The position numbers were made by a program, and so were the translations under genes. From positions 11,646 through 75,153 of the forward strand of contig BLSG01000125.1 of NCBI GenBank assembly GCA_012862495.1: a stretch of DNA of 63,508 nucleotides, read 5' to 3'. This stretch comes from Thraustochytrium aureum. Its lineage: Eukaryota. Each line of letters opens with the position of its first letter. Within the stretch, counting starts at the first letter, position 1. The notes beneath the pieces were generated by a model, which saw only the letters and a program-made list of their open reading frames with translations, had not been told where the DNA came from and made no database searches. This document shows positions 1-63,508 of the stretch, in pieces.

Positions 1-432
1 GTATCGACGCGGAGCCGGGCCGGGCGAATCTACAACTCCGCCACGCGCGTCGGCACTCCGCAATGGCGCTGCAGCGTGGCGTGATCGAGAGCCACCTCAG
101 CCAAGCAAGCGCCATCCCCATCCTCGCGAAAAGGCCGCAACGAAGAAGAAGCCCACACACGAACTGTGCACCACTCGCGAAAACCATTTTCGGCGTAGAG
201 TAACGCGGAGTCTTGTGCGACTTCGCGAAAGGGCGGGCCGAGCAGCTCGTGGACTTGCTTGAAAGTTGAAACTGGCCCGAGCTGCATGCACGCGGCCCAC
301 GTTGACGCCGTTCGCGATCGTCAGTGCTCTGCTCTGGCAGGGGTTCCCTGGCAGTACCCGAAGCCGACCGCTCAAGCCGCGACCGCGACGCGCGAGCTGG
401 CCGTGCAGAATTGCTGTTTTCGGCTCGACGAG

Positions 433-1936
433 ATGGCGTTCGAGCAAGTCGCCGAGCTGTTTGCGGCGGTCGGGGCGCAAGACTACATCGGCGAGGCTGT
501 GACGCAAGAGCAGCACGCGCTGCAATGCGCCAAGTTCGCAAGCGACGCTGGGAGCGACGATGATACTGTGCTCGCGGCGCTGCTGCACGACGTTGGTCAC
601 CTCCTCGGGCTCAAGGACAAGGCGCTCAAACAGATGGAGGGCAACCTGGGCACCGTCGACCACGAGCGCATCGGCGCCTCGTTCCTGGTTACGCTGGGCC
701 TGCCGCGCAAGTCGGCCGAGCTCGTTCGCCGGCACGTCGACGCCAAGCGGTACCTGTGCTTCAAAAACCCGGCATACCACGCAAAGCTGTCCGAGGCCTC
801 GAAGGGCACTCTGGTGCAGCAGGGCGGGCCCATGGGCCAGGCCGAGGCGGAGGCCTTCGAGCAGGACCCGCTCATGGACACCATCATCAAGATGCGCACC
901 TGGGACGAAAAGGCCAAGGTCGTCGAGCCCACGTTTCACGTCCCGAGCTGGAGACGTACCGGCCCATGTTCGAAAGCNNNNNNNNNNNNNNNNNNNNNNN
1001 NNNNNNNNNNNNNNNNNNNNNNNNNNNNNNNNNNNNNNNNNNNNNNNNNNNNNNNNNNNNNNNNNNNAGACGTACCGGCCCATGTTCGAAAGCGCCGTGC
1101 GCCGCGCCGCAGAGGCCCTCGCAGCCAAGCCGTTCCCGCACTACAAGCTCACCCCGGAGCAGCTCGCATTCTACCAGGACAACGGCTTCATCAAGCTCTC
1201 GGACCTCCTCACGGAGCAGCTCAAGCAGGACGTCGTTGCTTGGGTGGACGACATCCAGTCCTGGCCCGAGACCCCCGGCAAGCACATGTGCTACCACGAG
1301 CGCGCCACCGACGGCTCGCTCATGCTCTGCCGCACGGAAACTTTATTCCTTACCACGAGCAGCTGCGCAACTTGCTGGCCGGCCCGGGCCCGGTCATGGA
1401 CGTGCTCGAGCAGCTCATGGGCGAGCCTGCGGTCCTCTTCAAGGAAAAGGTCAACTACAAGCTCGCTGGCGGCGGGGGCTTTCCCGCGCACCAGGACGCG
1501 CCTGCCTTCACTTCGTTTGGGCAGCGCAACCACCTCACGTTCAACGTCGCCGTGGACGCCGCCACCCCAGAAAACGGCTGCCTCCAAGTCGCGCCAGGCC
1601 ACCACCGCCGTGGCCTCTTCCCCGCAAGACCCGGTTCACCTGGGCTTGAGCGCCGAGGAGGAGGCTGCTCTCGACAACTGGATTGATGTCCCGCTCGACT
1701 CTGGCGACGTGCTCATCTTCTCGAGCTGGCTGCCGCACCGCAGCCAAGGCAACAACTCGGCTGCCTCCCGCCGCGCACTTTACATCACCTACAACGGCAA
1801 GACGGACGGTGATTATCGCGACAAGTACTACGAGGTCAAGCGCATGGCGTTCCCGCAGGCCTGCGAGCGCGAGGAGGGCAAGGACTACTCGGAAGGGGCC
1901 AAGACGTTCAACATTGCCACGCCCATCGTGTCTTGA
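433..1936 (+). CDS. PhnZ-like HD-domain oxygenase fused to PhnY-like PhyH (Fe/2OG) dioxygenase; reconstructed across a false gap and about 3 indels
   Basis: ATG at 433. The N-half has DYIGEAVTQEQHALQCA..AALLHDVGH..DHERIGA..HVDAKRYL..LSEASKGTLVQQGG..RTWDEKAK (PhnZ/TmpB motifs). The C-half has LFKEKVNYKLAGGGGFPAHQD..ENGCL..GDVLIFSSWLPHRS..RRALY (PhyH HxD...H triad). The gap 978-1067 is flanked by the same ~26 nt (agacgtaccggcccatgttcgaaagc). Frame switches near 948, 1340 and 1621. Confidence 0.88.
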
Positions 1937-2107
1937 GAGCGCGGAAAAGCGGGGCCCTTGCGCTCCGTCCGCAGCCAAGCCAAGCCCGGCGCTTGCCTGA
2001 TGGAGGCGATCTCATTCGTAAATTGCAGTCATTGTCACTTTTGCGTGTTTTGCCTACCCAACTGGGACCACGCTGCCGGGCCGCACGGCGGCGCTCTGCT
2101 GCCCAGC

Positions 2108-5100
2108 TCAAGGTCGCGGCGCCGTTCGAGCCAGAGTAGTGGCGCGCGTCAAGGCTCGCAGCGGCACTCCACTTGCTGGCACACTGCGCAGCACTTGCAG
2201 GCCATTGACACGTAGCCGCAGCGCTGGCACATGCGCCGCGGGTCGGCGCGGATGTCGGTCTTGGGCCGCCGGCATCTCGTACGTGAAACCCTGGACGACC
2301 TGCCGCATCGAGCCGACCGCTCGATCGTACGTCTCGCGCAGCATAACAGAGTTTTGACCCTGCGTTTGGTACGCATCCTTCCTGTTCAAATACTCGCGCG
2401 TTTCCGCGGTGCGCGCCATAAACTCGTCGCGCCCCCTGTAGAGTTGGCGCTTCTTGCTGGATATTGACGACACCCGGTCAAGCGGGTTCTTGGGATAGCG
2501 CACCGGGGTGCGCTTCTCGAATTGGACGCGCTTGAGCGTCTTGCGCCGCACGTCCTTCACGCGCCACCGCGACCGCTGCTCGCGCACCATTCGCGCACGG
2601 TGCGTTGCAAACCGCCAAGTGCACTCGGCCAATTCCTTTGCGCGCCAGGTCTCCATCAGAGCAACGAGTTCAACGCGACGCGCCTCGGCGTCCGCCTCCA
2701 GCTCTTCCAGCTCGAAACGCAACTCTTCCACGTCCTCCGCAATGTCGGCGCTTTGCAGCTTTTTGGACAGCAGCTCTTCGCTCGCCATAGCGATCATATT
2801 CGTCAACTGCTCAATCTCGGTCTCGTACGCTTCTGCCCACGGAATCAGGCTCTCGTCCTCAGGGTCGAGTTTCTCCAGCTCGTGCTCGACCTCTGGGAGG
2901 CGGCGCTCCATGTCGCGCTGCTCCGCCTTGATCTTGCGCCGAGCCTTGCGTGTCTTGCCCAAGTACCGCAGCTTGCGATCCCGATCGCGCTTCACTGCAG
3001 CGATGTCCACCGCAATGTCCTCCAGGTCCAGCTCGATCAGTTCGAGGTCCAGATAGTGTATCTCGCGCTCTGCTTCGCGCTTCGCGGCGCGCTTCTCGCG
3101 CGCCTGGCGAGTCCGCCGCCAGAACCGCTGAATAAAGCGCGTCGCCCACAGCCGACGCCCGATGTGGCTACGCATCTTGGCGCGAAAGACTGCCCGGCCA
3201 AGGAACCCGCGAAAGGCCGCTTGGAGCCGCGTCGCCAAACGGGACTTGTACTCCAAAGCCAGCCTGTCAATCGTCTCCCTTGCATGGCGCTTTGCAATCA
3301 CGGCACGCCACGCCGCCTGGACGACCGAGACCGCGGCATCCTGGGAGCGAACGACGCGAAACCATCTCCGGGCCTGCAGCCCCTTCCAGGCGGCCTGGAT
3401 TTTTGACGCAGCCGGCATCTGCACTGCCTCAAAGTGGTGCTCGCGCGCGCGCAATGCAAACAGGGACCGGCAGATCCTGCCGCGCACGACAGCGGCTATC
3501 TTGGTCGCCGCGACCTCCCGGTGCCGCGTTGCCTGCAAGGTGTCGACGCGGCGGCGGACAATGCGACCCCGCAGCACGCGCTGCAACGCGGTCGACGCGT
3601 ATCGCTGCACCCGTAGATCGAGCAAGACCTTGGAAGCTGCGCGGCGCCGAAACATTGCCTGCAAGAGCGTCGCAGACGGCACCACAACCTCGCGGTGGTG
3701 CTTTTCCTGGCGGACCATTCGCGCCAAGGCGCGGCCTTGCATGCCATGGTAGACGCGCTGTATCAGGCGCACAGCTGGCACAATGGTGCCATCGTGGAAG
3801 GCACGAGCAAGCATCCGTTTGTACTCGGACCGCGCAAGGTATCCACGGACGACGCATTGGGCCTTCACGGCAGCCCAGTTGTCGCGCTTGCGCCACCTGA
3901 GGAGGCTGCGTGTCAGCCCTCCTCGCACAACAGACTGGATCTTAGTGGACGCAGTGTTCACAAAAGCGCGGTACTGCCGCACGCGCCTCTGCGCAGTGAC
4001 CATGTGCCAGAGGCGCTGTAGCCGCTCTGCGGCTGCGTTCGCGATTCGCTTCCAGGCGGCGGCACGGCGCCGCCCGAGCATCCCGCGAACAAGCCGCGTC
4101 AGCAGAAGCGCAAAGCGCTCGAGGCGCAGCTGGTTTCGCACGAGAACTGGGAACCACTTTGCGCGAAATGCGCCTTGGAGGCTCCGAGCGGCAAGAGTCG
4201 CAACGCGCTTGTGCTTGGCAAGTTTGAGCTCTGGCGTCTCTGTCACGGCGACCGCAGTTAGAGCGTTGCGCCGGGACGGCTGCTTGAGCGTCTCGGAACG
4301 GCTGGCTGCGCGCCGCTCCTCTGCCATGGCCTTGTCCTGCACCATTCGCTTTGCCTCCTCCGACAGGCTGCTGTACAGGGCCGACTCGGATGCGACAAGC
4401 CGGCTGACCTCCTTGGACGAAATCGGCGCGAGCCGGTGCGCTACGCGCTTCTGGCCCTTCGCTACGCGTGCGGCTATCTTGGAGGGCAGCGGGCTCTTTG
4501 GCTCTGCGCCGGCGTGCGAGCCAGATCGGCAGACAAACTCAAACTGAACGGGCATCCACGAAAACATGCCCAAGCCTCGAACCGCCGGGCCAACGCACGT
4601 CACCCCTCGAATTCGTTCAACCCAAGCTGAGACTCGAATCGCNNNNNNNNNNNNNNNNNNNNNNNNNNNNNNNNNNNNNNNNNNNNNNNNNNNNNNNNNN
4701 NNNNNNNNNNNNNNNNNNNNNNNNNNNNNNNNNNNNNNNNNNNNNNNNNNNNNNNNNNNNNNNNNNNNNNNNNNNNNNNNNNNNNNNNNNNNNNNNNNNN
4801 NNNNNNNNNNNNNNNNNNNNNNNNNNNNNNNNNNNNNNNNNNNNNNNNNNNNNNNNNNNNNNNNNNNNNNNNNNNNNNNNNNNNNNNNNNNNNNNNNNNN
4901 NNNNNNNNNNNNNNNNNNNNNNNNNNNNNNNNNNNNNNNNNNNNNNNNNNNNNNNNNNNNNNNNNNNNNNNNNNNNNNNNNNNNNNNNNNNNNNNNNNNN
5001 NNNNNNNNNNNNNNNNNNNNNNNNNNNNNNNNNNNNNNNNNNNNNNNNNNNNNNNNNNNNNNNNNNNNNNNNNNNNNNNNNNNNNNNNNNNNNNNNNNNN

Positions 5101-5782
5101 NNNNNNNNNNNNNNNNNNNNNNNNNNNNNNNNNNNNNNNNNNNNNNNNNNNNNNNNNNNNNNNNNNNNNNCGCCTGCGTCACAGTTATTGTTTTGGGCGT
5201 GAGAAGGTGAGGACTGGGGACCTCCCCGGTACGGGACGCGTCTTCAACAGCCAGGAGCACCGCCTCGTGGCTGAGGTTCTCGAGGCGCGCCTCATTTACC
5301 TTGACCAGGCAAGCGCCCAATTGGAGAAGACCACTTCCAAGCGCCGCGCTTTCCAGCCCGGGGGCGACGCGCGGGAATCCCGTCACCGCCAGAGCGGACC
5401 CGTTCCAACCAAGCGACAAGCCGACAGAGCCCCCAACGAGCTTGACGCTCACGTGGTCTGCTTCACTTGACACGTGCACTACCTCGCCTTGCTGCGCCGA
5501 GACTTGTTCAGGGTTGTCCTCCTTTGCCCTTGGCCGTTTTCTCCGCTTCCGCCGCACCTTCTTGGCCTTTTTCCCACCCAAAGCCCTTTTCTTCTTGGTC
5601 GTCTTGACTCCGGTGCTCGGCGCCTGGGCGACCACCGGCTCCCCGCGCTCTTCGCGCTCGTCCGGCTCCTCTTCGCCAGCCGCTCCAGCAACCGGTGGAA
5701 GAACTACGCGGTCCCGGTCCCCGTCCTGTCCACCATCATCGCGCCGTGCGGCAGCTCGACTTGCATCGAGACCGCGAGGCAT
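2108..5782 (-). CDS. Large IQ-motif (calmodulin-binding) and coiled-coil protein with a possible PDZ-like N-terminal segment; contains a gap
   Basis: Repeated IQ-like motifs (KIQSVVRGGLTR, LIQRVYHGMQGR, LQRVLRGRIVR, KIQAAWKGLQAR, LQAAFRGFLGR, FIQRFWR) followed by an E/K/R-rich coiled coil. The true C-terminus may be the Cys-rich MCQRCG..CKCCAVC..CRC stretch in the 2149-2376 frame via an indel near 2270. Confidence 0.75.
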   Translation of the reverse strand: MPRGLDASRAAARRDDGGQDGDRDRVVLPPVAGAAGEEEPDEREERGEPVVAQAPSTGVKTTKKKRALGGKKAKKVRRKRRKRPRAKEDNPEQVSAQQGEVVHVSSEADHVSVKLVGGSVGLSLGWNGSALAVTGFPRVAPGLESAALGSGLLQLGACLVKVNEARLENLSHEAVLLAVEDASRTGEVPSPHLLTPKTITVTQAXXXXXXXXXXXXXXXXXXXXXXXXXXXXXXXXXXXXXXXXXXXXXXXXXXXXXXXXXXXXXXXXXXXXXXXXXXXXXXXXXXXXXXXXXXXXXXXXXXXXXXXXXXXXXXXXXXXXXXXXXXXXXXXXXXXXXXXXXXXXXXXXXXXXXXXXXXXXXXXXXXXXXXXXXXXXXXXXAIRVSAWVERIRGVTCVGPAVRGLGMFSWMPVQFEFVCRSGSHAGAEPKSPLPSKIAARVAKGQKRVAHRLAPISSKEVSRLVASESALYSSLSEEAKRMVQDKAMAEERRAASRSETLKQPSRRNALTAVAVTETPELKLAKHKRVATLAARSLQGAFRAKWFPVLVRNQLRLERFALLLTRLVRGMLGRRRAAAWKRIANAAAERLQRLWHMVTAQRRVRQYRAFVNTASTKIQSVVRGGLTRSLLRWRKRDNWAAVKAQCVVRGYLARSEYKRMLARAFHDGTIVPAVRLIQRVYHGMQGRALARMVRQEKHHREVVVPSATLLQAMFRRRAASKVLLDLRVQRYASTALQRVLRGRIVRRRVDTLQATRHREVAATKIAAVVRGRICRSLFALRAREHHFEAVQMPAASKIQAAWKGLQARRWFRVVRSQDAAVSVVQAAWRAVIAKRHARETIDRLALEYKSRLATRLQAAFRGFLGRAVFRAKMRSHIGRRLWATRFIQRFWRRTRQAREKRAAKREAEREIHYLDLELIELDLEDIAVDIAAVKRDRDRKLRYLGKTRKARRKIKAEQRDMERRLPEVEHELEKLDPEDESLIPWAEAYETEIEQLTNMIAMASEELLSKKLQSADIAEDVEELRFELEELEADAEARRVELVALMETWRAKELAECTWRFATHRARMVREQRSRWRVKDVRRKTLKRVQFEKRTPVRYPKNPLDRVSSISSKKRQLYRGRDEFMARTAETREYLNRKDAYQTQGQNSVMLRETYDRAVGSMRQVVQGFTYEMPAAQDRHPRRPAAHVPALRLRVNGLQVLRSVPASGVPLRALTRATTLARTAPRP

Positions 5783-5874
5783 CGAGGCCCGAGGCCGTCC
5801 TTCGCCGCGCAGCTCACCAGCAGGCCCGTCATGATCGGTTGCAAAGGCCTTCGCCGTCTCCCACGGCGGGTGCT

Positions 5875-5975
5875 CGAGTTGCTGGTACTGGAGTTGCCGG
5901 AGTTGTTGGAGTTGCCGGAGTTGTTGGTGTCGCTGGAGTTGTTGGTGCTGCTTGCGTTACTGCGGTTGTGCGTGT
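5875..5975. repeat. Degenerate 9-nt tandem repeat (ggagttgcc/ggagttgtt)
   Basis: gagttgccggagttgttggagttgccggagttgttgg... seen directly, upstream of the IQ gene. Confidence 0.7.
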
Positions 5976-7211
5976 TGCTGCTCCGTGAGCTCGAGTTGCT
6001 CCTGCTGGTGCCACGCTCGCCCTCCATCCAGGACGCGAAGCCGACCGTTCGCTGCGCCCAAGCGCGCGATTGGTCTGCGCACTGCCCGCTCGCTCGCTTT
6101 TGGTGGTACCGTTACTTGCCAGATAGAGCCGTTGTAGATAGAGCCGTTGGAATGGGAGCCGTTCCGGTGCGGGGACACATTTGGCTTGCCCTGGCGCGGG
6201 GGTCTCGCGATCGGTGGGGTCTCGCTCGCGATGCGCTTGGGTTGCCGCGCGGATGTGCTTGGCGTGGAGTCACTGTGGGTGCCTGGGGTTGCCCTGCCCG
6301 TCGCCTGCGGCTGTGCCCTGGCTGTGCCGTCTGAATTGTAGCTTTTGGGAGGCAGCCTGACACCGAAGGACCTCCCAACGTTGCGGGTGCTGGACTACGC
6401 CTTTCCCGACTCTTCGCACGTTCCTCATGCCCCTTAGCCTTTGAAGGGCCGCCGGGAGTTCAGGATGCTGTCCGCCTTTGGGGTGCGTGATCCTGGCTTT
6501 CATGGTGCAGCTCGACCGATTCAGCAAGGTTCCACGCTACGGCCTGCCCATTCCTGCGTCTTGCGGCTCGAGAAGTCGACGCTTCGGGCCGTTCTGTACA
6601 GTGTAAGCGAGGCAGACTATGTTCGCTCGACGAGCAACTATGGTTCTGCTGTGGCGGGAGTTCATTCGAGGAAGCGGGGCCAGCGACTCGCTGAACTGCA
6701 CAGCCGCGCGAGCGATCGCGATTTGCGAGCATTCGATGCGGTTAACAGGCCGGCGCTCGCAAGTCAGCAGCGCGACACTGTCGCGCCCGGGAGCCAACTC
6801 ACACCAGCGACGCAAGAGCCGCGCTAGGTGCTTTCACGGACAGAATCACGCAAGCAACAAGCAGGAAAGCAGGAAAGGAAGCAGGAAAGGAAGCAGGGAA
6901 AGAAAGAAAGACAAACAGACACAAAGCAAAGGAATCAGGCTGCGCCGCCGTCGCTCGCGGCATCGCTTTCCGGCGCACGAAGCCTGCAGCATCCACACCC
7001 ACGCGGCAACAAATGCTTCCGAAACATCAACCATCCGATGCCTGCGCCACCTTTTTCTCCACCTTTATTTAGTACGTAGTTGTAAACTAGTAGTAGAAAA
7101 TGGCGACAAAGGGAAAGAGCCTTTGTTCGTTAGGTTTTGTCACACTTGCGGGAGGTGCACGAGTCCAGCTCCTCCAGTGCTGCATCGCGAGTCGCGAGTG
7201 GCGCCAGGAGG

Positions 7212-7783
7212 ATGTGCAGGCTGACGGCGTACGTGGGGCCGACGCTCACGATCGCCGATCTTGTGACACGGCCAGAGCGCAGCGTGATCCGGCAGTCGTT
7301 CGACGCGCGCGAGCGGCTTGGCGGGGATGGCGGCGAGGTGTACGACGTCGGCGCGCTCAACGCCGACGGGTTCGGGCTCGGTTGGTACCCGCAGGGGTGC
7401 AAAGACCCGACGCCGTGCGTGTTCACGGACGTCGGGCCGGCTTGGAACAACCGCAATCTGATCAACCTGGCGAGCAAGATCGCGAGCCATGTGATCTTTG
7501 CCCACGTCCGCGCGGCTGGACCAGGCATGGGGATCTGCAAGTGCAGCTGTCACCCGTTCGAGTACGGGCGGTACATCTTTATGCACAATGGACAGGTGGC
7601 GGGGTTTCGCAGCATCCGCCGCAGCGTGCTGGACAAGCTCGGGACACGCGCGTACAACTTTGCCATCGAAAACTCGTGCTCCGACTCGGCCGTCGCCTTT
7701 GCGGTCTTCATCGACCAGCTGGACGAAAGCGACACGTGCGGCACGCAGCGCATCCCCCCCTGCGCGCCTGCAAGAGATGCTGC
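7212..7783 (+). CDS. Class II glutamine amidotransferase, Dug3/EgtC family (N-terminal part, runs into a gap)
   Basis: MCRL start (Ntn nucleophile Cys2), LNADGFGLGWY, PAWNNRNL, IFAHVRAA, CHPFEYGRYIFMHNG. Confidence 0.88.
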
Positions 7784-8223
7784 NNNNNNNNNNNNNNNNN
7801 NNNNNNNNNNNNNNNNNNNNNNNNNNNNNNNNNNNNNNNNNNNNNNNNNNNNNNNNNNNNNNNNNNNNNNNNNNNNNNNNNNNNNNNNNNNNNNNNNNNN
7901 NNNNNNNNNNNNNNNNNNNNNNNNNNNNNNNNNNNNNNNNNNNNNNNNNNNNNNNNNNNNNNNNNNNNNNNNNNNNNNNNNNNNNNNNNNNNNNNNNNNN
8001 NNNNNNNNNNNNNNNNNNNNNNNNNNNNNNNNNNNNNNNNNNNNNNNNNNNNNNNNNNNNNNNNNNNNNNNNNNNNNNNNNNNNNNNNNNNNNNNNNNNN
8101 NNNNNNNNNNNNNNNNNNNNNNNNNNNNNNNNNNNNNNNNNNNNNNNNNNNNNNNNNNNNNNNNNNNNNNNNNNNNNNNNNNNNNNNNNNNNNNNNNNNN
8201 NNNNNNNNNNNNNNNNNNNNNNN

Positions 8224-9813
8224 ATCCCGAATGTTGGCGACATTCTGTCCCTGGCGGTGGACAGCGAGAACCGCCGCCTCTTGATCGGGTCGCAAGACTC
8301 GACCTTGCGCTCGTGCGAGCTCGCAAGACACTTTTCACCGGGCCAGACCATGGTCTTGGAGGCCCTGTCCGAGGACGACGACACTGCGAGCCGGGGGCGC
8401 GAGGCCGAAGGGGAGCCCGGGCTCGTGGAGCGATTTCCCGCGTTCAGAGCGGCGCCACCGCCGCCCGTGGAGGACTCTGCCGCGGTGCCTGGCCCGCTCG
8501 CGACGCGCCCCGGAACTTCCCACCTTGGCTACGTGCACGATGTCCTGGTCGCGCACGACTGGGTTGCTAGCGCCGGCGGAGACGGCATCGTCCGCCTCTG
8601 GGGCCGCCGCAGCAATGCCCTCATCGGCGCTCTGGCGGGGCACCGGGCCGCCGCCCTGGCCCTCGCGCTTAGCAGCTCATCGCTGTTCTCCGGCTCCGCA
8701 GACGCCACGATTCGCGTCTGGGACCTCGCATCGAGGGCTTGCCGTCGTGTACTGTTCTGCACGAGCCCGGTTCTCTGCGTCGCAGTGACCGCGACGAGCG
8801 CAAAGCCGGTGCTCATTTCGGGCCACTCTGACGAAACGCTGTGCATATGGAGCCTTCGCACGTTCCAGCTCTCGCGGCGCTTCACCAGCAGCATGGGGCC
8901 GGTGTACTCGATCGGCGTTCCCGCCGGCTCGATCGGGGAAGGAGAGTCCCCCTCGACGCTCCGGCTGCGCTCGCTTGTTGCGTGCGGAAGCGCGAGCGGG
9001 TCGGTGATATCATGGAGCTTGCGGCCGTCTGGGCCAGCGCTCTCCAGGTCGCGGTCCTCAACCCTTTTTCGGGGGCGGCTCAAACAACGAGGACCGCCTG
9101 CTCGCCGTCGAGAGCGCCATGGACGAGGTCCTGGCCGAGGAGTCGAGCGGGTTTGACGACGCCATGATCGAGGCGCTGCGCGAGCTGGTCCGCATCCGGA
9201 GCGTGAGCGCCAACCCTGTGATGCAGGAGGAGTGCTGGTTTTGCGCCAAGATACTCGCGCGCTTGCTGGAAAAATTCGGCTGTTCGGACGTCAAGATGGC
9301 CTTTGACGAGGACCCACAGCGCAGCGAGGCAGACCCGATCCTCCCTGTCGTGCTCGCCACGCTGGAGGCGAACAGGCCGGGCTCCCCCGCTCCCGCGTGC
9401 GCTCCGACAATCGTGTTTTACGGCCACTACGACGTCGTCGAGGCTGTCCCCGAGTCCTGGGAGACCGACCCTTGGGAGATGACGGGCCGAAATGGGTACC
9501 TTTATGGGCGGGGCTGCACCGACGACAAGGGCCCGTTGCTGGCCTGCTTCTTCGCGGCCAAGCAACTGCACGCGACAGGCGACCTGCCTTGCAACGTGAC
9601 CTTCCTGTTCGAGGGCCAGGAGGAGTGCGGGATGGGGCTAGCGCAGCGCGGCTTTGCCAACGTGGTGCACGCCAACAAGTCGTACTTTCGCAACACGGCG
9701 GGCGTGCTCATCAGCAACAACTATTGGATCGACGACTCCACGCCTTGCGTCACGTACGGGATGCGAGGCGTCATCGATCTCGCGGTCCGCGTCGACGGTC
9801 CCGCCAAAGACCT
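8224..9813 (+). CDS. WD40 repeats + M20 metallopeptidase domain (Dug2-like), partial; probably the continuation of the GATase ORF
   Basis: WD40 motifs: GSQDSTLR, HLGYVHDV..SAGGDGIVRLW, GHRAAALAL..FSGSADATIRVWD, SGHSDETLCIW. After a 1-nt indel at the T-run 9065-9069 the frame gives YGHYDVV..WETDPW..GYLYGRGCTDDKGP..FEGQEECG..SNNYW..PCVTYGMRG. Both ends lie in gaps. Confidence 0.85.
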
Positions 9814-10818
9814 NNNNNNNNNNNNNNNNNNNNNNNNNNNNNNNNNNNNNNNNNNNNNNNNNNNNNNNNNNNNNNNNNNNNNNNNNNNNNNNNNNNNNNN
9901 NNNNNNNNNNNNNNNNNNNNNNNNNNNNNNNNNNNNNNNNNNNNNNNNNNNNNNNNNNNNNNNNNNNNNNNNNNNNNNNNNNNNNNNNNNNNNNNNNNNN
10001 NNNNNNNNNNNNNNNNNNNNNNNNNNNNNNNNNNNNNNNNNNNNNNNNNNNNNNNNNNNNNNNNNNNNNNNNNNNNNNNNNNNNNNNNNNNNNNNNNNNN
10101 NNNNNNNNNNNNNNNNNNNNNNNNNNNNNNNNNNNNNNNNNNNNNNNNNNNNNNNNNNNNNNNNNNNNNNNNNNNNNNNNNNNNNNNNNNNNNNNNNNNN
10201 NNNNNNNNNNNNNNNNNNNNNNNNNNNNNNNNNNNNNNNNNNNNNNNNNNNNNNNNNNNNNNNNNNNNNNNNNNNNNNNNNNNNNNNNNNNNNNNNNNNN
10301 NNNNNNNNNNNNNNNNNNNNNNNNNNNNNNNNNNNNNNNNNNNNNNNNNNNNNNNNNNNNNNNNNNNNNNNNNNNNNNNNNNNNNNNNNNNNNNNNNNNN
10401 NNNNNNNNNNNNNNNNNNNNNNNNNNNNNNNNNNNNNNNNNNNNNNNNNNNNNNNNNNNNNNNNNNNNNNNNNNNNNNNNNNNNNNNNNNNNNNNNNNNN
10501 NNNNNNNNNNNNNNNNNNNNNNNNNNNNNNNNNNNNNNNNNNNNNNNNNNNNNNNNNNNNNNNNNNNNNNNNNNNNNNNNNNNNNNNNNNNNNNNNNNNN
10601 NNNNNNNNNNNNNNNNNNNNNNNNNNNNNNNNNNNNNNNNNNNNNNNNNNNNNNNNNNNNNNNNNNNNNNNNNNNNNNNNNNNNNNNNNNNNNNNNNNNN
10701 NNNNNNNNNNNNNNNNNNNNGCCTCGCAGCGCGCGCGGCGAAGCGGGCCGCGGCGCACGATGGCGCCGCATGCATTGGAAGGCGGGGCCGGCACGCTGGG
10801 CTGGCGCGAACGCGCACG

Positions 10819-12524
10819 ATGTCGTCCTGCACGCTGGGCTGGCGCGAGACATTCGACAACAAGTGGGACTTTTTGTTCGACCCGGACGACCAGCGCACGC
10901 GTGCGATACTCGATGAGGAGCGCGAAATTGAGGCCGCGGTGCTGCAGGAGATGGGCGTCGAACCCATGAGGCGAAAACTCCTCAAGTCTACGGTGAAGAT
11001 CCTGGGCGAGGCCGAGCGCCTCACAGCCGCAGCGAGCGAATCGGCCCAAGGACAGGGCGACCACCACCTCCACGAGATGGTCGTGGGGAGCTACGAGTAC
11101 GATCTTGGGAACGCGGATGTCTGCAGCTCGACGCCAGCGCCGGTCGTGCGGCACCATATTGAGTCAGGCAAGCGCCAAGAAGTCGCAAAGATTGGGGCCG
11201 TGGCTGCCAAGCTCGTCGGGCACAGTGCGCTTGAGTTTTACGCGCTCGACTCGCTGCGCGTGTCCAGCTGCGACTCCATGGTCGCCTTGACGGTCAAGCT
11301 CGCCGCCGCGGACGAGTGGGTCTCCGTCGCTGTCAAGGACATGACGAGCGGTGCGATCGTTGTCCCGCACGACCCTCTCAGCGCGCTGCGGCGCGTTCAC
11401 ACGGTGACCTGGTTTGGCCCTCCAGGGGAGGAGGCACTCTATGTGACTGAAATGAACGCGCTGGCGAGGCCGTGGCGGGTCTGGCGGTGCCGGTTGGACC
11501 GCACTCGCCAAATGTTTACGCCCCTTGAGCTCGTGTTGGAAGAGAGCGACGCGGCCTTTGCCCTCGACGTCTCCACGTCCAAGGACGCGTTGTGGCTGCT
11601 GATTAGCAGCAACTCGAAGACGACCTCCGAAGTGCAGTTTGCCTCGCGCAGCGCCCCCGATCGGCTCGAGTGCCTGCGGCCTCGCGAGGAGGGCGTGCAG
11701 TACTTTGCCGAGTTTGGGAGCAGCGGCCGAGACCGCGAAAAGCATGCAAGGATCTGGTTGGTTTCTAACGCTGGCATCCCAGACAGCAACTATGCGCTTT
11801 ACAGCGCACGCCCCGAGTCCCCCGACGTGTGGTCTTTGTTTGACACGCCTTTGAAGTGCAACGTGGAAGAGCTGGACGTCTTGAAGGAGCACGTTGTCGT
11901 GTTCCTGCGGTCGGTGGAGGACGGCTCGCAGCGCGTTCGCGTTGCTAGCCACAGTGGAGAGGTCCTCTTCGACCTCGAGCCGCACAAGCTTGGGCGCACT
12001 TTAGAGCCCGTCGCGAGCCCAACGCTTGACGCGCAGTCTGTGACGGTCTCCGTTGGGGCGCCACACATTCCGGATTCCCTTGTCTCTATACCCTTGACTG
12101 CGTCTCAGGAGCAGGCGGAGGCGCTGTTGGGCGCGCCGAAGCCATTGCGCGGGTTGGAGACCACAATGGCCTGGGTTGGCACGGTGCCAGTTACTTTGCT
12201 TCATGAAGTTGGCGCCCTGCCAGACCGGGCACGCCCGCTGCTTGTCACCTCGTACGGGGCGTATGGGCTGAGCCTTCCGACCCGCTTTGAGCCCGACGTC
12301 GCCGCCTTGGTGCGGAGCGGGTGGGTAGTGGCGTTCGCGCACGTGCGCGGTGGGGTCGAGCTCGGGCGCTCCTGGTACGCTCAAGGAAAGCTAAACAACA
12401 AAATCAACTCGGTCAATGATGTGATCGAGGTCGTCGAGGGCCTTCACGCCCAAGGCTGGAGTCGTCCGGACCTGACTGCCGCGCGAACGTGGAGCGCCGG
12501 AGCTGTAGCGCTCGCAGCGGCGGT
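10819..12524 (+). CDS. Prolyl oligopeptidase S9A family (oligopeptidase B/PREPL-like), 3' end in gap
   Basis: Propeller-region motifs RPWRVWR, EESDAAFALDVSTSKD, SNSKTTSEV. Catalytic-domain motifs PLLVTSYGAYG, GWVVAFAHVRGGVELGRSWYAQGK..KINSVND and the nucleophile elbow WSAG. Confidence 0.85.
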
Positions 12525-13106
12525 NNNNNNNNNNNNNNNNNNNNNNNNNNNNNNNNNNNNNNNNNNNNNNNNNNNNNNNNNNNNNNNNNNNNNNNNNNNN
12601 NNNNNNNNNNNNNNNNNNNNNNNNNNNNNNNNNNNNNNNNNNNNNNNNNNNNNNNNNNNNNNNNNNNNNNNNNNNNNNNNNNNNNNNNNNNNNNNNNNNN
12701 NNNNNNNNNNNNNNNNNNNNNNNNNNNNNNNNNNNNNNNNNNNNNNNNNNNNNNNNNNNNNNNNNNNNNNNNNNNNNNNNNNNNNNNNNNNNNNNNNNNN
12801 NNNNNNNNNNNNNNNNNNNNNNNNNNNNNNNNNNNNNNNNNNNNNNNNNNNNNNNNNNNNNNNNNNNNNNNNNNNNNNNNNNNNNNNNNNNNNNNNNNNN
12901 NNNNNNNNNNNNNNNNNNNNNNNNNNNNNNNNNNNNNNNNNNNNNNNNNNNNNNNNNNNNNNNNNNNNNNNNNNNNNNNNNNNNNNNNNNNNNNNNNNNN
13001 NNNNNNNNNNNNNNNNNNNNNNNNNNNNNNNNNNNNNNNNNNNNNNNNNNNNNNNNNNNNNNNNNNNNNNNNNNNNNNNNNNNNNNNNNNNNNNNNNNNN
13101 NNNNNG

Positions 13107-14099
13107 GATGGTGTTAACCACCGTGAGCCACGGCACAACGAGCAGTGCCTCGCCAACTGCCAGGGCGAGGTTGAGGCTGACAAGGGCGCCGACCGCTGCT
13201 GCGAAGAAAATGACGAGTATGACGTAGGTCGAGGGCGAGGCAAAGAGGTCGCGCGCCTGTGGGCTCCGAATTCCCTCGGGCGTGTTGGCGACGAGCTTGA
13301 TGAGCTCGACGATGCACTTGCCAAGCAGCACCGAGACGCTCCCACTTGTGGCCGAGATAATGGTCCAGGTCAGCGCGTGCACGGTGTGGCCGCGCCCGAC
13401 GGCGCGGACGCCGTGCATCACCGATAAAAGGAGCATTGTCGCGAGGGCGCTGCAGTAGACCAGGAACCAGGGTCGGCGAAAGTGGTCGAGGAAGACTGGT
13501 ATCGTCCACGGGTTGAACGCGGCTTGGTCGGCCGTGAGAGCCGCGCTGTTCGCCAGCACGACGAGCACGCTGCCCAAGATGATGAGCGCCGTTGACGAGA
13601 GGTCCCGGAGAGCGAACGGCTCGCCGAGCAGCACTGTCGAGAAGAACGCGTTTGAGACAAGCGAGAAGAGGCTGAGGACGGCCCAGACCACCTGCTGCAG
13701 GTAGCTGAGTGACACGAGGTTGAGGATCTGCCCTAGCACAAAGGTGAGCAGCCCCGCGAACCAGGTCAAGTTGGCGCGGCTCAGCACTTTGATCGAGGTC
13801 AGCCTGGTCTGGTTGAGGTCGTCCAGCATCGACTGGTTGCGCAGCCTCGCATACGCGCTGTGCCGCCGCGCGGGGTGCTGAAACGTCCCTCCTTCCGGAT
13901 CCGCGCCGTCGCCGCTAAACGCCGGCAGCGGGACATCCTCGTCGCCGGCGCTCGGCCCGCGCGGGGAGGCCACGCTAACGTCCGGCTCGTCCGTCGAGAC
14001 CACCGACTTGATCAAGATCAGCCCCAAGTTGGACAGCGTTGCAGAGGCAAAGCAGATGCCGATGCCCGCGGCGAGCGAGCTCGTCGACTGCGCGTCCAT
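13107..14099 (-). CDS. NIPA-type magnesium transporter (DMT superfamily), 3' end in gap
   Basis: Multi-TM protein with SNLGLILIK, WFAGLLTFVLGQILNLVSLSY..LSLFSLVSNAFFSTVLLGE, GSVSVLLGK, LNLALAVGEALLVVP (NIPA pattern). Confidence 0.8.
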
Positions 14100-14896
14100 C
14101 CTGCGCAGACCGCCGCCCAACAGCTCTGCAGAGCGCCGGGCACTTGGGCGCGAGTATCGTGAACAAAGAGTGATTCCTCCCATCGAGGCCTCGCCATGAA
14201 AACAACTTCAAGATCAAGATTGAACATCAATCTTCGAAGACGTTCGAGTCACCTGACCTCATCAGGAAGCAGTAGACTACTCGAGTGCGTCCCTGATGAT
14301 GAGCCTCGCATCGGGTGCACTACGTACCGCGAGGCGCGTTCATTTCTTAATGGTTGCCGAGCGACTCGACATCGGCCGAGTCCAACTCGACAAGGGCAGA
14401 GTCCACCTCGACATCCATCAGCGATGCTGGACGCCATCGCACAGCGCCGACCTCGATGGCGTCCAGCACGCCGTCGACGTGCTTTTCATTAATAAACGTT
14501 TTGGTCTGGCGGCAAGCCGCGGTGATGAGCGAGAAACGCGGCACGCCGCTCGTCCTTCCGTCGGGCTGGGCGCTGCGCTGATTTTGACAGACGCGACGGC
14601 GTCGGAATTGGCTGCGAGGGACAGCGTCGCTTGCTGGGCAGGCTGGCGGCAGGGAGGAGGGCAGCTTTGCAAATCAGGGTTTCGTTTTGGTACCAAGCTG
14701 ATGCGAACAGAGGACCTCGCGAGCGTCCATCGCCCGTGGTGTGAAGCTGAAAGGTCTGCGGAAGGGAACGCGCGCGCGGCAAGCAAGCAAGCAAGCACGC
14801 TCGCTCGCTCGCTCACGCGCATGCGAGAAAAGAAAGATCACGCTCGACCGGCCAGAAGCAGGCCTGCGTCAAGCGAGCGTCCAGCGAGCGGGCGCT

Positions 14897-16714
14897 CTAA
14901 CCAGTCTTCTGCTTCTTGGCGTCCGGCTGGCCGTTGGCGGCAGCCCCCTTGCCGCCCACGACGGCGGCCACGTCACTGTAGGCCGAGTTGTGCACACCGC
15001 TCACAGCGCGGCCAGAGTTGTCGCCGCCGACAGCAGAGGCCAGCCGCTTAAACTCCTCGTCCCACTCGATCGCCGCCGAGGTGGAGCAGGCAATGGACGG
15101 GCCGCCGAGCACGGTCGTGCGCGCCGACTCGCCCGGGAAGTGCTGCTCAAAGATGACGCGGTACCGGTACCCCTCCTTGGTGGCCGGCGTGTTGTAGCGG
15201 AAGCGGTTCTTGCGGTTGGCCCACTGGAGGTCGGAGACCTCAGTCTCGGCAGTGGCGCGGAGCTGGTCGATCCACGAGTAGCCCACGCCGTCGGAGAACT
15301 GCTCCTTTTGGCGCCAGAGCACCTCCTCGGGCAGGTACGGGTTTTCCGGGGTGTCGAAGGCCTTGCGCATGATGAACTTTTCGATTGAGCCGCGGTTCTC
15401 GTCGCCGGCGCGCACCTTGCACATCTTGTGCTCGGGATCAATGTTCATGACGTACTCGAGAAAGTCCTTGTCCAGGAACGGGACGCGGGGCTCGACGCCG
15501 AACGAGGACATGGCCTTGTTGGCGCGGAGGCAGTCAAAGTAGTGCAGGTTGTCAAGCTTGGTGACGGTCTCCTTCTGCATCTCGGCCGGGCTCGGGCACT
15601 TGTGGAAATAGAGGTAGCCGCCGAGCGCCTCGTCGGCGCCCTCGCCAGAGAGCACCATCTTGACGCCGAGCGCCTTAATCTTGCGCGCCATGAGGAACAT
15701 GGGCGTAGCAGCACGGATCGTGGTGATGTCGTACGTCTCCAGGTGGAAGATCACGTCGCTGATGGCGTCCAGGCCCTCCTGGACCGTGAAGGTGAAGCCG
15801 TGGTGGCTGGTGCCCAAGAAGGTGGCCACCTTTTGGGCGGCCGCGAGGTCGGGCGAGCCCTCGAGCCCGATGGAGAACGAGTGCATCTTGGGCCAGTCCT
15901 TCATCTCCTTGGCGTGGCGCGCCGCCACGGAGGAGACGAGCGACGAGTCGAGGCCGCCCGAGAGGAGCACGCCCCACGGCACGTCGCTCATCATGCGCTT
16001 GACCACGGCGCGCTCAAAGCGCTGGCGCAGCTCGATGAGCTCAAGCGGCTGCGAGGGGATGCGCGAGATGTCCTTCCAGAGGGGCATGTACCAGGGGGTG
16101 AGCTCGCGCGTGGCCGAGCTGAAGAAGTGGCCCGGCTTGAACAGCTCGAAGCGCTCGCAGAGGTCGATCAGGCCCTTCATCTCGCTGCAGATGACCGTGC
16201 CGCCGTCCGCGCGGTAGCCGATGTACAGCGGGACGATGCCCATGTGGTCGCGCGCGGCGAAGAATTGCCTGTTGGCCTTGTCGAAAAGCACAAAGGCGAA
16301 CATGCCGTCCAGCTTGTCCACCATTGCAGTGCCGTACTTTTGGAACAGCGGGAGGATCACCTCGCAGTCCGAGTGTGTCTTGAAGTTGTACGTGCCCTCG
16401 AACTCCTTGCGGATGTCCATGTGGTTGTAGATCTCGCCGTTCGCGGACAGCACCACGGTGTCGTCCTCGCTGTGCAGGGGCTGGGCGCCCGACTCGGGGT
16501 CGACAATGGCGAGGCGCTCGTGCGCGAGAATGGCCAGCGTGGTCTGCTCCCCGTTGGCGCCCTCGAGCGTGCCATGATCCTCAGAGACGTACGTGTACAC
16601 CCCAGACCAATCAGGACCCCTGTGCCTGATCACCTTCGCGCTCTTGAGCACCTCGGCGCGCGCCTCGGACTCGCTCAGCTCGCCCGCGTCGAACAGGGCC
16701 AGAATCCCGCACAT
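14897..16714 (-). CDS. asnB: Glutamine-dependent asparagine synthetase B
   Basis: MCGI start, IRHRGPDWSG, HERLAIVDP, NGEIYNH, LLSGGLDSSL, ETYDITTIRA, SGEGADE, RVPFLDK, WRQKEQFSDGVG; intact ORF. Confidence 0.97.
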   Translation of the reverse strand: MCGILALFDAGELSESEARAEVLKSAKVIRHRGPDWSGVYTYVSEDHGTLEGANGEQTTLAILAHERLAIVDPESGAQPLHSEDDTVVLSANGEIYNHMDIRKEFEGTYNFKTHSDCEVILPLFQKYGTAMVDKLDGMFAFVLFDKANRQFFAARDHMGIVPLYIGYRADGGTVICSEMKGLIDLCERFELFKPGHFFSSATRELTPWYMPLWKDISRIPSQPLELIELRQRFERAVVKRMMSDVPWGVLLSGGLDSSLVSSVAARHAKEMKDWPKMHSFSIGLEGSPDLAAAQKVATFLGTSHHGFTFTVQEGLDAISDVIFHLETYDITTIRAATPMFLMARKIKALGVKMVLSGEGADEALGGYLYFHKCPSPAEMQKETVTKLDNLHYFDCLRANKAMSSFGVEPRVPFLDKDFLEYVMNIDPEHKMCKVRAGDENRGSIEKFIMRKAFDTPENPYLPEEVLWRQKEQFSDGVGYSWIDQLRATAETEVSDLQWANRKNRFRYNTPATKEGYRYRVIFEQHFPGESARTTVLGGPSIACSTSAAIEWDEEFKRLASAVGGDNSGRAVSGVHNSAYSDVAAVVGGKGAAANGQPDAKKQKTG

Positions 16715-17241
16715 TTTCGCCCGAGCCTCCAATNNNNNNNNNNNNNNNNNNNNNNNNNNNNNNNNNNNNNNNNNNNNNNNNNNNNNNNNNNNNNNNNNNN
16801 NNNNNNNNNNNNNNNNNNNNNNNNNNNNNNNNNNNNNNNNNNNNNNNNNNNNNNNNNNNNNNNNNNNNNNNNNNNNNNNNNNNNNNNNNNNNNNNNNNNN
16901 NNNNNNNNNNNNNNNNNNNNNNNNNNNNNNNNNNNNNNNNNNNNNNNNNNNNNNNNNNNNNNNNNNNNNNNNNNNNNNNNNNNNNNNNNNNNNNNNNNNN
17001 NNNNNNNNNNNNNNNNNNNNNNNNNNNNNNNNNNNNNNNNNNNNNNNNNNNNNNNNNNNNNNNNNNNNNNNNNNNNNNNNNNNNNNNNNNNNNNNNNNNN
17101 NNNNNNNNNNNNNNNNNNNNNNNNNNNNNNNNNNNNNNNNNNNNNNNNNNACTGTGTCGTGTTAGGAGGCCAACGGACATGGTTCGATCATGCGGCACGG
17201 CACAGCCGCCAACTGCTTGAGGAGGTAGGTACTCTACTTCG

Positions 17242-17272
<31 letters not shown>
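17242..17272 (+). repeat. (CCTG)n microsatellite
   Basis: gctgcctgcctgcctgcctgcctgcctgcc seen directly. Confidence 0.9.
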
Positions 17273-17355
17273 CCTTCAAGAAACGGTCAACAAGCCAAGC
17301 CGTCCGGCGGCAGGCGGGCAGCGCTTGGCAAGCGCGAAAGAGCAGCGCCGCGGCA

Positions 17356-18950
17356 ATGGGCGCCGTAGCGAGCTCCGCACCGGTCGCCAAACAAGAGCTG
17401 CGCCAAGCGCAAAGGCACACCGCGGCACGGAGCAGAAGCGCGGCAACGTTGCCGACAGCTGACTCTGGTCGGCGGTCGCCGTGCTCGTGCTGTGCCAACA
17501 CACTGCAAGCGCCGAGCTCGTCGTGTTTGGAGAATCAACCAACCAAACCGAACCGCAAAACTCTGTTTGACAGCGTTGTCGTGTCGATCGGGAAATGGGG
17601 CGTCCAGGAGGTCAGTGTTGCAGGCCTCGCGGTTCAGCTGCTTCGAGAAGAAGATGTTCCGCAGTACTGCGAGTGCCAACGCGCGTTTCTGGAAAGGGGC
17701 GAGCCGCCCTGCCCGAGCCTACTGGAAAGGTACCGCGACTCGATCACAATTGTCGCCCCGGCCGCTTTCACGGCGCTATCTAGTTGCGGCAGCACGATGC
17801 CGGATCGGCTCTGGTTCCGCTGCAAGCAGCTGGGCGGAATCGTTGTCCTTGTCAAAGTCTACGGAGACGGCTTCGGCTTGCACTACTTTCGCAACGAAAG
17901 GAACAATTACGAAGACATATACGCGGTCGACCCGGGCGCTAAAAGCTGCGTGGAGCTGGAAGCGAGGGACTCCGCCCCCTGCAAGCGTGGGCCAGCGGCC
18001 ACCGCTTTGACGGCCAACGCACGCTCGGGAACCTCACCGTTCAACCGAACCCGTTCATGGTCGCTTACAGCAGCATTGCCGTTTTGATTGGCTTCAACGT
18101 GGTCCTCGCGGCTTCGTTCCTCGCGGTCTCAGGGCTCGCAGGGTACTACTTTGTCGTTCGACACACTTCGCGGGGCATCTTTGATTGGACCCATCGCGTT
18201 GTTCTCCTATCCACCTTCTTGACCATGACCGTCAACGGCTGCGTCATGGCAATCAACGGAGTAGGAAACACCAGGGTTTTGAACGCGCGGACCAGCCAGG
18301 CCTTTGTCAACGGCTTCTTCGGAACGTCCGTGGCAAACAACCTGTTCATCGCCTCGCTTTACTCGCGCCTCATCGGGGGCACGCCGGGTGAAATGGAGAG
18401 CTCAAAATCGGCCGTAACCGTTGCAGTCGAGGTATTCGCTCTTGTGATGATGTTGTCAGATATCGCCATCGTCGCTTTTTGGGCCAGCGTGGAGCTCGAC
18501 TCCTCCGTCGGGTCTGGCCTGATCTTCATTACCTTTAGTTTCTACGCTACTGTGCAGTTGTGCGCGACAGCATACCTCACTTTTGCAACTTGGCGGCTCG
18601 TCAGAGCGCTCCGCTCCACGGCGAAAGAGAGTGAGAGTTCGTCGGTGAACACAGCCTTCACGTCGCACATTCGGGAAGCCAAGCAAAAGCTCATGTCTGC
18701 GTTGGTGCAATGGGCGATTCTTCTTTGCATCGCAGCAGGCGTGCAGATTCTTTGCGGTGCCATTATACTGTTCGTTCAAGCTTTCGTCGAAAGTCCCGCT
18801 GTCAACCTGATGGTGTATTCGCTGACCTACAGCTCGAGGTTTCTTACGGCGCTCTGCCAATGCAAGTTTTGCAGCCCTCGCCCAACGCCCAAGGTAGTGG
18901 TGCCCTATGCAAACCTGAGCCCGAGCTCGAAGGCTGTCTCGGTATACTAG
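17356..18950 (+). CDS. Membrane protein with a soluble N-terminal domain and about 6-7 TM helices (receptor-like); two ORFs probably joined by an indel; start uncertain
   Basis: ORF 18057-18950 is strongly multi-TM and its frame is open back to about 17943. Removing one C from the run near 17975 joins it to ORF 17356-18087 (..ARDSAP-LQAWASGHRFDG..PNPFMVAYSS..). Confidence 0.55.
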
Positions 18951-19714
18951 AGCTCTTGAGCTAGCTCGAGCTAGTAGGGGCGTTGAAAGCTGACTGGGCC
19001 CCAGCAAATGCGCGAACCGCTCGATGTCCCACCAGTGCCAAACGCAAAGGACTTTTGAACTATTTGGGAGCCAGAAAGAGATCGTGTGAGGTTTGGTTGA
19101 CTCAATCCACCGCCCAGGTTGATCTGCGGCATCTGGCTACCTTCGATTCGCAGTCGAGCTCTGGCCCCCATGGGGCTGGCCTGGGCCCTCTCCAGCAAGC
19201 CGCCCTCGTGGGGCAGCGAGACGTCCCTGTTGGTGCTGCCTGGCCTAGGTTNNNNNNNNNNNNNNNNNNNNNNNNNNNNNNNNNNNNNNNNNNNNNNNNN
19301 NNNNNNNNNNNNNNNNNNNNNNNNNNNNNNNNNNNNNNNNNNNNNNNNNNNNNNNNNNNNNNNNNNNNNNNNNNNNNNNNNNNNNNNNNNNNNNNNNNNN
19401 NNNNNNNNNNNNNNNNNNNNNNNNNNNNNNNNNNNNNNNNNNNNNNNNNNNNNNNNNNNNNNNNNNNNNNNNNNNNNNNNNNNNNNNNNNNNNNNNNNNN
19501 NNNNNNNNNNNNNNNNNNNNNNNNNNNNNNNNNNNNNNNNNNNNNNNNNNNNNNNNNNNNNNNNNNNNNNNNNNNNNNNNNNNNNNNNNNNNNNNNNNNN
19601 NNNNNNNNNNNNNNNNNNNNNNNNNNNNNNNNNNNNNNNNNNNNNNNNNNNNNNNNNNNNNNNNNNNNNNNNNNNNNNNNNNNNNNNNNNNNNNNNNNNN
19701 NNNNNNNNNNNNNN

Positions 19715-19870
19715 CATTTGGTGGCTTTCCCCGAACAAGGTCTAGCGACTCTTCGTATTTGCCCTACGCGCGGGTTTCCTGAACGCAAGCGCCTGCTCGT
19801 AGAACGGCAACGCCTCGTCGAACTTTTTTCTTTGACGTGGCAGCCGTTGTTGTAAACAGTAAGGTGCTCT
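19715..19870 (-). pseudogene. Degenerate TPR-repeat fragment (kinesin-light-chain-like TPR)
   Basis: Across shifting frames the minus strand reads STLTVYNN..KKFDEALPFYEQALAFRK..GKYEESLDL. No intact ORF; abuts a gap. Confidence 0.4.
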
Positions 19871-19873
19871 ACT

Positions 19874-22854
19874 CTACTCTACCACAAGTGGTGAGCAGGT
19901 CTTTCGAATGGCGCGCGCGGCAAGGCCACTGACGAAAGCCGCCCGCCCCGCGTTTCCCGCCAGGAGTGCCTTGCGAATCCCACCAAACCTGACGTTTCCG
20001 CACTCAGCGCCTTCCGTAGTCGTCTCGGCGTGAAGGTCTTCTGAAGGCCACTCGCCGTGCGCGGGGTCGAACTCGGGGTGCGCGCCGCATAGAACTGCTC
20101 GTCCACCGAGGGCCATGTCGCACTGCACAGCAGCCAAGGACTGGTCGTGCGCGTAACGAGCCAAAGCCGTCACGTTGTCGGGTAGGCCAGAGGGCTCCAA
20201 GAACCTGCACCCTCCATTGAAATACGCCGCAACCGTGGCCTCGCAGAGCGGAAACTCGCGGAGGAACTCAGGCTCGACGCGCAAGCGTACGGCCCACGCC
20301 CCCTCCGGCGAGGCGTATCGAAACCCAGGCAATGCTGGCCCCTGCGCAACGCCCGCGTAAAACTCCAGCCTGCGCGGCTCGCAGACTTGCAGCGGCCCAC
20401 CCTTGTCAAACTCAATCGAGCTGCATCCAAAGTAGCCCCCTGCGCAAAACCCGAGGTACCCGCCACCCCGGGGCCCGCAGACGAACTCGCGAATGCGCGC
20501 CTGGCCCAAGTCCCCAAGTGCCTTGCACATTGGAATGTCCGCGCCCCCGGGCATCACAAGCAGCTCGCACGTCTCTTCCCAGTTGATGGCCGGGTCGGCG
20601 AGGTGCTCTGGCCTCGCCGCTCTCACCAGGGCATGGCGGCAGGCCGGTGCAGTCGAAAGCGAATGCACAGCCATCTCGACACAGCGCGCGTCAGCACCAG
20701 GGCCGCAGTACACGAGCACTTGCGGCCCAGAGAGAAGCCGCAGGGAGCAGTCCGAGCTGCCAACCCGAACCGACGGCGCACTGTTCTGCAAAGCGAGCTC
20801 GCCGGCATGGCGGAACGCCTCTGGAAGGGCTGCCGGCAGCGGGCCGTCCACGACGAGCTCGCCTGTCGGCTCAACTGCTCGCGCGACGCCCACAAACGGT
20901 ACGGCAACGTCGACGGGTGCGCCGCTGGCATCGACGAGGCGAACGCTCGGTTGGCCGCGCTTGCTGTCGACCAGGACCGCCCGGCCCGCCAAAGCATCGA
21001 GAGGGGGCAGCAAGGCGCCGCAGATGTGCTCGGCGCTGAAACTGGCGAGGCGCTCGAGCCCTGCGCAGACGCGCGCGACAATCTCCTCCCGTATCGACAC
21101 CAGCGAGGCGCGCTTGCCAATAGCGGCGAGCTCGTGCGCCACGGAGGTCGCTTGCGCGTCATCAGCAAATTGTTCGTGGACGTTGATGCCGATCCCGACC
21201 ATGGCAAGCTTGGACCCGGCCGTCTGCTCGACAAGCATCCCGAAACCTTGCGACCAAGCTGCCCTGCTAGTACATCGTTTGGCCACTTGACTTTGGCAGA
21301 CGCGAGGCCGACGCCGCGGAGCGCTTCGCAGACGGCGACCGGGGCGGCCAACGCGAGGGAGGCGTTGGCTTGGACCAGAACGGTCATGTAGATGTTGCCC
21401 TTTGCGTCGCTCTTCCATTCCCGGCCGCCGCGCCCGCGCCCTTTGACCTGCGACTCTGCGAGGAAGAGTGCCCCGAGCGGGGCGCCTTGGTCGAGCTCCC
21501 GAGCTGCGTCGGTCATCGTCGACTCGGTCACTTGGCGGTACGTCAGAAAGCGGCCGAGACTCGCTGCCCCGTGAGCGTCAAGCTTGCGTTGAAACAAGGC
21601 GCCGTCAAACGACCTGAGCTGCTCGCCCAAAGGAGCGCTCAGACCCACCGGGGCAGGCTCTTTCGTGGGGAGGGCGCTTGGCCCCAGGCCATCCCCGTGA
21701 GGCTCGATGAGCACAGCACCGGTTGATTCGTCGATGGATGCAACTGTGCCGGCGGCCTCAGCGCGCACGACGAGACGCGTTTTGACCGTGTCCACATACG
21801 CTAGCACCTCGCCGCGGTCAACTTGGTTTCCCAGAGCTGTGCAGATGGACACGCCGTTCGACGTTGTGCGGGCTTGCACGCCGGCGGCAAGGTCGCTCGG
21901 CAGGCCGACCCGCTCTCGCTCAACGAGCTCGCCGAGTGGGGTGGTTGAGAACGAGACGAGCTCAAACATGTCGTCGCCTGCCGCGCCAACCGCAAGGGCG
22001 GTGCCAGCAGCTGCCGGTGCCCCGAGACGAGCGAGCTTGGCAGCTTCGTGGGCGCTCAGCACGCACGCCGTGAAAAGCTCTGGCGCCCGCGCTTTGCTGT
22101 ATCGCTCCAGTGCTCGCGCAACGATCCCGGGCTCTTCGCATGCAGCGAGGACCGGGGCGAGGTGGTCGGCGAGGACAACGGCGTCTTGCAGGGCCAAGTT
22201 GGCGCCCAGCCCTAAGAAGGGCAGCCTGGTTGACGCGGCGTCCCCAAGAAGGACGCAGTTGCCGCGCGCCAGCGACCGCGACGCTACAGTTCGCAGCGGC
22301 TCCGGGTCGCTAAAGAGACAGTCGTCGGCCTCCGGAATGTGCGCGCCCAGCCCGAGCCTGTCGTGCACCACTTGTCTGAGCGCTTGCGCGTCGCCCAAGG
22401 TCTGCGGCGGCGCGTATACGCTCAGGTCGAGCCCGCCTCCCTGCCTTGGGAGCCCGAGAGCGAACGCGGCTCCGCTCGCCCCGGAAGAGGGCGCCGCCCA
22501 AATCCTCAGTCGCGTTCCGGCTTCCGCGCTCGCACAGGCCGCGTGAACATACGACATGCCGAATCGCGCCGCCAGAACGGCAGGTCCCCCCTCCTGCAAG
22601 AGATCCCACTCTCGCGGTTCGCCAGCCAATTCGGATGGCCTGCCGAAAAGCTTTTCCCGCGCAGCCGAGTTGGTCCCGTCAGCGGCGACAACCACCGCGT
22701 ACTTTTGCGCGAGGACCTCGACGTCTGCGTCCAGGTGCCCGAAGCAGACCTCTACGCCAGCCCTTCGGCAGGCATCGAGCAGCGCTCGGATGAGCACAGC
22801 GCGCCTCACAGCGAGGAGCTTGCCGAGCGTGTACTCCTTGGCGACACCGCCGTC
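19874..22854 (-). CDS. Fusion protein: FAD-dependent monooxygenase + lipoyl/biotinyl-like domain + biotin-protein ligase catalytic domain + C-terminal BPL_N (GATase-like) domain; 5' end in gap
   Basis: FAD monooxygenase motifs VVAADGTNSAAR and LLGDAA..PFLGLGANLALQD. Lipoyl-like GNQVDRGEVLAYVDTVKTRLVVRAEAAGTV. BirA-type motifs TESTM..AESQVKGRGRGGREWKS..GNIYMT..KWPNDV..RKVSG(MLVE)..VGIGINV. BPL_N motifs VLVYCGPGA..LVMPGGADIP..GGYLGFCAGGYFG..AHPEF. One indel at the G-run near 21240. Confidence 0.85.
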
Positions 22855-23323
22855 NNNNNNNNNNNNNNNNNNNNNNNNNNNNNNNNNNNNNNNNNNNNNN
22901 NNNNNNNNNNNNNNNNNNNNNNNNNNNNNNNNNNNNNNNNNNNNNNNNNNNNNNNNNNNNNNNNNNNNNNNNNNNNNNNNNNNNNNNNNNNNNNNNNNNN
23001 NNNNNNNNNNNNNNNNNNNNNNNNNNNNNNNNNNNNNNNNNNNNNNNNNNNNNNNNNNNNNNNNNNNNNNNNNNNNNNNNNNNNNNNNNNNNNNNNNNNN
23101 NNNNNNNNNNNNNNNNNNNNNNNNNNNNNNNNNNNNNNNNNNNNNNNNNNNNNNNNNNNNNNNNNNNNNNNNNNNNNNNNNNNNNNNNNNNNNNNNNNNN
23201 NNNNNNNNNNNNNNNNNNNNNNNNNNNNNNNNNNNNNNNNNNNNNNNNNNNNNNNNNNNNNNNNNNNNNNNNNNNNNNNNNNNNNNNNNNNNNNNNNNNN
23301 NNNNNNNNNNNNNNNNNNNNNNN

Positions 23324-23526
23324 TCACCAACGTGGGCGCTATGCGACTGTATGAGAACCTTGGCTTTTACCGTGACAAGCGACTCAGCAAGTACTACTTG
23401 AACGGGGTCGACGCGTTTCGCCTCAAGCTGTGGCTGAAAGATGTGGACGCTGCGCCGGGCAGCCCCGCAGACGATGCGAGCGCCGCGGCTGGCTCGCAGG
23501 GCGACGCGGAAGGTCCGAGTTCATGA
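23324..23526 (+). CDS. NAA30: N-alpha-acetyltransferase 30 (NatC catalytic subunit, Mak3), C-terminal fragment
   Basis: [37 protein letters not shown] is the characteristic Naa30/Mak3 C-terminus; the rest lies in the gap. Confidence 0.88.
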
Positions 23527-23872
23527 ATGCGCGCTGCCGGGCTAGGGCGGCGCCGCGAGGCTGGGCTAAGTGGCGCCCCTTGCCTTTTTGACGGGAAGGG
23601 GAAGGGGCGGCGAAAGCAAGCGCGGGCGCATCGGATTATCTCCCACGCGCCCCGCTTGCGGCGCAGCTCGGCACGGCGAGCTCGTCCCCGGCGCACGGGT
23701 ACAGAGAGTTAAACGTGGGCAGGCGAAGGGTGCTGTGCAAGTGCGAGCTCCGGCGTCGGCTCGCAGGTTTACGCCCCCCGCCCCAAAAGACCCTGGCTTC
23801 TCCGCGCCGCAACACCACCACGTGGTCCCAGCCGCTACCGCGAGAGAAGAAACTATTTTTTGTGCGCAAAGT

Positions 23873-24775
23873 TCAGTTGGCCTCTTTGGCAGGTCTCTCC
23901 GGGTTGGACGGATCGGATTCGTCAGATCCTTCCCGCGCGGCGAGATCCCTCGCCCCCGACTCCAATTCCCAGTCCGCCTCAGGGTCGTCAGATTCGTTGC
24001 GGCGGTGCAACCGGGTGATTTTCTGACGTTTGGGCGCCTGCGAGATCTGCGGCAAAAGCAGCTCGCGCGCCACAGTGCGGTGGGAGACGACAACGTTGCG
24101 CAGACCCGGCTCGCAGCTGAGCACAGTGACCCAGAGCTGCTCCCCGATCACGTCCTTCACAATGCGGTCCCACTGCTTGGCCGTCGGGCCCTTGAGAAAG
24201 GGCGAGAGGTGGGAGTTGGGCAGGAAGCAGACGATGGCCCCGATGCCCACGGAGAAGCCGCCGTTAATCACGTTGAGCAGGCGGCCGCGCACAGGCTTGC
24301 GGCTGGTCATGGCAAAGTCGAGCATCTTCCACGACGTGGCGAGGGCGTCGTCGACGTTGCTGCCCTCGAGCGCGGGCGGGTTTTCAAAGTCCGGGAGAAG
24401 CTCGCCGGCGTACAGCGAGAGCTTTGACTCGTCGACGCGCAACGGGATCTCTGCGTTGACGGCCTCTTTTGGCTTGCCCATTTCGTCCTCACCCAGCAGC
24501 TTCCCGGCGGCGTACTCGATGTTCGCTGTGGAGGCTACTCCTTCGCCGTTGAGCCCGCGCCCCAAGTGCAGAGGCTTTGGAGTAGTCAGCGTGTGGTTCA
24601 GCCCGAGGTCGTAGATCGTCTCGCCGCCCTCGCGCCCAGCGATCCTGGCCACAAGGTTGAGCCCCTTGAGGTTGTACGACTGCAGGTCTTCCTGCCAAGC
24701 GTCGTTCACCCTTTTGTCGATCGCCTCCACGACCTGCCTGGACACGCCGTTCACCCTCTCGTACTCGGCCTCCTC
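23873..24775 (-). CDS. S1-domain protein, probably mitochondrial ribosomal protein S1-like; 5' part in or beyond the gap
   Basis: KPVRGRLLNVINGGFSVGIGAIVCFLPNSHL...VTVLS..RNVVVS resembles ribosomal S1 domain 2. Confidence 0.65.
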   Translation of the reverse strand, partial: EEAEYERVNGVSRQVVEAIDKRVNDAWQEDLQSYNLKGLNLVARIAGREGGETIYDLGLNHTLTTPKPLHLGRGLNGEGVASTANIEYAAGKLLGEDEMGKPKEAVNAEIPLRVDESKLSLYAGELLPDFENPPALEGSNVDDALATSWKMLDFAMTSRKPVRGRLLNVINGGFSVGIGAIVCFLPNSHLSPFLKGPTAKQWDRIVKDVIGEQLWVTVLSCEPGLRNVVVSHRTVARELLLPQISQAPKRQKITRLHRRNESDDPEADWELESGARDLAAREGSDESDPSNPERPAKEAN

Positions 24776-25328
24776 NNNNNNNNNNNNNNNNNNNNNNNNN
24801 NNNNNNNNNNNNNNNNNNNNNNNNNNNNNNNNNNNNNNNNNNNNNNNNNNNNNNNNNNNNNNNNNNNNNNNNNNNNNNNNNNNNNNNNNNNNNNNNNNNN
24901 NNNNNNNNNNNNNNNNNNNNNNNNNNNNNNNNNNNNNNNNNNNNNNNNNNNNNNNNNNNNNNNNNNNNNNNNNNNNNNNNNNNNNNNNNNNNNNNNNNNN
25001 NNNNNNNNNNNNNNNNNNNNNNNNNNNNNNNNNNNNNNNNNNNNNNNNNNNNNNNNNNNNNNNNNNNNNNNNNNNNNNNNNNNNNNNNNNNNNNNNNNNN
25101 NNNNNNNNNNNNNNNNNNNNNNNNNNNNNNNNNNNNNNNNNNNNNNNNNNNCCCTGCCGCGCCCGCTCGCCCCGCGCGCCCGATGCCGTCCTGCCGCTCG
25201 CTGGCTGGCCACGACTCGCGCGACCTCTGCTCCTTCCTCCTCGCCACACGAATCCGCGCAGGAGAACAACGAGCTAGCTCCTCACCCGCCCGCAAATGAA
25301 ACACCCCCATCGCCAACCCATCGCCACG

Positions 25329-25805
25329 ACAGATCAGATCAGAACAGACCAGGACCGGAGCAGACCGGATCGCGCAGGAGCCAAGACCAGATCGCGCAGG
25401 AGCTGACCAGACCAGACCAGCTCAGCTCAGCTCAGCTCGCGCAGGAGCTGGCCAGACCAGACCAGACCAGCTCAGCTCAGCTCGCGCAGGAGCTGACCAG
25501 ACCAGACCAAGACCAGAAGAGACCAGACCAGAGCAGAGTTGACCAAGACCAGAGCAGAGTAGATCGCGCAGGAGCAGACCAGACAAGACCAGACGAGATC
25601 AGACCTGACGAGATCAGACTAGACGAGATCAGAGCAGAGTACTTCGACCAAGACCAGACCAGAGCAGATCGCGCAGGAGCAGACCAGACAAGACCAGACG
25701 AGATCAGTCTCTAGCTAGCTAGACGAGATCAGACGTTCTACTCAAGCTAGAGAGAGACGAGATCAGACTCTAGAGCGAGACGAGACCAGACCAGACGAGC
25801 TCAGT
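25329..25805 (+). repeat. Degenerate pentamer-based satellite (ACCAG/AGATC/AGCTC units) with higher-order repeats
   Basis: agaccagacc, agctcagctc and agacgagatc blocks. The unit agatcgcgcaggagcagaccagacaagaccagacgagatcag occurs at about 25561 and 25666. Confidence 0.85.
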
Positions 25806-25832
25806 TCTGGCTGGTCGGTCTCGAGCTGAGCC

Positions 25833-26195
25833 ATGGGCGGCATTCTTTTGCGCGATACCGCGCTCGTCGTTGCTGGGGCCGTCGCTGGAGCCGCGGCCCT
25901 GGCGCTCGGGAGGCGGGTGCTCGGCAGGCTTCTCGCCGGTGGCGGGGTTGGCGAGGTCAAGGTCGACCGGACGAGGCCGCTCGCCAAGGCCCCACGACGC
26001 GTCGGCGGGGTGTGCAGGCTCAAGGAAGGCATGTTTGACCAGTACACGCAGCTGCATGATCACACGTAAGTCGTTTGCCGGCGCGACACAAGCGCCGCCG
26101 CGCAGGCCAGCGCCTCGCTAACCAGTGCCTCGTCGAGACGCCCGCAGCTGGGACGAGGTAATGGAGCGGATGTACAGACAAAACATGCGCAATTT
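25833..26195 (+). CDS. L-rhamnose mutarotase (RhaM/DUF718 family) with a hydrophobic N-terminal extension; spliced, 3' end in gap
   Basis: Splicing 26066-26147 gives CRLKEGMFDQYTQLHDHTWDEVMERMYRQNMRNF, matching the RhaM YxxxHxxxW.E......NY/F motif. Confidence 0.78.
26066..26147 (+). other. Spliceosomal intron (82 nt)
   Basis: GTAAGT donor, GCTAAC branch site near 26117, CAG acceptor; removal restores the RhaM motif. Confidence 0.85.
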
Positions 26196-26856
26196 NNNNN
26201 NNNNNNNNNNNNNNNNNNNNNNNNNNNNNNNNNNNNNNNNNNNNNNNNNNNNNNNNNNNNNNNNNNNNNNNNNNNNNNNNNNNNNNNNNNNNNNNNNNNN
26301 NNNNNNNNNNNNNNNNNNNNNNNNNNNNNNNNNNNNNNNNNNNNNNNNNNNNNNNNNNNNNNNNNNNNNNNNNNNNNNNNNNNNNNNNNNNNNNNNNNNN
26401 NNNNNNNNNNNNNNNNNNNNNNNNNNNNNNNNNNNNNNNNNNNNNNNNNNNNNNNNNNNNNNNNNNNNNNNNNNNNNNNNNNNNNNNNNNNNNNNNNNNN
26501 NNNNNNNNNNNNNNNNNNNNNNNNNNNNNNNNNNNNNNNNNNNNNNNNNNNNNNNNNNNNNNNNNNNNNNNNNNNNNNNNNNNNNNNNNNNNNNNNNNNN
26601 NNNNNNNNNNNNNNNNNNNNNNNNNNNNNNNNNNNNNNNNNNNNNNNNNNNNNNNNNNNNNNNNNNNNNNNNNNNNNNNNNNNNNNNNNNNNNNNNNNNN
26701 NNNNNNNNNNNNNNNNNNNNNNNNNNNNNNNNNNNNNNNNNNNNNNNNNNNNNNNNNNNNNNNNNNNNNNNNNNNNNNNNNNNNNNNNNNNNNNNNNNNN
26801 NNNNNNNNNNNNNNNNNNNNNNNNNNNNNNNNNNNNNNNNNNNNNNNNNNNNNNNN

Positions 26857-27775
26857 GCCCTTGAAGAAAGCGCCGGGCCGGTAGAGCGCTTTCTTGAGCG
26901 ACATGTACAGGTGGTAGTTGAGCTTTTTGTTCTGCGCGACGTCGTCGCGGACGGCGGGGAAGAGGACCAGGGCGTAGAACCGCTGCGCCATTTTCTGGTT
27001 GAGGTTGGAGGCGAAAAGCCGCGTCGCGGCCAACATGGCCTGCGGCGACCAGCGGTCCGGGTCGGTGTGATAGAGGACCTCCTCCCAGTTGCGGAGGGCA
27101 GGGATGATCTTGAAGGCCTTTGGCACTTTGCCGGAGCGGTACCGGCCCATCAGTTTGCCGATGCTGCGGTATACCTCGATAAGCTGCTGATTGAGCCCCG
27201 GCACCCGGCGCTCTTCGCTCCTGCCGGCCGAGTCGCCTCCCTGCTTGCCAGCAGCCGCGGCCTCCTTGGCCTTGATCTTTTCCATAATGATGTCAGCCAA
27301 CGTGCGGCGCTCGGGCTTGTTCTTGTTCATGAACGCCTCCAGCGCGCGCTCGTCCTCTTGCAGGACCTCGAGCTGCGCAAATTGGTCCTGGTTGAGGTAC
27401 TCGATCTCGAGCTCCTCCTCCTCCTCCGCTTCGTCGTCGTCGTCGATGCCGGACCCGTCGCCACCGTCGCTGAGCATGGCCTCTGAATTGCCGCCAGCCG
27501 CGTTGCGCTTGTTTCGCGTCAGCCTTTTCGCGCTCCTCGCGCTCCTCCTCGAGCTGCTCGCGCGCGAACGAGAGGATCTTGCGGCTCATGTCGCTGGGGA
27601 CCACGCCTTCGCGGTCGGCCTCTTCGGCGTCATTGCGCTCCTTGCGGAATGCTTTGGCTCGTTTCTTCGTGCGTTCCTGCGCGTGGAGTTTGTCGTCGTC
27701 TTTGCGCAGCTGCGTCTCGAGCGGGTCGAGCCGCTCCGCCTTGCCCACCCCGCGGGTGCTCTTCACTTTCGGCAT
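26857..27775 (-). CDS. BYSL: Bystin/Enp1 (40S biogenesis factor), 3' end in gap
   Basis: MSRKILSFAREQ..RRTLADIIMEKI..YRSGKVPKAFKIIP..WSPQAMLAATRLFASNL..AQRFY..KKLNYHLYMSLKKALYRPGAFFKG; indel near 27512. Confidence 0.93.
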
Positions 27776-27965
27776 CTCGTGTTTTCTAGCGCGCCCTCGG
27801 CCAATGCCCGGACGGGTCAAGAGGGCCAGAGGCACGCAACGCTATTCCCCGTGCCGCACTCTTGGCTGGCCTGCCTGAGTGGTCGGCGTAGCGGCTGCGC
27901 GAATCGCGCAGTCCGAGGCGGCAGAATCGCAACCCCTTCACCCGCCCCAAGCAGAGACTCACGGA

Positions 27966-28041
27966 GCCGCCGCCACTGCGCCACTGCCGCCGCTATTGCC
28001 GCCGCTATTGCTGCTGCTATTGCTGCTGCTGCTGCTGCTGC
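27966..28041 (+). repeat. (GCC/GCT)n trinucleotide repeat
   Basis: gccgccgctattgccgccgctattgctgctgctattgctgctgctgctgctgctg. Confidence 0.85.
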
Positions 28042-29687
28042 GGATGGCGTTGCAGGCTCTGGGGCTGGGCAGTCGCGTTCAGAGTCGCGAGAGGCACAGG
28101 AGTCACTTGCAAGAAACGCGAAAACGAGACCAGCGAAAAGCGTTCCGCCAGGGCCGTCGGACACACAGGAAACGAAAGAAATCAAGATTGATCTTCGGTT
28201 TGCCTCAACTGGCCCGCNNNNNNNNNNNNNNNNNNNNNNNNNNNNNNNNNNNNNNNNNNNNNNNNNNNNNNNNNNNNNNNNNNNNNNNNNNNNNNNNNNN
28301 NNNNNNNNNNNNNNNNNNNNNNNNNNNNNNNNNNNNNNNNNNNNNNNNNNNNNNNNNNNNNNNNNNNNNNNNNNNNNNNNNNNNNNNNNNNNNNNNNNNN
28401 NNNNNNNNNNNNNNNNNNNNNNNNNNNNNNNNNNNNNNNNNNNNNNNNNNNNNNNNNNNNNNNNNNNNNNNNNNNNNNNNNNNNNNNNNNNNNNNNNNNN
28501 NNNNNNNNNNNNNNNNNNNNNNNNNNNNNNNNNNNNNNNNNNNNNNNNNNNNNNNNNNNNNNNNNNNNNNNNNNNNNNNNNNNNNNNNNNNNNNNNNNNN
28601 NNNNNNNNNNNNNNNNNNNNNNNNNNNNNNNNNNNNNNNNNNNNNNNNNNNNNNNNNNNNNNNNNNNNNNNNNNNNNNNNNNNNNNNNNNNNNNNNNNNN
28701 NNNNNNNNNNNNNNNNNNNNNNNNNNNNNNNNNNNNNNNNNNNNNNNNNNNNNNNNNNNNNNNNNNNNNNNNNNNNNNNNNNNNNNNNNNNNNNNNNNNN
28801 NNNNNNNNNNNNNNNNNNNNNNNNNNNNNNNNNNNNNNNNNNNNNNNNNNNNNNNNNNNNNNNNNNNNNNNNNNNNNNNNNNNNNNNNNNNNNNNNNNNN
28901 NNNNNNNNNNNNNNNNNNNNNNNNNNNNNNNNNNNNNNNNNNNNNNNNNNNNNNNNNNNNNNNNNNNNNNNNNNNNNNNNNNNNNNNNNNNNNNNNNNNN
29001 NNNNNNNNNNNNNNNNNNNNNNNNNNNNNNNNNNNNNNNNNNNNNNNNNNNNNNNNNNNNNNNNNNNNNNNNNNNNNNNNNNNNNNNNNNNNNNNNNNNN
29101 NNNNNNNNNNNNNNNNNNNNNNNNNNNNNNNNNNNNNNNNNNNNNNNNNNNNNNNNNNNNNNNNNCCATGAAGAGGTTGGCAACTTGGCGCTCGACCTTT
29201 GCCCGCGTTGACTTGTGCCACCCGCCTGCCACGACGGCCACGACGGCCGCGTGGGAGTGTAGAGTCAAGGAGAATCCTCCTTCCAAGGAGCAAAGTAGCA
29301 GCACTCGCAGGCCGGAGCGCAGCCGTGTGCGAACTTCGATTGCGGGATCGGTCTGAAAGCGAGTACTTTCCGGACCCGTCGAGCCGTCGAGAGTGAGGTC
29401 AAGGCATGGCCAGGGCATGGCCGGGGCAGAAGCAGCGCGGCGGCTTTTGGAGGCATGCATGCCAACGGGCGCATCTCGTTGGATTGTTTGGCAAGGCATC
29501 GCGATCCTGCAACCGGAAGACCTTCGGCACTCTCCTACGCGGCGGGTGGATTGAGAATTCCATCGAGTTCCCAGTGCGCCATGCCGGTCAACGAAAGGCG
29601 AGACACAACACAAGGCGAGACATAGCAAGTAGACAAGACAGGCAGGCAGTCACCCAAGTGCAAGCAGCCGCAAGAGACCGGAAAACC

Positions 29688-31389
29688 ATGCGCACCTCCG
29701 TCCAGCTCGCTGCGGCGCTCGGCCTCCTCGCCCATGCGGCCTCAGGTCTTCCGCTCGACCTGGTGCGCGACTGCGAGCGTAGGACATGCCTCCAAGAGGC
29801 CGGCACAGGGAAGCTCGAGCTGACGTGCGGAGGCTCCGGCGAGACAATCAAAAGGGTCGTTTTCGCGAGCTTCGGCAAGCCGCGTGGATCTGGGTGCCCC
29901 AGCGCCAACGACGAGCTTTTCAACGGCACCGACGTCGACCTCGCAAGGGCGGTCGGGTGCGACGCATCCAACTCCAAGGCCGTCATCGAGGAGGCCTGCC
30001 TCAAAAAGGAGGAGTGCACAGTGGACCTTGCAAAAGCTTTCGAGCTCAGCGCAGCCGGACTCGAGGCTTGCAATGCCAGCAGCCTTGCAGACCTCGAGAT
30101 GGCCGTCCACGTGGAGTGCGGGGAAGTCTTTGACGTATTCGCCGTCGTGACCTCGCTGGTAATTGCGGCGATCGGGCTGGCGCTCGGCGCCTCTGTCGAG
30201 GTCCACGAGTTCTTGGAGGTGTTCCGCCACCACAAGCGCGCCGTCGTTCTCGGCTGGGTCTGCCAGTTTGGGTTTATGCCCCTGCTCGCGTTTTTCTTCG
30301 TCAAGGTGATGGAGTTTGACCCCCGCGTGGCTGTGGGCGTCATCCTGACGGGGTCGGCGCCCGGGGGCTCCACGTCCAACCTGTTTACGTACTGGGCAAA
30401 AGGAAGCGTGGCGCTCTCGATGACCATGTCTGTCGCGTCGACGCTGTGCGCGCTTTTCATGCTGCCGGTCCTCTCGATCGCCTACATCAACGGTGCCCTG
30501 GGCCTCAAAGACACAGTCGCGCTGCCCATCGGCAACATCATCGCCACGCTCATGGTCGCCATCGTGCCTGCCGGCATCGGGCTCTTCATCCGTCACAAGA
30601 ATGAGCGCATCGCAAAGAAGGTCGAGATCGTCGGCTCCGCCTTGGGCATGGTCTTCATCCTCGGAGCCCTCGTGATTGGCGTCTTGGACAACCCCGAGCT
30701 GATCGATGTTGAGCAGTACGCGCGCGCGTGGATCGCTGCTNNNNNNNNNNNNNNNNNNNNNNNNNNNNNNNNNNNNNNNNNNNNNNNNNNNNNNNNNNNN
30801 NNNNNNNNNNNNNNNNNNNNNNNNNNNNNNNNNNNNNNNNNNNNNNNNNNNNNNNNNNNNNNNNNNNNNNNNNNNNNNNNNNNNNNNNNNNNNNNNNNNN
30901 NNNNNNNNNNNNNNNNNNNNNNNNNNNNNNNNNNNNNNNNNNNNNNNNNNNNNNNNNNNNNNNNNNNNNNNNNNNNNNNNNNNNNNNNNNNNNNNNNNNN
31001 NNNNNNNNNNNNNNNNNNNNNNNNNNNGAGCAGTACGCGCGCGCGTGGATCGCTGCTGCTTTTTCCAGCCCGCTGGCTGCCTCTTCGGCTACGGGATGGC
31101 TCGGCTTGCGCGCTTGCCGCACCCAGAGGCGCGCGCTGTGTGCTTGGAGACTGGTGTTCAGAACTTTTCGCTCACCATTGCCCTAATCACGCTCAGCTAT
31201 ACAGGCTGCGAGCGCCTCGTGGTGCTGACCTTCCCGCTCGTTAGCACGTTCTGGTATCTGGCCAACTCTTTGTGGATCACCGCATTCCTGCGCTATGTTA
31301 TGGCGCCGCGTGACTCTGCCCAGGAGGTCGAGGATTTGCGGGTCGAGAGTGAGGAGCTCGCGGCCTACGTAGACCACGTCAAGCTCTAA
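29688..31389 (+). CDS. SLC10/BASS sodium:bile-acid symporter family protein with signal peptide and N-terminal SUEL (Gal_lectin)-like domain, copy 1
   Basis: Signal peptide MRTSVQLAAALGLLAHAASG. Lectin-like LELTCGGSGETIKRVVFASFGKPRGSGC..CDASNSKAVIEEACLKKEECTVD. SBF motifs GWVCQFGFMPL, APGGSTSNLFTYWAKG, ETGVQN. The gap 30741-31027 is flanked by duplicated sequence (false gap). Confidence 0.9.
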
Positions 31390-33042
31390 CACCAGCACTG
31401 TGGACTGACTCTGCGTCAGCGCCCTGGCTGAATGCATTGCATGTGCACGCACGGCGGGTCCTGCGTGTCGTGGTTGCACGTCCAACCAAGGAGGATCCGA
31501 CTCCTTGGACCAACCAACAGCAGTCAACAACAGCCATCGCAGCTAGTCCAAAAGGTGGCCCAACCGCGCAACTCTTGACCGTGCCAAACTGCGCGGCAGC
31601 ATCCATAGTCTGTACGACACTGGTCCACACACTGATCTGCACATGACCATCCCACGTGGCACGTCATCGGAGCAGAGCAATTTGGGCTCGAGCAGTTTGG
31701 AGCCCAATTTTGCAAGTGCAAGTGCACATAAACCTGTTTCCATCCACACGCTCGCTCTTCCAGCCACGAGAAGGGGGATCTTGCAGAGTTTGTGGGATGG
31801 ACGCCCACACGCCAGCTCCCGGCCATCTCTGCATGGCCAAGGCCTGGCACGGGGCGAGCCTGCTTGGCTTGCACACTCTGCCAACCTGCGCAGTCTCAGC
31901 GCGGGCTCAATGTACTCCGCCTTCCCCCTCTATTCGCAAACCGCCAGGCCAAACGCCCGAGCTGTCCGTGCCGTAGGCGTCTCATGCACAATGAAAAGCG
32001 CCTTCGCCAGCCGACGAGCTGTTCGCTTGCTCGCTGCAAAAGTGGACCCGTCGCTGAAGACCCTCGGGGCAGCCTCCACGCTTTCGCCCGAGAGGCGCCC
32101 CCAGAGTCTCTGACACAGTGTCACCCTGCATAATCAGTGCGCCCCTCAACGGCTCCACCTCCATGATTTGGTCTGGCGCGAGCGCGAGCCGCATCCAGCG
32201 TATCTGACAGCAACTTGCTGACAGTGGCTTATGCACGTTGCTCTAGCTAGCTAGCTTGCACGTACTTACTCTGAGGCTGCTCCACGCGAGAGTGCTCTGC
32301 TGTGCGCCAAGTGTGTTTCAGAGCGGACGGCGTCCTGGCTTCCTTTCCTCGCACAACGGCGTGCGACTTGTCCAACCTGCGCATGAGGCATCGTGTGCTG
32401 GAACTGCGCTAGTCGCGCGAGGCACGGGTCCGACTTTCGCTCCAGCGACTTTCGCTCCAGCGAGCGCGTCTCCGTGCGTCCATCAACCGCGCTTTGCTTG
32501 GAGGAGCGGCGAGGCGGCCTATGAACGAGCACCAGATAAGGAGCCAAGGCCTTCCACCCCCGTTACACCACGAGAGGAGCATCCGCGAGGTGTGAAGAAC
32601 AAGCGCGGTTTGGGCGCGGTTTGGGCGCGGTTTGGCGCGGTTTGACGCGGTTTGGGCGTCATCTTGAATTTGCCCACCTCTGCCGAACCTCGTCGGCCAA
32701 CGGCTTGTTCCAGGATAGCGAGCGGCCAAATCCGGCCGCCATGTTGCTGAGAGGCCTGGGAGGCACACAGCGTTGGAACAGCGACAGCCGAGCGGTTCCT
32801 GACAAACGCATTTTTTTTAAAACTCGCTGCAGCAGCAGGCGAAAACGATTCTGAANNNNNNNNNNNNNNNNNNNNNNNNNNNNNNNNNNNNNNNNNNNNN
32901 NNNNNNNNNNNNNNNNNNNNNNNNNNNNNNNNNNNNNNNNNNNNNNNNNNNNNNNNNNNNNNNNNNNNNNNNNNNNNNNNNNNNNNNNNNNNNNNNNNNN
33001 NNNNNNNNNNNNNNNNNNNNNNNNNNNNNNNNNNNNNNNNNN

Positions 33043-34347
33043 AGCTGCGAGCGCAGGACCTGCCTCTCTGCTGCGGGCAACGAAAAGCTAGAGCTGACCT
33101 GCGGCGGGTCCGGCGAGACGATCAAGTCGATCACATTCGCGAGCTTCGGCAAGCCACTCGGAGTTGGCTGCCCGTCCGCCAACGACGAGCTTTTCAACAA
33201 AACAGACGTCGATCTCCGCGTCAACCCCGACTGTGGCGCCAGCAGGTCGAAAGCCATCATCGAGGAAGCGTGCCTTAAGAAAGAGGAATGCACGGTGGAC
33301 CTCTCTCAAGTGTTCAAGCTCAGCGATGCCGGGCTCGAATCGTGCAATGCGACCGCCCTTGCCGACCTTGAAATGGACGTGCAGATCGAATGCGGTGAAG
33401 TGTTTGACGCTTTTGCCATTGTCACCGCCCTCCTCATCGGTATCATCGGCCTCGCACTCGGCGCCTCCGTGGAGATCCACCAATTTTTGGAGGTCTTTCG
33501 CGAGCACAAGCGCGCCGTCTTGGTTGGCTGGATCTGCCAGTTCGGCTTCATGCCCTTGATCGCCTTCTTCTTCGTCAAGGTGATGCAGTTCGACGACCGC
33601 GTCGCAATTGGTGTGATCCTGACGGGCTCCTCGCCGGGCGGGACCACGTCAAACCTCCTCACCTACTGGGCCAAAGGCAGCGTCGCTCTCTCGATGACCA
33701 TGTCTGCTGCCTCGACTCTGTGCGCGTTCTTCATGCTCCCGCTCCTTTCCTATGCCTACATCAACGGCGCGCTTGGACTCACCGACTCTGTGACGCTTCC
33801 CATCGGCAACATTGTTGCCACGCTCATGGTCGCCATCGTACCAGCCTGCTTTGGGCTTTGGATTCGCCACAAGAGCGAGCGCATCGCCAAGAAAGTCGAG
33901 AAGATTGGGTCCATCATCGGAGCCCTCTTCATGGTTGGCGCCTTCGTTCTCGGAGTCACCGACAACCCGGATATTCTCAAGGTCAACGAGTACCCGCGCG
34001 CGTGGCTCGCCGCGGCCTTCTTCCAGCCGGCAGGTTGCCTCGCCGGCTACGTCATGGCGCGCCTGTGCCGCCTCCCCCACCCCGAGGCGCGCGCCGTTTG
34101 CCTCGAGACGGGCGTGCAGAGCTTTACCCTCACCATTGCCCTCGTCACGCTCAGCTACACGGGGTGCGAGCGCCTTGTGGTGCTCACGTTCCCGCTTATC
34201 AGTACGATGTGGTACCTCATCAACTCGTTCTGGATCACGCTGTTCCTTCGGTACGTCTTGGCCCCGCGGGACTCGGCCAAGGAGATCGAAGACCTCCGTG
34301 TAGAGAGCGAGGAGCTCGCCACGCACCGCGTCAAGCCAGACCTTTAA
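33043..34347 (+). CDS. SLC10/BASS symporter with SUEL-like domain, copy 2 (tandem paralog; start in gap)
   Basis: CERRTCLSAAGNEKLELTCGGSGETIKSITFASFGKPLGVGC..; GWICQFGFMPL, SPGGTTSNLLTYWAKG, ETGVQS. Collinear with copy 1 but with many substitutions. Confidence 0.92.
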   Translation, partial: SCERRTCLSAAGNEKLELTCGGSGETIKSITFASFGKPLGVGCPSANDELFNKTDVDLRVNPDCGASRSKAIIEEACLKKEECTVDLSQVFKLSDAGLESCNATALADLEMDVQIECGEVFDAFAIVTALLIGIIGLALGASVEIHQFLEVFREHKRAVLVGWICQFGFMPLIAFFFVKVMQFDDRVAIGVILTGSSPGGTTSNLLTYWAKGSVALSMTMSAASTLCAFFMLPLLSYAYINGALGLTDSVTLPIGNIVATLMVAIVPACFGLWIRHKSERIAKKVEKIGSIIGALFMVGAFVLGVTDNPDILKVNEYPRAWLAAAFFQPAGCLAGYVMARLCRLPHPEARAVCLETGVQSFTLTIALVTLSYTGCERLVVLTFPLISTMWYLINSFWITLFLRYVLAPRDSAKEIEDLRVESEELATHRVKPDL

Positions 34348-35025
34348 ACTCGGGCTGGTCTTCCGCTCCTGAGCGGCGCCTGAACTACCGTCGGTTAGTG
34401 CTCGGTGAATCCGGGCGGTCGGGTAGGCGGCGACGCTCCCTGCACCGTGACCAAGTTGCTGCGGTGCGCGCTCTCTTGCTAGATCTAGATCGTGTTGATA
34501 CATCCGCGCAAATCTGTGTTTCATTTCTACCCCGCGTGCCCTCTCGCGTCTCTCTCTCTCTACTAGCGCTCCAGCTCGCTCTGACTACAAGCTTGCCTCC
34601 CGCCCAGGCATGCCTCGTGCGGCTGGCTGCAACCGAGTCACAAGTCAAACTCCACCGACTCGAGCCACAGAGCGTCCTGGGAGCCTCTGAGAAGCACGCT
34701 GTCCCAGATAACGCCGTAAAAGCTGCACTGCGAGGTTCCCGCGCCAGCCGCATCCGGCGAATCACTACCTGCAGGCGCGGCCTTCGCCTGCTCGCCCTCG
34801 CTACCGGCGTGGCCGGCTTCCGAGCCGGAGTGCGATTCACTCGCGCGCCCTCCTTGCGCGATCGAGTACGCCGGGAGGACGCAAATCTTGGGAAGGCACA
34901 CGATTAGGTCACGCCCGCATGGCCCAACTGCTTGCTCGCCTCGATCCGAAGGTGCAGGGTCTGCAGCTTTTCGAGCTCGTGGTCCCCAAGCCCAACCACC
35001 GAAAACGAGTCGCAGCACATGAGCC

Positions 35026-35838
35026 TCACCAGCGCCGAGTGGCGCTGCTCGGGCTCGTCCCCGCGAGCTGCGGCGCACGTGTCGCCCCCAGAGAGAAGAA
35101 GAGGGTAATAGTGACGCGGAGCGCCCCCCAGAACCAAGGCGGGGGCGCACCTGCAACTGCTGCATCCTGCCTGCGTTGCTCCGCTTCGTCCAGGACCCCT
35201 AGTAAAACGACTTGGTCAGTGCCCCTGCGCGTAGCTGTCACGCGCCTCCCGTCACAGAACTCAAGCATGGCGTCCCCCACCGTGTGCGTGAGGCAGACGC
35301 CGTCAAGGGACTTGAGGGCCCAGGCCAGTGTCCTGCCCTCCTCGTCTCCCTCGTCGACATCCAGCGGATGCGAGGACCCTTCCGCTCTGTCGTGGCCTTG
35401 GGCAGCCGTGTGCCGCCGAAGCGCGACGCCGTCGAGTCCACACGCTTCGCCGCGTTTGTGCTGGTATCGCCAGCCGACCTGCGCGCCGCACGATTTGCAC
35501 GTCGCAACCTGCCATAGGTAGTTGTCGAAAAAGCTCGCCGTGGCTTGCGGCCGCCCCTCCGCAGCCGCCCGCGCCCTCGCCAGCGCGACGACCTCAAACT
35601 CGACCTTGTCCGGGTTTCGAAACCGTTTCAGCTTCGGCGCCGCCCCGTGGCCGTCGTCCGGGTCGGCATCTTCGCGAGCCTCCCTGCCCACATCGACCAC
35701 GTCCGCCAAGGTCCCCACCAGCGTCCCGCACCGCCTGCACAGCAGCTGCTCGTCTTCGGCACTTTCGCGCAGGCCGCCGTGCGCCACCACGAGGACGCCG
35801 CACCACCACACCGCGGCCGCGACCCGGGCCACCCGCAT
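35026..35838 (-). CDS. Secreted cereblon-like (CULT/Yippee Zn-binding) protein with an inserted MRH/PRKCSH-like segment; C-terminus uncertain
   Basis: Signal-like MRVARVAAAVWWCGVLVVAHG; LLCRRCG..FRNPDKVEFEVV..SFFDNYLWQVATCKSCGAQVGWRY; then LKSLDGVCLTHTVGDAMLEFCDGRRV..LLG; then FWG. Confidence 0.75.
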   Translation of the reverse strand: MRVARVAAAVWWCGVLVVAHGGLRESAEDEQLLCRRCGTLVGTLADVVDVGREAREDADPDDGHGAAPKLKRFRNPDKVEFEVVALARARAAAEGRPQATASFFDNYLWQVATCKSCGAQVGWRYQHKRGEACGLDGVALRRHTAAQGHDRAEGSSHPLDVDEGDEEGRTLAWALKSLDGVCLTHTVGDAMLEFCDGRRVTATRRGTDQVVLLGVLDEAEQRRQDAAVAGAPPPWFWGALRVTITLFFSLGATRAPQLAGTSPSSATRRW

Positions 35839-35948
35839 GGCTCTCGGACGGGCTCTGCTGCTGGCCGCCCTCCTGCTGGACGCTCTGCCTGCCGCACGGT
35901 GGTCTGCTCGGCCCCGGCTTGCTCGTCTGCGCGAGGCGGATACGCGGC

Positions 35949-35992
35949 CGGATGGACGGATGGATGGACGGATGGACGAATGGATGGATGGA
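35949..35992 (+). repeat. (GGAT/GGAC)n microsatellite; a similar tract at about 36207-36262
   Basis: ggatggacggatggatggacggatggacgaatggatggatgg. Confidence 0.85.
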
Positions 35993-36586
35993 GGACCGCG
36001 AGGACTCGCACGCGGATGAACGAACGCGGCTCTGCGCGGGGCAACGCTCCGGGCGCCTGGAGCTCCGTGCGATCTGCTCGAGCTCGTGGAGCGCCTACCT
36101 GCCTTCCATGCACGAGCGCAGTCTGCTCGAGCGTGGCGCTGCGGGCGTCGGAGGACCGGTCGATGTTGCTGCGACGGCGAGGAGGACGGACGCGAGGACG
36201 GTCGCGTGGATGGACGGATGGATGGCGGATGGGTGGGTGGGTGGGTGGGTGGACGGGCGGGCGGTGATGGCAGCCAGGCCGGCCGGCGAGCCATGCGGGC
36301 CGCGTCACGCTGCGCGCGGCATCTGTCGGTCGGTCTGCAGGGAGCTTGCTGCTGGCGAAACGACTCTAGCTAGCGTGGAGCCGCTTGCGTCACTGCGTGT
36401 GCGAGCTGCGAAGCGCAATCACAGTGGCGTCATGCATAGTCGCGCAAGCGGCGAACGAGATGGGATGGCAGCAAGCCTGAAAGCGACTTGCCGAGCAACT
36501 CGTCGTGGTTTTGCGAGAGCGAGCTTGCGCGAGGCGAAACCCCTGCACCGAGCGAGGAGGCGGCCGCTGTGCAGCTGAAAGGGACG

Positions 36587-37309
36587 ATGTGGGCGATCGT
36601 TTATGTGGGCGCCTTCGTCGTGGCGGCGTTCGTGGCGCAGATCCAACTGCACTGGGCGGCCTTCGGGACGGTCGACGCAATCCACGCCGCGCTCGCGCTG
36701 TTCCTGAGCATCAACCTGCTGATCTGCTTGTGGGAGCTCGTGCTCTTCTTCCACATCGAAAGGATCAAGAGCGGTTACCAGGGCAAGCTGAAAAAGCTAG
36801 AGCGCGGAGACATCGGCAAGATTTTCTTGTTCGAGCACGTGTCTCTGCGCGAGGCGCTGAGCAGCGCGTACTGGGCCGAGGTCTGGATCGTCTACAGCCT
36901 CATGGACGCCTCCTACAGCGACACCGGCTCATTCGGATGGAACATCGACATTGGCAATGGCATGTCCACGCTCGTACCTTCCGTTCTGTTCGCAGCCGGC
37001 ATGTCCCTCGGCGACAAGGTCCTGCCACCGCGGGTGCTGGGCATCGTCGGCGCGCTCAGCTTTTACCAGATGTTTTACGGTACTGTCATCTACTTTACCC
37101 AATACATCGTCAACCGCCGGTGGCGAGTGCACGGCAGCACGCCGCTGCAGATCGTCGCGCTCGTCATCTGCAGCAACATCGTTTGGTTCATCTTTCCTGC
37201 GCTCGGCGTCTTTGCGTCGTGCCAGCTCATTCTCTCTGACGCAGCAGACCCCTTCCGCGAGGTTTTCACTGCCAACCCGGTCTTTGCTCGCGCCGCGGGG
37301 GCGTTCTGA
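36587..37309 (+). CDS. EXPERA/EBP-like (sterol isomerase superfamily) multi-pass membrane protein
   Basis: 5-6 TM segments; ICLWE, WIVYSLMDASY, FYGTVIYF and SNIVWFIFP resemble EBP-family W..Y...D..Y and N..W...P motifs. Confidence 0.6.
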   Translation: MWAIVYVGAFVVAAFVAQIQLHWAAFGTVDAIHAALALFLSINLLICLWELVLFFHIERIKSGYQGKLKKLERGDIGKIFLFEHVSLREALSSAYWAEVWIVYSLMDASYSDTGSFGWNIDIGNGMSTLVPSVLFAAGMSLGDKVLPPRVLGIVGALSFYQMFYGTVIYFTQYIVNRRWRVHGSTPLQIVALVICSNIVWFIFPALGVFASCQLILSDAADPFREVFTANPVFARAAGAF

Positions 37310-37947
37310 GGCGTCGCGGCCGTCGCGGCCGGCGCAGCCATTTCGTTCCAACTCCACCCAAAGCAAAAGAAAACTGAACCCAACCCAACTCCGTGCGTCC
37401 CCAAACGACGTTTGCCTTTTGGAAGCAGCTGCTGCCGAGGGCCGCACGATCTTGGCGCTCTCTCTTTCTCTTGGCACGAGCTGAGCGTGGCGCCGCTGTC
37501 ACAGAGTGCGCCGGCGAAAGAGGAAGAGAGCATGGCGCCCTCTTCCTTACGTTGAACGCTCGGCATCGAACCGAGAAGAGGCCTGCAGCCTCGCCGCCAA
37601 CTGGCTCCGCAGAAACAAACTAACCAAAGAAAGAAAAGCAACGAAAAAGTCGGCCAGCCGGCCAGACAAAACCGGCCAGCCGGCTGACCGGCCAACGAAA
37701 GTCGGCCAAGCGGCTGGCGGGCCAACGAAAGTCGGCAAGCCGGCTGGCCGGCCGGCACTTCGTCCTTTCATCGCCGCAGGTACGCGAGTGGCGCGAGAGG
37801 AACGTACTCGGTTGTTGCAAGTGTCGCGAAAGTGACCGTTGGAGCCGTTGAAATGCGTCGACTGCAGACCAACATCGGTGCAAGCCCGCGGGCGGGCACG
37901 CACGCGGAGTGGTGCTGCTGCGCTCGCGCGCTGGCCCAGTGGAAGCG

Positions 37948-40575
37948 ATGGACAACGCGGCTGTGCGCCGCATGGTCCTGCGCAAAAAGGCGGCGGTTGC
38001 GGCAGCGCGCGCAGAGGCCAACCTGGCAGCCACCCAACCTGTCATCGGCCCGTTCGCCGCGCTCCCGGCGGGGGACGACGGCCAGCGGGCCGAATTCATC
38101 GTCAAGCAGAAGACGCGCCATCAACCGGACGTGGTGGAGGTGCGAGAGCGGCGAGAGCGGCAACTGGACGGACCTGAAGAAAGGTTCGTGGAGAATGTGG
38201 CGCTGCTGTGGAAAGGGACTCACGCCTTCAAAGTTGGCCGCGAAGTCCGCGAGCACCTGCACATGCAGGTTGTAGACATGGTCATTTTCAGCGACGGACG
38301 ACCCAAGACGTGGTTGTTTACCTCCAAGAAGACAGGCAAGTTTCTGAAAAAGAACAACGACAAGGTCAACTTTCGGGCAATCGNNNNNNNNNNNNNNNNN
38401 NNNNNNNNNNNNNNNNNNNNNNNNNNNNNNNNNNNNNNNNNNNNNNNNNNNNNNNNNNNNNNNNNNNNNNNNNNNNNNNNNNNNNNNNNNNNNNNNNNNN
38501 NNNNNNNNNNNNNNNNNNNNNNNNNNNNNNNNNNNNNNNNNNNNNNNNNNNNNNNNNNNNNNNNNNNNNNNNNNNNNNNNNNNNNNNNNNNNNNNNNNNN
38601 NNNNNNNNNNNNNNNNNNCTAGGCTGCCAGGACCCGACCCAAGCGCTCTGCGAGGACGAACTGCGAGGGCTGCTCTCGAACGAGAGCAAGCAACGGAACG
38701 TCTACATCAAGCAGGATGAAGCTCGTGTGCGGTCCCGCGCGTCCAAGCTCAACAAGGACCTCGAGCGCCTGACGCTCCAGGTTGTCCGATTTATTGAGGC
38801 CACGCGCCCGGCGTGTCTAATTAGCACCATGCGCGCAGAGTTTATTGTCTCAGGGAGCGGTCACGCACCCGTCCTCACGCACATCACGGACGTAGAGTTT
38901 CGCAAGCCCCTCGTTCGCCGCCTCGAGAGCCTCTCCGCGCGGAGCGAGGACAGCGAGTCGATAGGGTCGATGTTCTCCTGCCGCTCCAGCACCTCGGCGG
39001 GGTCGGCAGCCGAAGGGTCTGGCCCGAGCAGCGCGTCTGACCGCGCGCAGCAGAGCAAGCCCTTGCGGCCTGAGGTGGCCCCCTGCGCAGAGGACAGGGT
39101 ACGCCTTGTGCTTCAAGCTGTAGCGGGCGTGACGCGCCCTGGGCCCATCGATTCCTCCAAAACAAGGCCGCGGTCAGCCGGGGCCAACCAGCGCGGCGCG
39201 CAGCATATGCCATCAGGGTTGAGGACACCATGTACGGGTCAGTATTGCGTGGCGCGTCTTGGCGAGGCAGGCTCGGGCAGAGAAGGGGGGGGGGCTACAG
39301 GGAGCGACGCTTGCGGCGGGCCAGCCGGGCTCTACAAACAAGGTCCTCTTGCTGTCGCTGCTACAGGCCGCCGTGCAGGACGTCAGAGTCGCGCCGTGTG
39401 GGCATGGCGCAGATACGACCGTTGCAGTTACTCGGGTGGGCGACCCACGACGCGCTGACGCGAGCACTCTCGCGGCTGCCTACAAGGTCTCGACGTGGCG
39501 CTTGTACACGCCTGTGAACGTCTGCGACGCCTGCTACGAGGCATACCAGGCGATTGAGCAAAGCCGCGCTCTCTGGGAGCGCCCTGCGGCGCTTCCGCAA
39601 GCCTCAAGGGTGGCTGATGAGGACCTCGACCAGGCTATTCGCCTTTCGGACCGCGTTGTCGCCTGCACGACAGGCATGGCAGACCGCCCCCGCCGCCCCA
39701 AGGCCCTTTCGCCGGCCGGACAGCTGGCCAAAGACAGAGACCGAGCGCGACCAAAGGCAAGCTGCGTCGACAGAGCCGAGCCGGATGACCTGGGCACAAA
39801 GGATGCCGCAACGAGCCGCCCGTCGGATGCAAGTAGCACGCCCAAAGACAACCAAGAACAGCGCGCGACTTTAAGAAAGGACTCCGTCGCGCTTGGTCGC
39901 GGTTTCTTCAGCCCCTCGCACTGCAAAGAAAATAACCAGGAGTGCTCGCCGCGTGCAGGATGCTGCCGGGAGTGCGACGAACGTCTCTTTCGGCGAGGAG
40001 CTCTCGGGCCCGAGCGGGAGCAAGCCCCGTCTGATTCAAAGCCTAAGCCTCCTGGAGTGCCTGCGCCGCCAGCGCATTGTCCCGAGCCGGTCCCCACGCC
40101 GGAGGCACCGATTCGGCTCGACCAGCTTGTGCGGGCGATGAGCGAGCTGTGGCGCATCGAGCACGGCGTTTCGCATTCGAGCTCGAGCGACGAGGACGAC
40201 CCGGCGGCGGCGTCTGCCGAGCCTGCGATGCCCGGGGCGGTTTTGGTGCCCGTGCCTGGACTCCTGCGCCGTGCACCGCCACCCCCAAGCTACCCGCCGC
40301 CCCCTTCAGCGGTCTCTCGGGCCTCGTCGACTGCAGTGGAGCCTGCCAGGGCTGTTGTTGGAGCACGGCCAACGAGCGCCAAGACGAAAACGCGGAGCGG
40401 CCCTACATACCGCTTCGCCTCTGGCTGTGAAGAGTGTTGTGAAGGGTGCTCGAACTGCCGATCAGGGCGTCGTTGCCGCGCCGCCCAAGACGCAACGAGT
40501 GGCGGCCCTGCACGAAAAGCTTTGCCCTGCGTTAAATTTAAGTGTCGGGCTACCTGCTGGCGGGCCAGACGCTAG
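37948..40575 (+). CDS. Large hypothetical protein with a split Cys cluster; gap and indels, C-terminus uncertain
   Basis: Consecutive coding-like ORFs 37948-38383 (DMVIFSDGRPKTWLFTSKKTGKFLKK), 38619-~39290 (..PCTGQYC) and ~39290-40575 (LYTPVNVCDACYEAYQ), with a frame switch at the G-run near 39285-39294. Confidence 0.55.
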
Positions 40576-40996
40576 CGACGCGCACGTCGTCCATCCTCCC
40601 TTATTTGCGATCCGGCGCAAGTCGTTTATCCCGCCAGAGCGGCTCTAGCCCGGAATCCGGTTTCGGACCGACAGCCAGTCTCGTCGGGTGAATAATGTAG
40701 GATGCATGTAGACAATTAGTTGACCAACGAGACCACGAGCAGGTGTTGATCAGGCGCCCGCGCGCAGCCGCGCGCAGCCGCGCTGGCCTTGGCCTTGGGG
40801 CGCTACCGCACCAAACGGTCCACGAACTCCTACTGGGCGTCCGCGGCCCCTCAAGGCTCACGAGTCTCGAGGAGGCGGTCGCGAGCGCGCACGAACAATT
40901 TTAACGGTCTGGCTTGCGCGGCAGCCCTTCGAGCGGTAGTCGCCAAGAGGCATCTAGACAGCTCGGTCGAGGGCGCGTTTGGCCCGCCTCGCCGTC

Positions 40997-41900
40997 TCAC
41001 AGCAAGATGACGAGGGCTGTGACGTTGTCAGTGCTTCCGCGGCTGAGGGCTTCGGAAACAAGCAGCTGCGCAAGCGCGTCCGAGTCTACGCCCTTGTTGT
41101 CGATGGCGTCACAAACGAGCTCAACCCCCTTCTTGGTCACTCATCACGTCCCAGACACCGTCGCACGCAAGAATGAGGAAGCGGTCCCCGCGTCCAGTAC
41201 AGTTCTCGTCGTGTAGGGCCGCGCAACGACAAACTTTTTCATGGCGTGATCCCCAAAACTGCGCGACACCGAGAGGATCCCCAGCACGCGCTTTCGCAAG
41301 ATGAATCCGCCAGCGTCCTCGACCCGCTTCATCTCGCTCGCGTCCGAGGCCTTGTGGTCGAACGAGAGCCTCTCTGCCGTCTGGTTTGCGCGGCAGAGCA
41401 CCGCGCGGCTGTCGCCCACGTTGGCCGTGTAGAGGACACGGTCCCGGCCTTCCTGCCGCAGCAGAGACGTCACGGCAGTAGATCCTGACACGGAGAGGCC
41501 GTGCTTGCTGGTCTGGATGTCGGTGATCAAGTAAGCGCTCGTAAAGCACTCCTCCACGCTGCGCGAGCCAGGCTCAAACTCGAGCTCGGCCAGCATGTTG
41601 TCCGCAAAGTGTTTCGCCAAAAACTCCACAACGCCGCGTCCGCCGTGGCCGTCAAAGACGCCGAACAGCGCTTGCTTTTCGTCGCCGCCGAACGCGTCGA
41701 GCGTGATGTGCGCGTCTTCCATCGTGTTCCTGCATGTCGGGTTCATCTCCTGCGCGACAGCGCTCGCGCCCGCGTCAGCTCGCGCAGAGCCTCGCACCTC
41801 CCTTGCCGCTCGCGCGCCCGCCTCGACTCACCTCGTACTCCGACACGGCCCTCACGGCGCGCCAGCCGGCGCCGTCCGTTGTAGGTGAGGCCTCCGCCAT
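40997..41900 (-). CDS. Protein phosphatase 2C (PPM family); one intron, indels near 41190 and 41128
   Basis: Exon 1 (41900-41832) spliced to EMNPTCRNTMEDAH..FGVFDGHGG..ANVGDSRAVL..DHK..LSVSRSFGD..FLILACDGVWDV..GSTDNVTALVILL*. Confidence 0.92.
41750..41831 (-). other. Spliceosomal intron (82 nt) in PP2C
   Basis: GTGAGT donor at 41831, GCTGAC branch site, CAG acceptor at 41750; phase 0 and in frame. Confidence 0.8.
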
Positions 41901-41963
41901 CTCGCTCGGCGCCCGACGGCCCTGCGCCAGCCCTGCGCCAGCCCTGCGCCACTTCGTGCGCCA

Positions 41964-41964
<1 letters not shown>

Positions 41965-42025
<61 letters not shown>
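41965..42025 (+). repeat. (CCTG)n microsatellite, about 15 units
   Basis: Perfect cctg tandem array upstream of the PP2C start. Confidence 0.95.
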
Positions 42026-42905
42026 CGCGAGGGCCAGCCGTGCGTCGCGCCTGTTGCTGCTGCTCGTCGCGCGGGCCACGAGCGAGCTGTCCTGAAGCGG
42101 CTCTGCTGGCGGCGGTTTTCTTTGGCGTTTGCTTGCTGGGACGATCCGGACTCGAGTTGCTCGCACTCTACCTCCTCCAGGCGGTGGGCTCGATCGAGGC
42201 CGTGCTGCGTCTTGCTTGAAAACGAGCGCCAACTCGAGCGACCGTCGGCCCCGCGCCTGCGCAGCCTGCGCAGCCTGCNNNNNNNNNNNNNNNNNNNNNN
42301 NNNNNNNNNNNNNNNNNNNNNNNNNNNNNNNNNNNNNNNNNNNNNNNNNNNNNNNNNNNNNNNNNNNNNNNNNNNNNNNNNNNNNNNNNNNNNNNNNNNN
42401 NNNNAGTGCGAGCGCGGCCTGCGGTGTGCAGCGCAGTGTGTGGCTTGGACTTGGATTGGTGTGGTGAATCGATGTTGCAAGGCGTTGGCCCCGCGCTCTA
42501 CTCTCGCGGCGACCTGGTGCGGGAAACGAATTGGCCCTGCCGAGCACCTGCCGGAGGAGCGCCTCGCTGCGCCTCTGCGCGAGGCTGCGCGCTGGAGAGG
42601 ACCCAGACCAGCTCCATGGGCGGCGAATCGGGACAGACTGGCTGAGACAGCCTTGCGGTGCTGGCACGCGACGTCCGTGACAAACTTGTTTATGATTCAA
42701 TCAAAGCGAAGATGCACAGAAAGCGCGACGGCTGGCGAGGCCGAGTGGAGCGCTTGCCTGGTTGGGAAGTGCGCCCCTCATGCCAGTGCAGCGTTGTTGG
42801 TCGAGTGTGCTGGGCCCCTGCGCGCGGTGGCTCGCGCTTTGGGCGGCCCCGAAGGGCCCCGCATGCCGCTCGCGCAGCAAGACGCGCGCCGTGGCGGCAG
42901 TGCAG

Positions 42906-43739
42906 CTAGGTGGCCATCTCAAAGCGGACCGCGAGCGACACGGTGGGCGTCAGGCTCTCCACGTCGTGAAGCCACCGCCGAGGAATGTACAGGGCGTCCC
43001 CCGGCTCGAGCTCGGCGAACAACTTGTCCACCTGCGCCGCCGGAGAAGACGCCGCAGCCTTCGTGTAGAGCTCATCGATCGTGCCCGAGGTCGAGCGCAG
43101 CTTCATCAGCGCGGCGAGGAGGCCCCTCGAGCGGTCTGACGACTCTGGCGGGACGAGAACCACGCTCTTTCTCCCGTGAAGATGCAACAGTATGCCGTCG
43201 TCTTCGTCAGACTAGGTCGCCCGCGATAAGCACGTCAGCGAGTCAGCCGGCGCAGGCCATCGGCGGACAAAACCAGCTCAACTCACATGCAGCGCGGTCC
43301 GCAAACCCCGGCTTGTCACCCACACAAAGCTATTGTCGAACAGCACCGAGAAGGCCGCGCTGTGGAAGAGCGGCGGCAAGTCTTCGCTTTCTCGCCAGAA
43401 CTGCGCAGGGTCCATTCGGCATTGGAGAGGCGTTGCGCCGTCCGCCGCAACCCGCGCGAGCACCTCTTCCAGCGCCAAGCGCTGCTTCCTGGAGCTCCAC
43501 TGCGAGACGAAATTGGCGCCCTCCGGATCAGGCAGTAGCGCGTCCACCGCGGCCTTGCCTCGCCCGGACGCCTTGGCCCGCCTGCCGAGCTCTTCGGGGC
43601 TCCACGCCCACCGGCTGCAGCTGAGCGCCCCGAGCGCCTTCTTGGCCAGGAAGGGCTTGCGGCTGGACAGCAGGCGGTCCGCCGAGGCAGCCGAGAGCCG
43701 TGCGCCGTCCACGACAGCGACACGGCCCGCCGCCGCCAT
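42906..43739 (-). CDS. JmjC/cupin-like Fe/2OG hydroxylase (JMJD5/FIH-like), one intron
   Basis: Splicing 43286-43212 gives FVWVTSRGLRTALHSDEDDGILLHLHGRKSVVLVPP...ELEPGDALYIPRRWLHDVES (HxD...H). Confidence 0.85.
43212..43286 (-). other. Spliceosomal intron (75 nt) in the JmjC gene
   Basis: GTGAGT donor, GCTGAC branch sites, TAG acceptor; removal restores the HSD metal-binding motif. Confidence 0.8.
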
Positions 43740-44403
43740 CTGCGCGCCCGGCCTCTTCGCGCTCCGACGGCGCCTGCAGGTACTTCGCTACGATCGCGGA
43801 CACGACGATGGACGAGCCAGCGCGGCCACTCCACCTGAGAGAGGCCGGCCAGGGCCATGGAGAGGAAGAGCGCAGGTCTGCAGACTCAGTGCAGAGTGAT
43901 CGCACGTCCCAGGCCAGCCGAGAGCCAGAGCAGCGCAAGCGGCCCGCCGTGCCCCTCTCTCCCGCCAGAGAGCGAGCTAAGTAGCTCCGCTGGCAGGGCT
44001 CCCTTCTGTGGGCCTCAATAGCGCTCGGGCCTCAGCGCTCGGGCCTCAGCGCTCGGGCTGCAGTGCTCGCTGGCCGCCGAGGTCATTCGCACCGCGGCAG
44101 GAGGGAAAGCAACCGCGGCAGGCAGGCAGGAGGGAAACTGGACTCGCTTGACTCGCGGTGTGCAGCGGCCCTCTCGGCTCTTGATTGAGAGTCAAGTTGA
44201 GAGTCGAGTTGAGACGCAGTCAAGTTGAGACGCAGTCACGCAGGCTGTCAGAGTCTGCTGTGCACTGACGGAGCAGCAGAGCGCCATCGGGACGCTGCGT
44301 TGCGAGGCCGTGCGTGCGGGCTGCAGGGGACGCGAGGGGCGGACGAGGCGCGGGCTGCGGAGGCTGTGGAGGCTGCGGGGCGTTTTGGCTTAGGCGGGCG
44401 GCA

Positions 44404-45065
44404 ATGTCCAGCAAGCCCGGCGACGATTCCGCGGCCCTTGGGCGACGCGGCTCGTGCAGACCGCCGTGGGCGCCGCTGTCGTGTACACAGGCCTGTCCGT
44501 GTGGCGGCTGCTGACTGTGGAGGACTATCAAGGGGACCTGGAGGCCTCGTTCGAAGAGAAGGGGTCGAACTTTTTGACCGAGCTCTATGCGACGTCCAGC
44601 GCGCTCATCTACGGCAACTATGCGTTTCTGCTGGTGTTTGCGCTCGCGATTGCCGTGTGCGCGGTGCGCGGAGTGGCGACCAAGGACCCCAACTTGATCA
44701 AGTGGCATCAGTGCGCGAGCTTTGGCTGCGTGCTCGTTCTGCTCCTCACCATCGCGCTGCTCTTTTCGACCGGCGATCTTTGCTCGTCCGCGACGGGGAA
44801 CTGCGCCTCGTTGCGGACCACGTTTGTGTTCTCCTTGCTCATTTCAATTTTGCTGCTCGTGTTCTACGCGGCGTCCTTTCTCATCGCTCGCAAGCTGCAC
44901 AACTCGCCGACCTTTTACGTCGACCTGCAACCGAGCTTGAGTGGCTCGGCGCCGGGCGAGCGGCTCGTGGACCGTCAGGTGTCTGCATCCTCCTTCATTG
45001 GTGCCAACGTGACCAGACGAGAGGTTATGGAGGACGACGATGTACCGTATGCCATGCCTGTTTGA
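44404..45065 (+). CDS. Hypothetical 4-TM membrane protein (indel near 44442)
   Basis: ATG at 44404, then a frame switch into ORF 44454-45065, which has four hydrophobic helices, a Cys pair and an acidic tail. Confidence 0.6.
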
Positions 45066-45690
45066 TGGCGCCATATTTTTCATTACATGCGCAAGGGACC
45101 GGCCGCGAGGAACCGCCACGGACTTTGGAGGTCCATGGCCAAGCCTCGCGGGCCTGCCTGGCAGTCTGCCTGGCTGCCTGGCTGTGTTTATCGGTTTGCT
45201 GGACGCCTCGCCTCGGAATTATGCAGCAAAACCAAAACCCAAACCCGCGCCAAACAGCAAGTCTTCCACCCAGTTCCACCACCACGCCAAAGGCTGTTGG
45301 CGCAGGGCCTTCCTTGGCGTCTTGTCCTCTTTGGTGCTGTCCCCGGATCTGTCTCTAGATACGAGCCGCGCCCTGCCGCGCCCCGGGCAGCTCGGCCAGC
45401 CGCCCGCGAGACTCGTGGACAACCTGTCGCCCACCGCCTACTTGCAATAAGAGCACTCGCAATTTTGATCGAGGACGACTGCTCCTCGGCAGCCCGCGCG
45501 AGGACAGAAGCGGTTGCGAGAGGCGCGGGGCCGGCGTCCGAGCCAACGGCGTTGAGAGCGAGCGCGCTCCCGTCCGCCAGGCAGATCGCCTGCCTGGCTT
45601 TTCTCTGGGGCTCGCTGGCGTGCCCGCCGGCTTGCTGCTCGCGATCTGGCCAGACGGTGGAGGTGGCTTGCGCGGCCCTTGCGGCCCGCG

Positions 45691-46473
45691 ATGACGCGCG
45701 CAGCAGGGCTCGAGCACGTCTTCAACGAGCCGTGGGAAGCGACGACGACGGCGTTTTGGTGCAAGTACCCGAGCCCAGACCTGGCTCACGTGCGCGATGC
45801 ACTCGTGCTGAGCAGGCACGTGGACGAGAAGGGCGTCCTGCACACCACGCGGTTGATGTGTATCGAGCAGTCCTTGCCTGCGCTCCTGAAGCGCTTTGCG
45901 AACGGACTCGACTCGTACTACGCTCTTGAGCGCAGCACGGTGGACCCTGCGAGGAGGCGCATGGTGCTTGAAACTCGCAACCTGACCTTTGACTCGGTCT
46001 TGGTTGCCGATGAGGTCTGCACGTACGAGGCAACGGAGGACGGCCGCGGCACGCGCTACACCTGGAACGTGAGCTGCTCGTGCACGCGCAAGGTCCCGTT
46101 GATCACGGGCCGCGTCGAGGAGGCGCTCGTCGACAAGGCGCTCGGGAACTCGAGCGCAGGGTTGGCCAAGATGGAGCAGCTCGCTACGGAGGTGTCGCGC
46201 AAGCGCGTTCGCAACGAGAAGCCTGCCTTTTCCCGCTGGCCGACGCGCTTTCCGAGCCGCTCATACACGACCGACGGGACCTCGCGCCTCTTGACACGCA
46301 AAGCTAGTTCGACCCTTTCCCCGCCGGCCGAGCCACGGCGCTTTGGCATGTTCGGCCCTCGCAAGCCGCTGGCCGAGTCCTCGCTCAACCCGTTCAAGCC
46401 GGACGACGCCGGGACGGAGTCGGTGCAACCCGATGGCGTGAGTAGAACTGGCAGCAGCGGCGCATCCACATGA
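45691..46473 (+). CDS. PRELI/MSF1 (Ups/slowmo) lipid-transfer domain protein
   Basis: EHVFNEPWEATTTAFWCKYP..HVRDALVLSRHVDEKGVLHTTRL..ERSTVDP..MVLETRNLTF..EVCTY. Confidence 0.92.
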   Translation: MTRAAGLEHVFNEPWEATTTAFWCKYPSPDLAHVRDALVLSRHVDEKGVLHTTRLMCIEQSLPALLKRFANGLDSYYALERSTVDPARRRMVLETRNLTFDSVLVADEVCTYEATEDGRGTRYTWNVSCSCTRKVPLITGRVEEALVDKALGNSSAGLAKMEQLATEVSRKRVRNEKPAFSRWPTRFPSRSYTTDGTSRLLTRKASSTLSPPAEPRRFGMFGPRKPLAESSLNPFKPDDAGTESVQPDGVSRTGSSGAST

Positions 46474-46685
46474 CGAACCGGGCCGCTGATGGGGCCGGGC
46501 AAGCGCTGAGCCCGAGACTGCAGGCTAGCGCTCTTGCTCTGGGAACTCGAGCTCTCTCTAGCTAGTCTAGAGCTAGTAGAGAGCGCGTTTGCGTGCGAGC
46601 GACTTTTAGAGAGCGAGCTCGAAGCAGTAGAGAGCAGTATATTATCATTCCCTACCTTTTCACTGCTTCGGCGAGCGCCAGGCAC

Positions 46686-48932
46686 CTAGTGCTCTGATAC
46701 GCCCTCGAAAACGGGCGTCAGCCAGGCGACCGCCAGACGCGGCGTCCCAGGCCCAGGCCCGACGCCCGGCCCGCGCCCCGCTGCGCGGTTCTCCACGAAC
46801 ACCGGCAAGCGCTTGGGACCAGTCCACTTGCCGCCGAACTCGGCGGTCAACGCAACGCGCGCGCAAAACCCAGTTCCGCACCGCCGCACCTCTTGCGTCA
46901 CACGCGGAGCCCCCGGCGCTGTCGTGATGTACCCAATCACGGTACGACTGCTGGCATCGCTGACCTTGACCCCGGTCCACGCTTTGCCTTGGCTGGCCCA
47001 GGCGAGTCGGTCTGCAGCTTGGGGCGCGAGGAGACGCGCCCCGGGCTCGAATCTCGCGTGGGCGCCCTTCGGTTGCCGTTCCGCAAGGACCACGCGGACG
47101 TGCACGAGCTCTACGACGCCGCGGGACTGAGCGAGCCGCTTTGGATTGGCTAGAACGTGGGCTCGAGTGAGAGCTTCGCGGCCTTTGCGTGTGTCAAGCG
47201 AATCCCAGGGCGGCGCGACCGGCCAAGGAGCTGGGCTTTGCTTGCCGCGCGGCCGCACTGCCTGTCGCGCGTCAAAGGCGGCCTGCTCGCTGGCCCAAAA
47301 CGCCTCTCCAGCGAGCGAGTCAGGGTAGTCGCGGGGAAACACGCGAGCAGAGCATGCGGCGACTGCGCGCTCCTCGTTTTCCGCGCCGGCCGCGACGCAG
47401 CCAGCCCACACCAAGCGTAGCCATAGGCGTCGCACGAGAGTGCCGTCGTCCCGTGGCAAGACTAGATCCCACGCATGCCCCCCCTCTTGCAATGCGGCGA
47501 GGACCGGCACAGACGGGGACCCGCCCGGACGCCAGTTGGCTGCCTCCTGCATCTCGCCAGCTGCCTTGGCAGAGGCCACGTGCGCGGCCCATGCATTTAC
47601 GAGCAAGCCGCTGGTCTTGTCCTCGTTGATTTCATCCGCGCCCTTGTCGCAAACGTCGTCCGACTCGAGTGTGGCGCGTTCAACCTCCAGAGCGGCAAGG
47701 ACGCCGCACGGGAGACCACGCGGGAGGGTGGCAGCGCCAGGCTCCACGGTGCTCTCCCAAGGCCCACCAAGACGGTCGACTGCCCCTCGAAGCGCTTTGC
47801 CAAGCGCACGGTGAGCCTTGTCGCCGCGGACGCGAAAGCACGCGAGCCGGCCGGTGGCGTCGGTCACTTGCGCGCCCGCAAAGGTTGACCTGAGGCAGTC
47901 GACAAGTTCTGCGCACGCGCGCGGGTCGACGCGCAAGAAGAGCACAGACGTCGGAACGTCCCAGCGGAACCATGCGGGGCAGATGGCGCGGCCGGCCCTC
48001 CCTTCCCCCGCATCGGGTGGCCAGCGCAAGCAATCAATCTCGCCGCAGCGTGCTCCACTCGTCCAAGCGTCACGTAGTACAGCGCTGGCACCGATACTCT
48101 TGAGCAGCGCACTTGTTTCCATGGTGCCCAGCTCGGCAGACAACGACAGCGAGACGAAAGAGTGGTGAGAAGGTCGACACGCTGCAACCCCTGCGCGCGT
48201 GCTCAAGCACGCAGCGCGGNNNNNNNNNNNNNNNNNNNNNNNNNNNNNNNNNNNNNNNNNNNNNNNNNNNNNNNNNNNNNNNNNNNNNNNNNNNNNNNNN
48301 NNNNNNNNNNNNNNNNNNNNNNNNNNNNNNNNNNNNNNNNNNNNNNNNNNNNNNNNNNNNNNNNNNNNNNNNNNNNNNNNNNNNNNNNNNNNNNNNNNNN
48401 NNNNNNNNNNNNNNNNNNNNNNNNNNNNNNNNNNNNNNNNNNNNNNNNNNNNNNNNNNNNNNNNNNNNNNNNNNNNNNNNNNNNNNNNNNNNNNNNNNNN
48501 NNNNNNNNNNNNNNNNNNNNNNNNNNNNNNNNNNNNNNNNNNNNNNNNNNNNNNNNNNNNNNNNNNNNNNNNNNNNNNNNNNNNNNNNNNNNNNNNNNNN
48601 NNNNNNNNNNNNNNNNNNNNNNNNNNNNNNNNNNNNNNNNNNNNNNNNNNNNNNNNNNNNNNNNNNNNNNNNNNNNNNNNNNNNNNNNNNNNNNNNNNNN
48701 NNNNNNNNNNNNNNNNNNNNNNNNNNNNNNNNNNNNNNNNNNNNNNNNNNNNNNNNNNNNNNNNNNNNNNNNNNNNNNNNNNNNNNNNNNNNNNNNNNNN
48801 NNNNNNNNNNNNNNNNNNNNNNNNNNNNNNNNNNNNNNNNNNNNNNNNNNNNNNNNNNNNNNNNNNNNNNNNNNNNNNNNNNNNNNNNNNNNNNGCGAGC
48901 CGCGCACTGCCATCAGACGACTCGCCAAGCAT
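46686..48932 (-). CDS. POP1: RNase P/MRP subunit POP1 (POPLD domain); N-terminal domain in gap, start tentative
   Basis: AWDLVLP..LWLRLVWAG..VFPRDYPDSLAG..RPRGK..VIGYITT..GTGFC..VFVENR match the POPLD and C-terminal motifs. Candidate ATG at 48932. Confidence 0.8.
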   Translation of the reverse strand: MLGESSDGSARLXXXXXXXXXXXXXXXXXXXXXXXXXXXXXXXXXXXXXXXXXXXXXXXXXXXXXXXXXXXXXXXXXXXXXXXXXXXXXXXXXXXXXXXXXXXXXXXXXXXXXXXXXXXXXXXXXXXXXXXXXXXXXXXXXXXXXXXXXXXXXXXXXXXXXXXXXXXXXXXXXXXXXXXXXXXXXXXXXXXXXXXXXXXXXXXXXXXXXXXXXXXXXXXXXXXXXXXXXXXXXXXXXXRAACLSTRAGVAACRPSHHSFVSLSLSAELGTMETSALLKSIGASAVLRDAWTSGARCGEIDCLRWPPDAGEGRAGRAICPAWFRWDVPTSVLFLRVDPRACAELVDCLRSTFAGAQVTDATGRLACFRVRGDKAHRALGKALRGAVDRLGGPWESTVEPGAATLPRGLPCGVLAALEVERATLESDDVCDKGADEINEDKTSGLLVNAWAAHVASAKAAGEMQEAANWRPGGSPSVPVLAALQEGGHAWDLVLPRDDGTLVRRLWLRLVWAGCVAAGAENEERAVAACSARVFPRDYPDSLAGEAFWASEQAAFDARQAVRPRGKQSPAPWPVAPPWDSLDTRKGREALTRAHVLANPKRLAQSRGVVELVHVRVVLAERQPKGAHARFEPGARLLAPQAADRLAWASQGKAWTGVKVSDASSRTVIGYITTAPGAPRVTQEVRRCGTGFCARVALTAEFGGKWTGPKRLPVFVENRAAGRGPGVGPGPGTPRLAVAWLTPVFEGVSEH

Positions 48933-49237
48933 CGCGTTGCCTGCATCGAAGAACAAGCGAGCAGCTCTTTGCAACGGGGAGCAAGGAGCTGTTCTTCGGG
49001 CGTGTGCACATGTGCGAGGAACAAGAGTGCCGTTCCTCTCGCGCCTGTGCATGCCTTGATGGGCAGGGCAGGTTGCAGAGGAAAAGGGGCAGGCGCCGCG
49101 CGCAGAGCAGCAGAGGGCAGCGGGCAGCGGCGGGGCTGCGCAGCGTTCGAGGCGAAGCGCTGGGCGCCGTGCCGGCCGAACGGTCTGCGAGCGCGCTCGT
49201 TGCGTGGCGCTGGCGTGGCGCTGGCTTCGCGGGCGCC

Positions 49238-50981
49238 ATGGTTGGGGTGGGCACCGACACGATTCGAGAGCTCGGCCACCTTGCGTCGGTGGGTCAGCTG
49301 GAGTCCGTGAAAGAGGTCCTGGACCGGGATCCCGACTGGCTGGACAGCTATGACTTTCGCGGGGCGACACCGCTCATCCGCGCTGTGGAGAACAACCAGG
49401 TGCGCGTGGTCGAGTTTTTGCTGGCAAGGGGGGCCAACGTCAACATGGCGACCACCGACAAGTGGACGGCGCTGCACCACTGCGTAAGCAAGGACCGCGG
49501 GCACTTGGAGTGCCTGCGCCTCATCTTGGCGCGCAGGCCAAGGGTGAACGTCGGCAACTCGGACGGCAACGCTGCACTGAACCTGTGCGCGATGAACAAC
49601 TTTGAGGAGTGCGCAATCGAGCTGCTCAACCACGGCGCCAACATCGACCACGTCAACAAAGCGCGGTGGAGTGCCGTGATGCAGGCATGCTCCAAGGGGC
49701 GCGGGTATCGCAACATGGTGGAGCTTTTGATCAGCCGCAAAGCCAACGTCAACCTTGTCAAGGACGACGGCGACACCGCGCTGGGGCTCTGCTGCCTCAA
49801 TGGATTCTACGAGTGCGCCGAGGTCCTCGTCGAGAACGGGGCAAATGTCAACACACAAAAGTCCAACCTGTGGAGCCCGCTCATGCACTGCTGCGGGAAG
49901 GGGCGCGGCCACCACAAGATTGTCGAGCTTCTACTCGAGCACTCAGCCGACGTGGAGACTCTGAATGACGACGGCAACTCGGCCCTGGCAATTTGCTGCA
50001 TGAACGGCTTTTCCGTTATCGCGCGAATGCTCCTTGAAAAGGGCGCCGCGGTGGCCAGGCAGAGCAAGGGTGGCTGGGGTATGCTGCACCAAACAGTCTG
50101 CAAGGGACGTGGGACGCCCGCACACGCCGAGATCGCTGAGCTGCTCATTGACCACGGCGTCGACCTGGACGTGAAAAACCACGAGCGCAACACGGCACTC
50201 AACCTGGCCGCAATGAACGGCTTTGCCGACATTGCCGAGCTCCTCATCGCGAGACGGGCCAACGTGGACAACCAGGCCACCGATGGATGGAGTCCTTTGC
50301 ATTGCTGCGCTGGATCGGGCCGCGGCTACCGGCGCATCGCTTGCGCCTTGATCGCCGCTGGCGCCAGAGTCGACGTGCGCAACAACCAGGGTGTGACCCC
50401 GCTTGGGCTGTGCGCGATGAACAACTTCAAGGAAATCGCGGACGACTTGGTCTCCGCCGGGGCCAACGTCAACAGCCAGAGCGACTCTGGCTGGACGGCC
50501 CTCATGGAGGCGGCTGCTGCGCAGCGCGGCCACAACAGCATTGCCCAGATGCTCCTCAAGGCGGGTGCCCAGGTGGACTTGAGGAATGAGGACGGCTTTT
50601 CCGTTCTCCACCTCGCCTCGCTGCACAACTTTGGCCGCATTGTGTCGCTCGTACTCGCCAAAGGTGCCAACGTTGACCTCAAAGAGAACGACGGCTGGAC
50701 GCCGCTCCACTGCGCCTGCAGCGAGGACCGCGGCTACGTGGACATTGTCAAGCAGCTTATTGGCCACGGCTGCGATATCAACGCGGTGGATAAGGACGGC
50801 TGGAACGCGGTCAGCTTTTGCACCGACTGGGAATCGCCTTCAGAGCTTCTTGACATACTGGCAAAGGCAGGCGCCGACCTAAACCGCCCAATCCTCTCCG
50901 GCCTGACGCCGCTGATGCGGGCAGCCAGGCGTGGGTTCGTCAGCAAGGTCAAGCAGCTCGTCCGCCTCGGCGCCAGCATTG
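49238..50981 (+). CDS. Ankyrin-repeat protein (about 16-17 repeats), 3' end in gap
   Basis: Serial GxTPL/WTALH..G..EIAELL..GANVN repeats. Confidence 0.95.
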
Positions 50982-51796
50982 NNNNNNNNNNNNNNNNNNN
51001 NNNNNNNNNNNNNNNNNNNNNNNNNNNNNNNNNNNNNNNNNNNNNNNNNNNNNNNNNNNNNNNNNNNNNNNNNNNNNNNNNNNNNNNNNNNNNNNNNNNN
51101 NNNNNNNNNNNNNNNNNNNNNNNNNNNNNNNNNNNNNNNNNNNNNNNNNNNNNNNNNNNNNNNNNNNNNNNNNNNNNNNNNNNNNNNNNNNNNNNNNNNN
51201 NNNNNNNNNNNNNNNNNNNNNNNNNNNNNNNNNNNNNNNNNNNNNNNNNNNNNNNNNNNNNNNNNNNNNNNNNNNNNNNNNNNNNNNNNNNNNNNNNNNN
51301 NNNNNNNNNNNNNNNNNNNNNNNNNNNNNNNNNNNNNNNNNNNNNNNNNNNNNNNNNNNNNNNNNNNNNNNNNNNNNNNNNNNNNNNNNNNNNNNNNNNN
51401 NNNNNNNNNNNNNNNNNNNNNNNNNNNNNNNNNNNNNNNNNNNNNNNNNNNNNNNNNNNNNNNNNNNNNNNNNNNNNNNNNNNNNNNNNNNNNNNNNNNN
51501 NNNNNNNNNNNNNNNNNNNNNNNNNNNNNNNNNNNNNNNNNNNNNNNNNNNNNNNNNNNNNNNNNNNNNNNNNNNNNNNNNNNNNNNNNNNNNNNNNNNN
51601 NNNNNNNNNNNNNNNNNNNNNNNNCTCGGTCAATAGGGCGCGCGAGCAGGCCCTGCAGGTTGGCCGTTGTGCCCCTGATCCCAACAGACAGATCAGCCAA
51701 CAAGCGCGCGCTCAGAGGGACAGCAACAGGGTCGCCCGTCAGCGACTGAACGGGCACAGAACAGGCAGGCCGGTACACGACGAAGGCGCTGGAAAG

Positions 51797-52812
51797 ATGC
51801 TCGGTGAGTTGCACGCTGCGCGCCGCCCTTGTCCGTTGGCCGGTCTGAAGGCCCGCCCCGCGCTGCTGGTCGTGCGAGTCGCTTGCGAGGTGAAGCTGAC
51901 GTTCGCTGTGTGCCGTGCCTTGGACCGGCGCCAGTGCTCATGCGGCATGGGCAGTCCATGTGGAACAGGGGTAAGTAGTCTCTCGGCGCCGCGCTGCTGG
52001 CAACGACGAAGCAACGAGTACGGAAGACAGGGCTAACCTCCAACGCTCCAAAGACCCAAAGAAGCCCAACCTGCCCTGGAAGTATGCAGGCGCCGTGGAC
52101 GTGCCCCTGAGCGAAGAAGGGATCAAAGAGGCAATGAACGCGGGCCGCGCGCTGCGCGAAATCCCAATCGACGTGGTGTACTGCTCCATGCTTATCCGCG
52201 CGCAGACGACGACCCTGATCGCGCTCGCGACCCACCAGGACGGCAAGGCCCCACTGCTAGTTCGCGACAGCGCCGAGTCCAACCCAAATGAGCGTGGCAT
52301 GCGCGCACACAAAGCCAAGATGTCAAAGGGCTCGCACCAAACTGTCCTGCCGGTGTACTGCTCGAATCAACTCAACGAGCGCTCGTTCGGGAGTCTCCAG
52401 GGCATGTACGAATGGGAGCAAAAGCGCAAGTACTCGAAGGCAGACCTTCAAGACTTTCGCCGCGAGTGGCTGGTCCCGTTCCCGGATGGGGAGAGCCAAG
52501 CGGAGGTCTACGACAGGACCATCCGCTTCTTTGAGCGCCACATCCGCGGCCAACTTGATGAGGGCAGGAACGTGGTCGTTTGCTGCCACGGTTTTCGTGG
52601 TGCGAGCCATCCTCGCGCACATCCTCGATCTCAACCCGATGCGGTTCAAAGAGGAGATGGAGCTCGACCTCAAGCACGACCCGCGATCGCTCCTGCACTC
52701 GGAAAACGCCATCCCGCGCATTTTCAAGTACACCAAGTCGGAGGATCCGCGGATGCCCAACAACGGGCGCTTCCTCGATATTTCTGCTACTTACCCGATG
52801 GCCAAGCTCTGA
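51797..52812 (+). CDS. Histidine phosphatase / cofactor-dependent phosphoglycerate mutase family; two introns, indel near 52595
   Basis: Splicing 51804-51934 and 51971-52053 gives MLVLMRHGQSMWNRD..AGAVDVPLSEEGIKEA..YCSMLIRAQTT..LNERSFGSLQG..PDGES..NVVVCCHG-FVVRAIL. Confidence 0.87.
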
Positions 52813-53166
52813 TTGTGGAAGGGCCGCGTCCGGTTCTGCAACCGTTTGGGGAGTTTGAGTTGTCCCCTTCCCGTGCGGGCGATCACATGCACTCCGTTCT
52901 TATTATCAATGGAAGCTATTCTCTTGATCAACCACGTTCTTGTCGGTCAGGCTCTGTTACAGTAGTTCTTGCTCTCTACAAGTGGAGCTCAGCTAGCTCG
53001 AGAGCTAGCTCTCTCGCTTTCTTGTAGCTACTAGCTCTAGCTAGAGAGAGCTCTCTCTCGCTAGAGCTAGCTCTCGCTCTCGCGGCGTTCGTGTCGCAGC
53101 TCGCCGCTCCCCCTTGCCTGCCACCCCACACGCAACACTCACTCGCAAACTCCCGCAAGAAAAAGC

Positions 53167-53893
53167 CTACGCCAGGCCGACCTCGCGATCAAGCTCGGCC
53201 AGAAACGAGACCATAAACTCGTGCCGGCGCTGAGCCTCCTTGCGCGCGGGGTCGGTGTTCATCAGGTCGCGGATACGCAGCAGCTTGTCATAAAAGTGAC
53301 CCACGCCAGACTCGGCGTCCGCCGGGGCGCCGCCCGTCATCACCGCCTTGGCTTTGGCCTCGCCACCGCCGCCGCCGCTTCCTAGCTCGCCTTCGACCGC
53401 CTTGTACAACGCACGATTCTTCGTCCCTCCAAAGGTGAAGCAGCGGGCCACCCCCACGGCGCCGATGCTGTCCAGGCGGTCTGCGTCCTGCACGACCGCG
53501 AGCTCGGGAGTCATTTCCAAGGGCGCGTCGCGCCTCATTTGCTTCGAAAAAGAGACGTTGCCCACGATGTGGACCACGCGCTTCACCACGTCGTGGTCCG
53601 CCTCGAGCTCCTCCAGGAAAGCGCGCACCGCGTCGGGCCCCGCCTGCGCGCTCCCGCCCGCGTACTTGTGATCCTTGACATCATGGAGCAGCGCGCCGAG
53701 TTCGACGACACCAAGATCGCGCTCGCCTTGCATCCCGCACTCTCGCGCGAGTTTGAGCGCCATCCTCCGCACGCGGTCGACGTGCTCCCAGTCGTGCGAG
53801 CCGTCGTTGCCCGCCATCTCGTCGCGCGCAAACACCTCGGCCCGCGCGACGAGAGCCGCCAAAAGGGGCCGCTGGCGCCGCCGTGGAGCTCAT
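53167..53893 (-). CDS. HD-domain phosphohydrolase (YpgQ-like)
   Basis: DGSHDWEHVDRV..ALLHDVKDHKY..VQDADRLDSIGAVGVARCFTFGG..HFYDKLL..AQRRHEFM. Likely ATG at 53893 with an indel in the A-run near 53861-53864. Confidence 0.9.
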
Positions 53894-54562
53894 CCTCCTC
53901 ACCGAGCACAGGGGCCTTGCTGCGGTCCACCGAGCTGCCACGCGGCGCATCGTTGCTCGAGGGCCTTGCCTGCGGCGGGCAGCTCCTCCACCAACAGCGC
54001 AGGAGGATATTCCGACGCGGCACGCGACAGGAGCGGGAAAGGCGCTGTGCCAGGTCGTCGTCGTCGTCGAACCACAAGGTCATCGCACATCATCGCGCAT
54101 CATCGCACATCATCGCATGCGGTCGCTCTCTGATCCTCGGCCGCTCGGCGCGGGCCGGGGGAACGGCTGCCAAGCCCCGCGGCGGCGGCGCGCATCTGCG
54201 GTCGGCGGGGCTTTTGCGCGGCATTTCCAAGGGCAGAGGAGCATAAATGCTCGCGTTTCTCCGGCTCGATCTTTGTTCATCGCGTCTCGAGCCGTCTCCC
54301 TCCCCCTCCTGGGTCCACTTTCCTGCCTGCACTGGCAGCGCCAGGCAATGCCAGCCTGAGGGATGATCGATCTTCTTGCCGTCACCGCGCTTCGCTCTCG
54401 AGTCGGCGCAGAATCTGCGATGGATCGATCGAGCGCTCTGGCAGACCCCGAACACCCGAACGAAGACCAGTCTGAGAGCCCATCGCAGAACAAGCCGCAA
54501 TCAACAACCGCCGCGACGAAAGCCTCCCTTCATCGACCTGAACGAACGCTGCAAGAGCGAGG

Positions 54563-55945
54563 ATGGGCGGCAACAGCTCCAAGAAGGGCGGCGAGAGCCT
54601 CCAGGAACGCGTCGTCCTCGTAACGACCAACTGCGACGAGGTCGAAGGGTACCCGGACAAGACCGGCAACTGGCTCGAGGAGCTGGCCGCGCCCTACTTT
54701 GCTTTCTCGGAGGCCGGCTATGATGTCGTGGTCGCCAGCACCAAGGGCGGCCACATCCCGATCGACGAGAAGAGCAAGTCCAACGACTTTGCCTTCGAGG
54801 CGTCCAAGCGCTTCCTCGCGGAAAAGGCAAGCGTGCTCGAGGAGACCGTGGCGCTCGCCAGCCTCACCGCGACAGGCGTCCGCTGCGTCTTTCTCGTGGG
54901 TGGGCACGGCGTGTACGGCGACTTTGCCAACAACGCTCGACTGCAGGCACTCGTCCAGCGCGTCGCCCAGCAAGGCGGCGTGATCGCGAGTGTGTGCCAC
55001 GGCCAGGTCGGCTTGGTTGGCCTTCCGCTCATCAAGGACAAGCGCCTAACCTCGTTCACGAACGCTGAAGAGGACAAGATGGGCCTCAAAGACAAGGTCC
55101 CGTTCTTGCTGCAGGACAAGCTCGCCGAGAGCGGCGCCAAGTTTGAGGAGAAGGACCCCTTCTCGGTCCACGTAGTAGCCGACGGCAGGCTCGTAACGGG
55201 ACAGAACAACTTTAGCCCCACTGCGGTGGCGGACAAGGCGATTGAAATCCTCAAGGCGACCGACCGCGTGCTCCTGCTGGTCACCAGCGAGTCGGAGGTC
55301 CCTGGCTACTTTCGCCCAACGGGGTCGTGGCTCGAGGAGGTCGCCGCGCCGTACTATGTCTTCGCAAACGCGGGGATGGACGTTCAGATTGTGAGCACGC
55401 GCGGCGGGACCGCGCCGATCGACCCGAACAGCAGGCAGCCCGACTTTTATTGGGACGCCGGCAAGCGCTTTGACGCGGACCACGCTGCGCTCGGCAAGCT
55501 CAACTCGACGGTTCCGGCGTCGCACGCCCTGGCGCTCCTGGACAAGACGGTCAAGGCCGTCTTTGTTGTGGGCGGGCATGGTGGGTACGCCGACATGGAG
55601 GAGTTTGCGCCGCTCTTGCGCAAGGCTGCCGAGCTCGGTGCCTACGTCTGCGCCGTCTGCCATGGGCCGCTTGCCTTCAAGTGGACCCCAGAGCTGGTGA
55701 AGGGCAAGAAGGCGACGGGCTTCACTAATGAGGAGGAGACTCAAGTCGCCGCTGCCGAGCTCGTGCCGTTTTTGATCCAGGACGAGCTGACGAGCCTTGG
55801 GGCAACATTTTCGTGCGGTGCAGCCTGGACCGAGGGCGTTGTAGAGGATGGCAAGCTCGTAACTGGACAGAACAACTTTTCTGCCGGCGCAGTGGCCAAC
55901 AAGGTGCTTGAAAAGCTCAAGCAGGAGCGCGAGGCGGAGCAGTAA
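54563..55945 (+). CDS. Tandem two-domain DJ-1/PfpI (Hsp31/glyoxalase III-like) protein with an N-myristoylation motif
   Basis: Two repeats, each with TGxWLEE.AAPY, VGGHG, VCHG, FTNxEE, VPFL.QD.L and DG.LVTGQN. N-terminus MGGNSSKK. Confidence 0.93.
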   Translation: MGGNSSKKGGESLQERVVLVTTNCDEVEGYPDKTGNWLEELAAPYFAFSEAGYDVVVASTKGGHIPIDEKSKSNDFAFEASKRFLAEKASVLEETVALASLTATGVRCVFLVGGHGVYGDFANNARLQALVQRVAQQGGVIASVCHGQVGLVGLPLIKDKRLTSFTNAEEDKMGLKDKVPFLLQDKLAESGAKFEEKDPFSVHVVADGRLVTGQNNFSPTAVADKAIEILKATDRVLLLVTSESEVPGYFRPTGSWLEEVAAPYYVFANAGMDVQIVSTRGGTAPIDPNSRQPDFYWDAGKRFDADHAALGKLNSTVPASHALALLDKTVKAVFVVGGHGGYADMEEFAPLLRKAAELGAYVCAVCHGPLAFKWTPELVKGKKATGFTNEEETQVAAAELVPFLIQDELTSLGATFSCGAAWTEGVVEDGKLVTGQNNFSAGAVANKVLEKLKQEREAEQ

Positions 55946-56511
55946 AACCTAGACGCGTTGGCGAGGGCAAACCCGGGCCTCCGCAAACCAAAGTAAAACA
56001 TATCCATTTCTTAATTAAAAGATCTCAGCGCGCGAGCAAGGTCCCGTTGAGGGCGAGCTCGTCGCTCGAAGCGTTGGCAGAACAAGGACAACAAGTCTCT
56101 GGCGAAAACAAGAGCGATCGAAGCCGCGAGAAGACGCCGCCCGCAGCACTTGGCGAATCGTCAAAGCTGCGTACTCTGGCGGTGCCCCGCGCTCTGGAAG
56201 GGAAGCTCACCACGGCGAAGACCGCCCCAACTCTTGTGCCTTTTGCTGATCGCACGGAAGAAAGAGCAATGGGGCAAAACTGAAAAGAGATTGATTCCTT
56301 CCTGCTCACCGCACCAGACATTTATTNNNNNNNNNNNNNNNNNNNNNNNNNNNNNNNNNNNNNNNNNNNNNNNNNNNNNNNNNNNNNNNNNNNNNNNNNN
56401 NNNNNNNNNNNNNNNNNNNNNNNNNNNNNNNNNNNNNNNNNNNNNNNNNNNNNNNNNNNNNNNNNNNNNNNNNNNNNNNNNNNNNNNNNNNNNNNNNNNN
56501 NNNNNNNNNNN

Positions 56512-57940
56512 GAAAATCCGTGAGGCCTGGTATGAGGATTTCGTCGTGTGACGATGACGTGGCAAGCTTTATCTTGTTCAGGCTCTTGGTGGTTTGAGAG
56601 CGGTCCGCCAGCATCCTTGCAAATGACTTGGTCCTCATTTTGGCAGGCTCAAAATTGATGCGAATCACGGAAGACCCGTGCAGCGCTGCGTCGTTGAGCT
56701 GCACATGCACATCACCGTTCTCCACATAGGCAACACCGCATGGCGATGTGCGGTCGATGATGTGCTCGCTGCGCTCATCGTTGCACGACCATCGAATTCG
56801 CCTGTCGGAATTGACAATCATGCGGAACAGGTCGTAGTTGGTGAGGTATGCGCGCCTCTGCTCGACCTCGAACACAAAGAGCAGCTCTTCTGCGGAAATG
56901 TCAAGTATGCTCTCCACAAAACTGCACGTGTCGCGCACTCTGCGAAAAGAGCCCGTCATCTCGTCGCTAGAGGCTCGGCGCGGCGCAACGGCGTTGCTTC
57001 TCAGCGTCAAGGCTGACTTCTTCGTTTTGGCGTTCCCGAATGCACATAGGACGGTACTAATGGGGTACCCCAACACGCAAATGAGGTACAGCGGACCGGC
57101 CATGGGCATGACGATCATGTGGATGATAGTCAAAAGCCCGTAGCTGCCGAGCTGGCCAATTACCCAAGCGGTTGACATGGGCGCGAGTAGCAGGGCGAAG
57201 CGGTCGAAGTTGAGCACGCCGAGCACGCGCGCGTGCCTCCCGACGCCATTGTGCATCTTGATGAGTATAAAGCCAATAATCAGGATGCCCTCTGCGCAGG
57301 CCGCGCAGTGCGCCAGGCCAAGAAGGATGATGAGCCACGGCGGGGAGTCTGCGAGGCCCAAGAAATAGGCAGTCGTAAACCGGAGGTAAGAGATGAGCGA
57401 AACGGCCGACAGCAAACTGATGGGATTCTGCACATCCCCAGTCTGAAGCGTGTACATGATAAAGTCGAGCAGGCCGACGTGTGGGAGGGCGAGCCGCGTC
57501 TTTGTACCGTCGACGGCCTGAAGCACGACAAACCTTGCGCGAAATAGGTATTTGTACAGGAGAATGCCGAGCATCACTGGGCGCAGCATGAAGCCAACCC
57601 AGCTGATGATCGAAAGTGCTTCGCACCTGTCGTACACTGTGCCCGAGCAAGTCTCGGCCAAGCGGGTCATGTTCTGCGAGATGCTGTAAATGATGCACCG
57701 CTCGCTGTTGGAGCTAATTGCATCCTGGATCACCATAGTGGGGTTGGCCGCCCGGCACAGCGACTCAAAGGAAATGTCGCTCAGCAAGATTGCAGCTACG
57801 TTCAAGTAGATATGAACGCCGATGTAGATCTGCGGGAGGGCCATGAGAACGGAAAGCAGCTTGCCCGCGAGGAGCAGCACTTTCAGCGAGCTTGGCCGCC
57901 GTGTCCATGAGCTGCCTTTCGAGGGCACCTTGTCAATCAT
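56512..57940 (-). CDS. Hypothetical multi-pass membrane protein with a Cys-rich loop; 3' end in or near gap
   Basis: Long open ORF with about 6-7 hydrophobic segments, a four-Cys loop after TM1 and a soluble C-terminal part; no family motif recognised. Confidence 0.65.
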
Positions 57941-58962
57941 CGTGGCCTCCAACAATGTCGGTGGGCGAGCACCTTGACCCGTGAATCCTTGCAAAACGCC
58001 TGATCTCGCACGCGCTGTCCCGAAGTGGTCTTGCCTGCGCTGCTGCACCGCTGTGCTTCCTCTAGACTCGGCCGCGTGGGTTGGGCTGCGTTTCTGGACT
58101 GATGCCTATGTGGCACGTTTTCTTTGGTGAAGACCCTGTCTTCGTCTGCTGGAATGCTGTGTCACCAAGAGCCGTTGGTCGGCCTCGTGCACTGCTGAAG
58201 CTTAAAGGTTGGCTAACCTGCTCGGTCTAAACCTGGCCTGCAGCTCTGCAGCCTACAAGCGCGCGTCAGGAAGGATTCGCGCAAACTTTTCCGTGTGCCA
58301 GGAACGCAACGGCTAACGCATATCGCTCGGCGCGGAGAGCGGCAGAGCAAGCAAATCGTGCGCGATTTTATATTTTCCATGGTGTTACTGGGTTTACCAC
58401 GTGAGAGTCTGCAGTTCAGCTGCCTCCTGAGGCAGCCAGAGACGGGACGGGACGCCTCTGCGCGCGACGGTCAAATAAGCAAAGGAATGCCATCTATGAA
58501 ATGCCATCTATGCTGTCATATGCTGTCAACGGTTAAGCTTCGGCTCATTGAAGTGCTCACAACAGTTGGCTCACAACGTTGAATACATGGGTTTTGCCCC
58601 GGGGGTGACGAGGCGCCCGACACCCGCTCGCTCTTGCAGATGCGGGTAATGAGTGCTCCAGACCATCCACGCCGCGCACTTGTGTAAGAGAAGGCGGAAT
58701 ATGCGATGCCCAAAGCCGCTCAGACGACGGACCGACGCGAGACGGCCGTGGCCGATCGAGAGAATTGCGCGGCCAGATGGTCACGGCCCCACCGGACATG
58801 TGACGTCAGCGCTTGCGTAGCAAGTGGCGTTCGTGCTTCCTTGTTCGTGCGGCGATAGATTCGCCGGGGATGACGTTTGCCTCGTTCGGGCTCGCGACGG
58901 GCAGGAAAGTGGTATCGCCGCGTGGACCTTCATCGGCCCTCTCCGCCATCATGCAACAGACC

Positions 58963-59056
58963 AGCAGCGAGGGCCACGAGCAACAGCAGCGCGGGCCAAG
59001 GGCGCCAGCAGCGCGGGCCAAGGGCGCCAGCAGCGAGGGCGCCAGCAGCGAGGGCG
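58963..59056 (+). repeat. Short degenerate tandem repeat (gggcgccagcagcg-like) upstream of the E2 gene
   Basis: cagcagcgcgggccaagggcgc x2 and cagcagcgagggcgc x2. Confidence 0.7.
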
Positions 59057-59174
59057 CGCGCACGCGGCGGGCTGGGCAAGCGCCTCACAGAGGCGACTCG
59101 CCGAGCAGGCAGACAAGCAGGGACGAGCAAGGAGAGGGCTTGGCCACACCGTGCACGAGACGCAGAGAGGAGCC

Positions 59175-60002
59175 ATGGCCTCGTCGCCAGCTGCGCTCCT
59201 GCTTGGGCGCGAGTTTGCAAGGATCAAGAAAAACCCTACGTCTCCGTGGTTTTGCGTGCACGACATGATCGAGGACAACGTGTTTTTGTGGGACATCTTC
59301 GTGGTCGGGCCGCGCGACACGCTCTATGAGGGCGGGGTGTACCGTGCGCTGCTGCGGTTTCCGCCCGACTACCCGATGAACCCGCCGTCCCTCCAGTTCA
59401 AGAGCAAGCTGCTCCACCCCAACGTTTACCGCGACGGCAAGGTTTGCGTGACCACGCTGCAGGTGATGCACCCCGGGGCAGACCCGCGCGACTCGGCGCT
59501 CTTCTGGCGCCCAATCCTTGGCGTCGAGCAGGTCGTGCTCTCGGTGATCTCGCTCCTCTCAGACCCCAACTCGGATGACCCAGCCGATCTCTCCGCATCC
59601 AACATGTTTCTCGCACACCCTGATGAATTCCGAAAGGTTTGCGCAGAGAACGCGCGCCTTTCGCTCGAGCAGCTTCCACCCGATGTCGTGCCACCACAGG
59701 AAGCTGCCGTCAACCCGCAAGGGAACGACAAGTCGCAACGTGGCAAAGCCGCGACTGCCGCACTCGAGAGCTGCACGAGCGCTGCGGACTGGTCCAACTC
59801 GAGCCGTGCGGGACAGTGTGGCATTCTCAAGGAGGGCGAGCCCAGGTCTCTCTTGCCATCGGGCCAGCCAAGCCAAGGCGATTCAGTCCGTGTGCAAGAA
59901 CAGCAGGAGGAGGCGGAAGACAGCGAAGATGGCGAGGAGGACTTTGCCTATTCGGACGACGAGCTGGACTACGCCGAGCAGGCCAATTCACAGGAACCCT
60001 GA
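59175..60002 (+). CDS. Ubiquitin-conjugating enzyme E2 (Cdc34/Ubc7-type) with an acidic tail
   Basis: GPRDTLYEGG..FPPDYPMNPP..HPNVYRDGKVC, a loop insertion before W-RP, VISLLSDPN, and a D/E-rich C-terminus. Confidence 0.93.
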   Translation: MASSPAALLLGREFARIKKNPTSPWFCVHDMIEDNVFLWDIFVVGPRDTLYEGGVYRALLRFPPDYPMNPPSLQFKSKLLHPNVYRDGKVCVTTLQVMHPGADPRDSALFWRPILGVEQVVLSVISLLSDPNSDDPADLSASNMFLAHPDEFRKVCAENARLSLEQLPPDVVPPQEAAVNPQGNDKSQRGKAATAALESCTSAADWSNSSRAGQCGILKEGEPRSLLPSGQPSQGDSVRVQEQQEEAEDSEDGEEDFAYSDDELDYAEQANSQEP

Positions 60003-60329
60003 GCAGGCATGGCGCGAGCCAACCGTCAAAGCATAGGCAGGTCAGTTACGCCGGAGGGCAATTGCCCATCGCTCCGCCCGTGTCGCTCTGTCGAGTTTAC
60101 TGCCGTGTTCAGCCTGTTTAGTCTGTTCCGCCTGTTCAGCTTGCTCGGCAGGACGGCACCCATGTCGATAGCACGGCCACGTGCTCGCCGCCGGCCAATG
60201 GAGGCCGTGCCATGTAAATACACAACAAAAAGAAGAATGAACCTATTGCGGAAATCGAAAACGCACAGCTGCGATTTCGAGCTTACTGGAACGACCCAGC
60301 TCCCACGTGCGCTCAAAGCGCGAGCGCGC

Positions 60330-61703
60330 TCAAAGTTTGGACGCGCTGTTCCCGAACGCCTCTGCAACAAACCGGCGCTGCACTTTACCGGTGGCCGTCT
60401 TTGGCACTTGCTGAGTGACGAACACGCGGGCCGGAACCTTTTCCCTGCTGAGCCGCTCCGCGCAGAACGCAATCACCTCCTCGGGCGAAAGGGTGCATCC
60501 TGTGCGAGGGACAACGGCGGCGCAGACAATCTCGCCGTACTTTTCGTCCGGCAATCCAAAAGCAACCGCCTCGCCGACGGACGGATGCGCGAGCAATACG
60601 GCATCAACCTCGAGCGGCGCAATCTTCTCTCCACCACGGTTGATGAGCTCTTTCAGGCGGCCTGTGAGTGTGAGGTAGCCGTCCTTATCCAAGAAACCCT
60701 GGTCTCCAGTGTGAAACCAGCCGCCTGCAAACTCCGAGAGATTGGCCTCCGGGCGATTGATGTACCCCGCAGTCACGTTCTCGCCGCGGATGCAGACCTG
60801 CCCAACAACGCCAGCAGCAGACACCATACGGTTGCGGTCATCCAGGATGGCAACTTGGACGTTTGCAGCCCGCCCGACGGTGCCGGCCTTATGCGGGCCA
60901 TTCTTGGGGAGTGGATTGGAGGTCATCATGTGGCTCGCCTCCGTCATGGCATACGCCTCCAGGACGGGGGCGCCTACGTACTCTTCGAGCCGACCAAGAA
61001 CAGCTGGCGCCAGCGCGCTGCTGCAGCTGCGCACAAAGCGAAGCGACGCTCGCGAAACTAGGCCTTGGTCTTGCTCCTTGCGCTGCAAGAGGATCTGGTG
61101 GATCGTCGGCACTGCCGTGTACCACGTCGCCCCGCAAGCAATCACGTCGACCCAGAACGCTTGAGCAGAGAACCGTCCGCCTCTCGGCAGCACCACGGTG
61201 CCGCCAGAGCAGAGCGTGGAGAACAGGCCGCCAATAAGGCCATGCACGTGGAACAGAGGCATGACTAGGTAGCAGGTGTCCTTCTCGTCCAACTCGTACG
61301 TGTTGCGGATGTTGCCCATCGACGTGCACAGGTTGTGGTGCGAAAGGGGAACCAGCTTTGGCCGCGACGTCGTTCCACTCGTGTGCAGGTACAGGGCGAC
61401 ATCAGTCGGCTGGGGCGGGTCGGCAGTGTAGGTTGCGCTCGACAAGGGCTGTGCGGTCGCCTGGGCCCGGTCGGCAGCTACTGAAAGCTGCACGCCCTGC
61501 TCGGGCTCGCAAAACTCGCTGGCGTGGACAAGCGGAACGCCGAGCTCCGCAGCGGCCTGCGCAGCCTCTGCGTCGTTGGGTCCGGCCTCGACGACGAGAA
61601 CCTTGGAGCCAACATCCTGCATGTAAAAGGCATACTCGCCCGCCTTGAGGTTGGGGTTGAGCGGGGCGGCCACGGCGCGGATCCACGTCGCCGCCAAGAA
61701 CAC
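60330..61703 (-). CDS. Peroxisomal acyl-CoA synthetase, oxalate-CoA ligase type (Pcs60/AAE3-like); 5' end in gap
   Basis: LHTSGTTSRPKLVPLSH, VMPLFHVHGL, TWYTAVPTIHQILL, LRFVRSCSS, EAYAMTEASH, WFHTGDQG, ELINRGGEKI, PKTATGKVQR; C-terminal SKL (PTS1). Confidence 0.92.
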   Translation of the reverse strand: MFLAATWIRAVAAPLNPNLKAGEYAFYMQDVGSKVLVVEAGPNDAEAAQAAAELGVPLVHASEFCEPEQGVQLSVAADRAQATAQPLSSATYTADPPQPTDVALYLHTSGTTSRPKLVPLSHHNLCTSMGNIRNTYELDEKDTCYLVMPLFHVHGLIGGLFSTLCSGGTVVLPRGGRFSAQAFWVDVIACGATWYTAVPTIHQILLQRKEQDQGLVSRASLRFVRSCSSALAPAVLGRLEEYVGAPVLEAYAMTEASHMMTSNPLPKNGPHKAGTVGRAANVQVAILDDRNRMVSAAGVVGQVCIRGENVTAGYINRPEANLSEFAGGWFHTGDQGFLDKDGYLTLTGRLKELINRGGEKIAPLEVDAVLLAHPSVGEAVAFGLPDEKYGEIVCAAVVPRTGCTLSPEEVIAFCAERLSREKVPARVFVTQQVPKTATGKVQRRFVAEAFGNSASKL

Positions 61704-62205
61704 NNNNNNNNNNNNNNNNNNNNNNNNNNNNNNNNNNNNNNNNNNNNNNNNNNNNNNNNNNNNNNNNNNNNNNNNNNNNNNNNNNNNNNNNNNNNNNNNN
61801 NNNNNNNNNNNNNNNNNNNNNNNNNNNNNNNNNNNNNNNNNNNNNNNNNNNNNNNNNNNNNNNNNNNNNNNNNNNNNNNNNNNNNNNNNNNNNNNNNNNN
61901 NNNNNNNNNNNNNNNNNNNNNNNNNGGGAGTGAGCTGGTGCCGGGGACTGGGAGTGAGGGATCTGAGTTCTGGTCTTTGATTGATTGATCGATTGAAGCT
62001 GGCCCGAAGAGATTCGGCTGCGCGAAGGCTCGCTCTGTTCCTTGGACGGAGGGCCGTTCGAGCCGCGCACAGACCACCCGCAACACTTCTCCCCGGGCAG
62101 GGCTGCCCAGTGCCTGACGCGAGCGCTCGCGGTCGCAGGCCCCGCGGCGCGCCAGCGAAACGGCAGAAGAGCAGTGGAGGACGCCGCAGGAGGCGAACGT
62201 CGAGG

Positions 62206-63276
62206 ATGGCGGGCTCGGTCGACCCGACGCCGTTCAACGTCTCGCTGGGCTACCTCGTGCTAGCGATAGCGCACCTCTTTCTGGACAGGCGGCTTGCGCT
62301 GCACTACCTCAAGCGACGTGGGCTGGAGCGGAGCAAAGACGAGTATCCCTTCGAGCCGCCCACGTTCGAGTTCTGGCCGAAAGCGAGCCTGTTTGGCGTT
62401 GTCGCCTTTCTGGTGAGGGAGGTTTGCTTCGGATGGGTCCGCGTCCTTGTCGTCGCCGTCATGGTGCTCTTCCTCTCGCATCGCACGTGTGGAGAGACCA
62501 GGTACTTTGCCTTTCTCTTGATGGCAGTGTCTACAGCCTCAGTGGTTTTCCTCGCCTCGCTCCGCGCGTTCGTGGACATTGGCACGCGCCGCAAGGTGTG
62601 GCCGCGCTATTCTTCAAGCATGACCTCCTCACCGGCCAAGTCTCAACGGTGGCTGTCTCTCGTGGCACGCATCTGCTGACGTACGTCTCGCTTGCCTTGG
62701 CTGCTCGGGGCGCGCTGTGGGATTCTGCCCATGCCGCCCTCTCGCCCGCTCGCTCGCTAACCGCGCCTTCGCTTGCCCAGCAACATGGTTCGAAGCGCGC
62801 TTTACCTTCAGGTCTACCAAGGGATTCTGGGGACTTTATATTTGGTGTTCTGGGCGTCCCACATCGACTCGTGCCCCACTGCGATGGCAGCGGCATTGCG
62901 CGGGGTGCTCATCTTCCAGATCGTCGCTGGTCCTGCCCTGCTGTTGTTCGGCCAAGTGTTCGTGGCGGCCCAGCTCGCGCGCGCGCCACTGCCGCAAGGA
63001 TACTCTCTTGCTCACTTGCTTTTTTTCTACTTCCCCAGTGACGTTGAGAAGCGCCGAGGATCTCTCAAGCCGGGGTTCGCTCAAGGCGGCACTAGCGCTG
63101 GGCAGTTCTCGGAGCTCGAGCTCCGCGTAATCTCCACGCCTGAAATGCAGGTTGCTGCGCAAACCAGGCGTCTGCCGAGTCTCGACCTGCCTTCCGTTTC
63201 CTCTCCGGAGTTGGTAGGGATGACATCTGACGACACCTTCATGGGTCGCGGGTTTGGCACCGGGCGCAGGGTTTGA
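62206..63276 (+). CDS. Hypothetical multi-pass membrane protein (split by indels)
   Basis: ATG at 62206. The hydrophobic ORF 62206-62679 continues through a middle frame (HLLTYVSLALAARGALW..) into the hydrophobic ORF ending at 63276. Confidence 0.55.
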
Positions 63277-63508
63277 AGCCCAGCTCCCCTGTGGCCCAGC
63301 TCGTGCAGCAATCGGACAACCTGCCAATCAATAGTTGAGCGGCCCTAGGCGCTGACGATTCTTGCTGTTTCGAGCTCTAGCTAGCTACTAGAAGGGAGAC
63401 GGAGGTACTTCGCTCCAGCGCAACTGCGGAGTTTGCGGTACTCTAATCTCTGGTTTTGTTTCGATTTGCCCACCAGAAGTGTAGTACAGAAAAGAACCAA
63501 GGCGCTCC

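What the first reader, a model, noticed from the sequence alone, without database searches (positions are those of the whole stretch)
19874..22854. Four-domain fusion: flavin monooxygenase + lipoyl/biotinyl carrier-like domain + biotin ligase with BPL_N moved to the C-terminus
Seen in sequence: one uninterrupted frame runs from FAD-monooxygenase motifs (AADGTNS, LLGDAA..PFLGLGANLALQD), through a lipoyl-like beta-hairpin (GEVLAYVDTVKT, Lys at 21781-21783), into a BirA-type core (GRGRGGREW, KWPND). After a single-G indel it continues into a BPL_N/GATase-like domain (PGGAD, GFCAGGY). Established: fungal Bpl1 and animal HCS carry BPL_N before the catalytic core, so the order here is reversed, and I know of no biotin ligase fused to a monooxygenase. 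Inference: this could be a self-contained system that adenylates biotin or a related acid, loads it on its own carrier Lys and oxidises it. Alternatively the monooxygenase is a degenerate passenger, since the usual GDAAH His is Ser. The carrier motif DTVK matches neither AMKM (biotinyl) nor ETDK (lipoyl) exactly. This is the best candidate for an undescribed system in the window.
Basis: partly seen in the sequence, partly recalled or inferred. Interest (0 to 1): 0.85.

Follow-up and report, generated by a model that had tools for sequence, protein, structure and literature searches.

The report
Biotin ligase with own carrier, oxygenase
One gene joins a flavin oxygenase, a biotin-carrier-like domain, a biotin ligase and an amidase-like domain, the same four-part protein recurs in marine protists and a brachiopod, and it likely works as a small assembly line that would load an acid onto itself, oxidise it and release it.

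Summary
The fusion is real. All four public runs laid on the gene carry one extra base at 21241, which restores a single frame. The same order (monooxygenase, carrier, ligase, BPL_N) occurs in seven distinct intact proteins of 1022-1477 aa, including Mucochytrium, Sphaeroforma, Creolimax and Lingula.

The monooxygenase derives from kynurenine 3-monooxygenase (KMO; Z 39). It keeps its FAD motifs but has lost KMO's carboxylate clamp throughout the family: Arg84 in 7 of 7, Tyr404 to Phe in 9 of 9. The carrier lysine is invariant and aligns with biotinyl lysines. The ligase keeps its biotin/ATP motifs, and BPL_N keeps Cys-His-Glu.

Trees favour separate recruitment of BPL_N over a permuted fungal ligase, but do not prove it.

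Most likely mechanism (inferred, about 0.42): load biotin or a similar acid on the own lysine, oxidise it while tethered, release it. No activity was tested, the carrier fold is low-confidence, and the window's N-terminus lies in an N run. Five targeted paper searches found no description.

The parts
19874..22854 (-). Readable part of the fused gene (about 995 codons plus stop); 5' end hidden in the N run
   Evidence: colinear with P0003 (37-39% identity) and Mucochytrium P0168 (34-35%)
21919..22854 (-). KMO-derived flavin monooxygenase domain (window residues 1-312, N-terminus missing); DG motif 22675-22686, GD motif 22231-22245; Glu270 and Phe297 at the places of KMO Asn369 and Tyr404
   Evidence: Pfam FAD_binding_3; KMO is the top PDB match by sequence and by fold of the homologue model; residue map
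21709..21888 (-). Biotinyl/lipoyl-type carrier domain, motif D-T-V-K-x10-G
   Evidence: NCBIfam PRK05889 E 1.4e-6 over positions 2-61 of 71, below its cut-off; weak PDB matches led by biotinyl domains; motif in 9 of 9 family rows
21781..21783 (-). Lys358, predicted attachment site
   Evidence: aligns with the biotinyl Lys of propionyl-CoA carboxylase and BCCP; invariant in 9 of 9
20744..21612 (-). BirA-type ligase core with C-terminal cap (ESTM, Q-x2-GRGRGGREW, KWPND, KVSG)
   Evidence: homologue model matches M. tuberculosis BirA, Z 28.7, rmsd 2.4, 246 aligned
21241..21242 (-). One base missing in the window (Ser wobble position); most likely an assembly error
   Evidence: present in 4 of 4 runs; other one-base slips nearby
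19877..20722 (-). BPL_N / class I glutamine-amidotransferase-like domain; Cys 20444-20446, His 20078-20080, Glu 20072-20074
   Evidence: Pfam BPL_N 7.7e-58; triad motifs in 10 of 10 fusion rows; motif positions
22855..23323 (.). N run that hides the start codon, GxGxxG and the position of KMO Arg84
   Evidence: homologues have about 90-110 more residues before the window's first residue

Best explanation
This gene encodes one conserved four-domain protein that likely acts as a self-contained, carrier-tethered oxidation line: the BirA-type domain would adenylate biotin or a close acid and attach it to the protein's own carrier lysine, the KMO-derived flavin domain would oxidise the tethered group, and the Cys-His-Glu domain would cut the amide to release the product. 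Shown: single gene, domain order, conserved ligase motifs, invariant carrier lysine, intact FAD motifs in homologues, loss of KMO's carboxylate-binding residues, intact triad. Inferred: self-loading, the identity of the acid, that the monooxygenase acts on the tethered group, and that BPL_N is the release step.
For: Order FMO-carrier-ligase-BPL_N in 16 of 289 proteins examined, which are 7 distinct sequences once the 10 members of the P0004 cluster are collapsed. Named sources are Mucochytrium, Lingula, Sphaeroforma and Creolimax. All four domains are similarly conserved: 30, 36, 35 and 36% mean identity. Carrier motif [ED]xxK-x10-G in 9 of 9; carrier differences between the window and the runs are 6 synonymous to 1 replacement. 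In P. fluorescens KMO, Arg84, Tyr98, Asn369 and Tyr404 bind the substrate carboxylate (PMC6376250, passage). Here Arg84 is Val, Phe or Tyr in 7 of 7, Asn369 is lost in 9 of 9 (Glu in 5) and Tyr404 is Phe in 9 of 9. That is what a substrate with its carboxyl tied up as an amide would need. No carboxylase domain is present that could use the carrier in the usual way. A precedent for a ligase with a dedicated carrier beside flavin oxidoreductases is the LplA2/GcvH-L operon (PMC4518038, passages).
Against: No activity was measured. Loss of the carboxylate clamp fits a free substrate without a carboxylate equally well; Asn369 to Glu could bind an amine. A Tyr98-like residue seems retained in most members (by eye). 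The carrier lacks the Met-Lys-Met of usual biotinyl domains (motif recalled), is short in Lingula, and is the weakest part of the model (10-residue blocks 41-77 pLDDT, under 50 around the lysine). Yeast BPL_N keeps the triad yet showed no glutaminase activity and is thought to recognise protein substrates (PMC12582158, Discussion part 1); the triad is also kept in most class III and stand-alone copies, so it does not single out a release role. The three opisthokont members have Met where BirA has the biotin-contacting Gln (role recalled), so biotin may not be the shared cargo. Within-species differences in the monooxygenase part (3 synonymous, 4 replacement) are too few to show constraint. KMO-type enzymes usually hydroxylate aromatic rings (recalled), which biotin lacks.
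Confidence: 0.42

Rival explanations
1. Biotin-gated enzyme: the ligase biotinylates its own carrier, and that state switches a monooxygenase that acts on a free, carboxylate-lacking aromatic amine. The carrier is a sensor or store, not a substrate holder.
For: Asn369 to Glu in 5 of 9 and loss of Arg84 suit an amine substrate. The KMO fold is kept to its C-terminal region (367 residues aligned). The window keeps all ligase motifs checked.
Against: No evidence for regulation was found. It leaves the intact triad domain without a role unless that domain removes the biotin.
Confidence: 0.25
2. Housekeeping biotin ligase that recruited BPL_N for substrate recognition, as class III did, and carries an unrelated monooxygenase and a decoy carrier only for co-expression.
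For: Ligase core and cap are complete. BPL_N helps substrate recognition in yeast and human enzymes (PMC12582158, Introduction part 1). birA-like and BPL_N genes are neighbours in 5 of 80 bacterial loci, once in this order (L103).
Against: The four domains stay together from stramenopiles to opisthokonts at about 30% identity, with the carrier lysine invariant. Animals normally have a separate holocarboxylase synthetase (Trichoplax example, PMC3641634, passage). Whether these organisms have a second ligase could not be checked (no genome held).
Confidence: 0.2
3. The carrier is lipoylated or octanoylated by another ligase and serves a redox role with the flavin domain, as GcvH-L does.
For: DSVKT, EAVKT and DTVKT fit the Ex2Kx10G lipoylation motif quoted in PMC4518038. 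H proteins and E2 domains appear among the weak matches.
Against: The fused ligase is BirA-type (TIGR00121 above cut-off for P0003 and P0004). The best carrier matches are biotinyl domains, which share the same spacing.
Confidence: 0.1
4. Artefact: neighbouring genes or a pseudogene joined by assembly or annotation.
For: The window has a frameshift and N runs; no single laid piece spans the gene.
Against: Four runs restore the frame, and pieces bridge each domain junction. Seven independent intact homologues exist. Differences are 23 synonymous to 14 replacement against an expected synonymous share of 0.26 (p 5e-6).
Confidence: 0.02

Closest known systems
Class III biotin protein ligase (yeast Bpl1, human holocarboxylase synthetase)
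   Same: BPL_N/GATase-like domain with Cys-His-Glu plus BirA-type core and cap in one chain
   Different: Order reversed; extra carrier and monooxygenase; core groups apart from class III in trees; BPL_N falls in a separate clade
Class I biotin protein ligase (P. horikoshii, M. tuberculosis; unnamed stand-alone relatives P0053, P0063, P0116, P0119, P0132, P0159, P0164)
   Same: Catalytic core and cap, Z 28; nearest tree neighbours (89/89)
   Different: Those are single-module proteins of 226-325 aa without carrier, oxygenase or BPL_N
Kynurenine 3-monooxygenase (P. fluorescens 5y66, rat 6lkd)
   Same: Top match by sequence and fold (Z 39.1, rmsd 2.8, 367 aligned); GxGxxG, DG and GD motifs kept in homologues
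   Different: Arg84, Asn369 and Tyr404 replaced family-wide; fused to a carrier and ligase
LplA2 / GcvH-L / SirTM operon with luciferase-like monooxygenase and old yellow enzyme (PMC4518038, PMC12440151)
   Same: Cofactor ligase with a dedicated lysine carrier linked to flavin oxidoreductases, outside the usual metabolic complex
   Different: Lipoate, separate bacterial proteins, other flavoenzyme families, ADP-ribosylation control; none of these here
NRPS-type adenylation-thiolation-oxidation-release modules (recalled)
   Same: Proposed logic: activate, tether, modify, release
   Different: No shared domains; here the link would be a lysine amide made by a BirA fold, not a phosphopantetheine thioester

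Membership tests
Biotin protein ligase (BirA-type) | GRGR..W loop, KWPND, KxxG lysine, catalytic fold with C-terminal cap | tested here: met
Biotin protein ligase (BirA-type) | ATP-dependent biotinylation of a lysine | not testable with these tools
   needs an assay
Class III biotin protein ligase | BPL_N extension N-terminal to the catalytic domain | tested here: not met
   BPL_N is C-terminal in the window and in all intact homologues
Class III biotin protein ligase | Core descends from the class III clade | tested here: inconclusive
   best tree separates them, but AU p 0.126 does not reject the grouping
Kynurenine 3-monooxygenase | KMO fold and FAD motifs | tested here: met
   GxGxxG seen only in homologues (hidden by the N run in the window)
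Kynurenine 3-monooxygenase | Carboxylate-binding Arg84, Asn369, Tyr404 | tested here: not met
   0 of 7, 0 of 9 and 0 of 9 keep them; Arg84 site unreadable in the window itself
Biotinyl/lipoyl carrier domain | [ED]xxK-x10-G with the lysine at a beta-hairpin tip | tested here: met
   9 of 9; Lys436 of the homologue model lies between strands 428-434 and 437-442, at low pLDDT
Biotinyl/lipoyl carrier domain | Complete barrel-sandwich fold; score above curated cut-off | tested here: inconclusive
   Pfam 23.2 bits in P0003 (cut-off 22.1), 17.7-20.6 in five others; the domain was not folded and searched alone
Canonical biotinyl domain of carboxylases | Met-Lys-Met motif (recalled) and a carboxylase partner domain | tested here: not met
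   0 of 9 have MKM; no carboxylase domain in the chain
BPL_N / class I glutamine amidotransferase-like | Nucleophile Cys in GxCxG and His-x-Glu | tested here: met
   10 of 10 fusion rows
BPL_N / class I glutamine amidotransferase-like | Amide hydrolysis activity | not testable with these tools
   yeast domain inactive on glutamine in vitro (PMC12582158)

The most novel reading that the evidence does not exclude
A one-chain biosynthetic or degradative assembly line built from biotin machinery: a BirA fold loads an acid on a biotinyl-type lysine, a re-tooled KMO oxidises it while tethered, and BPL_N releases it. It would be the first use of a biotinyl domain for oxidation rather than carboxyl transfer, shared by marine stramenopiles, ichthyosporeans and an animal, and it would give the long-unexplained BPL_N triad a real substrate (acyl-lysine).
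Probability: 0.4. Interest if true: 0.92.

Novelty: categorically new. Interest (0 to 1): 0.82.

Why it matters
Biotin ligases are described in three classes (PMC12582158), and biotinyl domains are known as CO2 carriers of carboxylases; this protein fits neither picture. Each part belongs to a known family, but the combination is conserved across two eukaryotic supergroups and sits in databases as 'uncharacterized' or 'hypothetical'. It would reveal a new biotin-linked oxidative pathway or biotin sensor in marine eukaryotes. It also offers a direct test of an open question: the role of the GATase-like domain of yeast and human ligases, where biotin-unresponsive disease mutations map (PMC12582158). 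Here enzyme, carrier and triad domain lie in one expressible chain.

Tried and rejected
No whole genome is held, so a second ligase in this organism could not be sought. Single-sequence fold of P0003 failed (pLDDT 32). A 108-row alignment was misaligned (two family members at 14-15%) and was not used. The metagenome scan covered 8 of 64 parts and kept 80 of 328 loci, all generic monooxygenases; none held the carrier-ligase part. The prokaryote scan covered 24 of 64 parts and kept 80 of 325 BPL_N loci: 0 of 80 had a monooxygenase match, 5 a ligase, 2 a carrier-like domain. The last word-indexed search returned only single-domain proteins among the 120 listed of 370, although it is known to miss family members. 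ESM Atlas gave no usable hit for P0003 or for the Lingula carrier. No RNA holder is on record; X2-X4 are only guessed to be RNA, and X3 and X4 also cover parts of a presumed silent stretch, so I draw nothing on expression from them. The complex predictor was not available, so carrier-to-monooxygenase docking is untested. A careful BPL_N tree did not finish; FastTree was used. No C-terminal peroxisomal signal or long N-terminal presequence was seen in the 7 full-length homologues by eye. Rfam found nothing in the window. Earlier scan notes held nothing relevant. Paper searches found no description of the fusion; searches did not yield a source on tolerance of non-Met residues beside the lysine. 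Subscription journals and supplements were not searched.

Full report
Observation. On the minus strand, one frame runs 541 codons from the edge of an N run (22854) through monooxygenase motifs, a carrier-like segment and the first half of a BirA-type core. A second frame finishes the core and encodes BPL_N to a stop at 19874-19876. Pfam supports all four domains, the carrier just under its cut-off. All 4 of 4 public runs laid on 19720-22850 carry one more base behind 21241; it is G in two and A in two on the plus strand, that is, two synonymous Ser codons, so the frame is open in each. These runs come from two studies, and one may be the source of the window. Single pieces bridge monooxygenase-carrier-ligase (21563-22055), carrier-indel-ligase (21037-21822) and ligase-BPL_N (20153-20783); none spans the whole gene. 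A control stretch showed four other one-base indels between the window and X1. Of 37 base differences inside the gene, 23 are synonymous, against an expected share of 0.26 (p 5e-6; pN/pS 0.22; low-depth contigs may add errors).

Family. Searches found P0003 (1055 aa, 37-39% identical, colinear with both frames) and the P0004 cluster of 19. A profile search of 1.84 billion representatives listed its best 150 and added further members. With domain profiles built from the family alignment, 16 of 289 proteins held had the order monooxygenase-carrier-ligase-BPL_N; collapsing the 10 members of the P0004 cluster leaves 7 distinct sequences, with P0021 and P0022 as partial ones; 89 had the usual BPL_N-ligase order. 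Named sources are Mucochytrium quahogii (a 1022-aa product of one transcript; a second transcript gives the two halves), Lingula anatina, Sphaeroforma arctica and Creolimax fragrantissima. The window groups with Mucochytrium and P0003 in both domain trees, so its organism is probably a labyrinthulomycete (inference).

Origin. BPL_N domains of the 10 fusion rows fall in one 24-row clade with 14 unnamed stand-alone copies, apart from 40 class III rows (of those held; FastTree, support 95). The ligase cores group with 7 unnamed stand-alone class I ligases (89/89), with class III outside (32 rows chosen from the 80). AU tests reject neither a single fusion clade (p 0.32) nor fusion plus class III (p 0.126). 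Lingula and the two ichthyosporeans form one branch (96/91), which fits old vertical descent with many losses, but transfer among marine eukaryotes is not excluded; such transfers are reported for true KMO genes (PMC4217691, passages). The sample is biased towards hits of the fusion profile.

Monooxygenase. KMO is the top match by sequence for P0003's, P0004's and Lingula's N-terminal domain and by fold for a model of the Mucochytrium protein (mean pLDDT 82, pTM 0.54, 30-row alignment; Z 39.1, rmsd 2.8, 367 aligned). GxGxxG, DG and GD motifs are present in 7 of 7 full-length homologues; His of GDAAH is kept in 5. Mean identity is 30% with 35 invariant positions, close to the ligase (35%, 37) and BPL_N (36%, 38). 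P. fluorescens KMO binds the kynurenine carboxylate with Arg84, Tyr98, Asn369 and Tyr404 (PMC6376250, passage). Mapped through the printed alignments and the family alignment, Arg84 is Val, Phe or Tyr in 7 of 7, Asn369 is lost in 9 of 9 and Tyr404 is Phe in 9 of 9; the Tyr98 column is ambiguous. So it is not a KMO, and the change is uniform rather than decay.

Carrier. The window segment matches PRK05889 at E 1.4e-6, and 8 further biotinyl-type and 3 lipoyl-type models more weakly (12 listed). Its lysine aligns with the biotinyl lysine of solved domains at weak E-values (0.03-0.5). [ED]xxK-x10-G is present in 9 of 9 rows, none with MKM. The same spacing is the lipoylation motif of GcvH-L (PMC4518038, passage), so sequence cannot name the cargo. 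In the model the lysine lies at a hairpin turn, but confidence there is under 50 and the domain was not searched alone.

Ligase and BPL_N. The window keeps ST, Q-x2-GRGR, W, KWPND and KxSG. The Gln is kept in 7 of 10 fusion rows and 29 of 29 bacterial BirA rows, but is Met in the three opisthokont members (the role of these residues in biotin binding is recalled from E. coli BirA). Cys and His-x-Glu are present in 10 of 10 fusion rows, but also in 85 and 77 of 89 class III rows. The yeast domain has no assigned function and no glutaminase activity in vitro (PMC12582158; abstract and first parts of Introduction and Discussion read). Stand-alone BPL_N genes occur in bacteria and Trichoplax (PMC3641634, passages).

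Mechanism. I favour a load-oxidise-release line (0.42). A ligase beside its own acceptor lysine, no carboxylase in the chain, an oxygenase that has shed its carboxylate clamp, and a cysteine hydrolase fold at the end all fit a substrate tethered by its carboxyl. Every catalytic step is inferred. A biotin-gated oxygenase acting on a free amine (0.25), a housekeeping ligase with passengers (0.2) and a lipoylated redox carrier (0.1) remain open; artefact is 0.02. The nearest described logic is the LplA2/GcvH-L operon (PMC4518038 passages; PMC12440151 abstract only).

Novelty. Searches pairing the domain names, the organisms and five accession or locus names found no description (search listings only). 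A review of ligase and carboxylase architectures (PMC3199775, passages) showed nothing like it in the passages seen. Subscription journals and supplements were not covered, and the architecture may be listed without comment in a domain survey. Each domain is from a known family; the combination fits no ligase class and fails the KMO test. Interest 0.82.

Noticed in passing
window 23326-23526 (+): 3' end of a gene that looks like the NAA30/MAK3 N-acetyltransferase (label recalled; no Pfam hit on this 66-aa piece). It runs away from the fusion gene, so both 5' ends must lie in the 469-base N run, which seems too short: the gap length is probably an estimate.
   Followed up: no
L103:263-1727: Holosporaceae locus with a biotin ligase gene directly followed by a BPL_N gene on the same strand, the order seen in the fusion; its ligase is not close to the fusion's in the tree (long branch).
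   Followed up: partly
P0026, P0027, P0032; L144:4746-8172: Proteins of about 1000 aa with BPL_N followed by two ligase domains, and a gammaproteobacterial locus with two BPL_N copies, one fused to a ligase: further unusual ligase architectures.
   Followed up: no
P0118, P0142, P0149, P0163: Unnamed stand-alone BPL_N proteins that group with the Lingula fusion domain (support 83); possibly relics of, or donors to, the fusion in other animals.
   Followed up: no
window 19123-19251: Multi-copy element: run depth rises from about 5 to several hundred or more, with many loose ends.
   Followed up: no
window 17974: Runs X1 and X3 have one more base here, upstream of the 297-aa membrane-protein-like ORF at 18057-18950; its true start may lie further 5'.
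   Followed up: no
window 25357-25791: Imperfect GACCA-type tandem repeats (periods 5, 45 and 105) between two genes.
   Followed up: no
window 14900-16714, 26857-27477, 54563-55942: Neighbours are ordinary intron-free eukaryotic genes (asparagine synthase, bystin, a tandem DJ-1/PfpI protein); among the 22 ORFs scanned no carboxylase or biotin gene was seen.
   Followed up: partly
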